Below, in pieces: positions 1 through 64,000 of a stretch of 64,000 bases of DNA. Source of the stretch: a virus (Duplodnaviria; Caudoviricetes); IMG/VR virus record IMGVR_UViG_2706796186_000001, positions 64,001-128,000 of that record. One strand, written 5' to 3'. A model generated the notes under the pieces. It saw only the letters and a program-made list of their open reading frames with translations, searched no databases and was not told the origin of the DNA. Position numbers and translations under genes: made by a program. How positions within the stretch are numbered: the stretch's first letter is position 1; each line of letters opens with the position of its first letter.

Positions 1-165
1 GGATACAGCTCCGGGCTGGAGTACGCACTACAGCAGTACCTGAACAAACAACCGCTTTCCACAAAGCTGGCGCTGGATTTGGCGAAGCAGGTTCACAAGC
101 TGCCGAAGACCGCGCAACTGTATTACGTACCACTGGTGTACGTATTGTTGAAATACGCGAGGTAA
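1..165 (+). CDS. 3' end of an upstream gene (partial), probably a virion protein
   Basis: Frame 1 is open from base 1 to TAA at 163-165 (...TAQLYYVPLVYVLLKYAR*); the next ATG is at 169. Confidence 0.7.
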   Translation, partial: GYSSGLEYALQQYLNKQPLSTKLALDLAKQVHKLPKTAQLYYVPLVYVLLKYAR

Positions 166-168
166 GGC

Positions 169-711
169 ATGAGCACGCAGAACAAGACTGCGGCATTCCA
201 CCTGTTCCATTCGTGGGTCGGGTGGCGTATCCCGGAGTATTCTACCCTGACCGCGTATGCGACGCAGGAGTATGGTTTGTTTCTTCCTGAGGACAAACAG
301 AAAGCCCGTGCTATCCTGTTGAACAAAAAGTTCGTGATGTACCGCCCCTTCGAGATTGCCCAGTATCTGGCAACCGGGGGTGCGTTGGACATTAACGATC
401 CGCAAGACGGGATTAAAGTGTACGGCTGGATAATGGAGCACTTGGCAAACTGGATTAAACACATCGAGACGCCACAGCTGATCCCACAACCTATCCCCAT
501 CGTGGGGCTGCGTGAATTCAACGTGCTCGCCAACAAACTCTTCCCCGTGGCAAACCGTTATGGTTACTTCAAAAAGCCCGAAGCCACCATGGCGGATGCA
601 GTTGCGTCGTTGTTCGGGGAAGTGAAGTTAACGCAGCAACAACACCGGTTTAACGATACGCTGATTAAACGCATCGAAGCCGGGTACCGTAAACGTGGAG
701 GTAATCGGTAA
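169..711 (+). CDS. Hypothetical protein, 180 aa
   Basis: ORF tightly packed between neighbours; TAATG stop/start overlap with the next gene. Confidence 0.8.
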   Translation: MSTQNKTAAFHLFHSWVGWRIPEYSTLTAYATQEYGLFLPEDKQKARAILLNKKFVMYRPFEIAQYLATGGALDINDPQDGIKVYGWIMEHLANWIKHIETPQLIPQPIPIVGLREFNVLANKLFPVANRYGYFKKPEATMADAVASLFGEVKLTQQQHRFNDTLIKRIEAGYRKRGGNR

Positions 712-2015
712 TGGCCTATGGTCGCTTTCAACAGATTGTAAACTACCACATCGCGCAAGCGGCCGGATTGCCTCCCGTCGAGTACAACGCGGTGGTCACC
801 GTGAGAGGGATTCCCCTGACGGTGATTCGTGTGCACTCCCTGATACACTCCGGGAACTTCTTCGAAGACATCACGACCCTGACCCATTTGACGTTGGTGG
901 TGCCGTTCTCGCAGATGCGTATCGCCACCGCAAATTCCGACGGGGACTTAAAGGTGCAGATTACCTTGCGTAGCGCCAACCGCTTACTCGCCACGTACGC
1001 GTATCGCGGTATCGTGGTAAACAACCGTGACCCGGACATGGAAGCCCAAACCATGTTCTCCGGTCAGTCGGATGAGAAAGCGATTGCCTTCGTCACCTTC
1101 GAGCTGATGGATGAGTCCATCTGGTTCTTGCGTCTGCGTAACGTCAAGGTACGTCACCAAGAAACGGACGCCTTAACAGTCGCCCGTGCTATCTTGGCAG
1201 ACACGCTGCCTGACTCGTCCAACGAAGGGGAAGTCTTGTCGCTTGCCTACGAGAAAGAAGAACAGCAACTTTACCGTAACATCATTCTGCCGGACAGCAC
1301 GACCTTTATGGAAGTGTTTGATCAGTTGCAAGAACGTTATGGTATCTACAGCAAAGGGTTGGGTGTCTACCAACATTTGCGACGCTGGTATCTGTATCAA
1401 TTGTGGGACGAGGAGAAGTTCAACACCGCAACCGAGAAGGTGGTCATCTATAACCTTCCCCGCGAAAAGGCAGCCCAGATAGACAAGACCATCCACATCA
1501 CGCCGGGTGTTCTCTACCTGATTACCGGTGGGGACACCACTACCGTCGTGAAGACGGACGAGAACGCCCTGAATCAAGGGACGGGTTACCGTGTCGGTTC
1601 TATCCGTGCATTGGATAACCGTGCGTCTTCGTTTACACCGGGCGGTGTCAGTATGACCACACCAGACAAATTCGTTTCACAAGCTAACCCGGTGGACTAC
1701 GCCGGAAAGGTGACGAATGCGCCGGTGGCCAAACAAGGCTTTACCGACAACGACAAGCCGCTTCGTGCGAAGCTCGCCCGCTCAACCGGCACCTTTATCA
1801 AGGTGACGTGGAACCGCGCTGCACATGGTCTCATTAAGCCGGGGATGGCGGTGAAGTATGTCTATGCCAATGAGTACGGCATTTACAGTCGCTACGGTAC
1901 CGTTGTAGGTGAGGTCTTCCAAGCCGGTCTGGACGGTGGGTCGATTGCTACAGCGAACCACAATACCCAATCAGAACTTACCCTCTGGTTAGGGAAACAA
2001 AAAAATACAGCATAG
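711..2015 (+). CDS. Putative virion structural (baseplate hub-like) protein, 434 aa
   Basis: Long ORF; Q.RYGIY..G.G.Y segment and C-terminal IKPGM.V.Y recall phiKZ-group tail/baseplate proteins; function inferred. Confidence 0.55.
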   Translation: MAYGRFQQIVNYHIAQAAGLPPVEYNAVVTVRGIPLTVIRVHSLIHSGNFFEDITTLTHLTLVVPFSQMRIATANSDGDLKVQITLRSANRLLATYAYRGIVVNNRDPDMEAQTMFSGQSDEKAIAFVTFELMDESIWFLRLRNVKVRHQETDALTVARAILADTLPDSSNEGEVLSLAYEKEEQQLYRNIILPDSTTFMEVFDQLQERYGIYSKGLGVYQHLRRWYLYQLWDEEKFNTATEKVVIYNLPREKAAQIDKTIHITPGVLYLITGGDTTTVVKTDENALNQGTGYRVGSIRALDNRASSFTPGGVSMTTPDKFVSQANPVDYAGKVTNAPVAKQGFTDNDKPLRAKLARSTGTFIKVTWNRAAHGLIKPGMAVKYVYANEYGIYSRYGTVVGEVFQAGLDGGSIATANHNTQSELTLWLGKQKNTA

Positions 2016-2052
2016 TGCCGTTCTATGTTAACGTAACCATAAGGACTTTGTA

Positions 2053-2850
2053 ATGAACTCAGTTTACGCCCTCCGCCTACCTGGACAACTTATCCAGGAG
2101 ATTGAAGCCCACGAACAGAAAAACTTTAGCCGCCCGTCGAACCTGTGGGATCGCATCGTTAAAGTTTTACCGCGTGACGGCGAAATCGCACTGTTGTACG
2201 TCATGGCGTCCAGCCTTGATGCCAACGTGGCTATCATTTATACCCAAAATGGTGTGGAGCAATGTCGTCAGCTGCCGATTAGTGAAAAAGGCTCTCTGGG
2301 CCAACTGCTGTTCCTGCACTGCATGACCACCCTCCCGGTCTGGTCTGCGCTGCGTGGCCAGTACGATTTCGAATACATCTACTTCTACGGCCAGAAGCTG
2401 TCCAACGACATCATCGTTGGTGATCAGTCGACCTACCCGCGTTATGTTGAACGTATCACGCCGCAAGACACCGCTGATGCCGGTGACTACGAATTCAACA
2501 TGTTCCGCTTCCAGTTGGTCGGTGAATCCCGTGACCCGCAGAACACCGTGGCCCTTCGCGCTGCGATTCGTTGTGTGGCTCGCTCAACTACCCGTGAGCT
2601 GTCAACCAACATCAACGAAATCTTCCCGGTGCTGCAATACGGCCCGCTGATCACGTTCAACTCCTACGTGCCATTCCCGTGCCAGATTCTGACGCCGTAC
2701 GATAACGAGTGCACACTCGGTGCGGCGAAAGAATACGGTCTGCATGCGCAGGACGCTGTGATTGCCATCAGTGATGAACGTATTGTCATCAACGCACTGC
2801 AAGGTGTACAGGCCATGGACGTTCCGCCAATGACCGTGATGGGGCAATAA
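2053..2850 (+). CDS. Hypothetical protein, 265 aa
   Basis: AAGGA SD at 2041, phage-typical codon use, followed by a hairpin. Confidence 0.8.
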   Translation: MNSVYALRLPGQLIQEIEAHEQKNFSRPSNLWDRIVKVLPRDGEIALLYVMASSLDANVAIIYTQNGVEQCRQLPISEKGSLGQLLFLHCMTTLPVWSALRGQYDFEYIYFYGQKLSNDIIVGDQSTYPRYVERITPQDTADAGDYEFNMFRFQLVGESRDPQNTVALRAAIRCVARSTTRELSTNINEIFPVLQYGPLITFNSYVPFPCQILTPYDNECTLGAAKEYGLHAQDAVIAISDERIVINALQGVQAMDVPPMTVMGQ

Positions 2851-2860
2851 AGAATAAGAA

Positions 2861-2899
2861 GCTGACCTCCTTGTGAGGTCAGCACTTTCTATTTCTTTC
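2861..2899 (+). terminator. Intrinsic terminator
   Basis: GCTGACCTC-cttgt-GAGGTCAGC followed by a pyrimidine-rich tract. Confidence 0.65.
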
Positions 2900-3017
2900 T
2901 CTAAACAGAGAAACAACAGGACAACATCATTTATCGTTTATTGTAATAAAAACGCTCTACGTGCGTTACAGAGCGTTTAAATGCCATATCTGGCTCACTC
3001 GTAGTAAAAATAATCTC

Positions 3018-3038
3018 AGATATATATTACCTAGGTGA
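3018..3038 (+). promoter_or_regulatory. Putative phage early promoter (TATATTAC class)
   Basis: AGATATATATTACCTAGGTGA; 29 bp (3016-3044) are identical to 50565-50593; contains TATATTAC, the phiKZ early-promoter core. Confidence 0.75.
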
Positions 3039-3083
3039 GAGTTGTACAATAATCCTTAACTAATTACATATCTGGAGATACCT

Positions 3084-3263
3084 ATGAATACTTTAGAACG
3101 TATGGCTGCTGCACGTAAAGCTCGCATGTCCGAAAACAACCCACACGGTTATCAGTCAGAACAACTGCGCCACTCCGATGCAGTTCTGACTCGCAGCATT
3201 AACGAAGGCAAGAAAGTTGACGATGTACTGGCCAGCGCCATGGACCGTCTGAACAAATTCTAA
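3084..3263 (+). CDS. Small early protein, 59 aa (absent from the ORF track)
   Basis: GGAG SD; MNTLERMAAARKARMSENNPHG...AMDRLNKF*; directly downstream of the promoter motif. Confidence 0.8.
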   Translation: MNTLERMAAARKARMSENNPHGYQSEQLRHSDAVLTRSINEGKKVDDVLASAMDRLNKF

Positions 3264-3299
3264 TTCTACCATCTCTAATCGACTATCGAGGACTACATC

Positions 3300-3437
3300 A
3301 TGTTCAAACACAAACGCGCTATCCTGACCATCGTTGCAATCATGGCCTTCGGTTCACTGTACTTATCTGTTTCTACTGACTACGACACCTGCCGCGCTAA
3401 CGGAAACTCCGTTAATCTGTGCACCGGTCGTGGTTAA
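3300..3437 (+). CDS. Small membrane/exported protein, 45 aa (absent from the ORF track)
   Basis: GAGGA SD; MFKHKRAILTIVAIMAFGSLYLSVSTDYDTCRANGNSVNLCTGRG*; basic N-terminus, hydrophobic helix, two Cys; terminator follows. Confidence 0.75.
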   Translation: MFKHKRAILTIVAIMAFGSLYLSVSTDYDTCRANGNSVNLCTGRG

Positions 3438-3443
3438 TCCAAT

Positions 3444-3472
3444 AGGTAGCCTTCGGGCTACCTTAATTTTTT
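3444..3472 (+). terminator. Intrinsic terminator, UUCG loop
   Basis: AGGTAGCC-TTCG-GGCTACCT plus T-run. Confidence 0.85.
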
Positions 3473-3493
3473 GTTTACACAAGGACTATCAAG

Positions 3494-4210
3494 ATGACCC
3501 TGTTATTGAATCGCTTCGACCTGTCACCCCGTTACCCAACTTTACGTCATGACCCTAAACTGATTGCCGAAGTGGAAGACATTCGCTTGGCGGTATCCGA
3601 AGACCCGAACGGCGAAGACAAGATTTTCGTGGTCATTTATAAAGGTCAGGTTATCTCTGGCGTCTCTTTCAGTAAGCCCAGTTATCCGCGTGATGAAGAC
3701 AACCAACGTGAGCAACGTAACGCGGCATACACTGCGCTGAGTTATGCCTCATCCCACCTGATGGCAGTTACCCCCATCTTTGCAGAGCGTGCGGTGCTGG
3801 TAGGTCAGATGGTCGCGTTGTACACCCTGACTAACATGGACGAATTCTACAACGACGATCGTATTACGCAACGCCTGCAAGAAGACCCACGTAAAGCCCA
3901 CAACGCCTCTGACTGCAAGCTCGATGCCTTAGCGCTGTTGTCTGAGCTGTATCACGTTTGCCCCACCTTTGACAATAACGGCATCGTTGCCCAGTACGAA
4001 AACGTCAAACTGAACGTACTGACCTTGTGGGGAATTGAAAAGATTCGCTACAAGCTGACCGCCAAAGGTGGCACGTACGAACTGACTGCATATGTCGATG
4101 TCGGCTTCGAAGAAGACAGCCGCGACACGGTTGACAATTTTATGTCGCAGTTTGAGTTCCCGCTGCAATCCATCCCTGTTGACCAGAAAGAAGAAGGAGA
4201 AGACGAATAA
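3494..4210 (+). CDS. Hypothetical protein, 238 aa
   Basis: AAGGA SD; acidic tail; overlaps the next start. Confidence 0.8.
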   Translation: MTLLLNRFDLSPRYPTLRHDPKLIAEVEDIRLAVSEDPNGEDKIFVVIYKGQVISGVSFSKPSYPRDEDNQREQRNAAYTALSYASSHLMAVTPIFAERAVLVGQMVALYTLTNMDEFYNDDRITQRLQEDPRKAHNASDCKLDALALLSELYHVCPTFDNNGIVAQYENVKLNVLTLWGIEKIRYKLTAKGGTYELTAYVDVGFEEDSRDTVDNFMSQFEFPLQSIPVDQKEEGEDE

Positions 4211-4602
4211 TGCGAAAGAGTCGTCTGTTACTGGCGTTAAAGTTTTTGTTTAAAGGTAACATTTTTAAGTGTCGTCACCGTATGGGACGTGTGAAGGATT
4301 TCCTGTACGGCCCAAAGAAATACCACCTCACAGAGCCACGTTGCCTGTGGGATGAGACACTCGACCACAAGTTCCGTGTGGTACGCTACCGCAGGGTATA
4401 CTGCTGGTACGGAAGACTCTACTCACCATTTCGTCGGACTCACCACAAAGGTCTGGAGTTGGAAAACGGGGTCATCGTGCCCCATGAAACCATCGCAGAT
4501 TATCTGGCAGCCCTGAAAAAGGCTGATGTAGTGTTTCCGCAATTAGTTGCGAACCTGAGAAAGGCGACCGACGAGTTGTGTAATTCACGCATCGAAGCCT
4601 AG
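4210..4602 (+). CDS. Hypothetical basic protein, 130 aa
   Basis: TAATG coupling to the upstream gene; terminator follows. Confidence 0.7.
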   Translation: MRKSRLLLALKFLFKGNIFKCRHRMGRVKDFLYGPKKYHLTEPRCLWDETLDHKFRVVRYRRVYCWYGRLYSPFRRTHHKGLELENGVIVPHETIADYLAALKKADVVFPQLVANLRKATDELCNSRIEA

Positions 4603-4607
4603 TTGTA

Positions 4608-4646
4608 CCCCCAATCTCTTCGGAGGTTGGGGTCTTTATTTATTTT
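4608..4646 (+). terminator. Intrinsic terminator, UUCG loop
   Basis: CCCCAATCTC-TTCG-GAGGTTGGGG plus T-rich tract. Confidence 0.75.
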
Positions 4647-4716
4647 CGCAAAGAAAATAAAAGTCGGTTACTCCCCCGGCAAGGAGAGTAACCTTAATCA
4701 CATTGGAGTGACCAAT

Positions 4717-4860
4717 ATGAACAACTTTGTAAACCACTTACTGGCGCAAAAGAAGCGCACTGAGCAATACAACCAACGTGTGGCCGAGGTGCAACGCGCC
4801 CCAGCGCCGCGCTCACGGCTTAAAGGCTTAGGGGGTGAAATAGTATTCACTAAACGGTAA
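4717..4860 (+). CDS. Small hypothetical protein, 47 aa
   Basis: GGAG SD before ATG 4717 (MNNFVNHLLAQKKR...); the track start at 4603 would run through a terminator. Confidence 0.5.
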   Translation: MNNFVNHLLAQKKRTEQYNQRVAEVQRAPAPRSRLKGLGGEIVFTKR

Positions 4861-4995
4861 TTGATAAGATAACTAACCTAGCCGGTGTTACAGCACCGGC
4901 TAGTAATCCCACCATAGTAAGACGCTTATTTTTTTTGTCTCGGCAGGACACATAACTGCCCCTGCTGGAGACCGAAGTCTCCAGCTGAGTTAGGC

Positions 4996-6561
4996 TCAGA
5001 ATAAATCGTCGCCCATGCCACCGGTAAAGTGGTTGATAGAGGATGCCGTCACGGTCATCTCTTTGTCGCAATCCCAAGGTAGGATGCCAACGTCTGCAAA
5101 CGGTATAACAGTGTAATGATGTTTCTCATTGGTATCAATGATGGTACGGTGTTTACCACGTTGCACTTCTAAGAAGCTGTGACCGTTGACCACACGCTTG
5201 TTGAAGTACACCTCACCATCGGCTTCGTTATCCAGACTCGTACAGTTATCGTACAAGCCACGACCGGGCAGGTTCTTACAGAAGCCAACCGGGTCTACCG
5301 CTTTCAGACGTTTCCCTTCTGGAGAAATCTGGTGCGGTGCTAACAGGAAACCGTGGTTACGCACGACCTGAATGTTTCGGGCCATACGGTAAATCTCTTT
5401 GATGTCACTGCCTGCAATCCCGTTACCGTGTCCCGCTTTGTTGATGGTGCCAAGGTAGTCGGCACGAATCCCAACAACGTGGAAGCCGTCACGTTTGTAG
5501 TCAGTGATAAGGTCGTTCAGGTAATGCACTTTGAAATCGGTGTTCGTGTGTTTCTCAAACGAGTATTCCCACCCGTTCGCACGAATCTTACCAATCAGAT
5601 AATCAGCCATTTGCTGAACATGAGCAGCACGTTCTTCATCGGTGGCCGTCTCAGGCAGGGTCATTACCGGTGCAGCACCTTCAAAGTGACCGTAGATAGC
5701 CTGATAAGCGTAAGCGATGTTCACGTCCAGTTCGTTCTCAAGACTCAAGTCCAGAATCAATGGAGCCAAGTTACCTTTTACGTTCGCCATGACTTTTTCC
5801 GGTGTGTTAAACAACGGAACCGAGATAGCGGTCAAGAGACTAAACAGAGACTTACAGTTAAATGGCAGCGCAGGCATGAGCCACAATTCTTCGGTAATCC
5901 CTTTGTTACACCCCATCATTTGATTGATGGCTTTCCAACCGGTCTTCAAACCGTTACCGGCAACCTTACGGTTAATGTCGCTGAACGTCTTCACAAACGG
6001 TGCTCGGTCTGTGGTAATCAGCTTGTTCACCTGTGAAGGAATCTTATTATGAGAACGTTCACCGAACGTGGCCATCGATCCCGTCAGATCTTTCAGCGCT
6101 GTCTGGAGGTCAACGCGGGTTTCTGTTCCGTTCAACACGCCGAGTGTACGACCAAGGTATTGCTTTAACTGCACGCCTTGGATTGCCTGACGCAATTGGA
6201 AATAATATTGGGAGAGGGTTTTGTTCAGATAGTCGATACGTTCTTCTTCGGCTTCCGGCAATTCCTCAGCATCCATGAATTTCACAATCACATCGTATAG
6301 AGGGCGTGTTTGCGTGGTTGCCAGTTTCAAGCGCTTCATGACATTGGTGTGGTTGTATTCCATACCACCGTCGATGACTGATGTTATAATGTCTTTGATT
6401 TCAGCTAATGCCGAGCGCTCGTCACCTTCTTCGACGTAATCGGGGAGCTTGACCTCGTGGAGCACTTTTCTTATGACGTCATGATCTTTATCGGGCTCAG
6501 ACAGAAGGCTCTCTGCGTATAAGGCGGCTAAGGCTGTTATCAACATCATTTTACTATTCAT
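4996..6561 (-). CDS. DnaB-like replicative helicase (phiKZ-group type)
   Basis: LKTGWKAINQM, variant P-loop ALPFNCKS, LSLEN, ADYL, PHQIS, EAD and QRGKHR SF4 motifs; divergent from the capsid operon. Confidence 0.85.
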   Translation of the reverse strand: MNSKMMLITALAALYAESLLSEPDKDHDVIRKVLHEVKLPDYVEEGDERSALAEIKDIITSVIDGGMEYNHTNVMKRLKLATTQTRPLYDVIVKFMDAEELPEAEEERIDYLNKTLSQYYFQLRQAIQGVQLKQYLGRTLGVLNGTETRVDLQTALKDLTGSMATFGERSHNKIPSQVNKLITTDRAPFVKTFSDINRKVAGNGLKTGWKAINQMMGCNKGITEELWLMPALPFNCKSLFSLLTAISVPLFNTPEKVMANVKGNLAPLILDLSLENELDVNIAYAYQAIYGHFEGAAPVMTLPETATDEERAAHVQQMADYLIGKIRANGWEYSFEKHTNTDFKVHYLNDLITDYKRDGFHVVGIRADYLGTINKAGHGNGIAGSDIKEIYRMARNIQVVRNHGFLLAPHQISPEGKRLKAVDPVGFCKNLPGRGLYDNCTSLDNEADGEVYFNKRVVNGHSFLEVQRGKHRTIIDTNEKHHYTVIPFADVGILPWDCDKEMTVTASSINHFTGGMGDDLF

Positions 6562-6574
6562 GGAGCATCCTTCA

Positions 6575-7114
6575 ATGCGAATTCGTTTTAGCCCTGCATG
6601 GGAAGTTCAACCTAACATAGATAAAGTAGCCAGCGTTAAAAAGTTGGAATTACTCCAACCGCTGTTCTTTAACTGGTTATATGACTGTGCTCCTGTTGCA
6701 TTCAGTTCAAAGCTGTTGCCGGACTGCTCGCGTGAAACCATCTACAAATCGTTGATGGCACCTCCGCTGCTTCCAGTTAAATATTATGACCAGGTGTTTG
6801 ACTTGGTTAGACAAGGTTCGAAAGAGTCCCTTTCCGATTTATATGGGGAAGCTTTCACCGAACAGTTACGCTGGGCTTTTGTCCAACGTAACGATGTTAT
6901 AGTGGCGTCTCTAGTTGAAGCGAAGGCCGGACATCCGGGTTTCACCCTCAGCGACGAACGCGCCGCGAAAAAGACGTTCTGCGCAGAACTTTTTAAATAT
7001 GTGCGTACCAAGACTCGCGTCGTGGATGATTCATTCAGCACGTCTACGCAGTTTGCTGCTCATGAAGTGCTGACGCAACTCTACGCATGTCATTTATCAC
7101 ACAAGGTAACTTGA
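6575..7114 (+). CDS. Conserved protein preceding the major capsid gene (probable virion protein)
   Basis: GGAG SD before ATG 6575 (MRIRF...); the alternative ATG 6560 overlaps the helicase start. Confidence 0.7.
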   Translation: MRIRFSPAWEVQPNIDKVASVKKLELLQPLFFNWLYDCAPVAFSSKLLPDCSRETIYKSLMAPPLLPVKYYDQVFDLVRQGSKESLSDLYGEAFTEQLRWAFVQRNDVIVASLVEAKAGHPGFTLSDERAAKKTFCAELFKYVRTKTRVVDDSFSTSTQFAAHEVLTQLYACHLSHKVT

Positions 7115-7115
7115 A

Positions 7116-9437
7116 ATGAAAGAAACTCGAATCTCCAATCTGGAGCGACTGATTGAGCAAGGCAACACTCTGGTTGCTAACTCAGCAGTTGGCACCACCA
7201 CTGCGGATCTGTGGAAAACTGTTGCAGTTGGCGAATCTGTTCGTAGTAACGCACATGCATTCTCTACCGCTGTAAATAGCGCTGGGCAGGCGTATGCTGC
7301 TGTATACGGCGGTAAGCCAATGTCGCACGCGGCACAGGTTGCTTCTGCCATGATTCTTTCTGCCATGGGCAACGAAGAAGAGTTCATGTCCAAGCCTGCT
7401 CGCGAATCTTCCGACAAGCGCTGGAACAACTACATGGAAGTTGCCATCCCTGGCCAAGCTTCCCTGAACGCTGACTACGGTAAAACACCGCTGGTTGCGA
7501 CTGAATACTACACCAACAAAGATCTGGACAAAAACCTGGGTCTGACTTGGACTCTGAACGTCCGCGCGCTGGAAACCCAGTCTGCGTTCGCTGAGAAACT
7601 GTTCCCGACCATCACTGTTGACACCAACGACGTTGGTATCACCGTGCGTACCAAAATCACCACCGTAACCCGTGGTATTCTGAACGCGCTGCTGGCGAAA
7701 GACAGCGTCATCGACGATCGTAAACCGCTGCACAACGCACTGACCGACCACACCGTACTGCAAGACGATGCTATCCGCATCGTGCCGTACGTGATGGAAG
7801 ACGGCGACAACGCCGAATACTTCGTGAGCGATGACATCATCGAAAACGAAACTGTGCGTCTGGGCCGTGTGCCGCCGTACCCGACTAACTATCTGGACAT
7901 CAGCAAGCTGAAAGGCAACCTGTTCCGTCTGGCAGCGCATCCGGGTATCGTAGCTGAAGGTTACGACGAAACTGACGAAATCGCACCGGGTGCTGCACTG
8001 GGCTCGCTGCTGGTTTCTGTCCGTAAGCCGGGCGACGATGTGAAGGCTGGTAAGAAAATCATCCTGAACACTCGCGACATGCAGTTTGCAAGCTTCCAGC
8101 GTCCTCCTGAAGGTGACGGTCGTGAGCTGGTCCTCCAGTTCCGTCGTACTCAGTTCGCGCTGAACGGCGACTCTCTGGATTACAAAGGCGATGACATCCC
8201 TGCGCTGTCTGCCCTGAAACAGAGCAAGTACACCCTGCGCTACGTGATCAACATCACCATGAGCCTGTTCACCAACGGTCAGCGCTCCGGCCAGTACGAA
8301 ATCAGCGGTGCCAACCTGTCTATTGAAGACCTGGTTGATGCAACTGGTGCAGAAGTGTCGATGGATTCCGGTATCGGTAAAACCATCATGGACAACCTGA
8401 AAATCGAACTGCTGGGCTGGCGCTTCGACGGTACTCGTACCAACGAGAACCGGAGAACTCAGGGCCTGCTGCTGGACCCGGTCTGGGAACAAGAGAACTA
8501 CAAGCTGCAATACGGTTCTCCGATCATGACCAAACAGCCGGTTGGCGTTGAATACGACGACGCTGAACGTCTGGATGACCTGGTGTCTGCGGTTAACATC
8601 CGTAACGAAATGCTGGCCATCACGCAGACCCTGTCTTACACCGATGCGGTTAAGCAGGCGAAAGCAACTATGGTTACACAGTGGGATAAAACTGCTATCC
8701 GCGGTCTGGGTCGCCACTGGGTTGCTCCGTGGTACGAAGAAGTTGACTTCAACGTTGACAAAATCGTCCAGTCTCTGGAAACCAAAGACGCGCTGATCAA
8801 CGCCCGTCAGGCGCTGCTGCAACGTATCGCTGACCAGGTAACTCGTGCTATCCAGGATAGCCGTTACATGCCTGCTCTGCGTCTGTTGACTGCAAACCCG
8901 CAAGCTGTACCGAAAGTTGTGATTGCAACTGACGAACCTACTGCTGCAATGCTGCTGCTGCAAGTTGGTGAAACTCGCCTGCTGGGCGACCGTTACGACT
9001 ACGAAGTTGTGACCACCAACGATGACCGCTGGCGCATCAAGAACGAGGCTGACGGTTCTTGGACTCGTCGCCTGCAATGGGTTCTGAAAGTTGACGGTGT
9101 TGAAGAAGGTTCTTACTGTGTTCTGAACTGGGGTAACCACTTCTGGTCTCCGATCATGGTAACCAACATCAACATCCAGCGTAACGGTTCTACCAGCAAA
9201 GAACTTGCTGTGCAGCCTCGTAACGCGCACATCTGCCACTGCCCGATCACTGGTCTGATCTGGGTTAAAGGTATCACCAAACTGGTTGAGCAGAAACTGG
9301 CTTACAACGTTGTTACCACTCAGAGTGGCGACGGCGCAACCGCAGGCGGCAACGCAGGCGATGTAGCTGGTGATGCTGGTACCGCTGGTGTTACCACTCA
9401 GAGCGCCGGTACTTCTACCACTGCTCCGAAAAGCTAA
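7116..9437 (+). CDS. Major capsid protein precursor
   Basis: 773 aa, extreme codon bias; FAEKLFPTI, VVIATD and ELAVQPR motifs of phiKZ-group capsids; ATE ends at residue 130 (AxE prohead-protease site); strong terminator after. Confidence 0.9.
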   Translation: MKETRISNLERLIEQGNTLVANSAVGTTTADLWKTVAVGESVRSNAHAFSTAVNSAGQAYAAVYGGKPMSHAAQVASAMILSAMGNEEEFMSKPARESSDKRWNNYMEVAIPGQASLNADYGKTPLVATEYYTNKDLDKNLGLTWTLNVRALETQSAFAEKLFPTITVDTNDVGITVRTKITTVTRGILNALLAKDSVIDDRKPLHNALTDHTVLQDDAIRIVPYVMEDGDNAEYFVSDDIIENETVRLGRVPPYPTNYLDISKLKGNLFRLAAHPGIVAEGYDETDEIAPGAALGSLLVSVRKPGDDVKAGKKIILNTRDMQFASFQRPPEGDGRELVLQFRRTQFALNGDSLDYKGDDIPALSALKQSKYTLRYVINITMSLFTNGQRSGQYEISGANLSIEDLVDATGAEVSMDSGIGKTIMDNLKIELLGWRFDGTRTNENRRTQGLLLDPVWEQENYKLQYGSPIMTKQPVGVEYDDAERLDDLVSAVNIRNEMLAITQTLSYTDAVKQAKATMVTQWDKTAIRGLGRHWVAPWYEEVDFNVDKIVQSLETKDALINARQALLQRIADQVTRAIQDSRYMPALRLLTANPQAVPKVVIATDEPTAAMLLLQVGETRLLGDRYDYEVVTTNDDRWRIKNEADGSWTRRLQWVLKVDGVEEGSYCVLNWGNHFWSPIMVTNINIQRNGSTSKELAVQPRNAHICHCPITGLIWVKGITKLVEQKLAYNVVTTQSGDGATAGGNAGDVAGDAGTAGVTTQSAGTSTTAPKS

Positions 9438-9458
9438 GCCTTAGGCTAACGCGGAATA

Positions 9459-9493
9459 CCCTACTCCTTCGGGAGTAGGGTTTTTCTTTTTTT
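9459..9493 (+). terminator. Intrinsic terminator, repeated family
   Basis: CCCTACTCC-TTCG-GGAGTAGGG plus T-run; same hairpin at 38108 and 50506. Confidence 0.9.
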
Positions 9494-9507
9494 GTCTAAA
9501 TTTTTTG

Positions 9508-9528
9508 AGATAGATATTATCTAAGGGA
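9508..9528 (+). promoter_or_regulatory. Putative phage promoter/operator motif
   Basis: AGATAGATATTATCTAAGGGA, containing the palindrome TAGATA-T-TATCTA. Confidence 0.7.
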
Positions 9529-9562
9529 AGCAACAACCTTTTCATTTATAAGGAGTATTATC

Positions 9563-10315
9563 GTGGATATCGATTTGTTACCGGTAGTTGAGTTTACTGG
9601 CGTGAGTAGTGTTACCCCCGTCTTTAACGGACGCGGTTACATTGTTCAATTCACCAACACATCGTACGGGCGTATGTGGACAAACTTCGAGTGTATCGAG
9701 ACGCCTATCTATTTAAGCAGTGATGCTCACGCAGCATTGCTTGCCTATATCGCGGAGCAGAAGAAGCTAGCAGAAAAGAACGACGGTTGGGGTTACAGTT
9801 CTGAATTCTTGGTTCTCGGCAATGTCCGTTTCTGCTCCCAACACTTTAGTGTGCATTGTGGTCCTGCTGAGGAACGTGTCCATCATCTAACCGAACTCTA
9901 CGTGGCGTTGGCCAACGGTCTGATGTTGAATGACACGTACGAGTGGAAGCCACTTCCATGGGGCCATGAAGGTTCGATTGTTTCGCACTCGAAGCGCCCA
10001 GACGCTGAACTAATCATTTCGGCTGATCAGGGAATGGTAACGTACCTGCGACAAGAGTTCGTCGAATCCCCACACGGACACCACCATTTGCAAGCCCTGT
10101 TTAGGGAACGCAACTATGAACAGATGGAGAGTCCGGTTGTTGAGACAGATATCGAACTTATCAACCTAGCCGATCGTCTTTATAACATCGCCTCGACGGG
10201 TACATTCCCAAACGATGGTTACACGCTGTCTTTGGAACTCGGTTTGGGTAAACTGGACATCGCGAAGATGGACAAAGCCCGACTCCTGAAATTGGCTGAA
10301 ACCCTTATCCCGTAA
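9563..10315 (+). CDS. Hypothetical protein, 250 aa (accessory insertion in the core block)
   Basis: TAAGGAG SD, GTG start; bracketed by two motif copies. Confidence 0.75.
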   Translation: MDIDLLPVVEFTGVSSVTPVFNGRGYIVQFTNTSYGRMWTNFECIETPIYLSSDAHAALLAYIAEQKKLAEKNDGWGYSSEFLVLGNVRFCSQHFSVHCGPAEERVHHLTELYVALANGLMLNDTYEWKPLPWGHEGSIVSHSKRPDAELIISADQGMVTYLRQEFVESPHGHHHLQALFRERNYEQMESPVVETDIELINLADRLYNIASTGTFPNDGYTLSLELGLGKLDIAKMDKARLLKLAETLIP

Positions 10316-10368
10316 CATTTTTACGCCAGAGGCATAGCCTATGTGCCTCTTTGAATCCACGCATTCTG

Positions 10369-10389
10369 AGATAGATATTATCTCTGTGA
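10369..10389 (+). promoter_or_regulatory. Putative phage promoter/operator motif
   Basis: AGATAGATATTATCTCTGTGA upstream of the operon that includes the nvRNAP subunit. Confidence 0.7.
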
Positions 10390-10422
10390 ATTGACGATTG
10401 GTTTTAAAGCTGGAAGTAAATA

Positions 10423-11514
10423 ATGAAACGACATAATCTAGATATCGCACCGGTTATCTCGAAGAAGCCTATTCGGCATAACGCCCTTAGGAAAACCTTC
10501 ACTTACGAGAATAACACCGGCACGCCAGTCTACGTTACGGATTCAACAGGGTCGTACATTATCATTGAGCCCAAGAGAAATGTTATTTCACCGAACGCTA
10601 TCGTGGTCTATGTCACGTACAGCATTCCGGCGGGAATGGCAAACCTCATCGGCATCGCAGACACCCTACCTGCGGCTGTCTATCAGAATCTGTGTCGTGA
10701 GCTGGATAGATTTGGTGAATCCACGCTGATGTACATCGTGGAAGATCCCGTACCCATTTTACGTGGAGAAGCTATTGTATTGGAGAACCTGGGGTTATCC
10801 TTCTCGGTTCGCCCATTAGAATTAGATAAGACACCTGTTCATCGCAATGGCCAAGCGACGGAACTGACGTTGGGTATTGTTGTAGTGCAGCGCCACGATG
10901 ACACACGCGTAATAAAGTGGGTGCGGTATTACAACACGATGGTTCAGGTGGTTCCAATCAAGGCGAAGTTTTACGAGCCGGGAATGTATCTGGTGATGAT
11001 GAGTGGAGATATTGTAGAAGGAAGTCGACTGCTACATTTCGACTTCGATGACCCAATGTCACCGATGCGGGGATTTGAAACAGAAGAAGCAGCTCGCCAG
11101 TTCAGGTGGGTTACGGATGCAGTTCCTGCATTAACTGATCTCAGAAACAAACTCGAAGCGCAAATCGCCGCCAACGACTTGTCTCATGCCCAGCACAAGC
11201 AACAATTAGATGTTGAGCATAGACGCAAGCTTAACGAAATGACAATCGAACGGGAGCAACAGGCCGCCCTCTTCAGGGAACTGGAGATGAAGGTTAAACA
11301 GCGAGCAGAAGAACGAAAAGACAGCTTTGATGAACGGTCTACATTACGTAAAGACCATTACGACGAACGGTCGACCGTCAGGAAAGACCAATCGGATGAA
11401 CGTAAGGAACATTACGAAAACCGTTCACAGACACGTAAAGACGCGTCTGAAACATTGAAAGCTATCCCGGCGATATTAGCAGCGGGGGTGGCTATCGTAG
11501 CGATGCTTATGTGA
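10423..11514 (+). CDS. Coiled-coil protein with RKD repeats and C-terminal membrane anchor
   Basis: RKDSFDERSTL/RKDHYDERSTV repeats; hydrophobic C-terminus IPAILAAGVAIVAMLM. Confidence 0.8.
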   Translation: MKRHNLDIAPVISKKPIRHNALRKTFTYENNTGTPVYVTDSTGSYIIIEPKRNVISPNAIVVYVTYSIPAGMANLIGIADTLPAAVYQNLCRELDRFGESTLMYIVEDPVPILRGEAIVLENLGLSFSVRPLELDKTPVHRNGQATELTLGIVVVQRHDDTRVIKWVRYYNTMVQVVPIKAKFYEPGMYLVMMSGDIVEGSRLLHFDFDDPMSPMRGFETEEAARQFRWVTDAVPALTDLRNKLEAQIAANDLSHAQHKQQLDVEHRRKLNEMTIEREQQAALFRELEMKVKQRAEERKDSFDERSTLRKDHYDERSTVRKDQSDERKEHYENRSQTRKDASETLKAIPAILAAGVAIVAMLM

Positions 11515-11527
11515 GAGGAGAGAATGT

Positions 11528-13297
11528 GTGTTTGCAGATGCGATAAAAGAGTTAAAGGCGTCCGGTAAGATTGTCCCCTTTAACCGCGCAGTGGCAGAAG
11601 GCGTCGGCTATGCACAAGCAAAAGATGGTATCCATGAACGGGTGTACGGGATTCTGAAACGCGAACTCACGTACGATGCAGAAACCAACCCAAGATTGCC
11701 CATCGGGTTAGCGGTGCAACAATATCGTTTCATGTCACCATTCGAAGCCTTTATCTTTAAGGTGGCAAAGGCAGACAATCGTCAAGCACGGGGTCGTGCA
11801 CCAGTCTCCATTGCCAGAACCGATCAGTATATGATCATGGCCAACATCCGTATTCCGGGAGAGAACAGACTTACTGCACGTCCGATGTATCTGCCGTTTA
11901 TACGTCGCGGTGGATTGATGTACTCGTGGGGTACTTTGTACCATGTTGCGCCGGTGATTCACCAACCGGGTATCTGTCGCGAGCACGGCGGTATCTTCAT
12001 TAACTTCGACTTCACCCGTAAAGTCTCACTGAAATTCTGTAAGCACTCAGTGAAGATTCTGGTTAACGGGAAAAAGGAGGAAATCTTCCTGCCGGGTACA
12101 TCGAACCTGTACGTCCCTAAAACGACGCAGGGACAAGATTCCGATGAGAAGCCTCTGTTGTATTGGTTGTTCGGTAAGTACGGCTTTAAAGAAGCTGTAG
12201 AGCGTTATACGGGCGCACGCGTTGCCATTTGGCCATCGTACAATCTCAAGTCTATTGATTTGGATAAATACGTGGTGGTGCAATCGGGTGAACCGCAACT
12301 GGGTAAAAACATCCAGTATGCGATTGTTGTCCGTCGCGAAGATTTACCGAGCACCGAGAAGTCGCGCTGGGATCAGAACGAACACATGCTGTTGGCGATG
12401 TGTGCAGCTTTCTACAAAGCAGCGCATTTCTACGCAGGCCGTCGTACTGGTCGGAGTCAGCAACGTAACGCATTGGCACCTCTGTTCACCTCTATCAACG
12501 AATTCGATGTTGATGGTGACATTGCCAACCTGAACTCTAAGGATATCTGGAAGGAGATTCTGGGACGCAGTATTCAGGGTACGAAGCCTTCTGATGTGGA
12601 TTTGCTGCGAAGCATGAACAGCCACTTCATGGAGTGTGAGCGTTATGTGAACAACACGTTCCGTGCCGAACTCATGGCGGTGGACCCGGACATCGATCCA
12701 GAGATGGATATGTTCGACTTCCTGTACTACACCACCAAGATGATGGTTCGCACACGTTTGACCAAGCAGGATGATTTCTCGTCCATGTACGGCAAACGCT
12801 TAACCGTTACCGATTACCTGTTGCTGGCACCAAAAGGTTTCACCAGTACGATCTCCAACATCCGTTGGCGGTTGAGTCAGCTGGAGAACCGGACAGCCGA
12901 AAGTTGCCACGAAACCATTCGTGATGAGTTGAATAAGAAGATTGTACCTAACCTTGTCTGTCGTGGTATCACGTCGAACGGGGGCATCAACTTCTTCAAT
13001 GCATCTACTGAATCGATGGTACTGGCGGTCTCTACGCACGCAATTGGTCAGACGGAAACAGACAGTAAACGCGGTAAGAAAGGTAAGACCGTTAACCTTA
13101 ACGACCGTACCAAACACGCTTCGGCGTCGCACCTTGAATGTGGTAACGTACACTTCATTCCGAAGTCTGCCCCGTTCAAGTCTAACATCCTCAATGCATA
13201 TATGGTGACCAGCCGCCAGCTTGTGATGATGCGTAACCCGAAACTGAAGAAAGAAATCGAAGCCGCCGAGATTGACATCGCGCAAATCGGCCGATAA
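11528..13297 (+). CDS. Non-virion RNA polymerase beta subunit, N-terminal part (phiKZ gp123-like)
   Basis: MYLPFIRRGG...YHVAPVI, SMYGKRL and HASASHLECG segments; position between capsid and portal matches the group synteny. Confidence 0.75.
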   Translation: MFADAIKELKASGKIVPFNRAVAEGVGYAQAKDGIHERVYGILKRELTYDAETNPRLPIGLAVQQYRFMSPFEAFIFKVAKADNRQARGRAPVSIARTDQYMIMANIRIPGENRLTARPMYLPFIRRGGLMYSWGTLYHVAPVIHQPGICREHGGIFINFDFTRKVSLKFCKHSVKILVNGKKEEIFLPGTSNLYVPKTTQGQDSDEKPLLYWLFGKYGFKEAVERYTGARVAIWPSYNLKSIDLDKYVVVQSGEPQLGKNIQYAIVVRREDLPSTEKSRWDQNEHMLLAMCAAFYKAAHFYAGRRTGRSQQRNALAPLFTSINEFDVDGDIANLNSKDIWKEILGRSIQGTKPSDVDLLRSMNSHFMECERYVNNTFRAELMAVDPDIDPEMDMFDFLYYTTKMMVRTRLTKQDDFSSMYGKRLTVTDYLLLAPKGFTSTISNIRWRLSQLENRTAESCHETIRDELNKKIVPNLVCRGITSNGGINFFNASTESMVLAVSTHAIGQTETDSKRGKKGKTVNLNDRTKHASASHLECGNVHFIPKSAPFKSNILNAYMVTSRQLVMMRNPKLKKEIEAAEIDIAQIGR

Positions 13298-13321
13298 GTA
13301 TACTTTAAGGAGAATCATTTA

Positions 13322-14890
13322 ATGGCAATTTCATCCAGTGCAGTCGTGAAAATCATCGAAAGTCGTTTAGCGGCTGGCAATGACACGACGCTTACTGCCA
13401 TCAATCAGACCATCAGCGAACGTGGTATCAGTGCGCAAGATGCACTGGACATCGCTATCCAGATTGGTGACATACTCCTGGGTAAGGGCGTTGCTCAAGA
13501 CAAGATTGTAGAGAACATTATTTCTGCGTACAAAGCCGCTGCGTATCAGCTGTTGCAGAAAGCCGGTATCGCGTTCCAGAGTGACCCTGGCCTACATGAA
13601 CGTCTGAACAAGTTCTTCCAAGAGGTGCGGGCCATGATCAAAGCCGCTGCCCAAAGTTCCACTGGAACCTTAGGCGGGTTGGTCGGTACCGCAATTCCGG
13701 GTGCAAGTTTGTCTGTTGCTCCAAGTGCGCCAGTGACGTCTTCCCCAATCGGTGATTTGGGTGGGATTCAAGTTGGTGATGGTATCCCCGTAACTCCGGC
13801 AGCTACCAGTCCGGGTCTTAGTGCAGTTAGTGCCACGCCGCTTGAGGCGTTTGCAGAAACTCCCGCAGCCGCCAAAGCCGCTGCACCACAACAACCCGCG
13901 CCAAAGGTGAATCCCGTGTTAAACGCTCCGGTTAAACAGATTATCGAGGTAGAAGATTTGGAAACGTACGCAGAACATGAACTGTCAACGCCACGTACAC
14001 GCGTGTCGGTCAGTGCGAAAGATGCCAATGAGAAAGTCAACGAGTTCCTGACCACCGGTAACTGGGTTGAACCACTGGCTGATCTCTTGGCTGGGAAAAC
14101 CAATGCGGTGTATTACGCGGGCGCAGATATTCTGGTGCGTGCTAACCGTGTCACTCGCCGTTATCTGGTTAACCCGACGAAAGATGCCGAGTTCGAAACG
14201 CGTATTGCGGAGTTCACTTCGCAGCACGAATCTCAGCTGGCGCGTCTGGATGATCTCTATGGAATGGATGACCCTGAGAAAATCATCAATGCGGTAACCT
14301 CGGTTGTGCAGAAGATGAAAGAGAACTTCGTCTCCTTCTACACCGACATGCTGCGCGAAGGTGCGGCCTCTGAAATCGTGGCCTCCGAAGTAGCTCGCTT
14401 CACCAACGTTGCACTGGGTACCATGTCCATTGCGGTACACAACGCACTGAGCCTCGGCACCAACCGTTGCCAGAGCATTCCAACCAATCCGAAGATTGAG
14501 CTGGAACGTAACATGGATGACCTGGAGTTCTTCTCTGACATCCTGTACCAGAAAACCGTTGGCGATAATGGCTACACCACGGAGCCGGATTTCTTCCGTG
14601 AGCTGTTCATGATGGTGGCCTCTTCCCTGCGTAAAGTTAATGTGCGCTACAGTTCTGGTGAACTGATCGTACGTCACGAAATCGCAGAGATTGTGATTCC
14701 GGGTAACTACCCAACCCTGAAACGCAATAACGTGGTGGGCAAACATTCTCTGGGTGCAACGCATGACCCGGTGACCACCATCTTCGAAGAGTTCGTCCGT
14801 AACAAGCCAGAAGTGAACGTCATGCTGAAAGCCGATGAAAGTTATCTGCTGCTGAGCACTGGCGAAAACACTGCGCCGATTTATTACTAA
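13322..14890 (+). CDS. Conserved hypothetical protein, 522 aa, with Pro/Ala-rich linker
   Basis: TAAGGAG SD; two domains separated by a low-complexity linker ending at ETYAEHEL. Confidence 0.8.
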   Translation: MAISSSAVVKIIESRLAAGNDTTLTAINQTISERGISAQDALDIAIQIGDILLGKGVAQDKIVENIISAYKAAAYQLLQKAGIAFQSDPGLHERLNKFFQEVRAMIKAAAQSSTGTLGGLVGTAIPGASLSVAPSAPVTSSPIGDLGGIQVGDGIPVTPAATSPGLSAVSATPLEAFAETPAAAKAAAPQQPAPKVNPVLNAPVKQIIEVEDLETYAEHELSTPRTRVSVSAKDANEKVNEFLTTGNWVEPLADLLAGKTNAVYYAGADILVRANRVTRRYLVNPTKDAEFETRIAEFTSQHESQLARLDDLYGMDDPEKIINAVTSVVQKMKENFVSFYTDMLREGAASEIVASEVARFTNVALGTMSIAVHNALSLGTNRCQSIPTNPKIELERNMDDLEFFSDILYQKTVGDNGYTTEPDFFRELFMMVASSLRKVNVRYSSGELIVRHEIAEIVIPGNYPTLKRNNVVGKHSLGATHDPVTTIFEEFVRNKPEVNVMLKADESYLLLSTGENTAPIYY

Positions 14891-14901
14891 GTGAATCAAA
14901 C

Positions 14902-14935
14902 AGGTGACCTTCGGGTCACCTTGTTTTATTTTTTT
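14902..14935 (+). terminator. Intrinsic terminator, UUCG loop
   Basis: AGGTGACC-TTCG-GGTCACCT plus T-run. Confidence 0.85.
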
Positions 14936-14950
14936 AATCAGGAGAAAAAG

Positions 14951-15217
14951 ATGTTAACTGTCGATATTCTGAATCACGAAGGTAAGAAACTGTTTGACTT
15001 CGATCTGTCGGTGACGGGCGGAAAGGTATTGGAATTCGCCAAAGCCTGTGATCGCAACGAAACAACGGTCATCAAGAACAAACGCAGCGTGCGTTATTCG
15101 ATGGTGAAAAAAGAACTGGATGCGTGTTTACGGGGAACTTTAATTGCGCACCACTTAGCCCACCTCAACTCTCTCGACCCCCATTTTACCTTCATTACTC
15201 ACGATTATTATAGATAA
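14951..15217 (+). CDS. Hypothetical protein, 88 aa
   Basis: AGGAG SD before ATG 14951 (MLTVDIL...). Confidence 0.7.
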   Translation: MLTVDILNHEGKKLFDFDLSVTGGKVLEFAKACDRNETTVIKNKRSVRYSMVKKELDACLRGTLIAHHLAHLNSLDPHFTFITHDYYR

Positions 15218-15240
15218 CGTGATACACGCTGAGGTGTAAG

Positions 15241-15546
15241 ATGGTCAAGTTGCTTGTAATCGAGTTAAATCAGTACCGGGATGTGTTGCATCGGTTCGAG
15301 CTGCCTGACAATGTAGCGACTACCGCGTTCTTGGAACGCTTCCGTGGAACCAGAACAGCCGTCTACAGTGGTCGTCGCTGGACAGTCTATTATAACGTGC
15401 GTGGTGCACTCACAGACGCGTTAACCGCAGGGAAGGTAAAGGAGACCACCGCATTTTTAAAAGCCTACGAGAAAGACCCGCTGGCGATTGGTATCATGCT
15501 GGCCGAGAAAGAACAGATCGGTCGTCCTGCCCAACCGGACGAATAA
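15241..15546 (+). CDS. Hypothetical protein, 101 aa
   Basis: GAGGT SD; N-terminus resembles the preceding gene. Confidence 0.7.
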   Translation: MVKLLVIELNQYRDVLHRFELPDNVATTAFLERFRGTRTAVYSGRRWTVYYNVRGALTDALTAGKVKETTAFLKAYEKDPLAIGIMLAEKEQIGRPAQPDE

Positions 15547-15599
15547 AAAAGAGCAAACTCCTACCCGTAAAGGTAGGAGTTGTGCTGCTTATTTTTTTT
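15545..15599. terminator. Bidirectional terminator between convergent genes
   Basis: A-run, AACTCCTACC-cgtaaa-GGTAGGAGTT, T-run. Confidence 0.8.
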
Positions 15600-15604
15600 G
15601 CTAT

Positions 15605-18343
15605 TTAGACGGTTTCATCTTCCGGATTAATATCCAGAGGATCGCTACCATCACCAGCATCGCCATTATCCCCAGCGTTGTTTCCATCGTCAGGGTTAAG
15701 AGCGTCATCTGGATTATCGTCTGGATTGTCATCAGGGTTGTCGTCCGGGTTATCGAGAGGATTATCGTCCAGCGGGTTGTCGTCCGGGTTGTCATCTAAA
15801 GGATTGTCATCCAATGGATTATCACCACCACCCCCACCAAAGTTATCATCCCCGCCACCTTCTCCACCCATATCGCGCTGCTTAGCCAACGTCTCAATCT
15901 TACCAGACGTTGTTTTACCGAGCTGCATGATAGTGTTGGAAGCTTCACGGATTTCATCACTGATCATCTTCACGGTCTCAGCACGTTTCTCTTTATCGTA
16001 AATCAGGTCGAAGAATTCATTCTCGATACCCTGTTTACGCAGCCACGTACGGACATAGAAGTTCTTCACCATCGTCTTAATGGTGTTGGCATCCAGCGAG
16101 ATACCCGCATCCTGCATCATCGTGGTGATATCATCCGTCACTACCAAGTCTGCCAGCTTCTCAATGAACTCTGTACGTTTGTCGAACAGTTCCATTTGTG
16201 AAGAGGCCGCAGACGTATCCGGCGGTGGCAGCGTGACTTTAATACCGTTGATAAACTGACGCATGTACATAGAGGCTTTCGCCACGTACTGATCTTCAGA
16301 TGTATCCGGCTCTTTGTCTTTGATGTACTCCACACAGGCTTTCAGCAGTTCTGCTTGCAGGCTTGGTGAAGACAGCGTGGACGTCACGACATAGCGGGTC
16401 AACGGTTTTTGCAGAATCTCTTGCTTCTTCATGATCTTTTGGGTGACCAGCAGGGACTTGGAGAAGATTTGAGATGCAAACTCGATGTTGTCCGGCGTCA
16501 GTACCAAGTCCGGGTCAACGTCCGCGATGTGGCAGGTACGACGCAGTAACTGCTCGTCGAGTTCCTTATCGGGCGCTTTGTAGTCCGGTGTGGTGTCCGA
16601 CACAGACACTTTACTGCTTGGGTAGTAATCGTTCCCCTCAACGTTGAACGCAATCCCCGAGTTGGTTGCCATTGACCAGATGTCATCCATATTCCCCCAC
16701 ATCGGCTGGCGACGGTTGAAGGAGTTCAGGATATCGGACTTCATACGGGCAACAGTTTCTTCCCCGTTCATGGCATCCGGTGACAACTGAATGTCGTACT
16801 GCATGTGGCGCGCAGAGTTCAGGATAGAGGTGTTCATGGTGGCGAACAGCAGTGCCATACGCACAGACGAGATAATGAAAGAACGTTCAGTGATGGACAC
16901 ACCAAAACCGTCTTCATCAAAGTCAGTAGCAAAGTAGCACAGGTTCTCAGCCGGAATGTAGACCACCTGCGTGTGACGTTTTGCTAAGTGGCGAGTCAGC
17001 ATGATACGGCCAAAGGTTTCTGACACATTCATGTCCAGCTCAGCACCGCCCAACGCATCACCCAGCGCAACCGCTAACTGGTTCTCAGCAATCTCACCGA
17101 AACGGCTAATCAGACGGTTAGCAATCTCAGGCGTGACCTTCGCGTTACCTTCACCCATCCCGATGGCGGAACGGTTAATGATGGAGTCGACCATCCCGTC
17201 ATTATTCAGGTAGTTCATGAAGTTCGCATCGCCGTACAGAGACGAGCGTGCGTTAATGAAGTTACCCAACTCATCGACGATTGCCAGATAACCGATCGGG
17301 TTCATCACGTCATCGCCCAGTACCAACGGCATGGTGGATTCAGCAGGCAGAACACGCTCGGTGTATTCAACGTGGTTTACGTCGTCCATCATCGGCTTCT
17401 GCATCTCGCCGTACATCATGGTCTGTGGCGTGGTGCGATACGTTTCGTTCAGGTCGGCGATGTTGATGCCGTCGTATTTGCGGTCTTGGCTCTCTTTGAA
17501 GGCATCCGCTTCAAATGTTCCAGCCCCGGTAGGCGTTTGAGGCTTTTCATATGCAGTCTGTTCCAACTGCCCGTAGAAGGACGCCGAGGCGTTCTCGCGT
17601 GCAACACGACGGACGGTTTCCGGCATCAAGAAAATGTTGGGGTTGTCGGTCAGCGTCAGTTTGATAGAAGCCATGTCACCGACTTTCTTCGAATCAAACA
17701 GCGAGTCCAGTTTAATCTCGATGGTCTGCGGACCGTCAGGACGCGTACGCCCATTCAGTATGCTTTCAATCCCAACCTTACGCTCATCCGGCTTAGAAAT
17801 CTTACCGAGGATACCACGCTGCTGATTAAAGAAATCAATGCGCTGGTTCTTGACAGATTCCTGTGCGACCTTCGTGTCCAACCCAAACAGTTTATCAAAC
17901 CCTGAGTCGGAGAGCAGAAGTACCGGCGTTGCACCTTTGAATTTAAGGGCATCGTAAATCCACTTGTACAGCTTAGTCGGCAGCTGACGTTTGTTGTCGT
18001 GGAACTCACGTTCGATGCGTACCATCTCCTGACGCAGGTCAAGAGGCATCTCGGCTACGCAATCGTAAATAAGACTGGTGTTCACCAAGTCTTTCGACGA
18101 CAACAGAGAAGAGGTGGCGATAGTGACAATCGTTTCGAGTTCAGGCAATGCCTGATAGATACGCTGTGCGTTCTTCGCTGTACGAATACGCGAACTGGCG
18201 ATACCTGTCAGTTCTGAGCGAGTTGGTGTGGTGCCTCCCTCCTCGCGCTTACCGCGCTCTTGCGAACCGCTTGGGCCGGTTGCCTTGCGCAGGATGGCGC
18301 TAACTGCTGGGTCGCGCGCCTGTAACTTACTAATATCGTCCAT
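15605..18343 (-). CDS. Portal protein (phiKZ gp129 / SPN3US gp81-like)
   Basis: 912 aa minus-strand gene; GYLAIVDELG, VVYIPAENLCYFA.DF...G.G.S and VTLPPP motifs; AQE ends at residue 162; acidic tail. Confidence 0.75.
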   Translation of the reverse strand: MDDISKLQARDPAVSAILRKATGPSGSQERGKREEGGTTPTRSELTGIASSRIRTAKNAQRIYQALPELETIVTIATSSLLSSKDLVNTSLIYDCVAEMPLDLRQEMVRIEREFHDNKRQLPTKLYKWIYDALKFKGATPVLLLSDSGFDKLFGLDTKVAQESVKNQRIDFFNQQRGILGKISKPDERKVGIESILNGRTRPDGPQTIEIKLDSLFDSKKVGDMASIKLTLTDNPNIFLMPETVRRVARENASASFYGQLEQTAYEKPQTPTGAGTFEADAFKESQDRKYDGINIADLNETYRTTPQTMMYGEMQKPMMDDVNHVEYTERVLPAESTMPLVLGDDVMNPIGYLAIVDELGNFINARSSLYGDANFMNYLNNDGMVDSIINRSAIGMGEGNAKVTPEIANRLISRFGEIAENQLAVALGDALGGAELDMNVSETFGRIMLTRHLAKRHTQVVYIPAENLCYFATDFDEDGFGVSITERSFIISSVRMALLFATMNTSILNSARHMQYDIQLSPDAMNGEETVARMKSDILNSFNRRQPMWGNMDDIWSMATNSGIAFNVEGNDYYPSSKVSVSDTTPDYKAPDKELDEQLLRRTCHIADVDPDLVLTPDNIEFASQIFSKSLLVTQKIMKKQEILQKPLTRYVVTSTLSSPSLQAELLKACVEYIKDKEPDTSEDQYVAKASMYMRQFINGIKVTLPPPDTSAASSQMELFDKRTEFIEKLADLVVTDDITTMMQDAGISLDANTIKTMVKNFYVRTWLRKQGIENEFFDLIYDKEKRAETVKMISDEIREASNTIMQLGKTTSGKIETLAKQRDMGGEGGGDDNFGGGGGDNPLDDNPLDDNPDDNPLDDNPLDNPDDNPDDNPDDNPDDALNPDDGNNAGDNGDAGDGSDPLDINPEDETV
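15700..15850 (-). repeat. Coding tandem repeat (DDNP / DDNPL)n in the portal C-terminus
   Basis: About 10 imperfect 12-15 nt units with synonymous variation. Confidence 0.9.
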
Positions 18344-18358
18344 TGGGGTCTCCGGAAA

Positions 18359-20542
18359 ATGCAGAGGTTCAATATCTTTAGAGACCAGTCCATCCAGTTG
18401 GCGATGTCTTTGATTTTTAAATCAGAAGCCATTGCTGAGCAGATGAATCTGGCTATAACCGAGAATGGCGGTTATGTGTCGAATGACCGCACAACGTGGC
18501 GGTACTACCTGCATTTGGCAGGTCGTCGACATGAAATCGACAAACCGATTTTGTTTAAATCGGTCGAAAGCGGCGAGGAAATAGAGCTTACGGTGGCCAA
18601 CTTGGCTATTCATAAGAAAACCTCGAACGTCTATCGTTCCAACACCGAGTATATCGAAAACCTCATCGAGGCGTATCCCGACTACGCGGTCTATATAAAA
18701 GGTGTCTTTTGGCCTGTGAGTTTAGAACGGGCCATCTCCCTAAATGATTGCAGTATCATGTACTACGACTCGAAGTATGTCGAAGCGCAAGAGCAGTCAT
18801 TGATTCACGATTTAGAAGCAAAGATTCGTGCCACGCACGTCCGATATTTTGCCCAAGGATGGCGTGTACACAACGATGCGTTCGTGCTGGCGTTCTACGA
18901 CATGCTCTACCCTATGTTGCCTGCCTTTATCATGCAGTTGCGACATGAGAAGCAATTCACCGTTGAAACACACAGTTACTACGTCACCGAGTTCCTGGCC
19001 TCGCACCAAGAGCTGCACGAGTTTATTCCTTACCTAACTCAAAAACAGATGTTCACGCTATACCGTAACATCCGTTATTGGGAGCGCAACTCCGGCAAGA
19101 AAGAAATCTTCGACTGGATGGTGGAAACCCTCCTCACAGGTTGGAGTATGCCTGCCGTGGCGTACAATGTTGGCCAGTTAATTCACGACCCCACCACCGG
19201 GTTAGATGAAGACTTAACGCCGAAGCCGACAGGGTACCAGCAAGCTCTAAACTATAAAGAGCGTACGTCAGGCCGTGATTTGGATTTGGTTGCAACCGCT
19301 GACCTCATCCAGAAAGAGTTGTCGTTGGCCTCCGAAAACGGTCAACACCAAGTTGAGTACCAGACAGACCTAGACACGCGTCTGGGCCTGACGCAATATC
19401 CTAACCTGTCCACGAAGCTTGTCGAAGTGACCGCCATTGACCCCGAAGCTATTGAGCGTTGGGAGTATATGCACGGCCTCTTTAATGAGTGGTTACACTT
19501 AACGGCCAGTGGAAAGTACAACATTTATCACGACATCCTTAACCCGACCAATGGGGACACGTTGAAGCTCTCGTCTAAAGAGTTGTTCGCGCTGTACCTC
19601 TATGCTGGGTTCAAAGGTTTCTCCAATATTGAGTTGACCACCATCCCTGCGTTCCATGCCATGGACGTCCAGATTAAACGCTGGATTACCCCGGAAGAAA
19701 TGCACAACGCAATCTACCCAGATAGCTGGGTTGGGCGTTACGATGGTATGGTTAACTATTTCGCTGACACACAGTACGAGGTCATTGGGTCGCTGACCAG
19801 CAACGATGAGTTGTTCGATGCAATCTCCACGATGTTAGATAATAAACGTAAGCGCTACAGTTATGTTTATAACCGTCGTAAGATTCCTGACCGTGCAGCG
19901 GGCTTGCAACTGTTTGCTTACATGTATCGGAGCTACCGTTGCGATTTAGAACTGCCGTATACGGACTATGAAGAATTCTTCAGAACGTACGGAATCGACC
20001 ACACATTGATTTCGAACGAGACGTGGCAGGACATTGCAACTGATGCGTTCAATATTGCAACAAACATGGAGAACCGGGCGGTTCTGTCTCAAGGTGAGAT
20101 TCAGCGTGCAATGGTAAGGTTGATGAGTAAGCTCTCATCGTACACCATCCATTTTGCTGCACGTATGGCGTCTGACTCGTACGACATTACCGATCCTATC
20201 ACACCGATTCTTGGGGACATACCGGCTTCCGCACACGCGTCGATGTCGGTTGACCATCCTCATACCGGTGTGCAGGATGTGGCTGTGAAGTCGAAGATGT
20301 CCACCTCAACACCGCTCGCGGTGATGCCCGATATCGTCGCCTTAAAAGCACCCCGTCGTTTGCGATACCAAATGGATATCGCTATGGGTATTCAGGTAAC
20401 GATGCATCAGCATCAGGTGGTTAACATTTCTGAGCCGTTAGTGGGCGTGGACGTTACTGAAAACGTAAAAGACAAAGCCTACTTGAGCGATAAGATTAGG
20501 AAGCGTGCCCTCGATGGCTTTATTAAGGGCGAGTATTTCTAA
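18359..20542 (+). CDS. Virion structural (putative baseplate) protein, 727 aa
   Basis: TWRYYLHLAG and LYRNIRY.ERNSGK motifs of phiKZ-group virion proteins; divergent from the portal. Confidence 0.7.
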   Translation: MQRFNIFRDQSIQLAMSLIFKSEAIAEQMNLAITENGGYVSNDRTTWRYYLHLAGRRHEIDKPILFKSVESGEEIELTVANLAIHKKTSNVYRSNTEYIENLIEAYPDYAVYIKGVFWPVSLERAISLNDCSIMYYDSKYVEAQEQSLIHDLEAKIRATHVRYFAQGWRVHNDAFVLAFYDMLYPMLPAFIMQLRHEKQFTVETHSYYVTEFLASHQELHEFIPYLTQKQMFTLYRNIRYWERNSGKKEIFDWMVETLLTGWSMPAVAYNVGQLIHDPTTGLDEDLTPKPTGYQQALNYKERTSGRDLDLVATADLIQKELSLASENGQHQVEYQTDLDTRLGLTQYPNLSTKLVEVTAIDPEAIERWEYMHGLFNEWLHLTASGKYNIYHDILNPTNGDTLKLSSKELFALYLYAGFKGFSNIELTTIPAFHAMDVQIKRWITPEEMHNAIYPDSWVGRYDGMVNYFADTQYEVIGSLTSNDELFDAISTMLDNKRKRYSYVYNRRKIPDRAAGLQLFAYMYRSYRCDLELPYTDYEEFFRTYGIDHTLISNETWQDIATDAFNIATNMENRAVLSQGEIQRAMVRLMSKLSSYTIHFAARMASDSYDITDPITPILGDIPASAHASMSVDHPHTGVQDVAVKSKMSTSTPLAVMPDIVALKAPRRLRYQMDIAMGIQVTMHQHQVVNISEPLVGVDVTENVKDKAYLSDKIRKRALDGFIKGEYF

Positions 20543-20567
20543 TCTATTGACATAAGCGAGAAATTGT

Positions 20568-21092
20568 ATGCCGTATCGTATCGACCTATCGAAACCACCC
20601 CACGAAATACTGGTGAATCGCATCAACTACGTCTGGGGTACTTCTTATAGACCAGACCAGGTTGAATTCAACAGTCGTGGCGCATGGCCGCTGACGAAAG
20701 AAGAACGACGTGCGCGTGGCGTCGAATCTAAAATCGCGGCACGATTTAAAAACGGGGTAATGGGCTTTCAGGAGTTCCACCTTACCCGTGCCGACCTGAC
20801 CGAACTGCTGGAAGGGGTTGTGGTAGAAGTTCCGATGGGTATTACGTGGAGCCACTACCTCGTCCCTTACATCATTGATGAGTTAGGTTTACAGTTGGGG
20901 CCGTACGATTTGGTGATTGAACCGTTAGAAGGGGATTTCACCACGTACGTCGCACGCATCGAACCGCATCATCCTTCATTCAAAGGGACGATTGATATTA
21001 AGTTCGTTGACCCGACCCCACGTAAGTTAACCGACCTCGTCACGAAATACAAACTTGACGGATTCCGCGTAGGAGAATTTTTCGATGGCTAA
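20568..21092 (+). CDS. Virion structural protein, single module of the paralog family at 53-64 kb
   Basis: SKP..EIL...IN, R.DL, LGL.L...D, F.G.I and L..LV....LDG pattern shared with the tail paralogs. Confidence 0.65.
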   Translation: MPYRIDLSKPPHEILVNRINYVWGTSYRPDQVEFNSRGAWPLTKEERRARGVESKIAARFKNGVMGFQEFHLTRADLTELLEGVVVEVPMGITWSHYLVPYIIDELGLQLGPYDLVIEPLEGDFTTYVARIEPHHPSFKGTIDIKFVDPTPRKLTDLVTKYKLDGFRVGEFFDG

Positions 21093-21969
21093 TACCAAGG
21101 TGTATGACGGTAAGTTGTCCACAGCGACACTTAGCGCCATGCGTTTAGCAAGTGCGTTGATTTGTGGTGCCGATGTAAAGTACCCACAGAACTCAACGCT
21201 CAATGAGTTTTTCAAACTGATGACCGGTAAGCTGCCAGACCCATCGGTACGACCGAGTCTGAAGTATATGTCCATCGGCTTCGCAGGTCACAAATCCATC
21301 AAGGTGAAAACCATTGACAGTTTTGTGCCGATTGCGAAAAGTCCTACTGCGTCGGGGATGTTCAGTCACGTACCGTTTGTGTTGCGTACCCTCGATAACG
21401 ACCTGAGCGATGAACAGCGTAAAGATTATGCGTTCCGTACTCAAGTCAATGTTGAAGGCCGTAACTACTGGGCGTATTACCTGAAGCGTCTGGATATGCG
21501 TTCTGTTCAGACGACCGACCTCGAAACAATCCGCGAAAACGGCGTGCCGAAGACGGAAGACTTCGTCTACAAAGACAGCGACCTGAACCCGATCCCTAAA
21601 GACCTGCCAGATTATGACTACGACGATGACAGCACCGTCGAAATCCCGGACGGTCGTTATGTTCAGTCGGGCTGCGACATCGTTATCAACTGGACGGAGT
21701 TCGACATTCAGGAATACCTGAACGTGGCGGCCATCATGTTGGGTGACGCTGGTTCTGCTATCGTGTCTGAAATCGCGCTGTGCTCTGGTGTGGACTTCAC
21801 CACCGGTGGTCAATCTGCAACTGGTTCGCCGTTCTCGTACGAAGAAGCCATCGGGGTACAGGTTCTGTATCACATCAGCCTCTTTACTAACCTTGCACAA
21901 ACCAACGACCAGCTGGGTCTGACGATTCGTGTGGGTCAGCCTGCGCCGTTCTATCTGGGACAAGCGTAA
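21085..21969 (+). CDS. Virion structural protein, 294 aa
   Basis: STLNE, HVPFVLR.LDNDL, Y.AYYLKR and AIVSEIALCSGVD motifs of phiKZ-group virion proteins. Confidence 0.7.
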   Translation: MANTKVYDGKLSTATLSAMRLASALICGADVKYPQNSTLNEFFKLMTGKLPDPSVRPSLKYMSIGFAGHKSIKVKTIDSFVPIAKSPTASGMFSHVPFVLRTLDNDLSDEQRKDYAFRTQVNVEGRNYWAYYLKRLDMRSVQTTDLETIRENGVPKTEDFVYKDSDLNPIPKDLPDYDYDDDSTVEIPDGRYVQSGCDIVINWTEFDIQEYLNVAAIMLGDAGSAIVSEIALCSGVDFTTGGQSATGSPFSYEEAIGVQVLYHISLFTNLAQTNDQLGLTIRVGQPAPFYLGQA

Positions 21970-22619
21970 TGTTGATACCTGAACCGCGTCTCCCGGACAA
22001 CATGGTGCGGATTGTGGGTGTCGACCCCGGCACCTCACATCTCGGGTTAGCGGTTCTGGATTGGGAATACGGCACAGAGCAGGCCGAAGTGGTGTGGGCA
22101 GAAACTCTACACGTCAAAGACCCGACACACGACTCCTCTTTTGGAGAGACGGTGGGGCGGCGTGATGCTCGCATGATACAACTCGAAGCCTTATTCGAGG
22201 AATTCCTTCGGTTAGCTCGGCCGACCTTCCTTGCAACAGAAACCCCGTTCATGAAACGGGGTAAGCTTTCCGCCTATGAGTCCGGTGTTGAATTGCAATT
22301 GATGTTGCGCCGTTCCTTGTGGCGCGTCTTTCCGACGAAAGTCATTCACGGTTATCACCCCATTATTGTGAAATCTTATGTTGGTGTTGATGCGAGAGGC
22401 ACTGATAAGGAAGACATGAAACGCGCAGTCCAAAAACTGTACGCGAACCACACCCATGTCGACCTCAGTACCTTGGACGAACACAGTAACGATGCCGTCG
22501 CTGTGTGCAACATCTTCGTGAGGCTTTCACTGCTCAACTTAAACAGTCTCCTGCCGCCCAAAGAGAAGAAACCGAAAGGCTCCTTTTCCAAACGTCGGCG
22601 TAAACGGAAAAGGGGTTAA
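21969..22619 (+). CDS. ruvC: RuvC-like Holliday junction resolvase
   Basis: IVGVDPGTSHLG, ATETPF, VKSYVG...K..M, and DEHSNDAVAV catalytic motifs. Confidence 0.85.
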   Translation: MLIPEPRLPDNMVRIVGVDPGTSHLGLAVLDWEYGTEQAEVVWAETLHVKDPTHDSSFGETVGRRDARMIQLEALFEEFLRLARPTFLATETPFMKRGKLSAYESGVELQLMLRRSLWRVFPTKVIHGYHPIIVKSYVGVDARGTDKEDMKRAVQKLYANHTHVDLSTLDEHSNDAVAVCNIFVRLSLLNLNSLLPPKEKKPKGSFSKRRRKRKRG

Positions 22620-22621
22620 CC

Positions 22622-23176
22622 ATGTCACTGTCTCAACAGGATGCTACCGCACAAGCGTTAGATGTCCTTATTCAAGCGGGCACCAACAAGCTCAGCATTG
22701 AAGAGGCCAGTAAAGTGAAAGACGCGGCTGCTGCTCTTGGGCATGCGGATATCATCGATGTCACCAAGCCTGCCAGCGTCATACTGTCTGTTCTGCGCCC
22801 GATGTTAATCGCGCAGATTGGCCAGTTGGCAGACAACCTCGAACAGCGCGCAGTCGGTGCTGTAGAGGGGCTGGATGCAAAGTATGGCAAAGAAACCATG
22901 ATGACCTTGTGGCCGAACTTTGGTCGCGGGGTGAAGTTCATCGTGATGCTGTTAGCGTTGGCGACCGTTGCCGTTGCGGGGTACCTTGCGTACTACACCA
23001 TGCACACGCCAGAAATGGACTCCATGGATGTGGCTATCGTGGGACTTACCCCACTGTTTGGACTGGCGGTGTTCTGCACTTGGCCAATCAAAACACTGGC
23101 GTACAGTTCGATGGCGATTGCAGCCAAAGTCGTTGAGGCGAAACTCCAGAAAAAAGCGACCGCAACCAAGTCGTAA
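22622..23176 (+). CDS. Membrane protein with two predicted TM helices
   Basis: FIVMLLALATVAVAGYLAYY and VAIVGLTPLFGLAVFCTW; basic tail. Confidence 0.75.
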   Translation: MSLSQQDATAQALDVLIQAGTNKLSIEEASKVKDAAAALGHADIIDVTKPASVILSVLRPMLIAQIGQLADNLEQRAVGAVEGLDAKYGKETMMTLWPNFGRGVKFIVMLLALATVAVAGYLAYYTMHTPEMDSMDVAIVGLTPLFGLAVFCTWPIKTLAYSSMAIAAKVVEAKLQKKATATKS

Positions 23177-23179
23177 GTC

Positions 23180-23213
23180 TCTCGCCCTTCGGGGCGAGAT
23201 CTTTTCTTTTTTT
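23180..23213 (+). terminator. Intrinsic terminator, UUCG loop
   Basis: TCTCGCCC-TTCG-GGGCGAGA plus T-run. Confidence 0.85.
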
Positions 23214-23263
23214 GTCTTAATACGCGAGTTGTAATTTATGTGAAAACGATTAGGGGGATAACC

Positions 23264-23887
23264 ATGAATCTATTACAGATGCGCGTTCGCACGGCACTGA
23301 TATCTGCGACGGGGGTTCTGAACGCCATACCGAAGCTGCCTAAAATAGTGCTCGGTGATGAAATCAGAAAGCGGCTTATTGTCAGTATGCTTGAAGAACA
23401 GACGTGGGCGAAGTACAGAACACTTCCTGCGGGTTATTCACAAGTAAGGCCACCGTATGTGGGTCAAACGCTAGACATGCTTAAAACGTTGTTTAAGGGC
23501 GCTAGCGTTGACGATGTACAACATGCGTATCGGTGTCTGGCGAATGCGACAGACAAACTACTCGCTCGGAGCTATGGCTTATGGCCAGAAGGTTTACCCG
23601 AAGAGGGTTTCGATGACAGTTACCCTGCGGGTGCGCTGTTGTTTGACCACGGGGTGTCTTACCGATTCCACAAGAACTTCATCCATGCAGTTTGGCTACG
23701 TCCAACGGTAGACATGAAGGAAATGTCAGTTGCTTCCTACATCGACTTCATTTGCACACATTGCGGCGACGTCGACGTCAAGGGCTACACGGTGCGTGAA
23801 CTAACACCATCGATGCCTATCGAAGATTTCCTCGGCGATGTGCACACCGATTATTTGGAGAGGAAATTATGCTCTACATCGAAGTGA
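23264..23887 (+). CDS. Hypothetical protein
   Basis: AGGGGG SD before ATG 23264. Confidence 0.7.
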   Translation: MNLLQMRVRTALISATGVLNAIPKLPKIVLGDEIRKRLIVSMLEEQTWAKYRTLPAGYSQVRPPYVGQTLDMLKTLFKGASVDDVQHAYRCLANATDKLLARSYGLWPEGLPEEGFDDSYPAGALLFDHGVSYRFHKNFIHAVWLRPTVDMKEMSVASYIDFICTHCGDVDVKGYTVRELTPSMPIEDFLGDVHTDYLERKLCSTSK

Positions 23888-24345
23888 GTCCTGATAAGGT
23901 CTCCGGTGACCTGTTCCCCGGATTGCGTAAATGGATTGATGACCAGAACGAACACCGAGGTCAACCCATCCGTGTGGTCATGGCAGTGGAAGATGATATT
24001 CCGATGGGTGTTATGGCCTATGCCGATGGCCAGATACTCTACATCTACGTACCGGAAGAATCTCGCCGGGGTGGTGTCGGTACGGCATTACTGAAACGGG
24101 CGGTGTTGGAAAGTAAGCGTTCGGTGGTCAGCGCAAAGGTGCACCCGTCGAACGTTGATGGATTATGTTTCATGCTCAAGTGCGGCTTCGCTATTGATGG
24201 TGTCATGATCGGTTTGGATAATGTACGTTATCATCGTATGACGAATAACATCGTCGTTGTACATACGCCGCCGGAGGAGAAGCACTTAGAAACGTTTGTG
24301 ACGAATGTGCCGATATTTTTATCGATGGCGGAAGGTAATTTCTAG
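23869..24345 (+). CDS. GNAT-family acetyltransferase
   Basis: IYVPEESRRGGVGTALL (motif A) and N..GL.F..KCGF (motif B). Confidence 0.85.
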   Translation: MLYIEVSPDKVSGDLFPGLRKWIDDQNEHRGQPIRVVMAVEDDIPMGVMAYADGQILYIYVPEESRRGGVGTALLKRAVLESKRSVVSAKVHPSNVDGLCFMLKCGFAIDGVMIGLDNVRYHRMTNNIVVVHTPPEEKHLETFVTNVPIFLSMAEGNF

Positions 24346-24361
24346 CCGCGAGATTATAACA

Positions 24362-24847
24362 ATGTTACGTGTTGTGTACGAGACACGGTGCTTGGACGAT
24401 GTCCAATCAAAGCCAGTTTGTCGCGCTGAAATCGTGCCCGCCTCGGCGGTGGACAGAGCAGCGTCCACACTTCGGGGTGTGCCGGTGAAGTTTACACAGT
24501 GTGACGAACATCGCGAGAACAAACCTTATAAGACTATACCGGCAATGCGGCCCAGTAAGCGTAGAAGTTATGCCGAATTAAAGCAAAGACTTTATCGGCA
24601 TTACCGTCGAAGTGCTTGGAAACAGTTAGTGATGCTAGTCATTGACGATTTCATTAAGAACCTCGATTGGGAAGAAGTGCTTAAAGAGGCGGGCTTCCGC
24701 ACTCATTCTTTCACGTACCACTGGCATCAATTCAAAAAACAGTACGACCACGAACTTCGTTGGTCACCTGCAACCCGAAAGATGTTTGCGCGTCTTGAGG
24801 GGCAGGACTGGCTCCTACCGTATATGGAAGAGGACAAAAAAACATGA
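24362..24847 (+). CDS. Hypothetical protein
   Basis: Open frame, ATGA overlap with the next gene; start uncertain. Confidence 0.6.
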   Translation: MLRVVYETRCLDDVQSKPVCRAEIVPASAVDRAASTLRGVPVKFTQCDEHRENKPYKTIPAMRPSKRRSYAELKQRLYRHYRRSAWKQLVMLVIDDFIKNLDWEEVLKEAGFRTHSFTYHWHQFKKQYDHELRWSPATRKMFARLEGQDWLLPYMEEDKKT

Positions 24848-25236
24848 TGCGCATTGTAGCAGCTTTTATTTTAACGGTTATTTCGTTTACAGTTTCTGCA
24901 AACTTTAATCCCTACGTAATGGAAGGGTTCAAACCTTCCAATCCGGGGGATGTTCGTGTGAAGTTTACCGAGTTGGATAACCCGACCACGGTAGCGGAGC
25001 ATGGCGGGTTTGCTGTCGTGAATACAGGCCGGTCAGAAAAATGCCCCGCAGGGGGTTTCTATCTGGTTAACCTGACCCGCAAGACATATCAGTTCGTCGA
25101 TGCGGGTTCCTGTCAAAAGGATATTCGTGTGTCATTGTCTGGCCCATTCCCAGACAAACTTTCAGTCGTAACGGAGATTTTGACGTTCACTTACAAAGAC
25201 ATCGTTACGGCACGATACCCACTCTACAGTTATTGA
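24844..25236 (+). CDS. Exported protein with signal peptide
   Basis: MMRIVAAFILTVISFTVSA signal with V-S-A cleavage site; two Cys. Confidence 0.75.
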   Translation: MMRIVAAFILTVISFTVSANFNPYVMEGFKPSNPGDVRVKFTELDNPTTVAEHGGFAVVNTGRSEKCPAGGFYLVNLTRKTYQFVDAGSCQKDIRVSLSGPFPDKLSVVTEILTFTYKDIVTARYPLYSY

Positions 25237-25243
25237 GTGGTTT

Positions 25244-25277
25244 TCTCTCCCTTCGGGGAGAGATCATTTTATTTTTT
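25244..25277 (+). terminator. Intrinsic terminator, UUCG loop
   Basis: TCTCTCCC-TTCG-GGGAGAGA plus T-run. Confidence 0.85.
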
Positions 25278-25311
25278 AAGTCACCGGTGAATGCTATAGG
25301 AGGTGTCAATC

Positions 25312-25914
25312 ATGACCATAATCTATCGCATTGCTGTAATCGGTTCACGGGAAACAGAAGAAGCGACCATGAGCGAAATGTACATGGCGTTGCTGCGCGG
25401 ATTCAATATGCTGCACCACAGGGGCTACAAGATTCTGTACAGTAGTGGTGGGTGCTGGAAAGGCCCTGACCAGTTACAGTTCAGGTTTGCTCAACAGTGG
25501 GCGAATACCATTGACCAAGACACCGGTAAGAAGGTCGTCTGGGACGATGAGTTCATCTGTTACTTAGCCGACAACAAGAAGATGGGTTGGCTACCGGGAT
25601 TGCACCGTAACGTCGACTTCCGTGTAATCGCACAGGACGAACGCTACCGCGATATCGTACGAAAGTTACACTCTTACCCTGATAAGCTAAAAGAATTCGC
25701 CTGGGCGCTTCATGGGCGCAATTTGAACATCATTATGGGGGATAATCTCGATACGCCAGTAGATGCCGTCTATTATTCGGCACCGTTGGATAAAGACGGT
25801 AATCCAACGGGCGGTACCGCGATGGGTGTGAAGTACGCCAAGGAGTGTGGCATCCCTTGTTATAACCACGGTTACGATGCCCGCAAGTGGCTGGAGACCG
25901 TGCGTTTATTATGA
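25312..25914 (+). CDS. SLOG (DprA/Smf-like) nucleotide-binding protein
   Basis: IAVIGSR, SGG..G.D, RN..I and GGTA..V.YA...GIP.YN motifs; AGGAGGT SD. Confidence 0.8.
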   Translation: MTIIYRIAVIGSRETEEATMSEMYMALLRGFNMLHHRGYKILYSSGGCWKGPDQLQFRFAQQWANTIDQDTGKKVVWDDEFICYLADNKKMGWLPGLHRNVDFRVIAQDERYRDIVRKLHSYPDKLKEFAWALHGRNLNIIMGDNLDTPVDAVYYSAPLDKDGNPTGGTAMGVKYAKECGIPCYNHGYDARKWLETVRLL

Positions 25915-25941
25915 CCTGGCCGCATACCTGAGGACACCACT

Positions 25942-26214
25942 ATGAAACCCTATCCATTCTGGAAACGTTTATACTTTGCCTTTTTCCCAGACAAAGACCC
26001 GAGAACGGTTAAATACATCTTCACGTTCGATCGTGAGGAAGATGAGTTTTGGGCAATGCTGAACGGTGACTATCCGGGATGGACGGCTATCTTTCCGTTC
26101 ATGGAACGGAGTGAGCCCCGTGTGATTCACTATCATGACATCCACGGGGACTTAGTGGCTATCTGTGTACGGTGGCCAAACCGCAACTATTACTACACCG
26201 TTAAGGTGCGTTAA
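25942..26214 (+). CDS. Hypothetical protein, 90 aa
   Basis: GAGGA SD. Confidence 0.7.
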   Translation: MKPYPFWKRLYFAFFPDKDPRTVKYIFTFDREEDEFWAMLNGDYPGWTAIFPFMERSEPRVIHYHDIHGDLVAICVRWPNRNYYYTVKVR

Positions 26215-26230
26215 GACAAGGGGTGTGGCC

Positions 26231-26590
26231 ATGCGTGTAAAAAGAACAAGTGATGGCAAACTGTCATTCTTGTGTCCGGGTTGTGGCGTACGCCATACGG
26301 CGTCAGTTTCTTCATCTGGTGGCCCACAGTGGTCGTGGAACGGTGACGTAGACCGTCCCACGTTAACGCCATCTGTGTTGGTGCGCTCCGGGCACTATGT
26401 TCCTGGACACGACAAATCTGGCTGTTGGTGTACCTACTACGCTGATCATCCTGATGAAGATCCCGAAGACAGTTTCAAATGTGGTGTCTGCCACTCGTTT
26501 GTGACAGACGGAAATATCCAATTCTTAAACGATTGTACACATGCACTGGCCGGGAAAACTGTTCCTCTGCCTGAGTTGCAGGAGGACTGA
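26231..26590 (+). CDS. Cys/His-rich putative Zn-binding protein (DUF6527-like)
   Basis: FLCPGCG..H, W.WNGD.DRPT.TPSV and CHSFVTDG.IQFL.DCTH.LAG. Confidence 0.75.
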   Translation: MRVKRTSDGKLSFLCPGCGVRHTASVSSSGGPQWSWNGDVDRPTLTPSVLVRSGHYVPGHDKSGCWCTYYADHPDEDPEDSFKCGVCHSFVTDGNIQFLNDCTHALAGKTVPLPELQED

Positions 26591-26592
26591 TT

Positions 26593-27759
26593 ATGTCGTC
26601 ACCAGATTTAGATTTTATTACGCTGTGTGAGGATTTTGACACAGTGGTTGCCTTGGAGTCCATTGGGGTGGGAATGAATAACCCGATGATGCGCTCTATT
26701 GCCTTGCGATGGAACGTGTTAGATGAAGCCGAGGCGGAGTGGGAAGAAGCGGTTGCCCGTGAGTCCAATGCGATGATGGAACGGGCACAGGCGGTCGCCG
26801 ACGGTGCTGCACAAGGTAGCATCGCGAAGAAGGTTGCCAAAGACGCCGGTAAGGCTGCGGTGGGTGTGGGGATGGGTGCTGCCCGTCTGGCCGGTAAAGG
26901 GACTGTTAAGGGCGCGAAAGCCGCAGGTAAAGGCGCTAAACACCTTTCGAGCAAACTGCTGGATAAATTCAAAGAGTGGGCAGAACACTACGGTCCTATC
27001 TTTAAAGAGAAAATCGCGGACATGACGTCGAAATCCACCACGATGGAAAAGCGTCGCCAGAAGCTCGAGTCCAAACTGCACACGGCGGAGATTCACCCGC
27101 AGGATGTCCGTGTCCTGACGTGGGCGAGTTGTGTCTGTTATGAAGACAAACCCGACCTTGCCAAGTGTATCGAGTTGTCGAATCACAGTGAAGCGATGGC
27201 TGCCGCGGTGAAAGAGTACACCGTGAAAGTTGACCAAACCAAACTGGTTGTCGACCGCCGTAAGAAGAACGATGACGGTACGCTGGATAAAATTGGTTAT
27301 CCGTCAAACGCCGCGATTCACCGTGCTTCAGGTCTTCTCGGACGCTTTACCGAGAACGATGTCAAGGCCCGTCCGTTAGCCGGTAACGTTATCATTGTTA
27401 CCCGTGGGTTCGGTGCAAAAGAGAAGGTGGAGTTTGCCGTTGCCCGTGAAGCCAAAATCGGTGGCAAGTTCGAAACGCTGTCTAAGGCCGAGTGTGAAAA
27501 AGCATTAGAAGCCGTTAAGCGTATTGCACAAGCCCTCGAAGACCGCAGTGCTAAGCGTGGCGTCTTCAGCTACACCGGCATCTATGAAAACATGGAAAAG
27601 CTGCGTGAGCACATGAAGGATTTGGACGGGAACGAGCTGCGTGCCGTTACGCTCCAGTTCAAGAACGCCATGGCTGTCGAAGATGCGTTTACAACAGCGC
27701 TCGTTCGTGTGGGTGATGGTCTGCTCAATTGGGTGCAGGCGTCCATTAAGGCGGGTTAA
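26593..27759 (+). CDS. Putative internal head protein with cleavable propeptide
   Basis: Acidic N-terminus with ALE-S and ARE-S sites (AxE motif), then a Lys/Ala/Gly-rich segment; GGAGG SD. Confidence 0.6.
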   Translation: MSSPDLDFITLCEDFDTVVALESIGVGMNNPMMRSIALRWNVLDEAEAEWEEAVARESNAMMERAQAVADGAAQGSIAKKVAKDAGKAAVGVGMGAARLAGKGTVKGAKAAGKGAKHLSSKLLDKFKEWAEHYGPIFKEKIADMTSKSTTMEKRRQKLESKLHTAEIHPQDVRVLTWASCVCYEDKPDLAKCIELSNHSEAMAAAVKEYTVKVDQTKLVVDRRKKNDDGTLDKIGYPSNAAIHRASGLLGRFTENDVKARPLAGNVIIVTRGFGAKEKVEFAVAREAKIGGKFETLSKAECEKALEAVKRIAQALEDRSAKRGVFSYTGIYENMEKLREHMKDLDGNELRAVTLQFKNAMAVEDAFTTALVRVGDGLLNWVQASIKAG

Positions 27760-27761
27760 GC

Positions 27762-28238
27762 ATGAAAGTCGTTTTAGTTTCTAAGTTAACATCCCGGCTG
27801 GGCCAGAAGTTCCACGCCGAGTTAACCGATTTGCACAACAGTCTCTATAACGACCAGCAGGCCCGTCTTAAAGACCTGAATGGCCGAAGTGGCTTTAATG
27901 AAATCGATGATGTCTCCGAAGTCTGGAGCGAAGGACAGCAGGCTGCCGTGGCTGTAGACGACGAAGGTCGTGCGGTGGGGTTCCTGTCCTTCTCCATTCA
28001 GACCGGTCGGTCGAACATGGGCAGTAAGTGGTTGTGGATTTACAACTTCTATGTCAACAACGACCAACGTGGTAAAGGTGTCGGTCTTCTGCTGATGAAC
28101 GCGGTGCGTGACCACGGGAAAGCCAAAGGTTGTGGTTTCATGCAGCTCTACGTGCTGGACAATAACCAGCAAGCGATTGCGATGTACCAGAAGTTTGGTT
28201 TTCGCACCGAATATCGGGATATGGTGAAGGAGATTTAA
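27762..28238 (+). CDS. GNAT-family acetyltransferase
   Basis: FYV...QRGKGVG..LM and L.V...N..AI.MYQKFGF. Confidence 0.9.
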   Translation: MKVVLVSKLTSRLGQKFHAELTDLHNSLYNDQQARLKDLNGRSGFNEIDDVSEVWSEGQQAAVAVDDEGRAVGFLSFSIQTGRSNMGSKWLWIYNFYVNNDQRGKGVGLLLMNAVRDHGKAKGCGFMQLYVLDNNQQAIAMYQKFGFRTEYRDMVKEI

Positions 28239-28844
28239 ATGGCAACTGTTCGCAATGTGCCCCATCAGGAGGGTCGTCGTTATACGTTTGGTGTGAAGCG
28301 GCATTTCCTCGGTTTCCGTCCGGGATGGAAAGTGGTTCGCGTTGCGGGCAGTTTCTGGCAACTCCCACCTAACGTGTTGAAGCATTACTCGGCAGAGCAG
28401 ATACAACATTTCCTCACACTCGCGGACTGGAGACAGAAAGAGTCCTTTAACCGCATCAAGTGTAATGAAATTGGTAAGTCTCGGAATGCAACCGAGCGGG
28501 GTGTTTATTGGACGGGGCAGAACGCATTTCAAACGGGTGGTTTTGTTGGCCCAACAGAAGTGCGGGAAGTCGAAGGGCAACTGGACGGCAGAAAGTTTAT
28601 CGGTCTGCACATCCACTGTCCTGATTCCCCTCAGTATGACTACCTGCTTGTTACCGATAAAGATGTGACCTTCTCGACGTTCTACAAGTACCTCTTGTTT
28701 TACAGCGATAAGATCTACTTCTACGCGTTCAATCGTGATACGCCGTGGGATATCGGTTTCCCTTACTTACGCCTACGGAGTAAAGAGGCATGTTCTATCG
28801 AGAACTTCAACAGTATACCGACGCTTTGCAAAGAAGCGAGCTAA
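28239..28844 (+). CDS. Hypothetical protein, 201 aa
   Basis: AAGGAG SD; abuts the upstream stop. Confidence 0.75.
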   Translation: MATVRNVPHQEGRRYTFGVKRHFLGFRPGWKVVRVAGSFWQLPPNVLKHYSAEQIQHFLTLADWRQKESFNRIKCNEIGKSRNATERGVYWTGQNAFQTGGFVGPTEVREVEGQLDGRKFIGLHIHCPDSPQYDYLLVTDKDVTFSTFYKYLLFYSDKIYFYAFNRDTPWDIGFPYLRLRSKEACSIENFNSIPTLCKEAS

Positions 28845-29158
28845 AGCACGACAGTAACTTTGATGATGTCACGGATGTCCTTTCTCAATTTAAAGACCTC
28901 GTGGTAACCGTTAAGACTGACCCAATCGGTGTACAGTCGCGGGGGTTAGACCTTGTGATTGCCAACGAACATGGGCGGTTCCATTTGCGCTTCCGTTACA
29001 GTAAGGATTTTTTACTCACCTTATTGTGTCACGTTGAAACGAATGGCCAGCGACACAAAGTGCGTTGGTGGGACGATTATTCTAAGTTCGAGTACGCAGA
29101 AGCGGAACACCGCCAAACCGTATACGACTTTATGCGAGCCGTAATTAACGGATTTTGA
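28790..29158 (+). CDS. Hypothetical protein, 122 aa
   Basis: GAGG before ATG; 55-nt overlap with the upstream gene. Confidence 0.6.
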   Translation: MFYRELQQYTDALQRSELKHDSNFDDVTDVLSQFKDLVVTVKTDPIGVQSRGLDLVIANEHGRFHLRFRYSKDFLLTLLCHVETNGQRHKVRWWDDYSKFEYAEAEHRQTVYDFMRAVINGF

Positions 29159-29168
29159 GAGAGCGAAA

Positions 29169-29768
29169 ATGCCTGAGATGATCTTAGACTCGCTTTTCCT
29201 GATTACCAATGCGTACATTGATAAGAATGGTAAACTGCCGGTGCGTATCTGCGTCCGGCGCAGCGGCGTGAGCCGTCTGTATCACATTACCAAAGTCTTA
29301 GACATTGCGTGTAAAGTAACCGGGATGAAGCGACCGAAAACCCTGAACAACTTCAAACACGTTCAGGGTATTTTACACAAAGCCATGTGTGACATGCACC
29401 GTAAGCGCCGTCACTCGCCGTACCATCCATTAACGCGGGCATCAGGAGGTGACGTGGAGTATCGTGAGAACATCGTTAACCTGCGGCCGGGTTATTGCAA
29501 TGTTGCGGGGTTAGGCGCACAACGCCTGCGGAACATCATTCAGGGCAAGAACGCTGAACCGACTCCGCAAGAAGCAGAACACGCAATGTCGATGTTGCGC
29601 GCTGCTGAACTCGTGGTGGTGGATACCGAAGTCGAAGCGTACCGTATGCAGTTCTTCTTGACTGAACGCGGACTAACGGCTTTGGTGGTCTACGGTGAAA
29701 CAGCGGACAAGCTGAACCTGCCGAGCACAGATGGTGAATGGTCGAAACCGACCGTTGAACACCAGTAA
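29169..29768 (+). CDS. Hypothetical protein, 199 aa
   Basis: Open frame followed by a terminator. Confidence 0.75.
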   Translation: MPEMILDSLFLITNAYIDKNGKLPVRICVRRSGVSRLYHITKVLDIACKVTGMKRPKTLNNFKHVQGILHKAMCDMHRKRRHSPYHPLTRASGGDVEYRENIVNLRPGYCNVAGLGAQRLRNIIQGKNAEPTPQEAEHAMSMLRAAELVVVDTEVEAYRMQFFLTERGLTALVVYGETADKLNLPSTDGEWSKPTVEHQ

Positions 29769-29773
29769 AGTTT

Positions 29774-29810
29774 ACCCACCCCTCGGGGTGGGTTTACTCT
29801 ATCTTTTTTT
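29774..29810 (+). terminator. Intrinsic terminator
   Basis: ACCCACCC-CTCG-GGGTGGGT plus T-run. Confidence 0.8.
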
Positions 29811-29831
29811 GAATAGATATTATTTAGGTGA
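29811..29831 (+). promoter_or_regulatory. Putative phage promoter/operator motif
   Basis: GAATAGATATTATTTAGGTGA directly after the terminator. Confidence 0.65.
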
Positions 29832-29921
29832 GATAACAATAGTTATCTTTTTTTACAGCAGATATTCTAAGTATGCCGATGTGTGCCGGTTAAAGCACAC
29901 CACATCCTACTAGGAGACATT

Positions 29922-30671
29922 ATGAAATTGGAACACGCCGTCGGACACCCACTGAAAACGCTGCGCAGTAACCCGTACATGGAAGAAGTCTGGACACTTA
30001 ACCATCCGGATGCCGCTCACAGTTTCCACTTCTTCAAAGCGAACGATAAGAAATACTCAGCGAAAGGTGTCGTGGTTGAGAAAGGGATTGATATCATCGT
30101 CGAAGTATTGCCGAGTATGGCCGACATGAAAAAGTTAATCGGTGCACGCGGTTTCGGATGGAAGTTAGAGAGCTTTTATCATCCTCTCTATTTGAGGATA
30201 GGCGAGATTGCCTTCAGACGTTGTTTGGGCAACGCAGATTTTCGCGTGGCACTAGCAAAGAACGACGGTGAGTTTGTCAGGAATTATGATCCACTAATTC
30301 ACAGTTTGTTCTTAGCGTATGGCTTGGCAACAGCCGAGATACGACCAGGAAAAGAGGGGATTTGGCCGTACGAAATTCTAACGTGGAATAGCACCTTCCG
30401 TGCGAAGTACCATACCGGAAAAGAGTTGTCAGGTCGCCGCAAACTTACTTACCGCCAAAGCAAGCATCCGGAACTGCCATGTACCGCAGAAATGGATATG
30501 CGTTTTGATGTCAAGCGTCGATGTAACACAGCGCCTAATTTGACGATTACCAGACGGTATCTTCTCGAGAGTTGGCCAAACTCCAAAACGTTTGTTGCGT
30601 CCCCAGAAAACAAACCGTATTTGGATATCCTTTTGGCAGAGGCGGATAGCACCGATACCAGACAGTTGTAA
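29922..30671 (+). CDS. Hypothetical early protein
   Basis: AGGAG SD before ATG 29922; stands alone between motif and terminator. Confidence 0.75.
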   Translation: MKLEHAVGHPLKTLRSNPYMEEVWTLNHPDAAHSFHFFKANDKKYSAKGVVVEKGIDIIVEVLPSMADMKKLIGARGFGWKLESFYHPLYLRIGEIAFRRCLGNADFRVALAKNDGEFVRNYDPLIHSLFLAYGLATAEIRPGKEGIWPYEILTWNSTFRAKYHTGKELSGRRKLTYRQSKHPELPCTAEMDMRFDVKRRCNTAPNLTITRRYLLESWPNSKTFVASPENKPYLDILLAEADSTDTRQL

Positions 30672-30675
30672 TTCT

Positions 30676-30705
30676 ATAAGCGACCTTCGGGTCGCTTATT
30701 TTTTT
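30676..30705 (+). terminator. Intrinsic terminator, UUCG loop
   Basis: ATAAGCGACC-TTCG-GGTCGCTTAT plus T-run. Confidence 0.9.
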
Positions 30706-30769
30706 GTTCGATTACACCAGTTGTACATAATGTGTACAGAACACTTAAAGCTTTAATGGGGAAAACGTA

Positions 30770-31411
30770 ATGACAGCCATTACCGCGGCCTTCGATGGTC
30801 ACGATTATGCTGGGAAGTCTACGATGGTGCAGAAGGTTCGTGCCGTCTTAGAAGGTCTTGGTCTGCGAGTGAAGGTGGTTAACCACCCGTGTGCGGATAC
30901 CGAGACAGGGCAGTTTGCTCGCCGCCAGTTAGTGACTGGTGTGGCAGATGCTCTGGTTGCACGGGCAATGTGTCAGGATTTCGAATACACACTGCAATAC
31001 GTCGTACCCCAATACGACGTGGTTTTGCTTGACCGTTGGGCACCCGTGACAATCGCGAACCAAGGTGACGAGGGCCGTCAGGAAGTCTTCCGTTCTGGTG
31101 TGTGTAACCAACCGGGTTCTCCCCAGATTTATGTTTCGATGGAAGTTGGTTTTGAAACCGCCAAACTCCGTCGCAGCAAACGTCTGGCTGAGAAAGGGTT
31201 GGACTGGGATGATGCGGTCAGTGGTAAGATGTTCGAGTCGGAAGAAGCGTGGGATGCGTATCGCGATCGCTATCGTTATGCGTTTCAGATTCTGACCGAG
31301 GGCGGGGATAAGTTCCAGTGGCTGAAGTTTGACGAACAGTCTGACCAAGTTACGGCACCGCTCACTATCGCGACCGCAATCGCAGTGGCGTACGTGAACA
31401 AACTAAAATAA
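30770..31411 (+). CDS. tmk: Thymidylate (dNMP) kinase
   Basis: P-loop FDGHDYAGKST; VVLLDRW...IA.QG. Confidence 0.8.
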   Translation: MTAITAAFDGHDYAGKSTMVQKVRAVLEGLGLRVKVVNHPCADTETGQFARRQLVTGVADALVARAMCQDFEYTLQYVVPQYDVVLLDRWAPVTIANQGDEGRQEVFRSGVCNQPGSPQIYVSMEVGFETAKLRRSKRLAEKGLDWDDAVSGKMFESEEAWDAYRDRYRYAFQILTEGGDKFQWLKFDEQSDQVTAPLTIATAIAVAYVNKLK

Positions 31412-31416
31412 GAAAG

Positions 31417-31453
31417 ACCCCTCTTACCTTCGGGTAAGAGGGTTTTATTTTTT
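31417..31453 (+). terminator. Intrinsic terminator, UUCG loop
   Basis: CCCTCTTACC-TTCG-GGTAAGAGGG plus T-run. Confidence 0.9.
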
Positions 31454-31493
31454 ACACCAACCAATAGTCCTATGCTTTATTCCACAAAATCTC

Positions 31494-31514
31494 AGATAGA
31501 TATCATCTAGGTGG
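31494..31514 (+). promoter_or_regulatory. Putative phage promoter/operator motif
   Basis: AGATAGATATCATCTAGGTGG upstream of the HTH gene. Confidence 0.7.
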
Positions 31515-31559
31515 ACATTGAAATCAATGTCTTATTGTACCCACAAGGAGAATCAAACA

Positions 31560-31910
31560 ATGCGTTATATCCATGATGCTACACGTAATGCTAAAAACAA
31601 GTTCGTCAACCAGATGAGCTTCATCATTGAAAAGATTGTTGAAGACGGTGTAAAGCAGCGTGAACTTGCTGACGTTGCGAAAGTCTCACCTGGCGTCATT
31701 AGCAACATCAAATTCGGTCGTGTTGACCGTGTTTCATTTGACGTCGTTAAGCGTGTCGCCGATGCCCTGCGTCTGGAATATACAATCACCGTAACGTCCC
31801 GCTTTGGTAAGGCTACCGAAGTCGTGACCGTACAAACCGGTTATGAATATATGAGACTCAATGCCGCATGGCAGGGTCACCAGGCTAAGTCCGTCCGTAC
31901 CGCACACTAA
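31560..31910 (+). CDS. XRE/Cro-type helix-turn-helix protein
   Basis: GVKQRELADVAKVSPGVISNIKFG...VSFDVVKRVADAL; AAGGAG SD. Confidence 0.85.
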   Translation: MRYIHDATRNAKNKFVNQMSFIIEKIVEDGVKQRELADVAKVSPGVISNIKFGRVDRVSFDVVKRVADALRLEYTITVTSRFGKATEVVTVQTGYEYMRLNAAWQGHQAKSVRTAH

Positions 31911-31921
31911 TCGAGGTTACC

Positions 31922-32386
31922 ATGAAAGCAATTTATGCCGCTGGTAAGACCCAGCACATTATCGCCCCACACGACGAATGTTGCCCACACCTCCATCCGT
32001 GGCAAATCGCCCCGTACTACACCGCGCAAATCGTCGGCCCTATCCGTACGGTGTTCTACACTTGTAAGTCGTGCCACGAAGCGTTACAGAACGAAATCGC
32101 GCAGAACTTTATCCTCTGCAACGATTGCCGTAAACCGATGGCCCCGGAAGAAGTGATTTGCTGGTCGCCGTATGACACAAATCCTGCACAGCCGACCATC
32201 TATCTGTGCAAAGACTGTGAATGTGGTACGAAACACTTTGACCGTGTGGAGTACGACCGTGCGAACTTCGTGCAAAGCTACCCGGTGAAACAACGTAACC
32301 TCCGCCTGCTGGCGACAAGCGATGCCGGAATGAACATGCGTTATATTCCGGAGCCGATTCGTCGTCCGTATGACACACACATCTAA
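31922..32386 (+). CDS. Cys-rich putative zinc-binding protein
   Basis: CPH, CKSC, CNDC and CKDC; GAGG SD. Confidence 0.7.
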   Translation: MKAIYAAGKTQHIIAPHDECCPHLHPWQIAPYYTAQIVGPIRTVFYTCKSCHEALQNEIAQNFILCNDCRKPMAPEEVICWSPYDTNPAQPTIYLCKDCECGTKHFDRVEYDRANFVQSYPVKQRNLRLLATSDAGMNMRYIPEPIRRPYDTHI

Positions 32387-32396
32387 AAGTAAAGTA

Positions 32397-32425
32397 AAGG
32401 GGGTCTTTCCCCCTTCTTATTTTTT
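32397..32425 (+). terminator. Intrinsic terminator
   Basis: AAGGGGG-tcttt-CCCCCTT plus T-run. Confidence 0.7.
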
Positions 32426-32484
32426 GCCTTTTTACGCAACTTCCCTTTCCTGTGAATAACAAGAATTTGTTGCGGGGGAAATCG

Positions 32485-33492
32485 ATGCAATCGATAGCGC
32501 AATCAACCATCATTAAACCGTCGGTCGAACCGACAGAACAGCAAATCAATATCACCATTGAGCGACTCACTTGGGGTAGCGAAAAAGCACGCGAGTATTA
32601 TCATGCCTTTGGGTCACGTACCATTCCGATTAAACGGTTGAACGTTATCCTCAAAAATCCGCAGTACCAAGTCTTCGGTTTGCGTAACGACAGACATAAG
32701 CCGCTTGGGTATATCTCGGTCATTACCACCATGGGCGATGAAACACTCATCATTCACCATGCAGAAGAGATTATCTCTAAGTCTCTTAACAAAGTGGCGA
32801 TGATGATGTTGTTGGATCACGTCGGGTGCCGCTATGCGATGACGGTTGACGGGTCGTCTGATAACTTCGACTTCCGCAATCGCATGGGCTTTAAGCTGAT
32901 TGAAAACAACTGGATGGTGAACTGTAAACCGTACGAGAAACTTCCCATCGATAAACGGATTGTGGATGTCTCTGGTTTAGAGTCACTCAGCGAACATCAG
33001 CTTGAGCAACTTACCGGTTTAGTCCGCTACACCATCTACCGCGAAGGGCAGACTGATCCGTTTGGTCGGGAAATCTTCCGTGAAGTGTTACCAGAGTCGG
33101 TCATTGAACGTGGGCGCACCAGTCAGTATAAAACGCTGGTCTGGATGGATGCGGGGGATATTCTCGGCGTCGCACAACTGCAATACGCACAATGGGGTGA
33201 GGTTATCCTGAGTGGGGTTGGGGTTGATGGTTCCCATACGGGCAAGCGTATCGGGCGCAATCTGGTTGCCGCGGCAATTCAGAAAGCGGGCATGTCTCAC
33301 GAACACCTGATGGCCACCACCTTTGCAGACAATGGGCCAATGAACCACCTGTTTGGAAACCTCTTAGGTTGGGATATGTTGCCGGGGTCAATTGGCGTGG
33401 AGTTGGTTGAGAACGCGGTGAGCTGGAAGAAGTCGAAGAAGTATCTGGGTGTGACAGCCGGTCACGGTGCCCCAATGTACAAAGGGGATTGA
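32485..33492 (+). CDS. Tandem GNAT-domain protein
   Basis: C-terminal GV.V...HTGKRIGRNLV and N.PM..LF...LGW; the N-half ends in FRNRMGF, a degenerate motif B. Confidence 0.7.
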   Translation: MQSIAQSTIIKPSVEPTEQQINITIERLTWGSEKAREYYHAFGSRTIPIKRLNVILKNPQYQVFGLRNDRHKPLGYISVITTMGDETLIIHHAEEIISKSLNKVAMMMLLDHVGCRYAMTVDGSSDNFDFRNRMGFKLIENNWMVNCKPYEKLPIDKRIVDVSGLESLSEHQLEQLTGLVRYTIYREGQTDPFGREIFREVLPESVIERGRTSQYKTLVWMDAGDILGVAQLQYAQWGEVILSGVGVDGSHTGKRIGRNLVAAAIQKAGMSHEHLMATTFADNGPMNHLFGNLLGWDMLPGSIGVELVENAVSWKKSKKYLGVTAGHGAPMYKGD

Positions 33493-33493
33493 G

Positions 33494-34315
33494 ATGCGTT
33501 CTATTTTAAAATGGGTCGGTGGAAAGAAGCGAATCATCCAACCCCTGCGTAAGGTGTTCGGTGACACCGATTGTTTCGTCGAGCCGTTCGTGGGCGCAGG
33601 TTCGGTATTCATGAACACCAACTTCCCGAAGTACATTCTCTCTGACTACAATCCCGATTTGGTTGCGGTGCTCCGTTCTGCGATGGAAGCCCCGGACGAT
33701 TTGGTGGAAGCTTGTGAGCAACTCTGGACTAACGGGTGTGACCCTGAGGTTTATGATGCCCGCCGGGCGATACTCAACGACCGTGAGAACGTCACCGTCG
33801 AAGACACCATTGACCGGGCAGCTATCTTCATTTACCTGAACCGTCACGGGTACAATGGGTTGTGTCGCTACAACAAGTCGGGCGGGTACAACGTCCCTTA
33901 TGGCGACCACCCAACCAAACCGTATTTACCCAAAGAAGAAATTCATGCTTTCTGGAAACGCTGCACCGAATCCGAAGTAGACTTGCGCTGCTGTGGCTTT
34001 GAGGAGACGATTATCAATGCACCGAAAGGTTCACTGATTTACGCTGACCCTCCGTACATACCCAGCTCGAAGACTTCCTCGTTTGCGCAGTATCATAAAG
34101 CGTCCTTTAACCAACAACACCAACGCCAATTGGCTAAACTCCTGAAAGAAGCACATCTTCGTGGTTGTCGTGTAGTCCTGTCGAATTCTGATACGCTGCT
34201 CACCAAAGACATCTACTATGGCTTCCAATGGGAGACCGTAGAGGTGGGGCGGTATTTAGGGTCGAAGGCTGAAACCCGTGGACGTGTGAACGAGTTGATT
34301 GGTGTTCTGGAGTAA
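33494..34315 (+). CDS. dam: Dam-family DNA adenine methyltransferase
   Basis: LKWVGGK, VEPFVGAGSV, YLNRHGYNGLCRYN.SG.YNVPYG, YADPPY and LSNS. Confidence 0.95.
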   Translation: MRSILKWVGGKKRIIQPLRKVFGDTDCFVEPFVGAGSVFMNTNFPKYILSDYNPDLVAVLRSAMEAPDDLVEACEQLWTNGCDPEVYDARRAILNDRENVTVEDTIDRAAIFIYLNRHGYNGLCRYNKSGGYNVPYGDHPTKPYLPKEEIHAFWKRCTESEVDLRCCGFEETIINAPKGSLIYADPPYIPSSKTSSFAQYHKASFNQQHQRQLAKLLKEAHLRGCRVVLSNSDTLLTKDIYYGFQWETVEVGRYLGSKAETRGRVNELIGVLE

Positions 34316-34317
34316 CC

Positions 34318-35112
34318 ATGCACCTGTTATCGTATCCACCTGTGTACGAGCGACCTGTCCTCCTTAACGGTCGAGAGGTTGAAGTTGAACGTATCTGGCA
34401 AGGCATTAAACAAACCCATCCGTTAGCGATGGACGAGGAGCATTATCTGGTGGTGTCTAACACTCGCCAGACGCTCCTTGTATTAAGTGGCGAACGTCAC
34501 GGCGATGTGTTCCATATTCTCAATATGGTGCCGATGACCGACAAGCCCTTTTACCAGTGGAAAAACCTCATGCGTCAACTCGAAGTGGTTCACTTCGATG
34601 TGGTATTAGACCCAAGTGCTCATGTCGAGCACGGGATATGTCAGGCCATGGGACTTGAGTTCGTGACAAAGCGTGTGAAGTTTACCCCGTTTGATGTTTC
34701 GCGTTTCAACACGCGTGCGCCGATGATTCATCGTCAGGAGAACTGCTCTCTTGATGAGATGGAGCGTGTGTGTCAGATAACGAAGAAATCACTGCCGGGG
34801 TACAAGCACATCTTAAAGGAAGTGGCGTTCGGTTTTATGGAAACGTTGGTACGCAAACAAAACGACAAGATTACGTCGGTGTTGTTTGTTAGCCAGACAC
34901 CTAATACCGTCACCGTCGCTAACTACGTTTCTGTGTTTCATCAACAGGACAGGCAGTATGCGCAGGACTTCTCGGAGTTCTTCCGATACTTACTGAAACT
35001 GTGCGGGACACAGAAAAAGTCGTTGTATATCTCGCTGGACGCTAAGGCAGAGATACCGACTTACGATGGTATCACTCATGAGGTGGTGACACATCATTAC
35101 ACGATTGCTTAG
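34318..35112 (+). CDS. Hypothetical protein, possibly degenerate tandem GNAT
   Basis: CQAMGLEF resembles the motif B end; in an operon with GNAT and dam; fold is inferred. Confidence 0.6.
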   Translation: MHLLSYPPVYERPVLLNGREVEVERIWQGIKQTHPLAMDEEHYLVVSNTRQTLLVLSGERHGDVFHILNMVPMTDKPFYQWKNLMRQLEVVHFDVVLDPSAHVEHGICQAMGLEFVTKRVKFTPFDVSRFNTRAPMIHRQENCSLDEMERVCQITKKSLPGYKHILKEVAFGFMETLVRKQNDKITSVLFVSQTPNTVTVANYVSVFHQQDRQYAQDFSEFFRYLLKLCGTQKKSLYISLDAKAEIPTYDGITHEVVTHHYTIA

Positions 35113-35119
35113 GAGGGTT

Positions 35120-35881
35120 ATGAGAGAGATAACGAAAGAGGTGCTAGATGGTACGTATGACCAACCGCTCGGGCGTGGTGTATTAGACTGGCGTATCTTA
35201 GATCTGGCCCCCATGGAAACAAAACACATTGTTGAAGTGGGGCGTTGGCGTGTGTACCTAAAACGTCATCGTATCGAGGAAACAGCGCTACTGATTTCCG
35301 TTGACCGTTTTGGGGATGTGGAAGAACCACTGAATCTGCTCCCTGATGTGCTGGACGTCAAGGCAGTCTTTGCTTACTCGACGACGACTGCGGATGAAGC
35401 CCTTAAACGAATAGGGTTTGATCTGCATGCAGTGAAATATATCATTCCACCGCGCGAGGGTATCAGACCACCGCCGAAGATGATTGAAAACTGCCTGTTG
35501 ACGGACCAAGAAGCGGCGTCTTTTAAACTGGCCGCCATCGAAGAAGAAAGCATCCGTAAAGCGGCGGAAGCGTACGGTATGGGCACAGCTGCGTTTCACC
35601 GTGTCGACTTTGGGCACGGACGTACGGCAGTTGCGCTTATCAATATCGTCGATGAACATGCCACACTGCTGACGCACTGGGCAAGTGACTTCCAATCGCA
35701 AATGACGGTTGCTGACATCTTTAACTACATTGCCTCCTGTCAGAAGAACGGCGGGGAGTACGTGGTTAACCGTCAAACGTTCGATGACCCAACCCCTCTG
35801 GTGGAAACGCTGGAAACCCTCCACACCACGACACGCGGTGTTTATATTATCACAAAAGGAGTATCTACCCATGCAAACTAG
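35120..35881 (+). CDS. Hypothetical protein, possibly degenerate tandem GNAT
   Basis: AGGAGG SD; ALKRIGF resembles the motif B end. Confidence 0.6.
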   Translation: MREITKEVLDGTYDQPLGRGVLDWRILDLAPMETKHIVEVGRWRVYLKRHRIEETALLISVDRFGDVEEPLNLLPDVLDVKAVFAYSTTTADEALKRIGFDLHAVKYIIPPREGIRPPPKMIENCLLTDQEAASFKLAAIEEESIRKAAEAYGMGTAAFHRVDFGHGRTAVALINIVDEHATLLTHWASDFQSQMTVADIFNYIASCQKNGGEYVVNRQTFDDPTPLVETLETLHTTTRGVYIITKGVSTHAN

Positions 35882-36167
35882 CATCAATCGTTCTGTCGCG
35901 CGTTCTAAAGAAGTGGTTTACGATGTGGTCTCTGGTGAAAAGACCCTGTTCCGTGCGGTGATTGTCGAGAACAACGAACTGCTCGTGGTCTATCCGGGTG
36001 GCGAGTTCTCTAAAGCGGAAAAGGTGGCACTGGATAAACTCATCACCAAAGCGAAACACCGCGACGGGATTTCTATCCACCGTGTGGTTAATGGTCGTGA
36101 GTTAGTGGAGAATGGCAAAGACTTAGAAGTGCGTCCCGTGAGCACGCAAGTCAACGCCTTTGTATGA
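35871..36167 (+). CDS. Hypothetical protein, 98 aa
   Basis: AAGGAG SD before ATG 35871 (MQTSINRS...). Confidence 0.7.
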   Translation: MQTSINRSVARSKEVVYDVVSGEKTLFRAVIVENNELLVVYPGGEFSKAEKVALDKLITKAKHRDGISIHRVVNGRELVENGKDLEVRPVSTQVNAFV

Positions 36168-36194
36168 CACCACTAACGTTATAGAGGAATCGCA

Positions 36195-36695
36195 ATGGAT
36201 GTTATCGATTTCGAACAGCTTCCACAGCACGACTTCGACCTCGGCGTCCGTGACATGGATTGCGGCTTCGAAGAAAAGGCGCGTGCGCTGTTCCAGAAAT
36301 ACGGCGAACTGATTATGGGTACCGACCATCCAGACATCACACTGGATGAGTTCGAGAAACTGATCGTTGGTCTCATCACGACCCGTGCACAGGACAGAGC
36401 GTTGCTGAACGAGTTGAACTTTACCACCGTGTCCCCCGCGGATGCTGCCGGTATCCTGTCGCAGTCCATCGTGCCGAACGATGAGATTCTCGACAAGGTT
36501 GCTGAGCTACGTGGCCCGTTCGACACAGCGGTAGAAGACTACGCGCAGCAGTTAGCGGAATCGGAATACGCGATGGTCGCCCCTGAGGGTGAGCAGCTGC
36601 CGTCTGATGAGCAAACTGAAACTGCCCGTCTGCGTCTTGCGCGATATGTCATTACCAGCGTGCTGGTTGATGACCGTGAAGATTGTCAGCTCTAA
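36195..36695 (+). CDS. Acidic hypothetical protein, 166 aa
   Basis: GAGGA SD; about 36 D/E versus 13 K/R by hand count. Confidence 0.8.
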   Translation: MDVIDFEQLPQHDFDLGVRDMDCGFEEKARALFQKYGELIMGTDHPDITLDEFEKLIVGLITTRAQDRALLNELNFTTVSPADAAGILSQSIVPNDEILDKVAELRGPFDTAVEDYAQQLAESEYAMVAPEGEQLPSDEQTETARLRLARYVITSVLVDDREDCQL

Positions 36696-36702
36696 TGAAA
36701 TG

Positions 36703-36734
36703 ACCTCACCTTCGGGTGGGGTTTATTTTTTTTT
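36703..36734 (+). terminator. Intrinsic terminator, UUCG loop
   Basis: ACCTCACC-TTCG-GGTGGGGT plus T-run. Confidence 0.85.
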
Positions 36735-36794
36735 GCCTTTTTACAGAATAGCACCTATCTATGTCAAACCAAATAACCCTGAGGATTAAAAGCA

Positions 36795-37130
36795 ATGTGG
36801 CTTAGCGCAATTCACCGTGATTTACCAAAAATCGTTGACTTCGGTACCAGCGTGACTGGCGACCCGAATGTCGAACCGGTACAAATCGATGTGGGTCTGG
36901 CGAAGTTCGACCGCATGGAAGAAGGTCAGTTCGTGGTTCTCGATGCTGAAGAGAACGAATACATGCTGTTCCACCCGGAAGTGGATGTCGCGGGCATCGT
37001 TGACGGTGTGTGGTTAGCATCGTGGCACGATAAGTCCACGGACAAGTGGATGTGGGCGCTGGCAAAACAAGTCGGTGATAATTCATTCGTTCTGGATACC
37101 AAGCACCATGTTGAGCCCGTCCCTCATTGA
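36795..37130 (+). CDS. Hypothetical protein, 111 aa
   Basis: GAGGA SD. Confidence 0.75.
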   Translation: MWLSAIHRDLPKIVDFGTSVTGDPNVEPVQIDVGLAKFDRMEEGQFVVLDAEENEYMLFHPEVDVAGIVDGVWLASWHDKSTDKWMWALAKQVGDNSFVLDTKHHVEPVPH

Positions 37131-37434
37131 TGTCCGCGATGAGCTGTCGACGAATGATTACCTCATTCGGATGCAGTCCGCGTTTCAAAAGCCGTTAGGT
37201 GGCCCACCGGAAGCACGTCAGGTGTACGCACAGGTCATCGGGGTGGATAACAAAGAGGTTCACTTCACGAACCTTGAAACCAAACTCGACTTCACCATGC
37301 CCCTGAACGTGTTTCTGTTTGTGCCTGCTCTCGGTTTGCCAGTTGAGATTAGTCGCGTGCATCACCGCATCTTCTGTTGGCCTGATGTCCACAAAGAGAA
37401 CAGCGATCCTATCCAGCTGCAAATTCGCCTGTAA
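37108..37434 (+). CDS. Hypothetical protein
   Basis: Open frame overlapping the upstream stop; start uncertain. Confidence 0.6.
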   Translation: MLSPSLIDVRDELSTNDYLIRMQSAFQKPLGGPPEARQVYAQVIGVDNKEVHFTNLETKLDFTMPLNVFLFVPALGLPVEISRVHHRIFCWPDVHKENSDPIQLQIRL

Positions 37435-37447
37435 CGTATTACTTTTC

Positions 37448-37468
37448 AGATAGATATTATCTAGGGGA
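37448..37468 (+). promoter_or_regulatory. Putative phage promoter/operator motif
   Basis: AGATAGATATTATCTAGGGGA, followed by a stem-loop at 37465-37485. Confidence 0.7.
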
Positions 37469-37513
37469 GAAGATTGTTTTCTCCCTCACATTTTAATCTA
37501 TAAGGAGTATCTC

Positions 37514-38098
37514 ATGTACAATTACGTTGTGTTGGGCCGCAAAGGTAGCATCGTCAGATTCGTCTTTAAATCTGACCCACCTGCCAAGCCGCGCGCGTTG
37601 GATTTAGCGGGCTTCGATTATAAAGGCATCCGCAAAGGTGTACAGCTGGACTTCAACGGTGACGTGAAGCCGGAGAACCTTTTGTATTCTGGCGATGTGA
37701 AGCCAAGAAAGCTTGTCGCCATCGGTGGAAAGAAACCCGCGAAGGCTGCAAAAGAAAGCAAAAAGGCACCGAAGGCTGAACCGACTTTCATCGTTGTTAA
37801 ACGTGTGAAGCAGGTCATCGAATATAAGATCTGCGGGGACGAGTCTGCGGAACCGTTAAACGAGACTCTGAAGATTAGTCTCGCCGGTTACGACTACAGA
37901 AAGCTGCGTAAGGACATGACCTTCCAGTTTGAAGGCGGTAAGATTGCTGCGGAGAATATTCGCTACTGGCCGTTCCGCGGTACTTCAAATAAGCTGCCGT
38001 TGCCGAAGCTTGAAGAAGTTGCACCTAAAGCGAAATCCGCAGCGGTGTCCAAGCGCGGTGCCACACCAAACGTGTCTATCCTGCGTAAGCACTTCTAA
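37514..38098 (+). CDS. Basic protein with an internally duplicated domain
   Basis: LDLAGFDYKGIRKG...ENLLY and ISLAGYDYRKLRKD...ENIRY joined by a Lys/Ala/Pro linker; TAAGGAG SD. Confidence 0.8.
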   Translation: MYNYVVLGRKGSIVRFVFKSDPPAKPRALDLAGFDYKGIRKGVQLDFNGDVKPENLLYSGDVKPRKLVAIGGKKPAKAAKESKKAPKAEPTFIVVKRVKQVIEYKICGDESAEPLNETLKISLAGYDYRKLRKDMTFQFEGGKIAAENIRYWPFRGTSNKLPLPKLEEVAPKAKSAAVSKRGATPNVSILRKHF

Positions 38099-38105
38099 TC
38101 AGTAC

Positions 38106-38142
38106 GTCCTACTCCTTCGGGAGTAGGACTGTTTTATTTTTT
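38106..38142 (+). terminator. Intrinsic terminator, repeated family
   Basis: GTCCTACTCC-TTCG-GGAGTAGGAC plus T-run. Confidence 0.9.
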
Positions 38143-38153
38143 AAGGACTGTCG

Positions 38154-38681
38154 ATGACTACTTTTATTGCGGGCAAGAACTACCTCGCCGCAGACCGTGC
38201 GGTAATGAAAAACCGAATGGTATTTGAAGATGCGAAGATTCGCACTATCAAAGGACGCATCGCGTACTTCTTTGGTTCAGAGCATCCCACACCAGACGAA
38301 CGCAAGTTGCTGGAAAAGAACATCTACGATTACATCTTCGGTAAGCAGAAAGCCCACGAGGCAGCAGAGTTGTGGTTGCTGCACTTCATGGAAAGCAATA
38401 CGCTGGTTGTGATGACCCGCAAGAAGACGCTGACCTTCAGTGCTATCTCACGGCTTGCTGCGTGGTCGCCGGAGCTGGGTGCCCCAACACGCCACACAGG
38501 ACTTACCGTAACCGAAGACCTGCTTGAAACACCCGTCGTTTATGGCTCGGGTGCAGAGTTGGCACGGGCAGGATGGGCATGCGGATTACAGCCTGAGAAC
38601 ATCATTCTCATGGTACAGAAAATAGACCCGATGTCAGGGCATGGCTGCGATGTGGTTTACAGAGAGGGCTTGCGAAAATGA
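38154..38681 (+). CDS. Proteasome-beta / HslV-like Ntn threonine protease
   Basis: (M)TT N-terminus, LAADR, KI..I, YGSGAELA and DPMSG. Confidence 0.7.
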   Translation: MTTFIAGKNYLAADRAVMKNRMVFEDAKIRTIKGRIAYFFGSEHPTPDERKLLEKNIYDYIFGKQKAHEAAELWLLHFMESNTLVVMTRKKTLTFSAISRLAAWSPELGAPTRHTGLTVTEDLLETPVVYGSGAELARAGWACGLQPENIILMVQKIDPMSGHGCDVVYREGLRK

Positions 38682-39226
38682 GTACCGTTTCTATTGCTGG
38701 TTTCGTTGTGAATGGTGTGGTCTACGTCAACACCGCTGTTCAATCCATGCACCTGATGGCACCGTACAACCCTGAGGCGGGTTTCGATAAACTCGGATGG
38801 TGGTTCCCGAACGATGGGCAGGATAAAATTAGTGACATCTTGGTTAATGGGGATGACTGCGAACGCCATGAGGACATTACCTACTCCGGTAGTGTGCTGC
38901 GTCACGATGGGCGATTCTACGACGTTAAATTAGCTGGGCCAAACTACCGATTAATTTTCCTCCATCAACCGACCCCCGTGATGGTCTTTCCAGCCGACAC
39001 GGAATCATCGTTTGTGGCGACCTTTATCGAGCACTTGTCCTTGCACCCCGACTTGGACACCGAAGGGCCTGGGTGGAGCGCAGAGCGTATCATGAAGATA
39101 CTGTCGTGCTTCGCAGGCTGTCACAACTTCAAACCTTTCATGACTCTGGATGAACTCAAAGCCAAAGTCCAAGCTATGCCGGAATGTAAATTAGCGCCAT
39201 TCCCCCGCCAAAGAAAACCGGAGTAG
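38678..39226 (+). CDS. Hypothetical protein, possible degenerate Ntn-fold partner
   Basis: ATGA overlap with the protease gene; beta-strand start STVSIAGFVVNGVVYV; late helix SAERIMKIL. Confidence 0.6.
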   Translation: MSTVSIAGFVVNGVVYVNTAVQSMHLMAPYNPEAGFDKLGWWFPNDGQDKISDILVNGDDCERHEDITYSGSVLRHDGRFYDVKLAGPNYRLIFLHQPTPVMVFPADTESSFVATFIEHLSLHPDLDTEGPGWSAERIMKILSCFAGCHNFKPFMTLDELKAKVQAMPECKLAPFPRQRKPE

Positions 39227-39287
39227 GAACGCGCGGATTTATAACAGCAGCATCCCTTTTAATGACAAACACAAGAGGATTATCAAC

Positions 39288-39899
39288 ATGCAATCTGTAG
39301 CCCATGCTTTATCTCCAGTCGCTTTTCCACAGTTCACCGGTCTTCAGGTTTACATGCTTCAGGCCACAGCGGGAACCCTCGCGGACGTAGCACCAGAAGG
39401 TTATCGCGACCTCGTTAGTGAGATGCTGAAAGATGGTAACATTCCTGCGGACACACAGGTCTGGCTGACGGTTGATGAATCGAACGTCAAAGCCGGTAAG
39501 AAGCAACGTCGTGGTGGTGCACACATCGATGGCAACTACGACCTCTTCGCAAGTGACTGGTGCACCGGTAGTTCTGGCTGGTTAAACGGGGTGCCGGGAC
39601 GTGAACTGACGCTTGAAGAACACCATCGTAGTTATCAGGAGTTCGGTGGTGGGATGCTGATTGCCTCCAACCATGCAGCCTGTCAGGTGTGGGAAGGGGA
39701 AGTGAACGGTATTCCGGGCCAAGGTGGCGACTGTGAGCATCTTCGTGACCAACTGGAAATGCTCCCGACCTATCTGATGGAAAGCAACCGAGCGTACCTG
39801 ACGAACTCGCAGTGTGTGCACGAGTCGTTACCATTAAAAGTTGACTTTCCACGTCAGCTTGTGCGCATCACTCTGTCCGAGCAGTACAAATTTAATTAA
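39288..39899 (+). CDS. Putative 2OG-Fe(II) dioxygenase
   Basis: HIDG (HxD), distal VHES and RQLVRI. Confidence 0.65.
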   Translation: MQSVAHALSPVAFPQFTGLQVYMLQATAGTLADVAPEGYRDLVSEMLKDGNIPADTQVWLTVDESNVKAGKKQRRGGAHIDGNYDLFASDWCTGSSGWLNGVPGRELTLEEHHRSYQEFGGGMLIASNHAACQVWEGEVNGIPGQGGDCEHLRDQLEMLPTYLMESNRAYLTNSQCVHESLPLKVDFPRQLVRITLSEQYKFN

Positions 39900-39925
39900 T
39901 CTAAAACCACAAAGAGAATCAGAAT

Positions 39926-40588
39926 ATGGCGAAGCAAAAGAAAACCCGTAACAAAAAATATAACCCACAGCAAGCCCATGCAGAAACAGCCCGTATGGTG
40001 GTGCAAAACTCATTAGCCCGCATTTCCTTTATCGGTGCATCTAACCGCCGCATTCAACCCTACGGTGGTCGCGGCTTCCAATTCACCGTCAATCGCCCGG
40101 TACGGGTAACGGTCAGTGCAGCATTGGCTGAAACACTGTTCGAAGACCCACGGACATGGTCGGTGTGGATGGCGCATTATGCCGTTAATGCGGAAGGTGT
40201 CGTGGATGTGGAGTCTGGCGTTCTTCGCTTAGACGAATATACGTTGACTGACTTCACGGAAAATGTGGACAAGTTAGTGGAGCACATGAAACCTGAGCGC
40301 ATGATGGATAACCCGGAATACGTGGGCTACGCATTCTTTGCTTCACCAAACGAGCGTTACGATTTCACGCATGACACCACGGACGAACGTCTGATTGAAA
40401 ACTTCATGGCGTCGGGTGTGCTGGAGAAGGAGAATCATCTTTCACAACACGTTCTGAATGTTACCAAGGAAGAACTTATCATCATGCTCATGGCGGACCA
40501 TGCCAAGTTTGATACCAACATCAGTATTCACCATCGCGGCGAGGGGGATGATTACCACGTCGCAAATAAGCAAGTTATCGGAGAGTAA
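39926..40588 (+). CDS. Hypothetical protein, 220 aa
   Basis: Basic N-terminus KKTRNKKYNP. Confidence 0.8.
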   Translation: MAKQKKTRNKKYNPQQAHAETARMVVQNSLARISFIGASNRRIQPYGGRGFQFTVNRPVRVTVSAALAETLFEDPRTWSVWMAHYAVNAEGVVDVESGVLRLDEYTLTDFTENVDKLVEHMKPERMMDNPEYVGYAFFASPNERYDFTHDTTDERLIENFMASGVLEKENHLSQHVLNVTKEELIIMLMADHAKFDTNISIHHRGEGDDYHVANKQVIGE

Positions 40589-40591
40589 GAA

Positions 40592-41158
40592 ATGAAGTTC
40601 TGGGAGCGTTTTTGTCGCTTGTTTAAAGATGTCCCTGAGGCCCAGTCTGACGGTGACCGTTATACCCAAATCGTGCGTGACTACTTCAATGCAGGTAATC
40701 ACAACGTCGTGGAACTCTGTGATGCTATTGGCATGACACCACGCTCACTGTACTTTGCGGTTAACGACGACAACGTACGGGCGAACATTCTGCCCCGCCT
40801 CCCTGAAAAGATGCGGATGGAATTGCGTGATGAACTGACCGCGCGTGCGTTCAGTCGTCAGGCCGTCTCGTTAATTCGTCCGAGCACCGCGAAGTACGAT
40901 TTCGAAAACCTCAATGAGTTAATGGCACACGTACACCAGTTGTTCGAAACCTACCGCCTCGAACGTGGCGAGAAAGTGGACACCTCTATTAAGGCGTACA
41001 TCCACTCCCTTACACCACGTACCGTGCGTATCGCCTTCGTAGGCGGCGGTCACGAATTCAATGTGGGTATCATTGAAGGTATTAACGTTGTGCAGCAAAA
41101 CCTGCTTATGGTGAATTATGGAAAACTTAACGCCCGTGGAAATCGTCAATGTTTTTAA
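40592..41158 (+). CDS. Hypothetical protein with possible HTH
   Basis: NVVELCDAIGMTPRSLY resembles an HTH; overlaps the hslU start by 41 nt. Confidence 0.7.
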   Translation: MKFWERFCRLFKDVPEAQSDGDRYTQIVRDYFNAGNHNVVELCDAIGMTPRSLYFAVNDDNVRANILPRLPEKMRMELRDELTARAFSRQAVSLIRPSTAKYDFENLNELMAHVHQLFETYRLERGEKVDTSIKAYIHSLTPRTVRIAFVGGGHEFNVGIIEGINVVQQNLLMVNYGKLNARGNRQCF

Positions 41159-42863
41159 CCGTTATGTCCACGGTCAAGAACTGGCAAAAAAGATGTTGGC
41201 GATTGCTCTGCGTAACCGCGTACGGGTAGCACTGCTACCCCTCGGTGAACGTGACAGTGTTCGCAAACAGAATCTGTTGTTACTGGGGCCAACTGGCTGC
41301 GGTAAAACTGCGTTGATGCGTGTATTGAAGACGCAGTTTGGTTTACCCGTGTTAGAGCTGGACATGACAGGCTTTTCTGAGACGGGCTACGTGGGGCGTA
41401 ATCTCAATACCGTGGGGACGGACTTACAAACCCTCACGCGTTCAATCGCTTTGCCGGACTGGTACGTAGAAATGCGCACCGGGATGCAGCTCGAAAAAGA
41501 CGAGCAGCGCTATACCCGTGAAGAACTCAAAGCGTTAGAAGAAAAAGAGTACGAAGTGGAAAGCGCTGCACGACAGGCGGAATGGGATGCAGGCCGTGAT
41601 GCTAAAAAGCAACACGAACAAACGCTGAAAGATTTAGGCGTGTTCCCGGACGACGATACCTACAATCATTATCGCATGGTCTATTACATGCGTGCGTTTT
41701 TAGTGGGGTATCATGCGTTAAAGAACCTGCCGTACGACGTCATTGATTTCGCGGACATTGAAATGATTCATGGGCAGAAGCTCATTGATGTCGCGAAGAC
41801 TGTGGTTGGTCTTGTCGAGAAGATGGCTGGCAGACCGATCAACAGTATCGATGATCTCAATGAAGATCTCAGCGAGCGCACCGATGAGATGATGGAGAAC
41901 AATCCTGCCTTGTTGGGTGAGTTCATGGGACTGATGGCCTACAACGAAGTGTTGGAAGCCATTATGGAACTTGGCACCGATCGCCTCAGCAGTAACCCGG
42001 CGGCGGCCTGTGTCTCCTCCAGCGATTGGTACGACGTCGCGCACTCTTTCGATGAAGCGGATGAACAGGATATCCCGCCAGGCATTGCTTGGCGTCCGAT
42101 GGACTTCACGGAGTTTGCGCTCTACATCTGTGTGATGTTGGTGCGTGACCCGGAAGGTCTGGAGGAAGTCTTCGAAGACTGTGATGACTTCACCCGCTTC
42201 GCCGACAAGAAACTTTGGAGCTACACCATCCCTAAACCGGAAGTGGTGCAGCCTAAAGGGAAGCGTAATGTGTTGTCGAAGAAAGACCTCGACAAGGTGG
42301 CGAACTGTAATGGTCGCGACTTCGTGGAGAACTTCGGGGTGGTGTTCTTAGATGAGATTGACAAACTCATTGAAACGGATACCACGGGAAGGACACACGT
42401 CTCCCGCAGCGGTGTACAGCGCAGTCTGCTCAAGATGGTAGAAGGCGGCTTGTACGCCGGGATTGACACCACGAACATTCTGTTTGTCGGTGCCGGTTCT
42501 TTCGCAGAAGCGCCTGTTACCAAACTGATGCCAGAACTGCAAGGGCGCTTTACCTTGCGTGCCGAGCTGGAACCGTTGGATAAAGAAGCACTGATTGCGA
42601 TTTGTCGAATGGATAGCAGTGAGTTCCATGCAATGGTTCGACTCTTGCGAATCGAGGGTGTGAAAGTCAACTACGACCTTGACACCTTTGAGTACATTGC
42701 AGAGAAGACCGTTGAAGCGAACTCGGTAGATAACCTCGGCGCACGGCGCTTAGCCGCGATTGTCGAAGCGTTGTTCCAAGACGCGTTGTACGAACCCAAC
42801 AAGTACACGGAAAAAGGTTACGACCTGACAGGTAAAACCCTGCGTGCTAAGGAGAAACCGTGA
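41118..42863 (+). CDS. hslU: HslU (ClpY)-like AAA+ unfoldase
   Basis: LTP.EIV...NRYV.GQ..AKK..AIALRNR, GPTGCGKT, ETGYVGR, VFLDEIDK, GVQRSLL..VEG, PELQGRF and NLGARRL. Confidence 0.9.
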   Translation: MENLTPVEIVNVFNRYVHGQELAKKMLAIALRNRVRVALLPLGERDSVRKQNLLLLGPTGCGKTALMRVLKTQFGLPVLELDMTGFSETGYVGRNLNTVGTDLQTLTRSIALPDWYVEMRTGMQLEKDEQRYTREELKALEEKEYEVESAARQAEWDAGRDAKKQHEQTLKDLGVFPDDDTYNHYRMVYYMRAFLVGYHALKNLPYDVIDFADIEMIHGQKLIDVAKTVVGLVEKMAGRPINSIDDLNEDLSERTDEMMENNPALLGEFMGLMAYNEVLEAIMELGTDRLSSNPAAACVSSSDWYDVAHSFDEADEQDIPPGIAWRPMDFTEFALYICVMLVRDPEGLEEVFEDCDDFTRFADKKLWSYTIPKPEVVQPKGKRNVLSKKDLDKVANCNGRDFVENFGVVFLDEIDKLIETDTTGRTHVSRSGVQRSLLKMVEGGLYAGIDTTNILFVGAGSFAEAPVTKLMPELQGRFTLRAELEPLDKEALIAICRMDSSEFHAMVRLLRIEGVKVNYDLDTFEYIAEKTVEANSVDNLGARRLAAIVEALFQDALYEPNKYTEKGYDLTGKTLRAKEKP

Positions 42864-43054
42864 CGTATTTGACGCTCGCAGTTGTTTGGTTGCTGGCTCT
42901 GGTGGGTGTAGGCCACTTAGCCAGTCAACTAACGATTAAGTTTAAGTGGGACATGGGCATCTCTGTTTTACTCGCGGCGGTAGGGGGTTGGGCTATAACC
43001 TTCCCCTATATCTACTTCGTTGTTGTACCACTTTATCAAAATATCGGAAATTGA
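42860..43054 (+). CDS. Small two-TM membrane protein, 64 aa
   Basis: AAGGAG SD, GTGA overlap, two hydrophobic helices. Confidence 0.75.
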   Translation: MTYLTLAVVWLLALVGVGHLASQLTIKFKWDMGISVLLAAVGGWAITFPYIYFVVVPLYQNIGN

Positions 43055-43058
43055 GAAC

Positions 43059-43532
43059 ATGGAAAAGAAAACTGAACGTAACTTGATTGAAATCACAGGC
43101 AAGGGCGAAGACAACAACGGCAAGTTCTATTCCGTCGTGTTGTTAGACCAGTCCAAGATGAACGCTAATGGTCGTCAGTATAACGGCGATCTTGCGCATC
43201 TGGTGCGCGGTATCAAACGCATGCCGCGACTGTTCTGTGAAGTTGACCCGTATCACGATTACCGCTTCCAGTTCCCGGTAACCGATGACCGTTCTGTTTC
43301 TGGACCATGTACGGTCGACATGAAAAACGTTTGTGCATCTATCGAGAACATCCGTCACGATAAGATGAACCAGCGTGTGTCGGCTGAGCTGCGTCCGTGG
43401 GGCCCGCAGGCTTCGATGGTGCGTGATCTGTTGGACGGGGTCAACCAGAACGTGACCTTCGGGATGCGTGCGTTGGCAACCCCTGATGGCAAGATTGATA
43501 AAGTCATCACATGGGATTTGTTACCAGAATGA
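43059..43532 (+). CDS. T4 gp21-type prohead protease-like protein, probably inactive
   Basis: NANGRQY, V...NVC..I, ELRPWGP and VITWD; the E.DHP and F/VS.R catalytic segments read EVDPY and FGMR. Confidence 0.6.
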   Translation: MEKKTERNLIEITGKGEDNNGKFYSVVLLDQSKMNANGRQYNGDLAHLVRGIKRMPRLFCEVDPYHDYRFQFPVTDDRSVSGPCTVDMKNVCASIENIRHDKMNQRVSAELRPWGPQASMVRDLLDGVNQNVTFGMRALATPDGKIDKVITWDLLPE

Positions 43533-43565
43533 ATATCGCCGAACTGTTCTAATGAAAAAAAGCTC

Positions 43566-43586
43566 AGATAGATATTATCTTGATGA
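43566..43586 (+). promoter_or_regulatory. Putative phage promoter/operator motif
   Basis: AGATAGATATTATCTTGATGA after an A-run. Confidence 0.7.
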
Positions 43587-43657
43587 GCTTTCCATTATTA
43601 GTTCCAAGGAAGGTGCGTTTTACAATTACAATAAATTAAAATAATAAGGAGTCCGTC

Positions 43658-43834
43658 ATGGATAAAATTTATATCGTTACAGCAATCCTCTTTACCATCG
43701 CCTGCTTACTCAGCTGGCGTGTATCATCTAACATGAAACGTCGTAAGTGCCCACCGGGTGCTATCGCGTTTGGTGTTCAAGCCTGTGTTTATGGTTTTGT
43801 GGCCATCTACACCGGTGTGAAGTATTTCATCTAG
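43658..43834 (+). CDS. Small two-TM membrane protein, 58 aa (absent from the ORF track)
   Basis: TAAGGAG SD; MDKIYIVTAILFTIACLLSWRVSSNMKRRKCPPGAIAFGVQACVYGFVAIYTGVKYFI*. Confidence 0.8.
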   Translation: MDKIYIVTAILFTIACLLSWRVSSNMKRRKCPPGAIAFGVQACVYGFVAIYTGVKYFI

Positions 43835-43840
43835 CAGTAA

Positions 43841-43873
43841 AAAAGGGGCACGGAAGTGTCCTTTTTCTTTTTT
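43841..43873 (+). terminator. Intrinsic terminator
   Basis: AAAAGGGGCAC-ggaa-GTGTCCTTTT plus T-run. Confidence 0.75.
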
Positions 43874-43893
43874 CGTAAAATAAGGAGTATCAA

Positions 43894-44958
43894 ATGCCAC
43901 GTCTCTTAGCGTTTACCGGTGGAATTGATTCCACATGGGTGTTGCAGAAGTTAATTCAACAACCGTCATCCGATGGCGGTGAAGTGATTCATCCGGTGTA
44001 CATGGATTTCTATCAAGGTTCTCCGGCAGCCATTGTCGAGTTCCTGCTCGGCAGCGAAATCGCCCTGCGGCTGTTAAAGCACAACAAAGACAATTATAAA
44101 GAGCCGCTGGAATGGCGCTCACCCCCGTTGCAAATTTTCACCAGCTGTATTATCGGTCGCTCAAACGGAAACGAAAGTCGCCTGATTCAACAGGGTAACA
44201 CCGTGTTGGGTTTGGCACACCTGATGAATGCGGTACAAGCTCGCCATCCGGGGTCTACCGCCTTAACCGGCTGGAACAAAGCCGATTTCATTGAAAACAG
44301 TGCGCTGCAAGGCGAGTGGTCTGAAGAGGATTACCTGCGCCTGAAAAAACTCTACAGTGAAATGATGTTCTTCCAAGACCATCACTATCGCTGTTCTCCA
44401 CTTCTCACCCCGGCGTGGGATATGGAGAAGAAAGACATGTGGGATGCACTCCCGACTGATGTGCAAGAACTGATCACTGTGTGTTCAACCTACATGTTTA
44501 AGATTTACCATGTTAAGTCCGAGAACGCGCTGTACATCTCCTGTAACCCACAACACTTCGGTAAGTCTGTGCGGTATCTGGCCCGTGGGATTAACCTCAC
44601 GGCTGCCTGGCGTATAGCGATTGACGACGAGTTCCATCGCCGTCTTAACACAGACAACGTCCCGAGTAACCACTTCGCTGGAAGCTTCCCAAGTGAGTTG
44701 CTATCGTCGACCGAAACGAAGCACCGGCCATCACTGCGCATGCGTTCCGATGACCGCAACCTGCAAATCGAAGCCTACAGTATCGATGAGTGGAAAACGA
44801 AGTTTGACCATGTAGAAGATATGCTAAAGGTGGAACGTGAACGAGAACAAGCCGAGTACCGTGCCCAGCGAGAAAAAGAGAAAGCTGAAAGTCCGGACAG
44901 TGCAAATCGCGAAGTGGCGGAAGGCGAAGTCGCTGTTTCCAGCGGTGCCGCTGATTGA
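43894..44958 (+). CDS. QueC-like PP-loop ATP pyrophosphatase
   Basis: LLAFTGGIDST (SGGxDS variant), HPVYMDFYQG and LTPAWDMEKKDMW..LP......TVC; no CxxCxxC Zn cluster. Confidence 0.7.
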   Translation: MPRLLAFTGGIDSTWVLQKLIQQPSSDGGEVIHPVYMDFYQGSPAAIVEFLLGSEIALRLLKHNKDNYKEPLEWRSPPLQIFTSCIIGRSNGNESRLIQQGNTVLGLAHLMNAVQARHPGSTALTGWNKADFIENSALQGEWSEEDYLRLKKLYSEMMFFQDHHYRCSPLLTPAWDMEKKDMWDALPTDVQELITVCSTYMFKIYHVKSENALYISCNPQHFGKSVRYLARGINLTAAWRIAIDDEFHRRLNTDNVPSNHFAGSFPSELLSSTETKHRPSLRMRSDDRNLQIEAYSIDEWKTKFDHVEDMLKVEREREQAEYRAQREKEKAESPDSANREVAEGEVAVSSGAAD

Positions 44959-45262
44959 TGTCACGGTTAAATCCGGTATCAAAGCCTTAGCCCCAACGTG
45001 GGACTTTCTGATGGTGTACAAGAACTCCGACAAAGGTCCCGAGGCTGAAGACGCCTACACGAAAAAATATAAAAGCAGAATCCAACAGCTCAAACAGGAT
45101 GACCCTGATGTGATGTTGGAACTGCTGTATCAGGATGAGATTATCCTGATGTGTTATTGCCCGTCCGGTAAGTTTTGTCACCGGCTTTTATTAGTTGATG
45201 AGTTCAAAGCCTTAGGCGATGAACACAATGTCGAAGTAACCTACGAAGGAGAAATCACATGA
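44837..45262 (+). CDS. DUF488-like Cys-motif protein
   Basis: DVTVKSG...LAPTW, Y...Y...I and LMCYCPSGKFCHRLLL; GTG start inside the upstream gene. Confidence 0.7.
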   Translation: MNENKPSTVPSEKKRKLKVRTVQIAKWRKAKSLFPAVPLIDVTVKSGIKALAPTWDFLMVYKNSDKGPEAEDAYTKKYKSRIQQLKQDDPDVMLELLYQDEIILMCYCPSGKFCHRLLLVDEFKALGDEHNVEVTYEGEIT

Positions 45263-45651
45263 GTTTTGATATCAAGAACGACACCCTGCGCATCATTGTT
45301 CCGGTCGGCACTATTCCCGGTCGTGAAATCCCACTTTTTGAAAACGCCACGGCGTTAGCCAAAGAAGCTTTCGAAGCTGCGGGTTTCGAGAAAGTGGAAC
45401 TGGTTGAGAAACCGGCAGCGTTTTTCACCCGTGCTTACAGCGACAGCGGGCAGGCTTGGGCTGCACTGTATAACTACGGTTTGGTATTACGCTCGTCGTT
45501 TACGCCGTACGTCACCATTGAAGAACTGCAAAAGCACGCAGCCATCATCAATGTGTGGCATGACATCTTCAGCCACAAAATCCCAACGGATACACTGATC
45601 AGATTCTCGCCGACCCTGACCATGATTGCCGTTAACGATTTGGCCAAATAA
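45259..45651 (+). CDS. Hypothetical protein, 130 aa
   Basis: AAGGAG SD, ATGA overlap. Confidence 0.75.
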   Translation: MSFDIKNDTLRIIVPVGTIPGREIPLFENATALAKEAFEAAGFEKVELVEKPAAFFTRAYSDSGQAWAALYNYGLVLRSSFTPYVTIEELQKHAAIINVWHDIFSHKIPTDTLIRFSPTLTMIAVNDLAK

Positions 45652-45676
45652 ATTAGCACCCACAAGGAGTATCAAC

Positions 45677-46579
45677 ATGCAGGCTCAATTTATCCGCGTA
45701 CCGTTGTTTTCGAAAAATACCATCTCCGACAACATTGTTCTTCAGAATCTAATCGATACCACCCACAAACTTTATACGCTGGCGAAAGACAAGTTTCCGC
45801 ACATCGAGGGCTATAGCGTCCCCGAAGAAACACGCACTTACGTACTGATGGAGAAGTACGCCCGTCCGGCTTACCGCGCATTATCGACGCTGGCACCCGA
45901 TTCGGAAGAAGCAGCGAAAATCATTGCGTTATTGCACGAAGTCTATTGTGGTATCGCGGCGGACGATTGTGTAAACGTCGAACCGACGCCAGCGATGCTG
46001 TTGGCTATCAACAATCAGCACCTCCAGTCTGACATGTACATGCGTGCTGTGTTAGAAAGTAAACCTGGGTTCATGCGCAGGAGTATTGCTAACAACGGGC
46101 CGCGCGTTAAAAACCCTATCAATAAGGATATCACGCTTATCGGTGTCGCGGATATGCCTGCCGATATGCAAAAGGCTATTCTCGAAACGATGGCGCGGTT
46201 TAACGCAGGCAGAAACACGTTGTTGACTGGCCGCGACCGTAACATTATTACCGGTCCGGTGAGTTTCAATTTGAATTACCTCGGCGACGGTAAGTGGGAA
46301 GCCGATATCCACATTGTGGCTCAATCAGTTTCCGGACAGATCTGGCAGTTCATCATTGAACGTCTGAAGGCAGACACTGATTCAACCGAAGATAAATATA
46401 TCATCAACGGTGATAAAATGGTTATCGAGATGGCCCAAATGTTGCCGGAACGTCAGATGAGTGATGTTGTTATCAAACTGGTCACCAATGGTCTCAAAAA
46501 CACCATTATCCATGCCCTGTTGGATATCAGCAAAAACCGTTATCAAAATGAAATTATTCTTCGTTCCCTGAAGAAATAA
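45677..46579 (+). CDS. Hypothetical protein, 300 aa
   Basis: CACAAGGAGTAT SD before ATG 45677. Confidence 0.8.
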   Translation: MQAQFIRVPLFSKNTISDNIVLQNLIDTTHKLYTLAKDKFPHIEGYSVPEETRTYVLMEKYARPAYRALSTLAPDSEEAAKIIALLHEVYCGIAADDCVNVEPTPAMLLAINNQHLQSDMYMRAVLESKPGFMRRSIANNGPRVKNPINKDITLIGVADMPADMQKAILETMARFNAGRNTLLTGRDRNIITGPVSFNLNYLGDGKWEADIHIVAQSVSGQIWQFIIERLKADTDSTEDKYIINGDKMVIEMAQMLPERQMSDVVIKLVTNGLKNTIIHALLDISKNRYQNEIILRSLKK

Positions 46580-46603
46580 GCAGTCCCCACAAGGAGTATA
46601 AAA

Positions 46604-47122
46604 ATGGAAATGAACTTTTACACTAAGCGAGAGTTAACGCACCTCGCAATGTTAAAACAACCGGGTATGGCCATTGACCCGGAAATCAAGATTGACCCGC
46701 TCAAAGAAGAAATCGCGTTGAGCTACCCGGAAGCCGAGTGGAACGACTGGTACTGCAAGGTGAAGATGGTGTCTTACGCGCTTCTGGAGCTGGCACGCTA
46801 CAACACCTGCAAACGTTTGCAAGGTTGGGTCTGGTATGTGCCCCGTACGCCGTCTCAGTTAGCCTTTGAGACAAATCCCGAAGAGAAGGTGGCTATCCGC
46901 CCAGTCATCCACCCTGAGCGCTTAGAGGTCCATCTGGAAGCGATTTGGAACCGTCCGCGTACGGAGCTGGCGGAAATCGTTCGCATTATCCAGCGGGTTG
47001 AGATGCCGGGACTGACGTGGGTAACCTGGGACTCGGTTGATGTCAACAAAAACTTCTGGGTATTAAGCTGGGTCGGTGGACCGTTCCATAACCACAACCA
47101 TATCTACCTGAACCGGAGATAG
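46604..47122 (+). CDS. Hypothetical Trp-rich protein, 172 aa
   Basis: Same CACAAGGAGTAT SD. Confidence 0.8.
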   Translation: MEMNFYTKRELTHLAMLKQPGMAIDPEIKIDPLKEEIALSYPEAEWNDWYCKVKMVSYALLELARYNTCKRLQGWVWYVPRTPSQLAFETNPEEKVAIRPVIHPERLEVHLEAIWNRPRTELAEIVRIIQRVEMPGLTWVTWDSVDVNKNFWVLSWVGGPFHNHNHIYLNRR

Positions 47123-47126
47123 CCCG

Positions 47127-47402
47127 ATGCTTGACCGTCTGCTCTCCTTGATTAACAAACGTCAGCGTGACCTCTTTCAGCGTAACCTGCGTCTGGAAGA
47201 ACAAAAGCTGGAAGCGGAACAGCGTGTCCGTGCGCTCGAAAAGGTGGTGTTGGAAATGACCGACGTCGCGATATCGCATTGCGTGGTGATAAAAGCCGGT
47301 GTCGAGCGCAGTGACGGGCCATCCATTCGCCTGTCGACCGATACGCTCCATCAGCGCATGGTGGGCTACCGTACCAAAGTCAAAGAACTGGATTATTTCT
47401 GA
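47127..47402 (+). CDS. Hypothetical coiled-coil protein, 91 aa
   Basis: GGAG SD; heptad pattern. Confidence 0.7.
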   Translation: MLDRLLSLINKRQRDLFQRNLRLEEQKLEAEQRVRALEKVVLEMTDVAISHCVVIKAGVERSDGPSIRLSTDTLHQRMVGYRTKVKELDYF

Positions 47403-47728
47403 TGAAAGATGTAACGCCTTTTGATGCCAAGTCACTCGGTGGGATGTCGCCAGAGCAATCGCTTTCCTACCTCGCAAGGGGTGGGAAGATTCTGGATGAC
47501 ACCGACACAGCTGACCGGTTGTTAACCATGATGGTGCCCCTGCGTGATAACTACTACGAGATTGTGCCGCTCGCAACCGAGTATGTGGTACGCACGCCGG
47601 GGCGTGAATACGAAGCATTGAGAGCGCCTCGCAGCGTAGGCGGGGTGATTCTATTGATGCGTAACTTTAACGACGCTGTAGAGCGCTGTGGGCTGTATAT
47701 CGCCACAGGTGGAACGGGACACTACTAA
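47402..47728 (+). CDS. Hypothetical protein, 108 aa
   Basis: TGATG coupling. Confidence 0.7.
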   Translation: MKDVTPFDAKSLGGMSPEQSLSYLARGGKILDDTDTADRLLTMMVPLRDNYYEIVPLATEYVVRTPGREYEALRAPRSVGGVILLMRNFNDAVERCGLYIATGGTGHY

Positions 47729-48147
47729 TGTTTGGATGGCTTACACGACTGTCGAAATTGAAGCAGGAAAACGCCGAGCTAAAAGAGTTGGTGGTAACGC
47801 TGCGGGAACTCAATGAAACTGATGAACGTATGCTTGCATCCACCATGGCTTCCTTAAATGATGACATGATGCGCGGGCGCGTATGGGTCGAGTCATACCG
47901 GTGGCACATTTGCCGGATGAACGAATCCACGCAGAAGTACATCAAGGAATACGAGGAGTCGTATCAAAATACCGCCAAAGAACGAAACATCCACATTAAT
48001 CACGAACCGATACCGACGTTCGATTTCCCGACCTCACCACCGGACGAAATTGTTGTACGTCCCCGTGATAAGTACCGTACGCCGATTCGTGGCACAATAG
48101 AGATTAAAGATCTCAGCACGTATATTCAACCAAAAAAGGAACAGTGA
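47728..48147 (+). CDS. Hypothetical protein, 139 aa
   Basis: TAATG coupling. Confidence 0.7.
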   Translation: MFGWLTRLSKLKQENAELKELVVTLRELNETDERMLASTMASLNDDMMRGRVWVESYRWHICRMNESTQKYIKEYEESYQNTAKERNIHINHEPIPTFDFPTSPPDEIVVRPRDKYRTPIRGTIEIKDLSTYIQPKKEQ

Positions 48148-48566
48148 TGTACCAACTGACATTGTCAAACGGTTTAACAGTTAGCTTAGTTCAACCCACG
48201 GTTGAAGATGTGCGCAAGTTCACCCACAACCAGCGCGATGCCCGCACGTCGCAGACTATGTGGATTCTCAGCGAAAACGGTGAGTTTATCTTACCGAAGT
48301 TTGTGAAATCGGAGCGCGGTGAACATCTCGCGATTAACCGTTTTCTTGACCGGATGCAAAAGGTCGGTACGGAATATGGCTTAGCCGTGTGTACTGCGGA
48401 ACTGCCGGACGACCTCGTGCTGATGTCAGATGAGCTGATGCACCTGTCCGTTGAGTATTTGGCGATTATCGATAACTATTGTAAGTACCCGAATGCCCGT
48501 ACGTTCATCATGATGTCGAACATGGCGTCGCATCTTTGGAACGTGCACCACCGCAAGAAACACTAA
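48144..48566 (+). CDS. Hypothetical protein, 140 aa
   Basis: AAGGA SD; overlapping stop/start. Confidence 0.7.
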   Translation: MMYQLTLSNGLTVSLVQPTVEDVRKFTHNQRDARTSQTMWILSENGEFILPKFVKSERGEHLAINRFLDRMQKVGTEYGLAVCTAELPDDLVLMSDELMHLSVEYLAIIDNYCKYPNARTFIMMSNMASHLWNVHHRKKH

Positions 48567-48590
48567 GAGTAACCTAAAAGGAGTATTAAA

Positions 48591-49931
48591 ATGTTGAAAC
48601 CTCGTAAAGCAAAAACCGGTCTGGTAATCGTTACTCGCTATTCTGCGGGACTCCGTGGATTCCCAGAAGGGTTTGCGGTGTACTTGGGCAAGAAACTTGT
48701 TCGCTACATCGATGGCGTAGAAGTCGGTGAGATTGTGGGGCCATTAGGTGCACCTACCTTACCGGTCTTTAACCTGCCGAAAACCACCCGTGTGATATAT
48801 CGCCAATTACAGAATATGTTTTGTCGTGCGACCATCGGCATGGGTACCAAATACTACGGCCTGCGTAAGTTAAAGCCGGTCGCTAAAAAGAAAGACACCT
48901 ACATGGAAGAGTTGCAGGAGTCACTGTTCGGTAAACCGGATTACAGTCACATCGGTATTAACGCCAACCGTGACGCGGGTATGCAAACGTCGATGGACAC
49001 GCTGTTTAAGGGCGGGATTCACAACGGTAATGACAAACTGGCCCGTAAGATTGCCAATAACCCCGGTGTGTCCGGTGCGTTTGATAATCGTGTTGCCGGA
49101 CTGCTTCAGCAAGGTACGGGACATTCTTTACTGACAAGTGACTGTCGCTCCATCCGGTCTATTGCGTTGCAGATGGCGCAGCACAATGTCGATACGGCTA
49201 TGCGTAAGTTGAACTTCTCTAACGTTACGGTGCTGTACAGCACCGACGTGTTGAAGGATGTCGAGAACGAACTCCGTACCTGTCACGATGATCGTAACCA
49301 CATCAACCGAATGCTTGAGCTTCGTAAAACGCTGCCGTTAGCGGGTACCTACACACTCGTTGATGATCTGGTTAAGCTACCGCTGATGTCTCAATTGACT
49401 GAGTCTATCTGCGCAGCCGGTAAACGGGCAATGGCAGAACTGCCAACGGAAGACGCCGCTGAGTTGGATGACCCGACTCCAGAGACGTTAGTGGACTGGC
49501 TGATTCTGTTCGGTTCACTAAACCAACCGAAGACGGTGGACTATCTTTCCACGTTGAACGTCGGTGGCAGTGGGATCTCTTCTGAGGAAACGGCGGCGTT
49601 GTATAAGCGCATTCGTGAGCGTGCTGGAATTAACGATGGGGATGAAGCAGTTGCCAGAACGGTGGCGATGGCACGGGCAATTAGTCCGCACCTTCACGAC
49701 CCTTATGCTTACTCACGCGCGTTGCGTAACGGCGAACCTGTGCTGTACATGGATCTCGAAATGCCGACGGATACCAGTAAGCTCAAAGACCTGTTGGTCA
49801 AGGAAGAAGATTTGCCTAAGTTGATGGCCAACTACATCAAGGTTCGCCAAGGGGGCAAAGGCGAGATGTTCACCCTCGACTCTATCCCTCGTGAAAACAG
49901 CTTATTGAAGGACGAAGACGACAATGCTTAA
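48591..49931 (+). CDS. Hypothetical protein, 446 aa
   Basis: AAGGAG SD; N-terminus MLKPRK shared with the next gene. Confidence 0.8.
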   Translation: MLKPRKAKTGLVIVTRYSAGLRGFPEGFAVYLGKKLVRYIDGVEVGEIVGPLGAPTLPVFNLPKTTRVIYRQLQNMFCRATIGMGTKYYGLRKLKPVAKKKDTYMEELQESLFGKPDYSHIGINANRDAGMQTSMDTLFKGGIHNGNDKLARKIANNPGVSGAFDNRVAGLLQQGTGHSLLTSDCRSIRSIALQMAQHNVDTAMRKLNFSNVTVLYSTDVLKDVENELRTCHDDRNHINRMLELRKTLPLAGTYTLVDDLVKLPLMSQLTESICAAGKRAMAELPTEDAAELDDPTPETLVDWLILFGSLNQPKTVDYLSTLNVGGSGISSEETAALYKRIRERAGINDGDEAVARTVAMARAISPHLHDPYAYSRALRNGEPVLYMDLEMPTDTSKLKDLLVKEEDLPKLMANYIKVRQGGKGEMFTLDSIPRENSLLKDEDDNA

Positions 49932-50496
49932 ACCGAAGAAACGCAAGGACCGTGTATACTTGATGCGGGCAACGAACGGCGGTTATGTGGTGCGCAGCGA
50001 AACCAAACGACGCGCGCTCACCCAAGACGCTATCGATGGCATCCTGTTGGTCTACAGTCCAGAGTACAGTTATCCGTGCGCAAACCGTGTAGTGCGATTA
50101 GTTCTGGATATGGTTTACCGGAACAATCGTAAGAAGGTTATGTTGAAAGAGTTCTCGTGGGAAACCTTCACGCCAAGTCCGGAGAAGTTCCGAGTCCCGA
50201 CTGATGGTGTGATGGGTCGTGAGTTGGATTGGAGTCGACTTTTGACGAAGCCGGTTATCTCTGAGAACGCGAAAGCGGCGATTGGGGGTTTGGAAATCAA
50301 AGGTGTGCAGCTGAAGCAATCGAAGCTTAAAACTGACGACATCCAAGAACTGGTTAAAGAGTTCGGGGTTGTCGCGGAGCAGCAACTGATTGACCGCTTC
50401 ATGCGAAACGAACAACCTACCCAAGAAGAGTATGAGCAGGCGCAGGCTATCGGCCGTTTGATGCTCCACCGCTGGTTAGAAAAGCAGAACTGTTAA
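49924..50496 (+). CDS. Hypothetical protein, 190 aa
   Basis: Overlaps the upstream stop; terminator follows. Confidence 0.75.
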   Translation: MLKPKKRKDRVYLMRATNGGYVVRSETKRRALTQDAIDGILLVYSPEYSYPCANRVVRLVLDMVYRNNRKKVMLKEFSWETFTPSPEKFRVPTDGVMGRELDWSRLLTKPVISENAKAAIGGLEIKGVQLKQSKLKTDDIQELVKEFGVVAEQQLIDRFMRNEQPTQEEYEQAQAIGRLMLHRWLEKQNC

Positions 50497-50505
50497 AAGG
50501 CAGTG

Positions 50506-50541
50506 CCCTACTCCTTCGGGAGTAGGGTTTCTTCTTTTTTT
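50506..50541 (+). terminator. Intrinsic terminator, repeated family
   Basis: CCCTACTCC-TTCG-GGAGTAGGG plus T-run, nearly identical to 9459-9493. Confidence 0.9.
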
Positions 50542-50566
50542 GTTTACTCGCAATAAAAAATATTTC

Positions 50567-50587
50567 AGATATATATTACCTAGGTGA
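50567..50587 (+). promoter_or_regulatory. Putative phage early promoter (TATATTAC class)
   Basis: AGATATATATTACCTAGGTGA, identical to 3018-3038. Confidence 0.75.
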
Positions 50588-50645
50588 GAGTTGAGTAATA
50601 ATCTTCTCTTAACCATCCTATTAATAGACTATCGAGGAATACATC

Positions 50646-51071
50646 ATGAACACAGTTATCACTCTGAACGACACCATCCGTGAAGTAGCTCGCCGTAACC
50701 CAGCAGCTCTGTTATCCGTAGTTGGCATGTATGCGGGTACCGGTCGTGTCAATGATATCCCGGTGGAAACACTGGAAGCTGCAATCGAGAAAGCGCACGA
50801 AGCAGGACGCAACACACCTGTTCCTAATCGTGAAAATTTCGACAGTGACATGGCCTACAACGACCAAGTCAATCAGCTGACCATCATCAAAGCACTGGCA
50901 ACTAATCTCTGCTATGGCTTTACTGCGGATAACATCCCAGACATGATTGATGAAATGTACGACCGTATGGAAAGTCATGAAGAAGTGTGGGATGCCTACA
51001 CGGCCATCACTGTATCCACGCGTCGGATGGAAGAAGCTTTCATGGAGAAAGCGAAAACCGAACTGTTCTAA
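50646..51071 (+). CDS. Acidic early protein, 141 aa
   Basis: GAGGA SD; directly downstream of the promoter. Confidence 0.8.
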   Translation: MNTVITLNDTIREVARRNPAALLSVVGMYAGTGRVNDIPVETLEAAIEKAHEAGRNTPVPNRENFDSDMAYNDQVNQLTIIKALATNLCYGFTADNIPDMIDEMYDRMESHEEVWDAYTAITVSTRRMEEAFMEKAKTELF

Positions 51072-51143
51072 TATACCTACCCCTACCCAATTGGGTAGGG
51101 GTTAACTTAACTTATCTTAAAATATAAATACTGGAGAATCACC

Positions 51144-51365
51144 ATGCGCAACTTATTCACTACTAACAAAGCTATCGTTGAAACTGTTAAACCTGCTGGC
51201 AAGAAAGAAGACATGCTGGACCTGCTGCTGAAACTGAACAGCAATGAGCTGACCGCAGTTATGGCTGAGATGAAAAAGGGTGACCCTATGGTCAGCAAAG
51301 TCGAAGCCATCTACGACCGCAAGTCTGATGGCAAGATGAAAAGCACCATGCTGTTCATGTGCTAA
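51144..51365 (+). CDS. Small early protein, 73 aa
   Basis: GGAG SD; strong codon bias. Confidence 0.75.
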   Translation: MRNLFTTNKAIVETVKPAGKKEDMLDLLLKLNSNELTAVMAEMKKGDPMVSKVEAIYDRKSDGKMKSTMLFMC

Positions 51366-51368
51366 GGG

Positions 51369-51447
51369 TAAATGATGCGACAACCAATACGCTGACTCTC
51401 GGTTACCCGAGAGTCAGCTGAGGCGTGTGTGTCATTTATTTTTTTTT
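51369..51447 (+). terminator. Extended stem-loop with U-tract
   Basis: 12-bp perfect stem GCTGACTCTCGG-TTAC-CCGAGAGTCAGC inside outer TAAATGA...TCATTTA pairing, then a T-run. Confidence 0.65.
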
Positions 51448-51545
51448 GATTTTTCCCGTGGTTGACACACTCTTCTTTTTTCTTGTTGGATAAGCGGCAA
51501 GATGCTATGGACGTCACCCCATCACTTACATGAGGAACATGCACC

Positions 51546-53348
51546 ATGGTTATCACTGCTACTGCTTCTGACCGTTGTGCATCAATTGGCGCATTGCGCG
51601 CGAGTGAGCCGGTATTCCCCGGACAACGTATTGATTTGAAAGAATATCGTCAAGGCTCCGGCTTTGGTGGTGGTTTCTTTATTCACGACGACACCGACAC
51701 GTCAACTCCTGATGATGGCGGCTATTGTGTTGTCACCCCTAAAGGTGCTCGCTGGAAACGTGCACTGAACTCCCTGCATGAGCTGAACATTTGTCACTTT
51801 GGCGCAGAAGGGAACGGAGTCGATACCGCAGACGCGTTTGCGCGAATGATGGCCTTCTCCCAAAAGAACATTCCGGGTATGGGCGTGCAGTATCCGACCG
51901 GTACCTTTAAACTGTCGAAATTCACCAACACAAAAGAACTGGGACGCTTCCGCGTCGCCGGTGCTCCGATTGACGCTGACTACGGTTACTTCACGGGCAC
52001 CACGCTTTACGGCAACAACGACCAAGAAGGGTTCATCTTGGATATTGTTGCACGACGTACTGCTATTTCGAATATCAACTTCGAAGGGGCAGTCGATATC
52101 AACGCGGAGAGCAACAAGAAGGTTGCCGGTAAGATGGGCTTCCTGCGCAACACCTGTCCGGGCGGTCAGTACATCCGCGTCGGTAACTGGACCAGCTCGT
52201 TTGTGGGTGGTGTGACCTTTAGCATCCTTGATGCGTTGGACACCAAGTTCGACCAGTTCTACGTGTCTAAACACACCAACAGCTTTATTCGTGGTCGTTG
52301 GTCTGGCCAGACGTGGGGTGTGTGGGATCACGAAACCGCCATTGAGCTGTGCAACTTCAACATCCAGAGTTGTACTGGCCCACATGCGCTTGACCTGCCG
52401 CGTGCGACACAGTCACAAATTACCAACGGTTGGATTGAGCACACCGAGAATCCGGGCGACCTGTCTGATGGCCATTGGCTGATTGACAACTTCTCGATTG
52501 AAGACTCGGGCAAAATGCTAATTCAAAACGCCCGCCTAACGCGCCATCACATCAACCTGCAAGGGACGAGTGGTTTCGACAAGGGCACTGGCGTATCGAA
52601 TTGGCCGGGGCTGTCTGGGTACGAGAAAGGTGACCTACAGCTCGAATGGCACGGCATTGAAGCCGCGGGTTCTATTGCTGCAAAATACTTTGCCCCCATC
52701 GGTCGCATGGATAACAACAAAGCTACTTCGCAGTGGTTCTATCTGGGCAGCATCCGTACCACTGGTGTGGGTGAGAACGTCAAGATTACCCTGCAAGGCA
52801 CCCGTGGTTATAACGGTGTGAATGCCAGTGAAACCCGTTTGGGTGGCGGTGGTAGTGCACACGGCGCGGGTATCATCAGTATCAAAACTGTCTCGTCTAA
52901 CTACGCCGATGTGCAATGGGATGGAAAAGGTTCCTGCCCGGTGAAGAACGTGAAGTTCACGAAGCCGTTCAAGAACACCTGCCACCTCTTCGTTGAGTTG
53001 TTTGACTGGACGCGTTACATCTCACCGAAAGTTGAGGTGACTTCGAAGTCACGTTTTGAAGCCGGTATTCCATTCGACTTCAGTTTCGTAGGCACACCGA
53101 TTTCGCTTGAAGAAATGCAAGCGTTGGCTGATGCGCAGACTGCGGCAGCGGGTAACACCGTGACATTGAACGATGCCATTACCGGCATGTATCTGGGTGC
53201 CAAGAACGGTATCGGTTGGAACGGAAACGGTGAACTGCTGTTACGCTTTGCATTAACTAACGGGTATTTACCTGTGCGGATTACCGATCCGGTAACCGAA
53301 CGTGTAACCCAAGGGTACATCAAAGTCGAAACATCGTTGCCGGTGTAA
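51546..53348 (+). CDS. AmsF-like / tailspike-type beta-helix protein (possible EPS-interacting)
   Basis: GGG.F..D..DT.T.DDGG...V...G.RWKR domain, HFGA.G.G.D..DAF beta-helix start, WDH.TAIEL.NFNIQ and NGWIEH recalled from the AmsF family. Confidence 0.65.
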   Translation: MVITATASDRCASIGALRASEPVFPGQRIDLKEYRQGSGFGGGFFIHDDTDTSTPDDGGYCVVTPKGARWKRALNSLHELNICHFGAEGNGVDTADAFARMMAFSQKNIPGMGVQYPTGTFKLSKFTNTKELGRFRVAGAPIDADYGYFTGTTLYGNNDQEGFILDIVARRTAISNINFEGAVDINAESNKKVAGKMGFLRNTCPGGQYIRVGNWTSSFVGGVTFSILDALDTKFDQFYVSKHTNSFIRGRWSGQTWGVWDHETAIELCNFNIQSCTGPHALDLPRATQSQITNGWIEHTENPGDLSDGHWLIDNFSIEDSGKMLIQNARLTRHHINLQGTSGFDKGTGVSNWPGLSGYEKGDLQLEWHGIEAAGSIAAKYFAPIGRMDNNKATSQWFYLGSIRTTGVGENVKITLQGTRGYNGVNASETRLGGGGSAHGAGIISIKTVSSNYADVQWDGKGSCPVKNVKFTKPFKNTCHLFVELFDWTRYISPKVEVTSKSRFEAGIPFDFSFVGTPISLEEMQALADAQTAAAGNTVTLNDAITGMYLGAKNGIGWNGNGELLLRFALTNGYLPVRITDPVTERVTQGYIKVETSLPV

Positions 53349-53354
53349 TATTGT

Positions 53355-53390
53355 GTGGGGCACCTCGGTGTCCCACTTTATTCTTTTTTT
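53355..53390 (+). terminator. Intrinsic terminator
   Basis: GTGGGGCAC-CTCG-GTGTCCCAC plus T-run. Confidence 0.8.
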
Positions 53391-53486
53391 GTGCCAAACA
53401 AGATGGGCCTTTAATATGCTGGCAGGGGGTTAACATTACCGCGGTAGTGTTTGGCCTTATTACACCTTAATAACCGAGTTAACGCG

Positions 53487-54281
53487 ATGTCTTTTAAATC
53501 CAAACAGAATCTGCTTAAACTCATCAACAAAGAGAACAAAATCTCCCCGGAGCTGACGTTCGATGATGTTGATATCTCTCTGCCGGAGGTGGTTTCAGTC
53601 GACGGTCGTGATTCAAAGGTTACGTTAACCTCGAAAATCAGGGGCGACGAAGGATCACAGGTTGAGGTGACATACCACCGTCGCGATCTACCTGACTATA
53701 TTCTCGGCGATCTGAGGTTCGATACAATCGGTGTGGTCACGACCCACGATTATATTCCCGCGCTAAACGATCGTTTCGATTTGAACCTGCTTCCGGAAGA
53801 CCTGGAAGACGCCCCGGTCGCGGGTGATTCGCATACGGTAGTTGCCGTGCCGACATCACACGAATGGCGTGGGAGCGTTACATTACAACTTGTTACCGCA
53901 GTACCGTTAGCATCTGTTGTCCCTCTTACTGAATTAGATGGACTGTTGTATCCTGATCATCAAACGACGACGCTGGGGCAAGCCTCCGTGTACTCGTACT
54001 ATTTGGATGCAAGTAAACTGGCTAGCTGGGTTCCTTCACTGCGCGCCGGTACAGCGGACATGACTGCCTTTGCGAAGGCGTTAAATACGATTGTACCTGA
54101 GCTGTGGGTAAATGAACTCAATGCGGTACCTTACAACCTTTCACAAGCAGTAGTCCAGTTTTACGGCAGCCCGTCGATGATTGCTGGTACGAACCCGGCG
54201 TTTGACAGTGTCCTCGGCTTAGAGTTGGGTCCACTGTGTACGAACTTCCAGGGCACCTTACTGCTGCACTTTAACAACTAG
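53487..54281 (+). CDS. Virion structural paralog 1 (modules A-B)
   Basis: LINKEN, YHRRDL, LN.RF.L.L..ED, LDGL.YP, GQA.VYSY and LLHFN. Confidence 0.8.
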   Translation: MSFKSKQNLLKLINKENKISPELTFDDVDISLPEVVSVDGRDSKVTLTSKIRGDEGSQVEVTYHRRDLPDYILGDLRFDTIGVVTTHDYIPALNDRFDLNLLPEDLEDAPVAGDSHTVVAVPTSHEWRGSVTLQLVTAVPLASVVPLTELDGLLYPDHQTTTLGQASVYSYYLDASKLASWVPSLRAGTADMTAFAKALNTIVPELWVNELNAVPYNLSQAVVQFYGSPSMIAGTNPAFDSVLGLELGPLCTNFQGTLLLHFNN

Positions 54282-54290
54282 GAGGGCTGA

Positions 54291-55133
54291 GTGTCTATCT
54301 ACAAGAAACCCTCACGCGAGATGTTGTTAGATGCCATCAACCGCCAGAACAACCTGACGGCAAAACCCCTGACATGGAACCAAATCGCTTCGGGTTATCC
54401 TGAAGAGGTGTTGACTCCTGGGGCTGATCGCAATACCCGTGTGCTGTTATACGGTCTGAACGGTCAGGGCTATAAAGGGAACGTCACGATTGAGTACGAC
54501 CGTATTCTCATGTCGATTTTGTTCCGCAATGTGATCCCAGTGGTGATTACCAATCCGGTCGATAAAGTTTCCCAACTGTTGCCTGCCATAAACGAGAAGT
54601 ACGGCCTGTCACTGGTTGCTAGCGACATTGAAGACTTCTCCGTGAAAGACATGGGTGAGAATTGGATTGCAGACGTCAACATTAAACCGGCCTGTCTGGC
54701 TTGGAAGGGTACGTTCAAACTGCGTTACGCGAAGTTCTTCCCGAACCTTGCCGATGCGGTCATGGACCAAGCCCTGTTGGCGATTATCCCACCGTTTACT
54801 GTCGCTGCGAAACCGCAAGCGGAATACGTGGCGTACGGATACGACTGGACGAACATGCTGCAACAGTTCGGAACCGATTGGGCGTACAACCGTGCGCTAA
54901 CTGCTGATGATGTGGATTTGCTCAACGAGGTCGTGCCATTGAAATTTGGCTACGTCACCGGAGCCACTGCACAAACCGGGCAGATTGCGTTACAGGGTGC
55001 GCGCTTTATGGGAACGGCTGCCGTTACACCGGGTGACCAGTATGACGACTCGTTCCAGCGTGTGGCGGTTATCAAGCTAGCGGCAGACAGCAACTACGCG
55101 GGTAATCTCATCCTTCACTATCTGCCGATATAA
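54291..55133 (+). CDS. Virion structural paralog 2 (A-B)
   Basis: IYKKPS...DAIN..N, RNT, GQGYKG, YDR, YGL.L...D and LILHY. Confidence 0.8.
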   Translation: MSIYKKPSREMLLDAINRQNNLTAKPLTWNQIASGYPEEVLTPGADRNTRVLLYGLNGQGYKGNVTIEYDRILMSILFRNVIPVVITNPVDKVSQLLPAINEKYGLSLVASDIEDFSVKDMGENWIADVNIKPACLAWKGTFKLRYAKFFPNLADAVMDQALLAIIPPFTVAAKPQAEYVAYGYDWTNMLQQFGTDWAYNRALTADDVDLLNEVVPLKFGYVTGATAQTGQIALQGARFMGTAAVTPGDQYDDSFQRVAVIKLAADSNYAGNLILHYLPI

Positions 55134-55141
55134 GGATTCCC

Positions 55142-55987
55142 ATGCCACTTTTAGCTACCGCAGAAGAAGTTATTCTGAAAGCGTTGAATACCGAAAACAG
55201 TCTCGACCTTAAAGTCGCAGAGGTGGTCTTCGGTACACCGGCCATTCCTACAGAACCGGACGATGTCACCAAAGCCCAGGGCTTAAACAGCATGGTGCGT
55301 ATCCAAGCATTGGCGACTGCTAATGCCATTGGAGCCACCACCGTGTACTACGACCGGGTCGACTTTGCCGACATGTTTACCGGCGTGGACGGTATCCAGC
55401 CGATGCGCATTCCCGCGCGTTTAGATGCTGTCTTTACCGCACACCAAATCGTGGGGTTGATTAACCAATACTACGGTTTGAGTCTACGGGCGAATGATAT
55501 TGTTGATACGGACATCGACCGCAAAACCTGGATGATGGATTTGATTGCAACACCAACCTCCTTAGGGTGGATTGGACAGCAGCAGATTCAGCTGTTACCA
55601 GGTGATGCCCTCCTGCCGATCAACTTTGAACCGGTGACGGTGATGCCGTACGAGTACCCGTACTTCAATACGAAGGTCGGGCAATCCGCAGTGTATTCGT
55701 ATCCATGGCGTTTTGACAATTATGCAGCAGAGTTCCAGAACGCTGGGTTGTATATCACCCCTGAGCGTCTGGCGCAGATTCTGAAGACAGTCACCGGCGA
55801 CGGGTGGATGGTGTACCGTAACCCGGTTAACTACAACCTGAAAGAAGCCATCGTGGTGTATAACGGCCCGAACAAAGCATCGTTCCCGACCAACCCCTCG
55901 ATTGACAATGTTCTGGTAGTCGAGCTGTCACTGTACAGTCTTAACCTTGGTGGACGTTTGTACCTCCACTACAACGATCCTGATTAA
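55142..55987 (+). CDS. Virion structural paralog 3 (A-B)
   Basis: YYDRVD, IN.YYGL.L...D, GQSAVYSY and LYLHYN. Confidence 0.8.
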   Translation: MPLLATAEEVILKALNTENSLDLKVAEVVFGTPAIPTEPDDVTKAQGLNSMVRIQALATANAIGATTVYYDRVDFADMFTGVDGIQPMRIPARLDAVFTAHQIVGLINQYYGLSLRANDIVDTDIDRKTWMMDLIATPTSLGWIGQQQIQLLPGDALLPINFEPVTVMPYEYPYFNTKVGQSAVYSYPWRFDNYAAEFQNAGLYITPERLAQILKTVTGDGWMVYRNPVNYNLKEAIVVYNGPNKASFPTNPSIDNVLVVELSLYSLNLGGRLYLHYNDPD

Positions 55988-56007
55988 TCCTGAGTAAGGG
56001 AAGTTAA

Positions 56008-56919
56008 ATGAAACCTTTAAACAAAACGTCTGACCTGCTGGTTCTGGACTTCATCAACGAAAAGAACCCAGGTGCCGACCTCGAGTTGGGCAAAGTCAAA
56101 CTGGGTACGCCGGTTCCGATTACCGAAGAAGACGCCGACCGTAACACCTCGCTGGAACTGACCGCACGTAAGAACTCCGGTTACATCGGCAAACAAGGCG
56201 TTACCTACGACCGTTTGGAAGGTGTGTCGCTGTTCCGTAACGTCACTGCGTATCTGGACGTTAAGCTGCCGAAAACCACCACCGATCTGCTGCCGACCCT
56301 GAACGCGCAGTATGGCCTGAAAATCACCGAAGACGATATCGTCCCGGCGGCGATTGCAGACAACACCAACCCACCGTTGACTGACCCGGAAGCGCCAGAC
56401 CCAGCTCCGGTTGATCATGACATCGTCTTCAAAGACGACTGCTATGCGTACCTTGGTAAAATTGCGGTGAAAATTGGGCCACGTCCACAGGTGGGTGAGC
56501 GTTTGAGCTTGGTCGTTACCCAGACCAAACTTGATGGCTTGGTGTACCCGGATGGCCCGTCTGATGATAAAGGTCAGGCGTACATCTACTCCTACGGCGT
56601 CGACGCCTCGGCAATTGCACCGTTCTTGGATGTGCAGGCAACTGGCGTTATGGCCAACGATACCGCGTTTGCGGTTGAGCTGAACAAAGTGGTGCCTGAG
56701 CTGTGGGTTGCGGACGATGCTGTCCACGACTACAACCTGAAAGGCGCGAACGTGCTGTACGTGGGTCTGACTGCGGATGACGGTACTGCAACCGGTACCG
56801 ATCCGAAGAAACCGGTAGAAGGTGCGAACCTGTCCTACAACAAAGTGATGTTGCTGGAGCTGGACGACACCAAGTGCTCTAACTTCACCGGTATCATGTT
56901 CCTGCACTTCAATGCCTAA
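56008..56919 (+). CDS. Virion structural paralog 4 (A-B)
   Basis: RNT, YDRL, LLP.LNAQYGL, LDGLVYP, GQAYIYSY and FLHFN. Confidence 0.8.
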   Translation: MKPLNKTSDLLVLDFINEKNPGADLELGKVKLGTPVPITEEDADRNTSLELTARKNSGYIGKQGVTYDRLEGVSLFRNVTAYLDVKLPKTTTDLLPTLNAQYGLKITEDDIVPAAIADNTNPPLTDPEAPDPAPVDHDIVFKDDCYAYLGKIAVKIGPRPQVGERLSLVVTQTKLDGLVYPDGPSDDKGQAYIYSYGVDASAIAPFLDVQATGVMANDTAFAVELNKVVPELWVADDAVHDYNLKGANVLYVGLTADDGTATGTDPKKPVEGANLSYNKVMLLELDDTKCSNFTGIMFLHFNA

Positions 56920-56927
56920 GTAGGTCT

Positions 56928-56972
56928 CGCTGGGAGGGGGAAATCCTCCTCCTGGCGTTCTCCTTTCTTTTT
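56928..56972 (+). terminator. Intrinsic terminator within the paralog array
   Basis: CGCTGGGAGGGGGA-aa-TCCTCCTCCTGGCG imperfect stem plus pyrimidine/T-run. Confidence 0.6.
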
Positions 56973-56990
56973 TAGGCCGAGGAGGCTAGC

Positions 56991-57830
56991 ATGGCTTTAT
57001 ACAGTCTGTCTCAGCGACAGTTCCTGTACGATGCGATTAACGCGGAGAACCCAGGGGCCATTGAGCCGATGGGGCTGAACAACGCCGACATTGGCGTACC
57101 GAAAGCCATTCCCGCGACCCCCAGTGGAGCCAACACCGAGATTACCGTTCGTGGGCGTCAAGGGCGTGGTTACGTGGGCGTACAGACCTTCCGTTACAAA
57201 CGTCTGTCCCTGAATGATTTGTTCAAGAACATGACGCCACAGGTGACTTCTCCGAATGCGTACGGGTGGCTCAACGTATTGTCGAAGAAGACCGCGTTTG
57301 TGCAAAACATCAACGGCCGTTATGGCATGAATTTGGTGCCGGACGATATCCCGGATGTGTACGTTTACCTGAACGTGAATAACACAGTGTCAGTGAAAGC
57401 GAGCTGTATTCAATATATCGGCTCCATTACCTTCCTGTCTATCCGGGGCAAGAACAACTTGGAAGAACTGGTGGTGAACGATATTCTGAACGAACTGTCA
57501 CACCCAGTCCCGCCGAAAGACGGGAAGAAATCCATGGCGCTGTTGACTTACGGTCAGGACTTTACTGACGAAGTCCAAGTCATGAACTCGTTTAAGAACG
57601 GGCGTCTGGATGTGGGCAGTAACTTTGATAGCGGCTACACCACCAACTTGATGGCAACCTTGGTTGCGCGCGGACTACCAAGCTTTGACCCGACCGGGGT
57701 AAATGTGACCCGTTCGAAGACCACAGCCGTGACGGGTGCGAACACAGCGTACGATAACGTGCTGGTATTGAGTGATATTACCCTCGATGCCAACGTCGCT
57801 GGCAGCTGCATGCTTCACTACAACGATTAG
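56991..57830 (+). CDS. Virion structural paralog 5 (A-B)
   Basis: DAINAEN, GRGYVG, Y.RL.L.DLF, LLTYG.DFT and MLHYN. Confidence 0.8.
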   Translation: MALYSLSQRQFLYDAINAENPGAIEPMGLNNADIGVPKAIPATPSGANTEITVRGRQGRGYVGVQTFRYKRLSLNDLFKNMTPQVTSPNAYGWLNVLSKKTAFVQNINGRYGMNLVPDDIPDVYVYLNVNNTVSVKASCIQYIGSITFLSIRGKNNLEELVVNDILNELSHPVPPKDGKKSMALLTYGQDFTDEVQVMNSFKNGRLDVGSNFDSGYTTNLMATLVARGLPSFDPTGVNVTRSKTTAVTGANTAYDNVLVLSDITLDANVAGSCMLHYND

Positions 57831-57840
57831 GAAATAACTA

Positions 57841-58728
57841 ATGGCTATTTATCAACCTTCGAAAGACGTCCTGTTGGCGGCAGTGAACAGCCAGAACTCG
57901 CTGAGCGTTAAGATGACCGACATCGTGTGGTCTGCACCGAAGGACATCCGTGGGACCGACAAGGAAACCACCACCCAGCGTAACACGATGGTGAAAATCA
58001 CCGCTGACGGTGTGGTAGGCTCTACTTGGTCGGGAAAGAAAAACCTGTACTACAACCGCATGAAAGTGCAAGACCTCGCCATCATCCTGGGTGATACCCT
58101 AGCGATTGGTCCGTCTAACTCGACACTGCATGCTGCTTTGGTGGGTCTGAATCAGCGCTACGGTTTTGCGCTGGAAAACACCGACTGGTTAGAAGCCGAC
58201 ATCGAATGGAACGGCGATAAAACCGCCGGTACCGTGAAAGTGACCGCTGACCCAGACTCCCTAGGCTGGATTGGCACCTACACCTTCAAAGTAGTGAAAG
58301 GTGACGAGTCCTTGGTGTCCTCTGTAACCACCAACGTCCTGACCGGTCTCAAATACCCGAACGGGCAGATGGGTTCCGAAACCGTCAGTGCGATTATCGC
58401 TCCGGTGTACTCGTACCCGTACAACTTCACCAAGTACCGCGACACCCTGTTGGCGTACACGCCTGGTGTCCTGTCTGGTCAACCACTGACCGACATGGTC
58501 AATCTGCTGAAAGACATCACCGGGACGGCGTGGGTAGCAACCACTGCGGCTTCTTACGGTCTGGCGGGTGCAGAAGTGCTGAGCGTGGGTCTCAACGATC
58601 CAGTTGCAATGCCAACCAACGCGAAGTACAAGTACGCCTTGGCCCTCAAACTGCCTGCGACCTGTACCACCATCGTCGGTACCCTGTACCTCCAGTTCAA
58701 CGACCTGGACGACCCAAGCGAGGTATAA
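57841..58728 (+). CDS. Virion structural paralog 6 (A-B)
   Basis: IYQPS, RNT, YYNR, LNQRYG, L.GL.YP, VYSY and LYLQFN. Confidence 0.8.
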   Translation: MAIYQPSKDVLLAAVNSQNSLSVKMTDIVWSAPKDIRGTDKETTTQRNTMVKITADGVVGSTWSGKKNLYYNRMKVQDLAIILGDTLAIGPSNSTLHAALVGLNQRYGFALENTDWLEADIEWNGDKTAGTVKVTADPDSLGWIGTYTFKVVKGDESLVSSVTTNVLTGLKYPNGQMGSETVSAIIAPVYSYPYNFTKYRDTLLAYTPGVLSGQPLTDMVNLLKDITGTAWVATTAASYGLAGAEVLSVGLNDPVAMPTNAKYKYALALKLPATCTTIVGTLYLQFNDLDDPSEV

Positions 58729-58731
58729 TGA

Positions 58732-59559
58732 ATGCTCAACTATGCTAAGCCGTCGAACGAACTGGTCTTTGACCTGATTAACCGCGACAACCCGAACCTG
58801 CCGTTCAAAGCCGATGCATCCAACTGTATCGTTGAGAAGGTGACACGGGTCTCGGTTAACGCCGCGTCCAACAACCGTAATACTTCTGCACGTCTGCGTG
58901 GCGTGCAGGGCACCGGCTTCCGTGATGCCATTACGGTGTATTACGACCGTGTTGATTTGGCACGTCTGTTGCCGTGGGGTACCACGGTGCAGGCTCAGTT
59001 CGTGACCTTTGATGCGCCTAACCTGCATTCGGCGTTTGCGGTGCTGCTCGATACCTACGGGGTAAACTTCTCGGCTATCGACATCACCAACTATGGCCTG
59101 AACGGGGTGAAGCAAGCGAACTACACCTCGACCACCACCATTAACGCCCTGACAAACTCCCCGGCCTACGTCGGGTCAGCTAACGTGCGTTACAGTCGTG
59201 GTCTGCCGGTACTCGACACCTCGATTACCAAAGAGGTGTTAGTGGCACTTCAGGAACCGGTTGACCCGGCGCTGAGTCAGAAGTGTATTGACATGCTGAC
59301 TTATGGTATCGATTTCACCGCGTACCGAAACCTGCTGACGGTCGACGCTTCTGGTCTGCCACAATGGGCGGGGCTGCGGAAGATTCTGGATGACCTCGGC
59401 GTGCCGAGTTATTCCGGTCCGTTGAACAGCAACACCGTGCAGGACGTGGCAACGTCAACGGCCCAATTCGCCAACAAAATCTATGACCGTGTGGTTATCC
59501 AAACGGGTATCGATGAAGCGGGTGTGAAGGGTGTGGCGTACTATCACTACAACAGCTAA
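58732..59559 (+). CDS. Virion structural paralog 7 (A-B)
   Basis: YAKPS...DLINRDNP, RNT, YYDRVDL, LTYGIDFT and YYHYN. Confidence 0.8.
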   Translation: MLNYAKPSNELVFDLINRDNPNLPFKADASNCIVEKVTRVSVNAASNNRNTSARLRGVQGTGFRDAITVYYDRVDLARLLPWGTTVQAQFVTFDAPNLHSAFAVLLDTYGVNFSAIDITNYGLNGVKQANYTSTTTINALTNSPAYVGSANVRYSRGLPVLDTSITKEVLVALQEPVDPALSQKCIDMLTYGIDFTAYRNLLTVDASGLPQWAGLRKILDDLGVPSYSGPLNSNTVQDVATSTAQFANKIYDRVVIQTGIDEAGVKGVAYYHYNS

Positions 59560-59563
59560 GTGT

Positions 59564-59589
59564 GGGGGTCCTTCGGGACCCCTTCTTCT
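59564..59589 (+). terminator. UUCG hairpin with weak U-tract
   Basis: GGGGTCC-TTCG-GGACCCC-TTCTTCT. Confidence 0.55.
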
Positions 59590-59606
59590 GGCGATGCGGA
59601 GTCCCT

Positions 59607-60980
59607 ATGCTTTTTTATTCTAAGGAGGCAGCGCTGCTCGTGTATGACCAAGTCAATCGGGATAATCCTGACTTGGTAGTAGAGTTGACGCCAGCTATCG
59701 CCGCCTTAACCAGTGGCCCGACAGTAGTATCGTCAAACGGCCGCAACACGAAAGCTGTCTTTACCGGATTTCCGGGTTCGGGGTTGCAAGGTAACGTAAC
59801 CCTTTTTTACGACCGCATTAACCTGTCGACTTTATTTAACTTTGTACCGAAAGTCTACATGCCGGATACCGTGCGCAATTATCGTGACGCGTTACCGGTT
59901 ATCAATGAAGCTTTAGGGTTGTCGTTGACCGCGAACGACATTACCACACCCGATGCGCTACTGACACAATCGTCAGCCGCACCCCAGTCAGGCAAAATCA
60001 CAATCGTCGGTAACTGTCCGGCCTTTACCGGTGCCATCAGCTTTACGTATATGCTGGAAGGGGCAGGCTTTTATCCTGACTCAGGCCCTGGACCGAAAAC
60101 CTTATTACAAGGTGACAGCCTGCGTGGTTATTTCGGTGTGGTGGATTCCGCTGAACTCTTTACCCACAAGGCGATTATCGACGCCGTGTTCTTAAAAGGA
60201 ACGAAGCCGGTGTTGAGTCCCGGTACCGAAGGGTGGCACAAGTTCTTCTATCAAGGACGGGTGCTGTACTTCCCGGTGAGCGCTATCGGCTACACTATTG
60301 CTTGGCAGACGTTGTACGGCGAAGGATTGGTCTATGGCGTAGATGGCCCTGGCCCCTATCCGTCGGGCACGCCGGTTGACCAAGGTCGCATTATTGCTGC
60401 CGACTCCGTCAGCGAAGGCCGCTTCTATTACCGCTGTCGTTTACCGTCGCTGGGCAAAGACCCGGTGTCGGCGACCAACCTGCTACCGGCAACGGAATAC
60501 GCGGGCAGTGAACTAGAGATGTTCAATTATCTCTATAACGGAAAGTGGGCAGCATTGCGGGGCGCTGCATGGACGGTGTACATCATGACGCAGGCCAGTG
60601 TCGTGGGGACGTTAACCAACCACAAGGTTATTACCGGTTCTCTTGCCGCTTCAACCAACATACCGAAAACCATGGCGAGCACGAGTTACACCTGGTTCCC
60701 GGTGCTGGAGTTGGTTGACAAAAACGGCACGACCTTAGGACTGGAAGAGATCAAGGGTAACGTTGATCATACGCTCTACCCGATTCTTTTCGATACCACT
60801 AACACGATGGAACTCCATCCGGTGGTGTTAGGTAATCCACGTACCGTTGAATTTGCCCCGGTGCTGTTCTCTGCGGATAACAGTATGGCGTTGCATCCGG
60901 TGACGTTAGGCTTACCGAAGACCGTAGACTTCACCCCCATCACCTTTACGGCTGAGCTATATACCCCGCCGGAAAGTTAA
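59607..60980 (+). CDS. Virion structural paralog 8 (A-C plus repeat tail), putative tail fibre component
   Basis: GGAG SD before ATG 59607; module A, then SGPGPKTLLQGD...GYFG and WHKF. Confidence 0.8.
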   Translation: MLFYSKEAALLVYDQVNRDNPDLVVELTPAIAALTSGPTVVSSNGRNTKAVFTGFPGSGLQGNVTLFYDRINLSTLFNFVPKVYMPDTVRNYRDALPVINEALGLSLTANDITTPDALLTQSSAAPQSGKITIVGNCPAFTGAISFTYMLEGAGFYPDSGPGPKTLLQGDSLRGYFGVVDSAELFTHKAIIDAVFLKGTKPVLSPGTEGWHKFFYQGRVLYFPVSAIGYTIAWQTLYGEGLVYGVDGPGPYPSGTPVDQGRIIAADSVSEGRFYYRCRLPSLGKDPVSATNLLPATEYAGSELEMFNYLYNGKWAALRGAAWTVYIMTQASVVGTLTNHKVITGSLAASTNIPKTMASTSYTWFPVLELVDKNGTTLGLEEIKGNVDHTLYPILFDTTNTMELHPVVLGNPRTVEFAPVLFSADNSMALHPVTLGLPKTVDFTPITFTAELYTPPES

Positions 60981-60992
60981 GAGGTAGTTATC

Positions 60993-61988
60993 ATGTCATT
61001 TACATTGCGTTGGAAGAACCCAAACGTAATTGCCACGGTGGTGAACATCTATCGTGACGTCAAAGATATTTCTGTTAGTGCACTACCTGCTCCGATTGCG
61101 ACGTTGTCGAACGGAGAAACCGAATGGCGTGATACCACCGCCGTGGGTGGGTCGACCTACTACTATTTGCTGACTGTGACCGCGAACGGTAAGACCGTGG
61201 CGACAGCGAGCCAGAAATACGTGGTGGAGGTCAAGCGCGGGATTGGTCCGATGACCATTATCCAGGGCGATGACCGTCTCGGTTTTATGGGCAATGTACC
61301 GTACGATGAGCAGTGGCAGCCTACTCAGATGCCTGCGAGCTTTCAGGCAATGTACCCGACGCTACTGACTGATCGTGTCAGCCTGAGTAAGTTTACCCGC
61401 AACGGTAAAATCCTGTACCTGCTCAATAGCAGCGCACAGTTCCTCGGACAGCAGTCGTGGGCGACGTTGTATCAGGCAGGGTTGGTGTACGGGACGGATG
61501 ACTTTGGGCCAGTTGGTGGCCACGGGACGTTACCCGATACCTTGCAGGATGCAAAGATTTATCACAATGGTGATGTGTATCGGATGCGTCTTGCGCGTGG
61601 ACTTACCGAAGAAGGCCAGTCACCAGCGTTTGCGTTTGACAGCAGCCTACATTTGAAAGACCACGATGCGGTCTCTGCGCTTACCGGATTTAACGAATAC
61701 AACGACCTGCTGTACAGCATGGTGGTGGATGTCCCGGTCAAACAGCGCTGGGCGAACTGGAACCAGCTTGGGTCGAATCTGTTAGGTGCGGGCAGTGTTG
61801 CCAGTAACTCGGTACTGATTAACGGTGGGGTACTTTGCCAAGAACACGACACGGCGACAGACAAGATTCTGCAACGTGGGTTGTTCTTGGCCACGACCCT
61901 GACGGCCACGTCGGCTATTCAACGTATTAACTACACCACCCCTGCTCAGCTAGGGCGTTACTTCCCTATCTTTGAGCTGGTTGAGTAA
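60993..61988 (+). CDS. Virion structural paralog 9 (FN3/Ig-like D plus C)
   Basis: LRW......VNIYR...W.D......YYY; G.GP.T..QGD...GF.G; ends FPIFELVE. Confidence 0.8.
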   Translation: MSFTLRWKNPNVIATVVNIYRDVKDISVSALPAPIATLSNGETEWRDTTAVGGSTYYYLLTVTANGKTVATASQKYVVEVKRGIGPMTIIQGDDRLGFMGNVPYDEQWQPTQMPASFQAMYPTLLTDRVSLSKFTRNGKILYLLNSSAQFLGQQSWATLYQAGLVYGTDDFGPVGGHGTLPDTLQDAKIYHNGDVYRMRLARGLTEEGQSPAFAFDSSLHLKDHDAVSALTGFNEYNDLLYSMVVDVPVKQRWANWNQLGSNLLGAGSVASNSVLINGGVLCQEHDTATDKILQRGLFLATTLTATSAIQRINYTTPAQLGRYFPIFELVE

Positions 61989-61997
61989 GGAACGGTC

Positions 61998-62927
61998 ATG
62001 ACTATTCGTTTAAACTGGCCGTCACAAGCGGCCAAAGGTCTCACCGCCATTGAGATTTACCGCAAGGTCGGTTGGAATGCCACGCTGGATGTTAACAATC
62101 CGGGGACTCCACACGCCACGCTTGCAGGGGACGCTACCCAGTTTGTCGATGACGTGGCAACCCTGACCAACAACACGACCTACCGTTATTGGGTGGCGGC
62201 AGTGAAAGGTACCGAACGCCTGATTGGTAATCCGATTACACAAGGCTTCTTCCTCGACACCGGACCGGGCCCACAGACGTTGAAGAGAGGCGATTGGGGT
62301 TGCGGGTATTTCGGCACCCTCACCAAAGAAGAGTTCTTCAACACCCCCGAGCTGAAAGTTCTGTTACCTGCTGGTCAAGCGGCACTGTTTGTTTACGACC
62401 CGCCGCTGTGGCACAAGTTTATTTTCCGGGGCCGTATTCTGTTCTTCCCGAACTACACCCACAGTAGCACCGCCTCGTTCGCCACCGCGTATTTGCGTGG
62501 GATGGCGTACGGCACGGATGATAACGGTCTGTATGTCCCCACTGGGCAAACTGCCACTAAACAGGACTGTAAAGTCACCAAGGACGGCCGTACTTACCGT
62601 ATCCGTTTACCGTGGGCGTTGCCTTACGATACCACCAACGGCGCGTCAGGGGATTACAATAACGGTGAATGGCGCAGTACCATGGCGCGGCTGTTTACGC
62701 GTGGCGCTAATGACCAGTCTCTTTTCGGACTTGGCATGTGGGATTCCCTGGCCAACTGGGGTACCAGTAACAGCATGTCCGACCCAGGTGCTACCGCAAT
62801 GGCACCGATGTACGGTAACGGTTATAACCTGTACTGTTACGGCTATAGCCCTGTCAATATCACTATTAACAGTAACCTCAGCTCACCGACCAGCATGCTT
62901 TTTGTGTTCGAGCTGATTTTACCGTAA
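61998..62927 (+). CDS. Virion structural paralog 10 (D-C)
   Basis: LNW.......IEIYR...F.D......Y.YWV; GPGPQTL.RGD...GYFG; WHKF. Confidence 0.8.
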   Translation: MTIRLNWPSQAAKGLTAIEIYRKVGWNATLDVNNPGTPHATLAGDATQFVDDVATLTNNTTYRYWVAAVKGTERLIGNPITQGFFLDTGPGPQTLKRGDWGCGYFGTLTKEEFFNTPELKVLLPAGQAALFVYDPPLWHKFIFRGRILFFPNYTHSSTASFATAYLRGMAYGTDDNGLYVPTGQTATKQDCKVTKDGRTYRIRLPWALPYDTTNGASGDYNNGEWRSTMARLFTRGANDQSLFGLGMWDSLANWGTSNSMSDPGATAMAPMYGNGYNLYCYGYSPVNITINSNLSSPTSMLFVFELILP

Positions 62928-62940
62928 CGGAGTATCCATC

Positions 62941-64000
62941 ATGGGTCTGTATAGCAAACCCGCACTCGATTTATTGGGGGCGCTCATTAACCGGGACAAT
63001 CCGGGAGTAAAGACTCAGCTGTCGTCGTCCAACATCCTTGTGCTGGGTGGACCATTCACGACCAGTCTGGGCAACAGTGGCCGCAATACCCGTATCCAAC
63101 TGAACGGGGTTGTGGGTTCTGGCGTCAACGGAAAGATGGAATTTTTCTACGATCGTCTGAACTTAGGGGATTTGTTCAAGAACATCACCATTGTCTTTAA
63201 CGGTGATAACAAGTCGACGAAACTCAAAGATCTGCTACCGGCGTTGAATGCCCAGTATGGGTTAAACTTGACGGCAGCAGATTTGGCTACGCCCGACACC
63301 GCTTTGGATTACGGGTACACCGCAACGCCCGTCACCTTTACCATGGCCGCAACGAGTCTGGCATACCGTGGCAGTTTGACGGCAACGTGGTCACGCAAAC
63401 CGGCCGGGGTCTATCCGAAGTCTGGGCCGGGTACAAAAACACTACTGATGGGGAGTCTGCAAGAAGGCTACTTTGGCGTGGTGTCGAAGGAAGAGATGAT
63501 GACATCCGGGGAGTTCTACGCGAACTTCTTTGATGGCAAAACGGTGAACGGGACAGGGGTGTTGGTTAACAACACGCTGTTCTGGTTGAAGTTTGCGCTG
63601 GACGGAAAGTTTGTCTTTGTCCCGAGCCACAACATGATTTCGAATATCAGCTGGGATACCTTGAACGCGTTTGGTGCGGCGAATGCCGATGCCAAATACC
63701 CGATGTTCGTGCAAAAAGACGACGACCAGTTCTTTTTCCAACTGCGATTACCACGATTCTCCACCACGTTTGAGCTTCCGCCGGATCGTACTGACCCTAC
63801 TTCGGATGCGAATCGTCTGTTCAACAAGGTGCATAAGCAGTCGTACGGTAACGGGGAGTGGGCCGCGTTGACCACCGTGGATATGGCAAACGCCTTTGTC
63901 TGGTGGAACAAGCGAAATGATACCACGGCACCGTTCCCCGTTTACGTCTCGGCGTTTAACCAAGTCTCGGTAAACAATGCCCCATCCGCCAGCCAACAAA
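62941..64000 (+). CDS. Virion structural paralog 11 (A-C), runs off the window end
   Basis: ATG 62941 MGLYSKPALDLLGALINRDNP, RNT, YDRL, LNAQYGL and SGPGTKTLLMG...GYFG; absent from the track because it has no stop in the window. Confidence 0.8.
   Translation, partial: MGLYSKPALDLLGALINRDNPGVKTQLSSSNILVLGGPFTTSLGNSGRNTRIQLNGVVGSGVNGKMEFFYDRLNLGDLFKNITIVFNGDNKSTKLKDLLPALNAQYGLNLTAADLATPDTALDYGYTATPVTFTMAATSLAYRGSLTATWSRKPAGVYPKSGPGTKTLLMGSLQEGYFGVVSKEEMMTSGEFYANFFDGKTVNGTGVLVNNTLFWLKFALDGKFVFVPSHNMISNISWDTLNAFGAANADAKYPMFVQKDDDQFFFQLRLPRFSTTFELPPDRTDPTSDANRLFNKVHKQSYGNGEWAALTTVDMANAFVWWNKRNDTTAPFPVYVSAFNQVSVNNAPSASQQ

Follow-up and report, generated by a model that had tools for sequence, protein, structure and literature searches.

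The QueC family of PP-loop ATP pyrophosphatases has a role beyond preQ0: Cap9, the QueC-like protein deazaguanylase of type IV CBASS, and QatC, of the QatABCD system, put deazaguanine on protein N-termini in anti-phage immunity (10.1101/2025.04.06.647259; PMC13279940). Cap9 keeps the QueC zinc motif and the YxDC and RN elements, its deazaguanine-binding residues being Y115 and D117 within YxDC and R86, and QatC keeps a variant zinc motif and a motif set of its own (PMC13329287). QatC works with QatB, in which a glycine N-terminus is essential (PMC13279940). The PP-loop fold is also found in ThiI and YcfA, the enzymes of tRNA U8 and 6-thioguanine thiolation, respectively, and ThiI combines it with a Cys-bearing rhodanese domain. 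In phages, singleton 'QueC' proteins, such as those of SP-15 and SFP10, occur without DpdA or other que genes and have been suspected to be N-type ATP pyrophosphatases of a subgroup with an unrelated function (Hutinet et al. 2019, PMC6884629).

The window analyzed here is a 64,000-nucleotide stretch of a Caudoviricetes genome (positions 64,001 to 128,000 of IMG/VR record IMGVR_UViG_2706796186_000001); the source phage is an Erwinia/Salmonella giant phage with a genome of 240.8 kb. Within the window, two overlapping plus-strand genes had been read in a first-pass annotation as a QueC-like TGGIDS enzyme lacking the zinc cluster, physically interlocked with a Cys-motif DUF488-like protein, the two together forming one two-component enzyme. 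Our analysis bears out the description of both proteins and of their overlap and speaks against the joint enzyme.

The upstream gene, ORF1 (43894-44958; phrog_8825), encodes 354 amino acids and, as judged from its sequence, family profile and structural model, is a divergent, zinc-less QueC-family PP-loop ATP pyrophosphatase. On its own, the protein had no Pfam match at E<=0.1, including to THUMP or rhodanese domains, no relevant NCBIfam match and no PADLOC match. In an alignment of 29 family members, which are 17-90% identical to the window protein, 11 matched Pfam QueC weakly, and the profile built from all 29 matched Cap9 (E 2.4e-4), nitrile synthetase, TilS, QueC and LarE among PDB sequences. 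Comparison with E. coli QueC by hhalign gave a probability of 90.9% across the N-terminal 61 residues, and the closest Atlas clusters to ORF1 were viral QueC-like clusters. The 29-sequence alignment also yielded a confident AF2 model (pLDDT 85.9), an input of six sequences having given a model too poor for use (pLDDT 59.5), and all of the top Foldseek matches to this model were PP-loop enzymes.

The model divides ORF1 into three parts. The PP-loop (Rossmann-like) catalytic domain covers approximately residues 1-235 (43894..44598), of which residues 1-233 or 1-234 correspond to the whole of Cap9 or QueC. It carries the TGGIDS motif at residues 8-13 (43915..43932), in which, among the 29 sequences, G10 and S13 are invariant, S or T stands at position 8 and D or E at position 12. 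The other conserved columns of the family are E49, Q99-Q100, G126-W127-x-K-x-D131-x2-E134, P173-x-W175-D-x2-K179-x2-M-W183 and K224-x3-Y228-x3-G232. A C-terminal extension of approximately residues 236-335 (44599..44898), absent from Cap9 and QueC, is predicted to consist of short strands and a long charged helix at 297-332. The acidic tail, residues 336-354 (44899..44955), is predicted to be disordered from model confidence, with a mean pLDDT of about 38-48 per block across residues 341-354.

Cap9 (PDB 9nto_B) was the closest structural match (VIA Z 14.0, rmsd 2.9, 176 of 181 residues aligned). The likeness extends beyond the PP-loop to an aromatic-x-Q...E element after strand 2, common to both proteins, and to a P-x5-K element in which the profile aligns TPaWDxxK of the ORF1 family with APLLDWHK of Cap9. 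However, ORF1 has none of the zinc, YxDC and RN motifs of Cap9 and is twice as long, with a helical C-terminal extension; and whereas Cap9 belongs to a defence operon, ORF1 is phage-encoded without a CD-NTase partner. Canonical QueC (PF06508 cluster 1; PDB 3bl5 and 2pg3) shares the fold (Z 12.7 and 11.9), the homologous N-terminal 61 residues and a similar spacing of conserved elements, but ORF1 lacks its zinc cluster, VPxRN, YPDC, motif His and pathway context as well as a Pfam match. QatC (PDB 9y01/9y02) aligned over 193 residues, up to model residue 304 (Z 11.9), and resembles ORF1 in having an altered active site and added extensions on a QueC fold, the substrate motifs of canonical QueC being lost in both; it differs in keeping its variant zinc motif and own motif set and in belonging to a system of which QatA, QatB and QatD have no counterpart with ORF1. 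ThiI and YcfA matched the PP-loop fold (Z 12.3 and 11.8), and the ThiI arrangement of a PP-loop with a Cys-bearing rhodanese domain resembles the neighbourhood of ORF1 and a Cys protein, but ORF1 has neither a catalytic Cys nor THUMP, and its Cys protein is a separable neighbour. Like the singleton phage 'QueC' proteins, ORF1 is phage-encoded without DpdA or other que genes, although SP-15 and SFP10 belong to other phage groups than the jumbo phages that carry ORF1.

Pairing by hhalign set QueC D-Y-G-Q-R-H..E against ORF1 D38-F-Y-Q41-G-S43..E49 with a three-residue insertion, so that of the signature YxQxHxxE, as defined in PMC13329287, ORF1 keeps the aromatic residue, Q and E and has the His replaced. 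VPxRN and YPDC are absent from the ORF1 sequence, and the family instead keeps QQxN and GWxKxD at similar sequence positions. No Cys is conserved in the family, no column having Cys in more than seven of the 29 sequences, and the four Cys of ORF1 (85, 167, 197 and 217) are all non-conserved; the QueC zinc cluster is therefore absent. Taken together, sequence and model indicate that ORF1 is a very divergent and presumably ATP-using QueC-type enzyme known only from giant phages, and it is a new variant within a known enzyme class.

The first-pass annotation had also noted that no que or dpd partner genes lay in the window and had set ORF1 apart from canonical preQ0 synthesis; both points stood when tested beyond the window on the whole 240,761-bp phage genome. 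No match was found there to QueC (PF06508), TGT, the family that would include DpdA (PF01702), GTP cyclohydrolase I, FolE (PF01227), or PTPS, QueD (PF01242), and the two radical-SAM genes of the genome are SPASM/peptide-maturase-like, scoring 35 bits against a QueE cut-off of 260 bits. Nor were CD-NTase, QatA, QatB, QatD or Cap10 genes found near ORF1.

ORF2 (44837-45262, plus strand; phrog_2450) encodes 141 amino acids from a GTG start and was assigned by Pfam and alignment to DUF488-N3a (PF22751), with 42.4 bits against a curated cut-off of 27 (E 1e-10); its score against PF04343, 18.3, lay under the cut-off of 22.2 for that family. The motif CYCPSGKFCHR at residues 106-116 (45152..45184) is the presumed active site, and C106, Y107, C108, G111, F113, C114, H115 and R116 are invariant among 13 sequences, which agrees with the Cys motif first noticed in the window. 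Since the conserved domain begins at residue 17 (nt 44885), ORF2 differs from other DUF488-N3a proteins, phiKZ gp151 (DUF488 E 2.3e-36 in a whole-genome profile search) among them, in having an unconstrained leader of 16 residues, which its overlap with ORF1 created. Unlike the N-terminus of QatB, this leader neither begins with Gly nor is conserved. In several GenBank relatives the DUF488 genes are annotated with truncated N-termini. We take DUF488 to belong to the rhodanese-phosphatase superfamily, a placement reportedly made by Burroughs and Aravind in 2023.

DUF488-N3a is widespread in large phages, occurring in 285 phage records, and stand-alone proteins of 118-134 amino acids are the rule. 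Only three proteins have DUF488-N3a fused, at the N-terminus, to a DEDDh RNase_T 3'-5' exonuclease; these fusions point to a role in nucleic-acid end processing. Most DUF488-N3a genes lie in contexts other than that of ORF2, including PhoH, thymidylate kinase and the exonuclease fusions. Weak PADLOC matches of ORF2 were to the candidate systems PDC-M45C (E 4e-4) and PDC-M19A (E 3e-3), and a sequence search of the PDB found no solved structure related to it. Literature searches found no functional study of DUF488, YeaO or PF04343 and nothing on SPN3US gp119/gp120 or phiKZ gp151, and gp151 goes unmentioned in the main text of the phiKZ transposon paper.

The physical interlocking of the two genes proved to be an overlap of 122 nt (44837..44958), in which ORF2 is read in the +1 frame with respect to ORF1. 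The overlap depends on the GTG at 44837 and is genuine, and that start is conserved: the GTG and the Shine-Dalgarno-like AAAGGTGG that precedes it within ORF1 (44826..44833) were found in five of five close relatives, in two of which the GTG is the sole start upstream of the conserved first strand of DUF488. In these Machinavirus relatives the ribosome site varies little: it reads AAAGGTGGA, except for one phage with AAGGGTGGA, and the next letters, before the GTG, are A/T and then C. In all 11 adjacent pairs examined, the ORF1 stop lies 41-161 nt inside the coding sequence of the DUF488 domain and ORF2 is in the +1 frame, a constancy due to shared ancestry.

The overlap is overprinting. It joins the disordered tail of ORF1 to the unconstrained leader and first conserved elements of DUF488, the ORF1 tail being overprinted on the first strand and helix of the latter. 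Over the first 50 nt, most substitutions leave the ORF1 protein unchanged, and thereafter most leave the ORF2 protein unchanged; the conserved 'EVAxGE' of the ORF1 tail is the other-frame image of the DUF488 KWRKA motif. The arrangement, as read from the nucleotide sequence, probably gives translational coupling of ORF1 and ORF2, and it is no evidence of joint function.

ORF1 has its own Shine-Dalgarno-like AGGAG(T) (43883..43888) 5 nt 5' of its ATG, and between it and a small membrane-protein gene (43658-43834) a consensus scan placed a terminator-like hairpin with an 11-pair stem and a 4-nt loop followed by a T-run (43841..43875, plus strand), which may attenuate read-through into ORF1. Downstream, the ATG of a 130-amino-acid gene (phrog_20829; 45259..45651, plus strand) overlaps the ORF2 stop (ATGA), and this co-oriented gene is probably co-translated with ORF2; phiKZ and three metagenomic phage contigs have no homologue of it beside DUF488. 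A scan for σ70 promoters matched the region less often than shuffled sequence, and it is uninformative because these phages use their own RNA polymerases.

Comparison across phages revealed that the two families are distributed independently. The ORF1 family is tiny and confined to phage contexts, with 27 clusters among 1.84 billion representatives (the search on which alone the judgement of cellular relatives is based), and was found in 67 of 50,697 phage records; seven of its eight loci in IMG/VR are on contigs of 241-287 kb. Whole-genome profile searches found DUF488 without the ORF1 family in phiKZ (gp151), and the ORF1 family without DUF488 in EL, Miami and AerS_266. DUF488 also stands alone in CR5. 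No DUF488 motif was present within 5 kb of eight distant ORF1 loci, and BLASTP and phmmer searches of the neighbour set found no conserved neighbour of distant ORF1 homologues; BLASTP on the neighbours of DUF488 likewise found no conserved third partner. In CR5, the gene that lies upstream of DUF488 and overlaps it, CR5_128, has the same length and was rejected as an ORF1 homologue (hhalign probability 0.06, no PP-loop).

Adjacency of the pair is limited to one syntenic lineage of three genera, Seoulvirus, Erskinevirus and Machinavirus. Among the records listed, 48 carry both genes, which are adjacent and overlapping in 43; in Wellingtonvirus an HslU-like gene splits the pair (seen in Kwan, with a Kwan-type gap of about 2.5 kb), and the phages with separated genes include Kwan, Wellington and pEa_SNUABM_11. 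The first-pass annotation had tied its proposal to linkage of the pair in related phages, and here the outcome was divided, linkage holding in the three genera and failing in phiKZ, CR5, EL, Miami and AerS_266. Since each gene is found without the other, the two look like co-expressed neighbours and not like one two-part machine. The same-frame overlap persists across the three genera, a pattern that selection for stoichiometric expression of two partners could explain.

On balance, we consider it probable, with some reserve, that the two genes encode separate accessory enzymes of a nucleus-forming-type (phiKZ/SPN3US-like) jumbo phage and that they share a transcript, with their translation coupled via the overprinted junction. 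The main alternative retains the two-component enzyme, in which ORF1 would adenylate a base, tRNA or protein and DUF488 would supply a Cys-bound persulfide sulfur or a phosphoryl group, as a split analogue of ThiI. Such a division of labour is consistent with the persistent overlap in 43 of the 48 listed records with both genes, with the place of ThiI among the best structural matches, with the presumed rhodanese-phosphatase membership of DUF488 and with the distribution of Cys residues, three being invariant in DUF488 and none conserved in ORF1; lacking a conserved Cys of its own, ORF1 would need an outside donor for sulfur transfer, for example a Cys protein. Nevertheless, either family can be present alone in a whole genome, the genes are separated in the three phages named above, CR5 carries an unrelated gene in the place of ORF1 that still overlaps DUF488, most DUF488-N3a genes have other contexts, and the overlapping segments are a disordered tail and an unconstrained leader, so that we regard the two-component reading as unlikely. 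A single ThiI-like chain, produced by a programmed +1 frameshift that fuses ORF1 to DUF488, would fit the +1 frame of ORF2 in 11 of 11 adjacent pairs, but ORF2 has a conserved start and Shine-Dalgarno site of its own, DUF488-N3a proteins of 118-134 amino acids normally stand alone, and a search among longer proteins found no natural PP-loop-DUF488 fusion, all of which makes a frameshift product very improbable.

The resemblance to Cap9 and QatC raises a different alternative, that ORF1 is a counter-defence enzyme or mimic that interferes with immunity dependent on QueC-family proteins (Cap9 of type IV CBASS or QatC of QatABCD). It might do so by consuming or diverting 7-carboxy-7-deazaguanine, by wrongly modifying or capping the N-termini of CD-NTase or QatB, or as a decoy. 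Cap9 is the best match by both structure and profile and QatC is close, these two proteins modify protein N-termini and are themselves required for defence (10.1101/2025.04.06.647259; PMC13279940), the ORF1 gene is accessory and phage-confined, and its known hosts are Enterobacterales, Pseudomonas and Aeromonas. Yet ORF1 lacks the deazaguanine-binding YxDC and RN elements and the zinc site, all kept by Cap9 (PMC13329287), its strictly conserved PP-loop is at odds with a passive decoy, and the neighbouring genes include no CD-NTase- or QatB-like target; interference of this kind is thus improbable. A more specific version, which we hold to be quite improbable, is that the phage uses ORF1 as a counter-weapon derived from the Cap9/QatC scaffold, either an ATP-dependent ligase that joins a carboxylate, nucleobase-like or other, to a protein terminus or an enzyme draining the deazaguanine precursor, its co-expression with DUF488 in the SPN3US lineage forming a small anti-defence cassette. 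Finally, ORF1 could be a working QueC that turns host CDG into 7-deazaguanine for phage DNA or tRNA, with FolE, QueD and QueE coming from the host, as might be read from GenBank notes on relatives that name ExsB/QueC domains or 'queuosine biosynthesis protein'. Against this stand the absence of a Pfam QueC match, the loss of the essential His of YxQxHxxE and of VPxRN, YPDC and the zinc motif (signature in PMC13329287), the absence from the genome of DpdA or TGT for base insertion, and the earlier suspicion that 'QueC' singletons of phages constitute a subgroup unrelated in function (Hutinet et al. 2019, PMC6884629); canonical preQ0 synthesis is accordingly highly unlikely.

If ORF1 and ORF2 are two separate accessory enzymes, the strict conservation of the ATP/pyrophosphate loop suggests that ORF1 would be an active PP-loop ATP pyrophosphatase of QueC lineage, with a substrate pocket that appears to have been rebuilt by replacement of VPxRN, YPDC and the zinc knuckle with Trp-rich GWxKxD and PxWDxxKxxMW, and with a helical C-terminal extension that was presumably gained. 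As in every characterized PP-loop enzyme, ORF1 would use ATP to adenylate its substrate at a carbonyl or carboxyl oxygen, and AMP would then be displaced by a nitrogen or sulfur nucleophile. The likeliest substrate would be either a base or nucleotide resembling purine or deazapurine or, following Cap9 and QatC, the terminus of a protein, and the reaction would not be the conversion of CDG to preQ0 for DNA or tRNA. ORF2, which lies above the curated cut-off of DUF488-N3a and carries all of the invariant residues of that family (PF22751, including phiKZ gp151 and the DEDDh fusions), would be a stand-alone enzyme using its Cys/His/Arg motif, and may act on nucleic acids or nucleotides at phosphorylated sugar termini in an end-processing or phosphatase-type reaction.

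For DUF488-N3a, the exonuclease fusions provide a concrete hypothesis, namely nucleic-acid 3'-end processing. For the QueC family, a phage-only branch in which the ATP loop is kept, all substrate-binding elements are replaced and the zinc site is lost suggests that the scaffold has been repurposed again, this time on the virus side, and the substrate of ORF1, once found, could bring to light a nucleotide or protein modification not seen before, or a counter-defence.

Analysis of ORF1, which lies at 43894-44958 on the plus strand behind an AGGAG ribosome site and encodes 354 aa (N-terminus MPRLLAFTGGIDS), identified it as a QueC-family variant that is both new and uncharacterised. ORF1 alone had no match in Pfam, NCBIfam or PADLOC, and it matched the unnamed phrog_8825 over its full length. 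Relatives comprised five proteins in a word search of 5.8 billion proteins, 27 clusters in a full HMMER search of 1.84 billion representatives, eight IMG/VR loci (7/8 on contigs of 241-287 kb) and, by tblastn, 67 of 50,697 phage records. In a 29-sequence alignment of the family the PP-loop was invariant, and the family signature ran from E49, Q99-Q100 and G126-W127-x-K-x-D131-x2-E134 to P173-x-W175-D-x2-K179-x2-M-W183 and K224/Y228/G232. Eleven of the 29 members weakly matched Pfam QueC and six matched the generic PP-loop family; searched against solved structures, the family profile matched Cap9, nitrile synthetase, TilS, QueC and LarE, and hhalign gave 90.9% probability against E. coli QueC over the first 61 residues. 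An AlphaFold model built on the same alignment (pLDDT 85.9) had PP-loop enzymes throughout its top Foldseek matches, and VIA-align placed Cap9 first (Z 14.0, rmsd 2.9, 176/181 residues), followed by QueC (12.7), ThiI (12.3), QatC and QueC (11.9) and YcfA (11.8). Virus-only QueC-like clusters were nearest to ORF1 in the ESM Atlas. Together, these results indicate that ORF1 is a QueC-lineage PP-loop enzyme, its catalysis being predicted from sequence and model. In the model, residues 1 to ~235 form the catalytic domain and residues 236-335 an extra region with a long charged helix at its end, followed by a disordered tail from about residue 336.

Comparison with the experimentally refined QueC signature (SGGxDS, YxQxHxxE, VPxRN, YPDC, K165 and C(x)8CxxCxxC; PMC13329287) showed that ORF1 keeps the PP-loop, a P-x5-K element and, from YxQxHxxE, an aromatic-x-Q...E remnant in which the His is replaced and three residues are inserted. 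In contrast, ORF1 contains neither VPxRN nor YPDC. No Cys is conserved in the family, every alignment column having Cys in at most 7 of 29 sequences, which rules out a zinc knuckle, a 4Fe-4S site like that of TtuA, NcsA or LarE, and a catalytic Cys like that of ThiI or MnmA. The first-pass annotation had described a QueC-like TGGIDS enzyme without the QueC zinc cluster, and the alignment bears this out. Its observation that the window has no queD, queE, folE or dpdA extends to the whole 240,761-bp genome, where no match was found to Pfam QueC, TGT/DpdA, GTP cyclohydrolase I or PTPS, and where the best-matching QueE model gave two radical-SAM genes 35 bits, far short of its 260-bit cut-off. With the VPxRN, YPDC and zinc motifs missing from ORF1 and que/dpd genes missing from the genome, we reject a preQ0 synthase, in agreement with the earlier view that this was not canonical preQ0 synthesis. 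Singleton phage 'QueC' proteins had already been suspected to be a functionally unrelated subgroup (Hutinet et al. 2019, PMC6884629). The two radical-SAM genes, an unusual cargo for a jumbo phage, are adjacent on the minus strand outside the window (genome positions ~138200-140430; loci L032 and L033) and encode 448 and 297 aa. Judged by sequence they look like SPASM peptide maturases, the larger showing SPASM/ranthipeptide-type likeness at ~125 bits, below cut-offs.

ORF2 (44837-45262, plus strand, 141 aa from its GTG) belongs to Pfam DUF488-N3a ('Active DUF488-N3 subclade'), a known family without an assigned function, scoring 42.4 bits where the cut-off is 27. No related solved structure was detectable by sequence. 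Homologues are virus-dominated, mostly 118-134 aa long, and begin right at the first strand, MK(L/V)YTxQ. Invariant residues include D41, T43-V-K45, G47, A52-P53, W55, K62 and Y74, as well as the block C106-Y-C108-x2-G-x-F-C114-H-R116, confirming the CYC-x5-CHR motif noticed at first pass. Burroughs and Aravind are said to have placed DUF488 in 2023 with RapZ-C and DUF4326 in a rhodanese-phosphatase superfamily, and reportedly predicted for it DNA-end processing in virus-host conflicts. A search for longer proteins returned three of 311-323 aa (P0044, P0045 and P0046; locus L044, 5001-5972) each joining a DUF488-N3a at the N-terminus to a DEDDh 3'-5' exonuclease of RNase_T/Rv2179c type, at least one of them on a large, probably viral contig. 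This arrangement speaks for activity on the 3' ends of nucleic acids, where DUF488 may, for example, remove a blocking phosphate before exonucleolysis. The L044 contig, probably viral, also carries Ank-repeat, NUDIX, nucleoside deoxyribosyltransferase and ADP-ribosylglycohydrolase genes.

The window covers bases 64001-128000 of the 240,761-bp genome. At the DNA level, its region 43500-45700 shares 93% identity with Salmonella phage pSal-SNUABM-04 and 91% with the Erwinia phages pEa_SNUABM_42 and 43; all three belong to Machinavirus and are phiKZ/SPN3US-like jumbo phages. Upstream of ORF1 on the plus strand lie genes for a 581-aa HslU-like AAA+ ATPase (41118-42863), a 170-aa short paralogue of the S80 prohead protease (43020-43532) and a 58-aa hydrophobic, probably membrane protein (43658-43834). 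The HslU-like protein has AAA matches at residues 53-96 and 405-478 with a ~300-residue insert between them, and relatives have an HslV-like protease annotated a few genes further upstream. The match of the S80 paralogue is limited to the C-terminal part of the phiKZ-type family (profile positions 88-175 of 229); its counterpart in relatives is named 'head maturation protease'. Directly before the ORF1 ribosome site, a strong terminator-like hairpin with an 11-pair stem and a T-run (43841-43875, plus strand) may act as an intrinsic terminator or attenuator that sets ORF1 and DUF488 apart from the gene for the small membrane protein. Downstream, a 317-aa gene of phrog_17216 (45626-46579, plus strand) is also found in pSal-SNUABM-04 and is missing at the same position in pEa_SNUABM_43, indicating an indel between otherwise collinear genomes.

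The DUF488 domain begins at ORF2 residue 17 (nt 44885), 74 nt before the ORF1 stop, so that the two genes overlap whichever start is chosen. From the sequence, the best-placed start is the GTG at 44837, which is preceded by AAAGGTGG and kept together with it in five of five close relatives; in pSal-SNUABM-04 and pEa_SNUABM_6 no other start codon precedes the first strand. The GenBank products of relatives are shorter (83 or 105 aa); these internal-start annotations of 83-105 aa, from pSal-SNUABM-04 (L001 7622-7939), pEa_SNUABM_43 (L002 4470-4721), pEa_SNUABM_10, _6 and _4 (2612/2621-2863/2872 in L022, L023 and L026) and phiEaH2 (L004 5100-5348), miss both the WRKA helix and the first strand, which is conserved. 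Across 11 phages with adjacent genes, drawn from Machinavirus, Erskinevirus and Seoulvirus, DUF488 was always in the +1 frame and the ORF1 stop always 41-161 nt inside the domain coding sequence, so the physical interlock first noted in the window holds in all of them. When the window was compared with four close relatives, lineages that are not independent, 8 of the 10 differences within the opening 50 nt of overlap were silent for ORF1 and changed ORF2; beyond this, 16 of 38 were silent for ORF2 and 6 for ORF1, indicating that constraint shifts from the ORF1 helix to the DUF488 first strand and helix at ~nt 44887. The 'EVAxGE' in the disordered ORF1 tail is the other-frame image of DUF488 KWRKA, a motif that stays conserved even in homologues without an overlap. 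The interlock, a dispensable ORF1 tail lying over a dispensable ORF2 leader and the domain start, is thus a case of overprinting, which probably gives translational coupling. The ORF2 stop and the ATG that follows share an ATGA.

Comparison of the distributions of the two families (DUF488 in 285 phage records by tblastn, ORF1 in the 67) bears on the proposal that ORF1 and DUF488 form an obligate two-component enzyme. Among the matches listed, 48 records had both genes, all from the SPN3US-like supergroup, and the pair was adjacent in 43, as such an enzyme would predict. Nevertheless, whole-genome profile searches found both in SPN3US (gp119 and gp120) but only DUF488 (gp151), and no ORF1, in phiKZ, and ORF1 relatives but no DUF488 in Klebsiella phage Miami, Pseudomonas phage EL and Aeromonas phage AerS_266. 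Wellington, Kwan and pEa_SNUABM_11 have the two genes separated by ~2.7 kb, a gap that in Kwan holds an HslU-like gene plus two small ones. In Cronobacter phage CR5, the gene between the HslU-like gene and DUF488 (CR5_128, 346 aa, locus L020 2995-4035) is of ORF1 length and overlaps DUF488 by 35 nt, yet it is unrelated to ORF1, lacks a PP-loop and has no family match. An obligate partnership is therefore improbable, and the linkage is what would be expected from shared ancestry in a single syntenic lineage. The neighbourhoods agree only in part with the linkage anticipated at first pass: a DUF488 motif lay within 5 kb of five closer ORF1 relatives and was not found within 5 kb at eight loci of distant ones. 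Elsewhere DUF488-N3a adjoins a PhoH, NrdD, thymidylate kinase or REC-domain gene, and neither family had a recurring third neighbour.

We propose that ORF1 would bind ATP at the PP-loop, as its motif suggests, and adenylate its substrate, seated in a Trp-rich pocket, on a carbonyl or carboxyl oxygen, after which a nitrogen or sulfur nucleophile would displace AMP, because QueC, Cap9, ThiI, YcfA, TilS, LarE, GMP synthase and NAD synthetase all work in this way. By analogy, a base or nucleotide of purine or deazapurine type, or else a protein terminus, is the favoured substrate, given how close ORF1 stands to Cap9, QatC, QueC and YcfA. DUF488 would act separately, through its own Cys/His/Arg site. 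For either gene, both being accessory and phage-confined, an anti-defence role is plausible.
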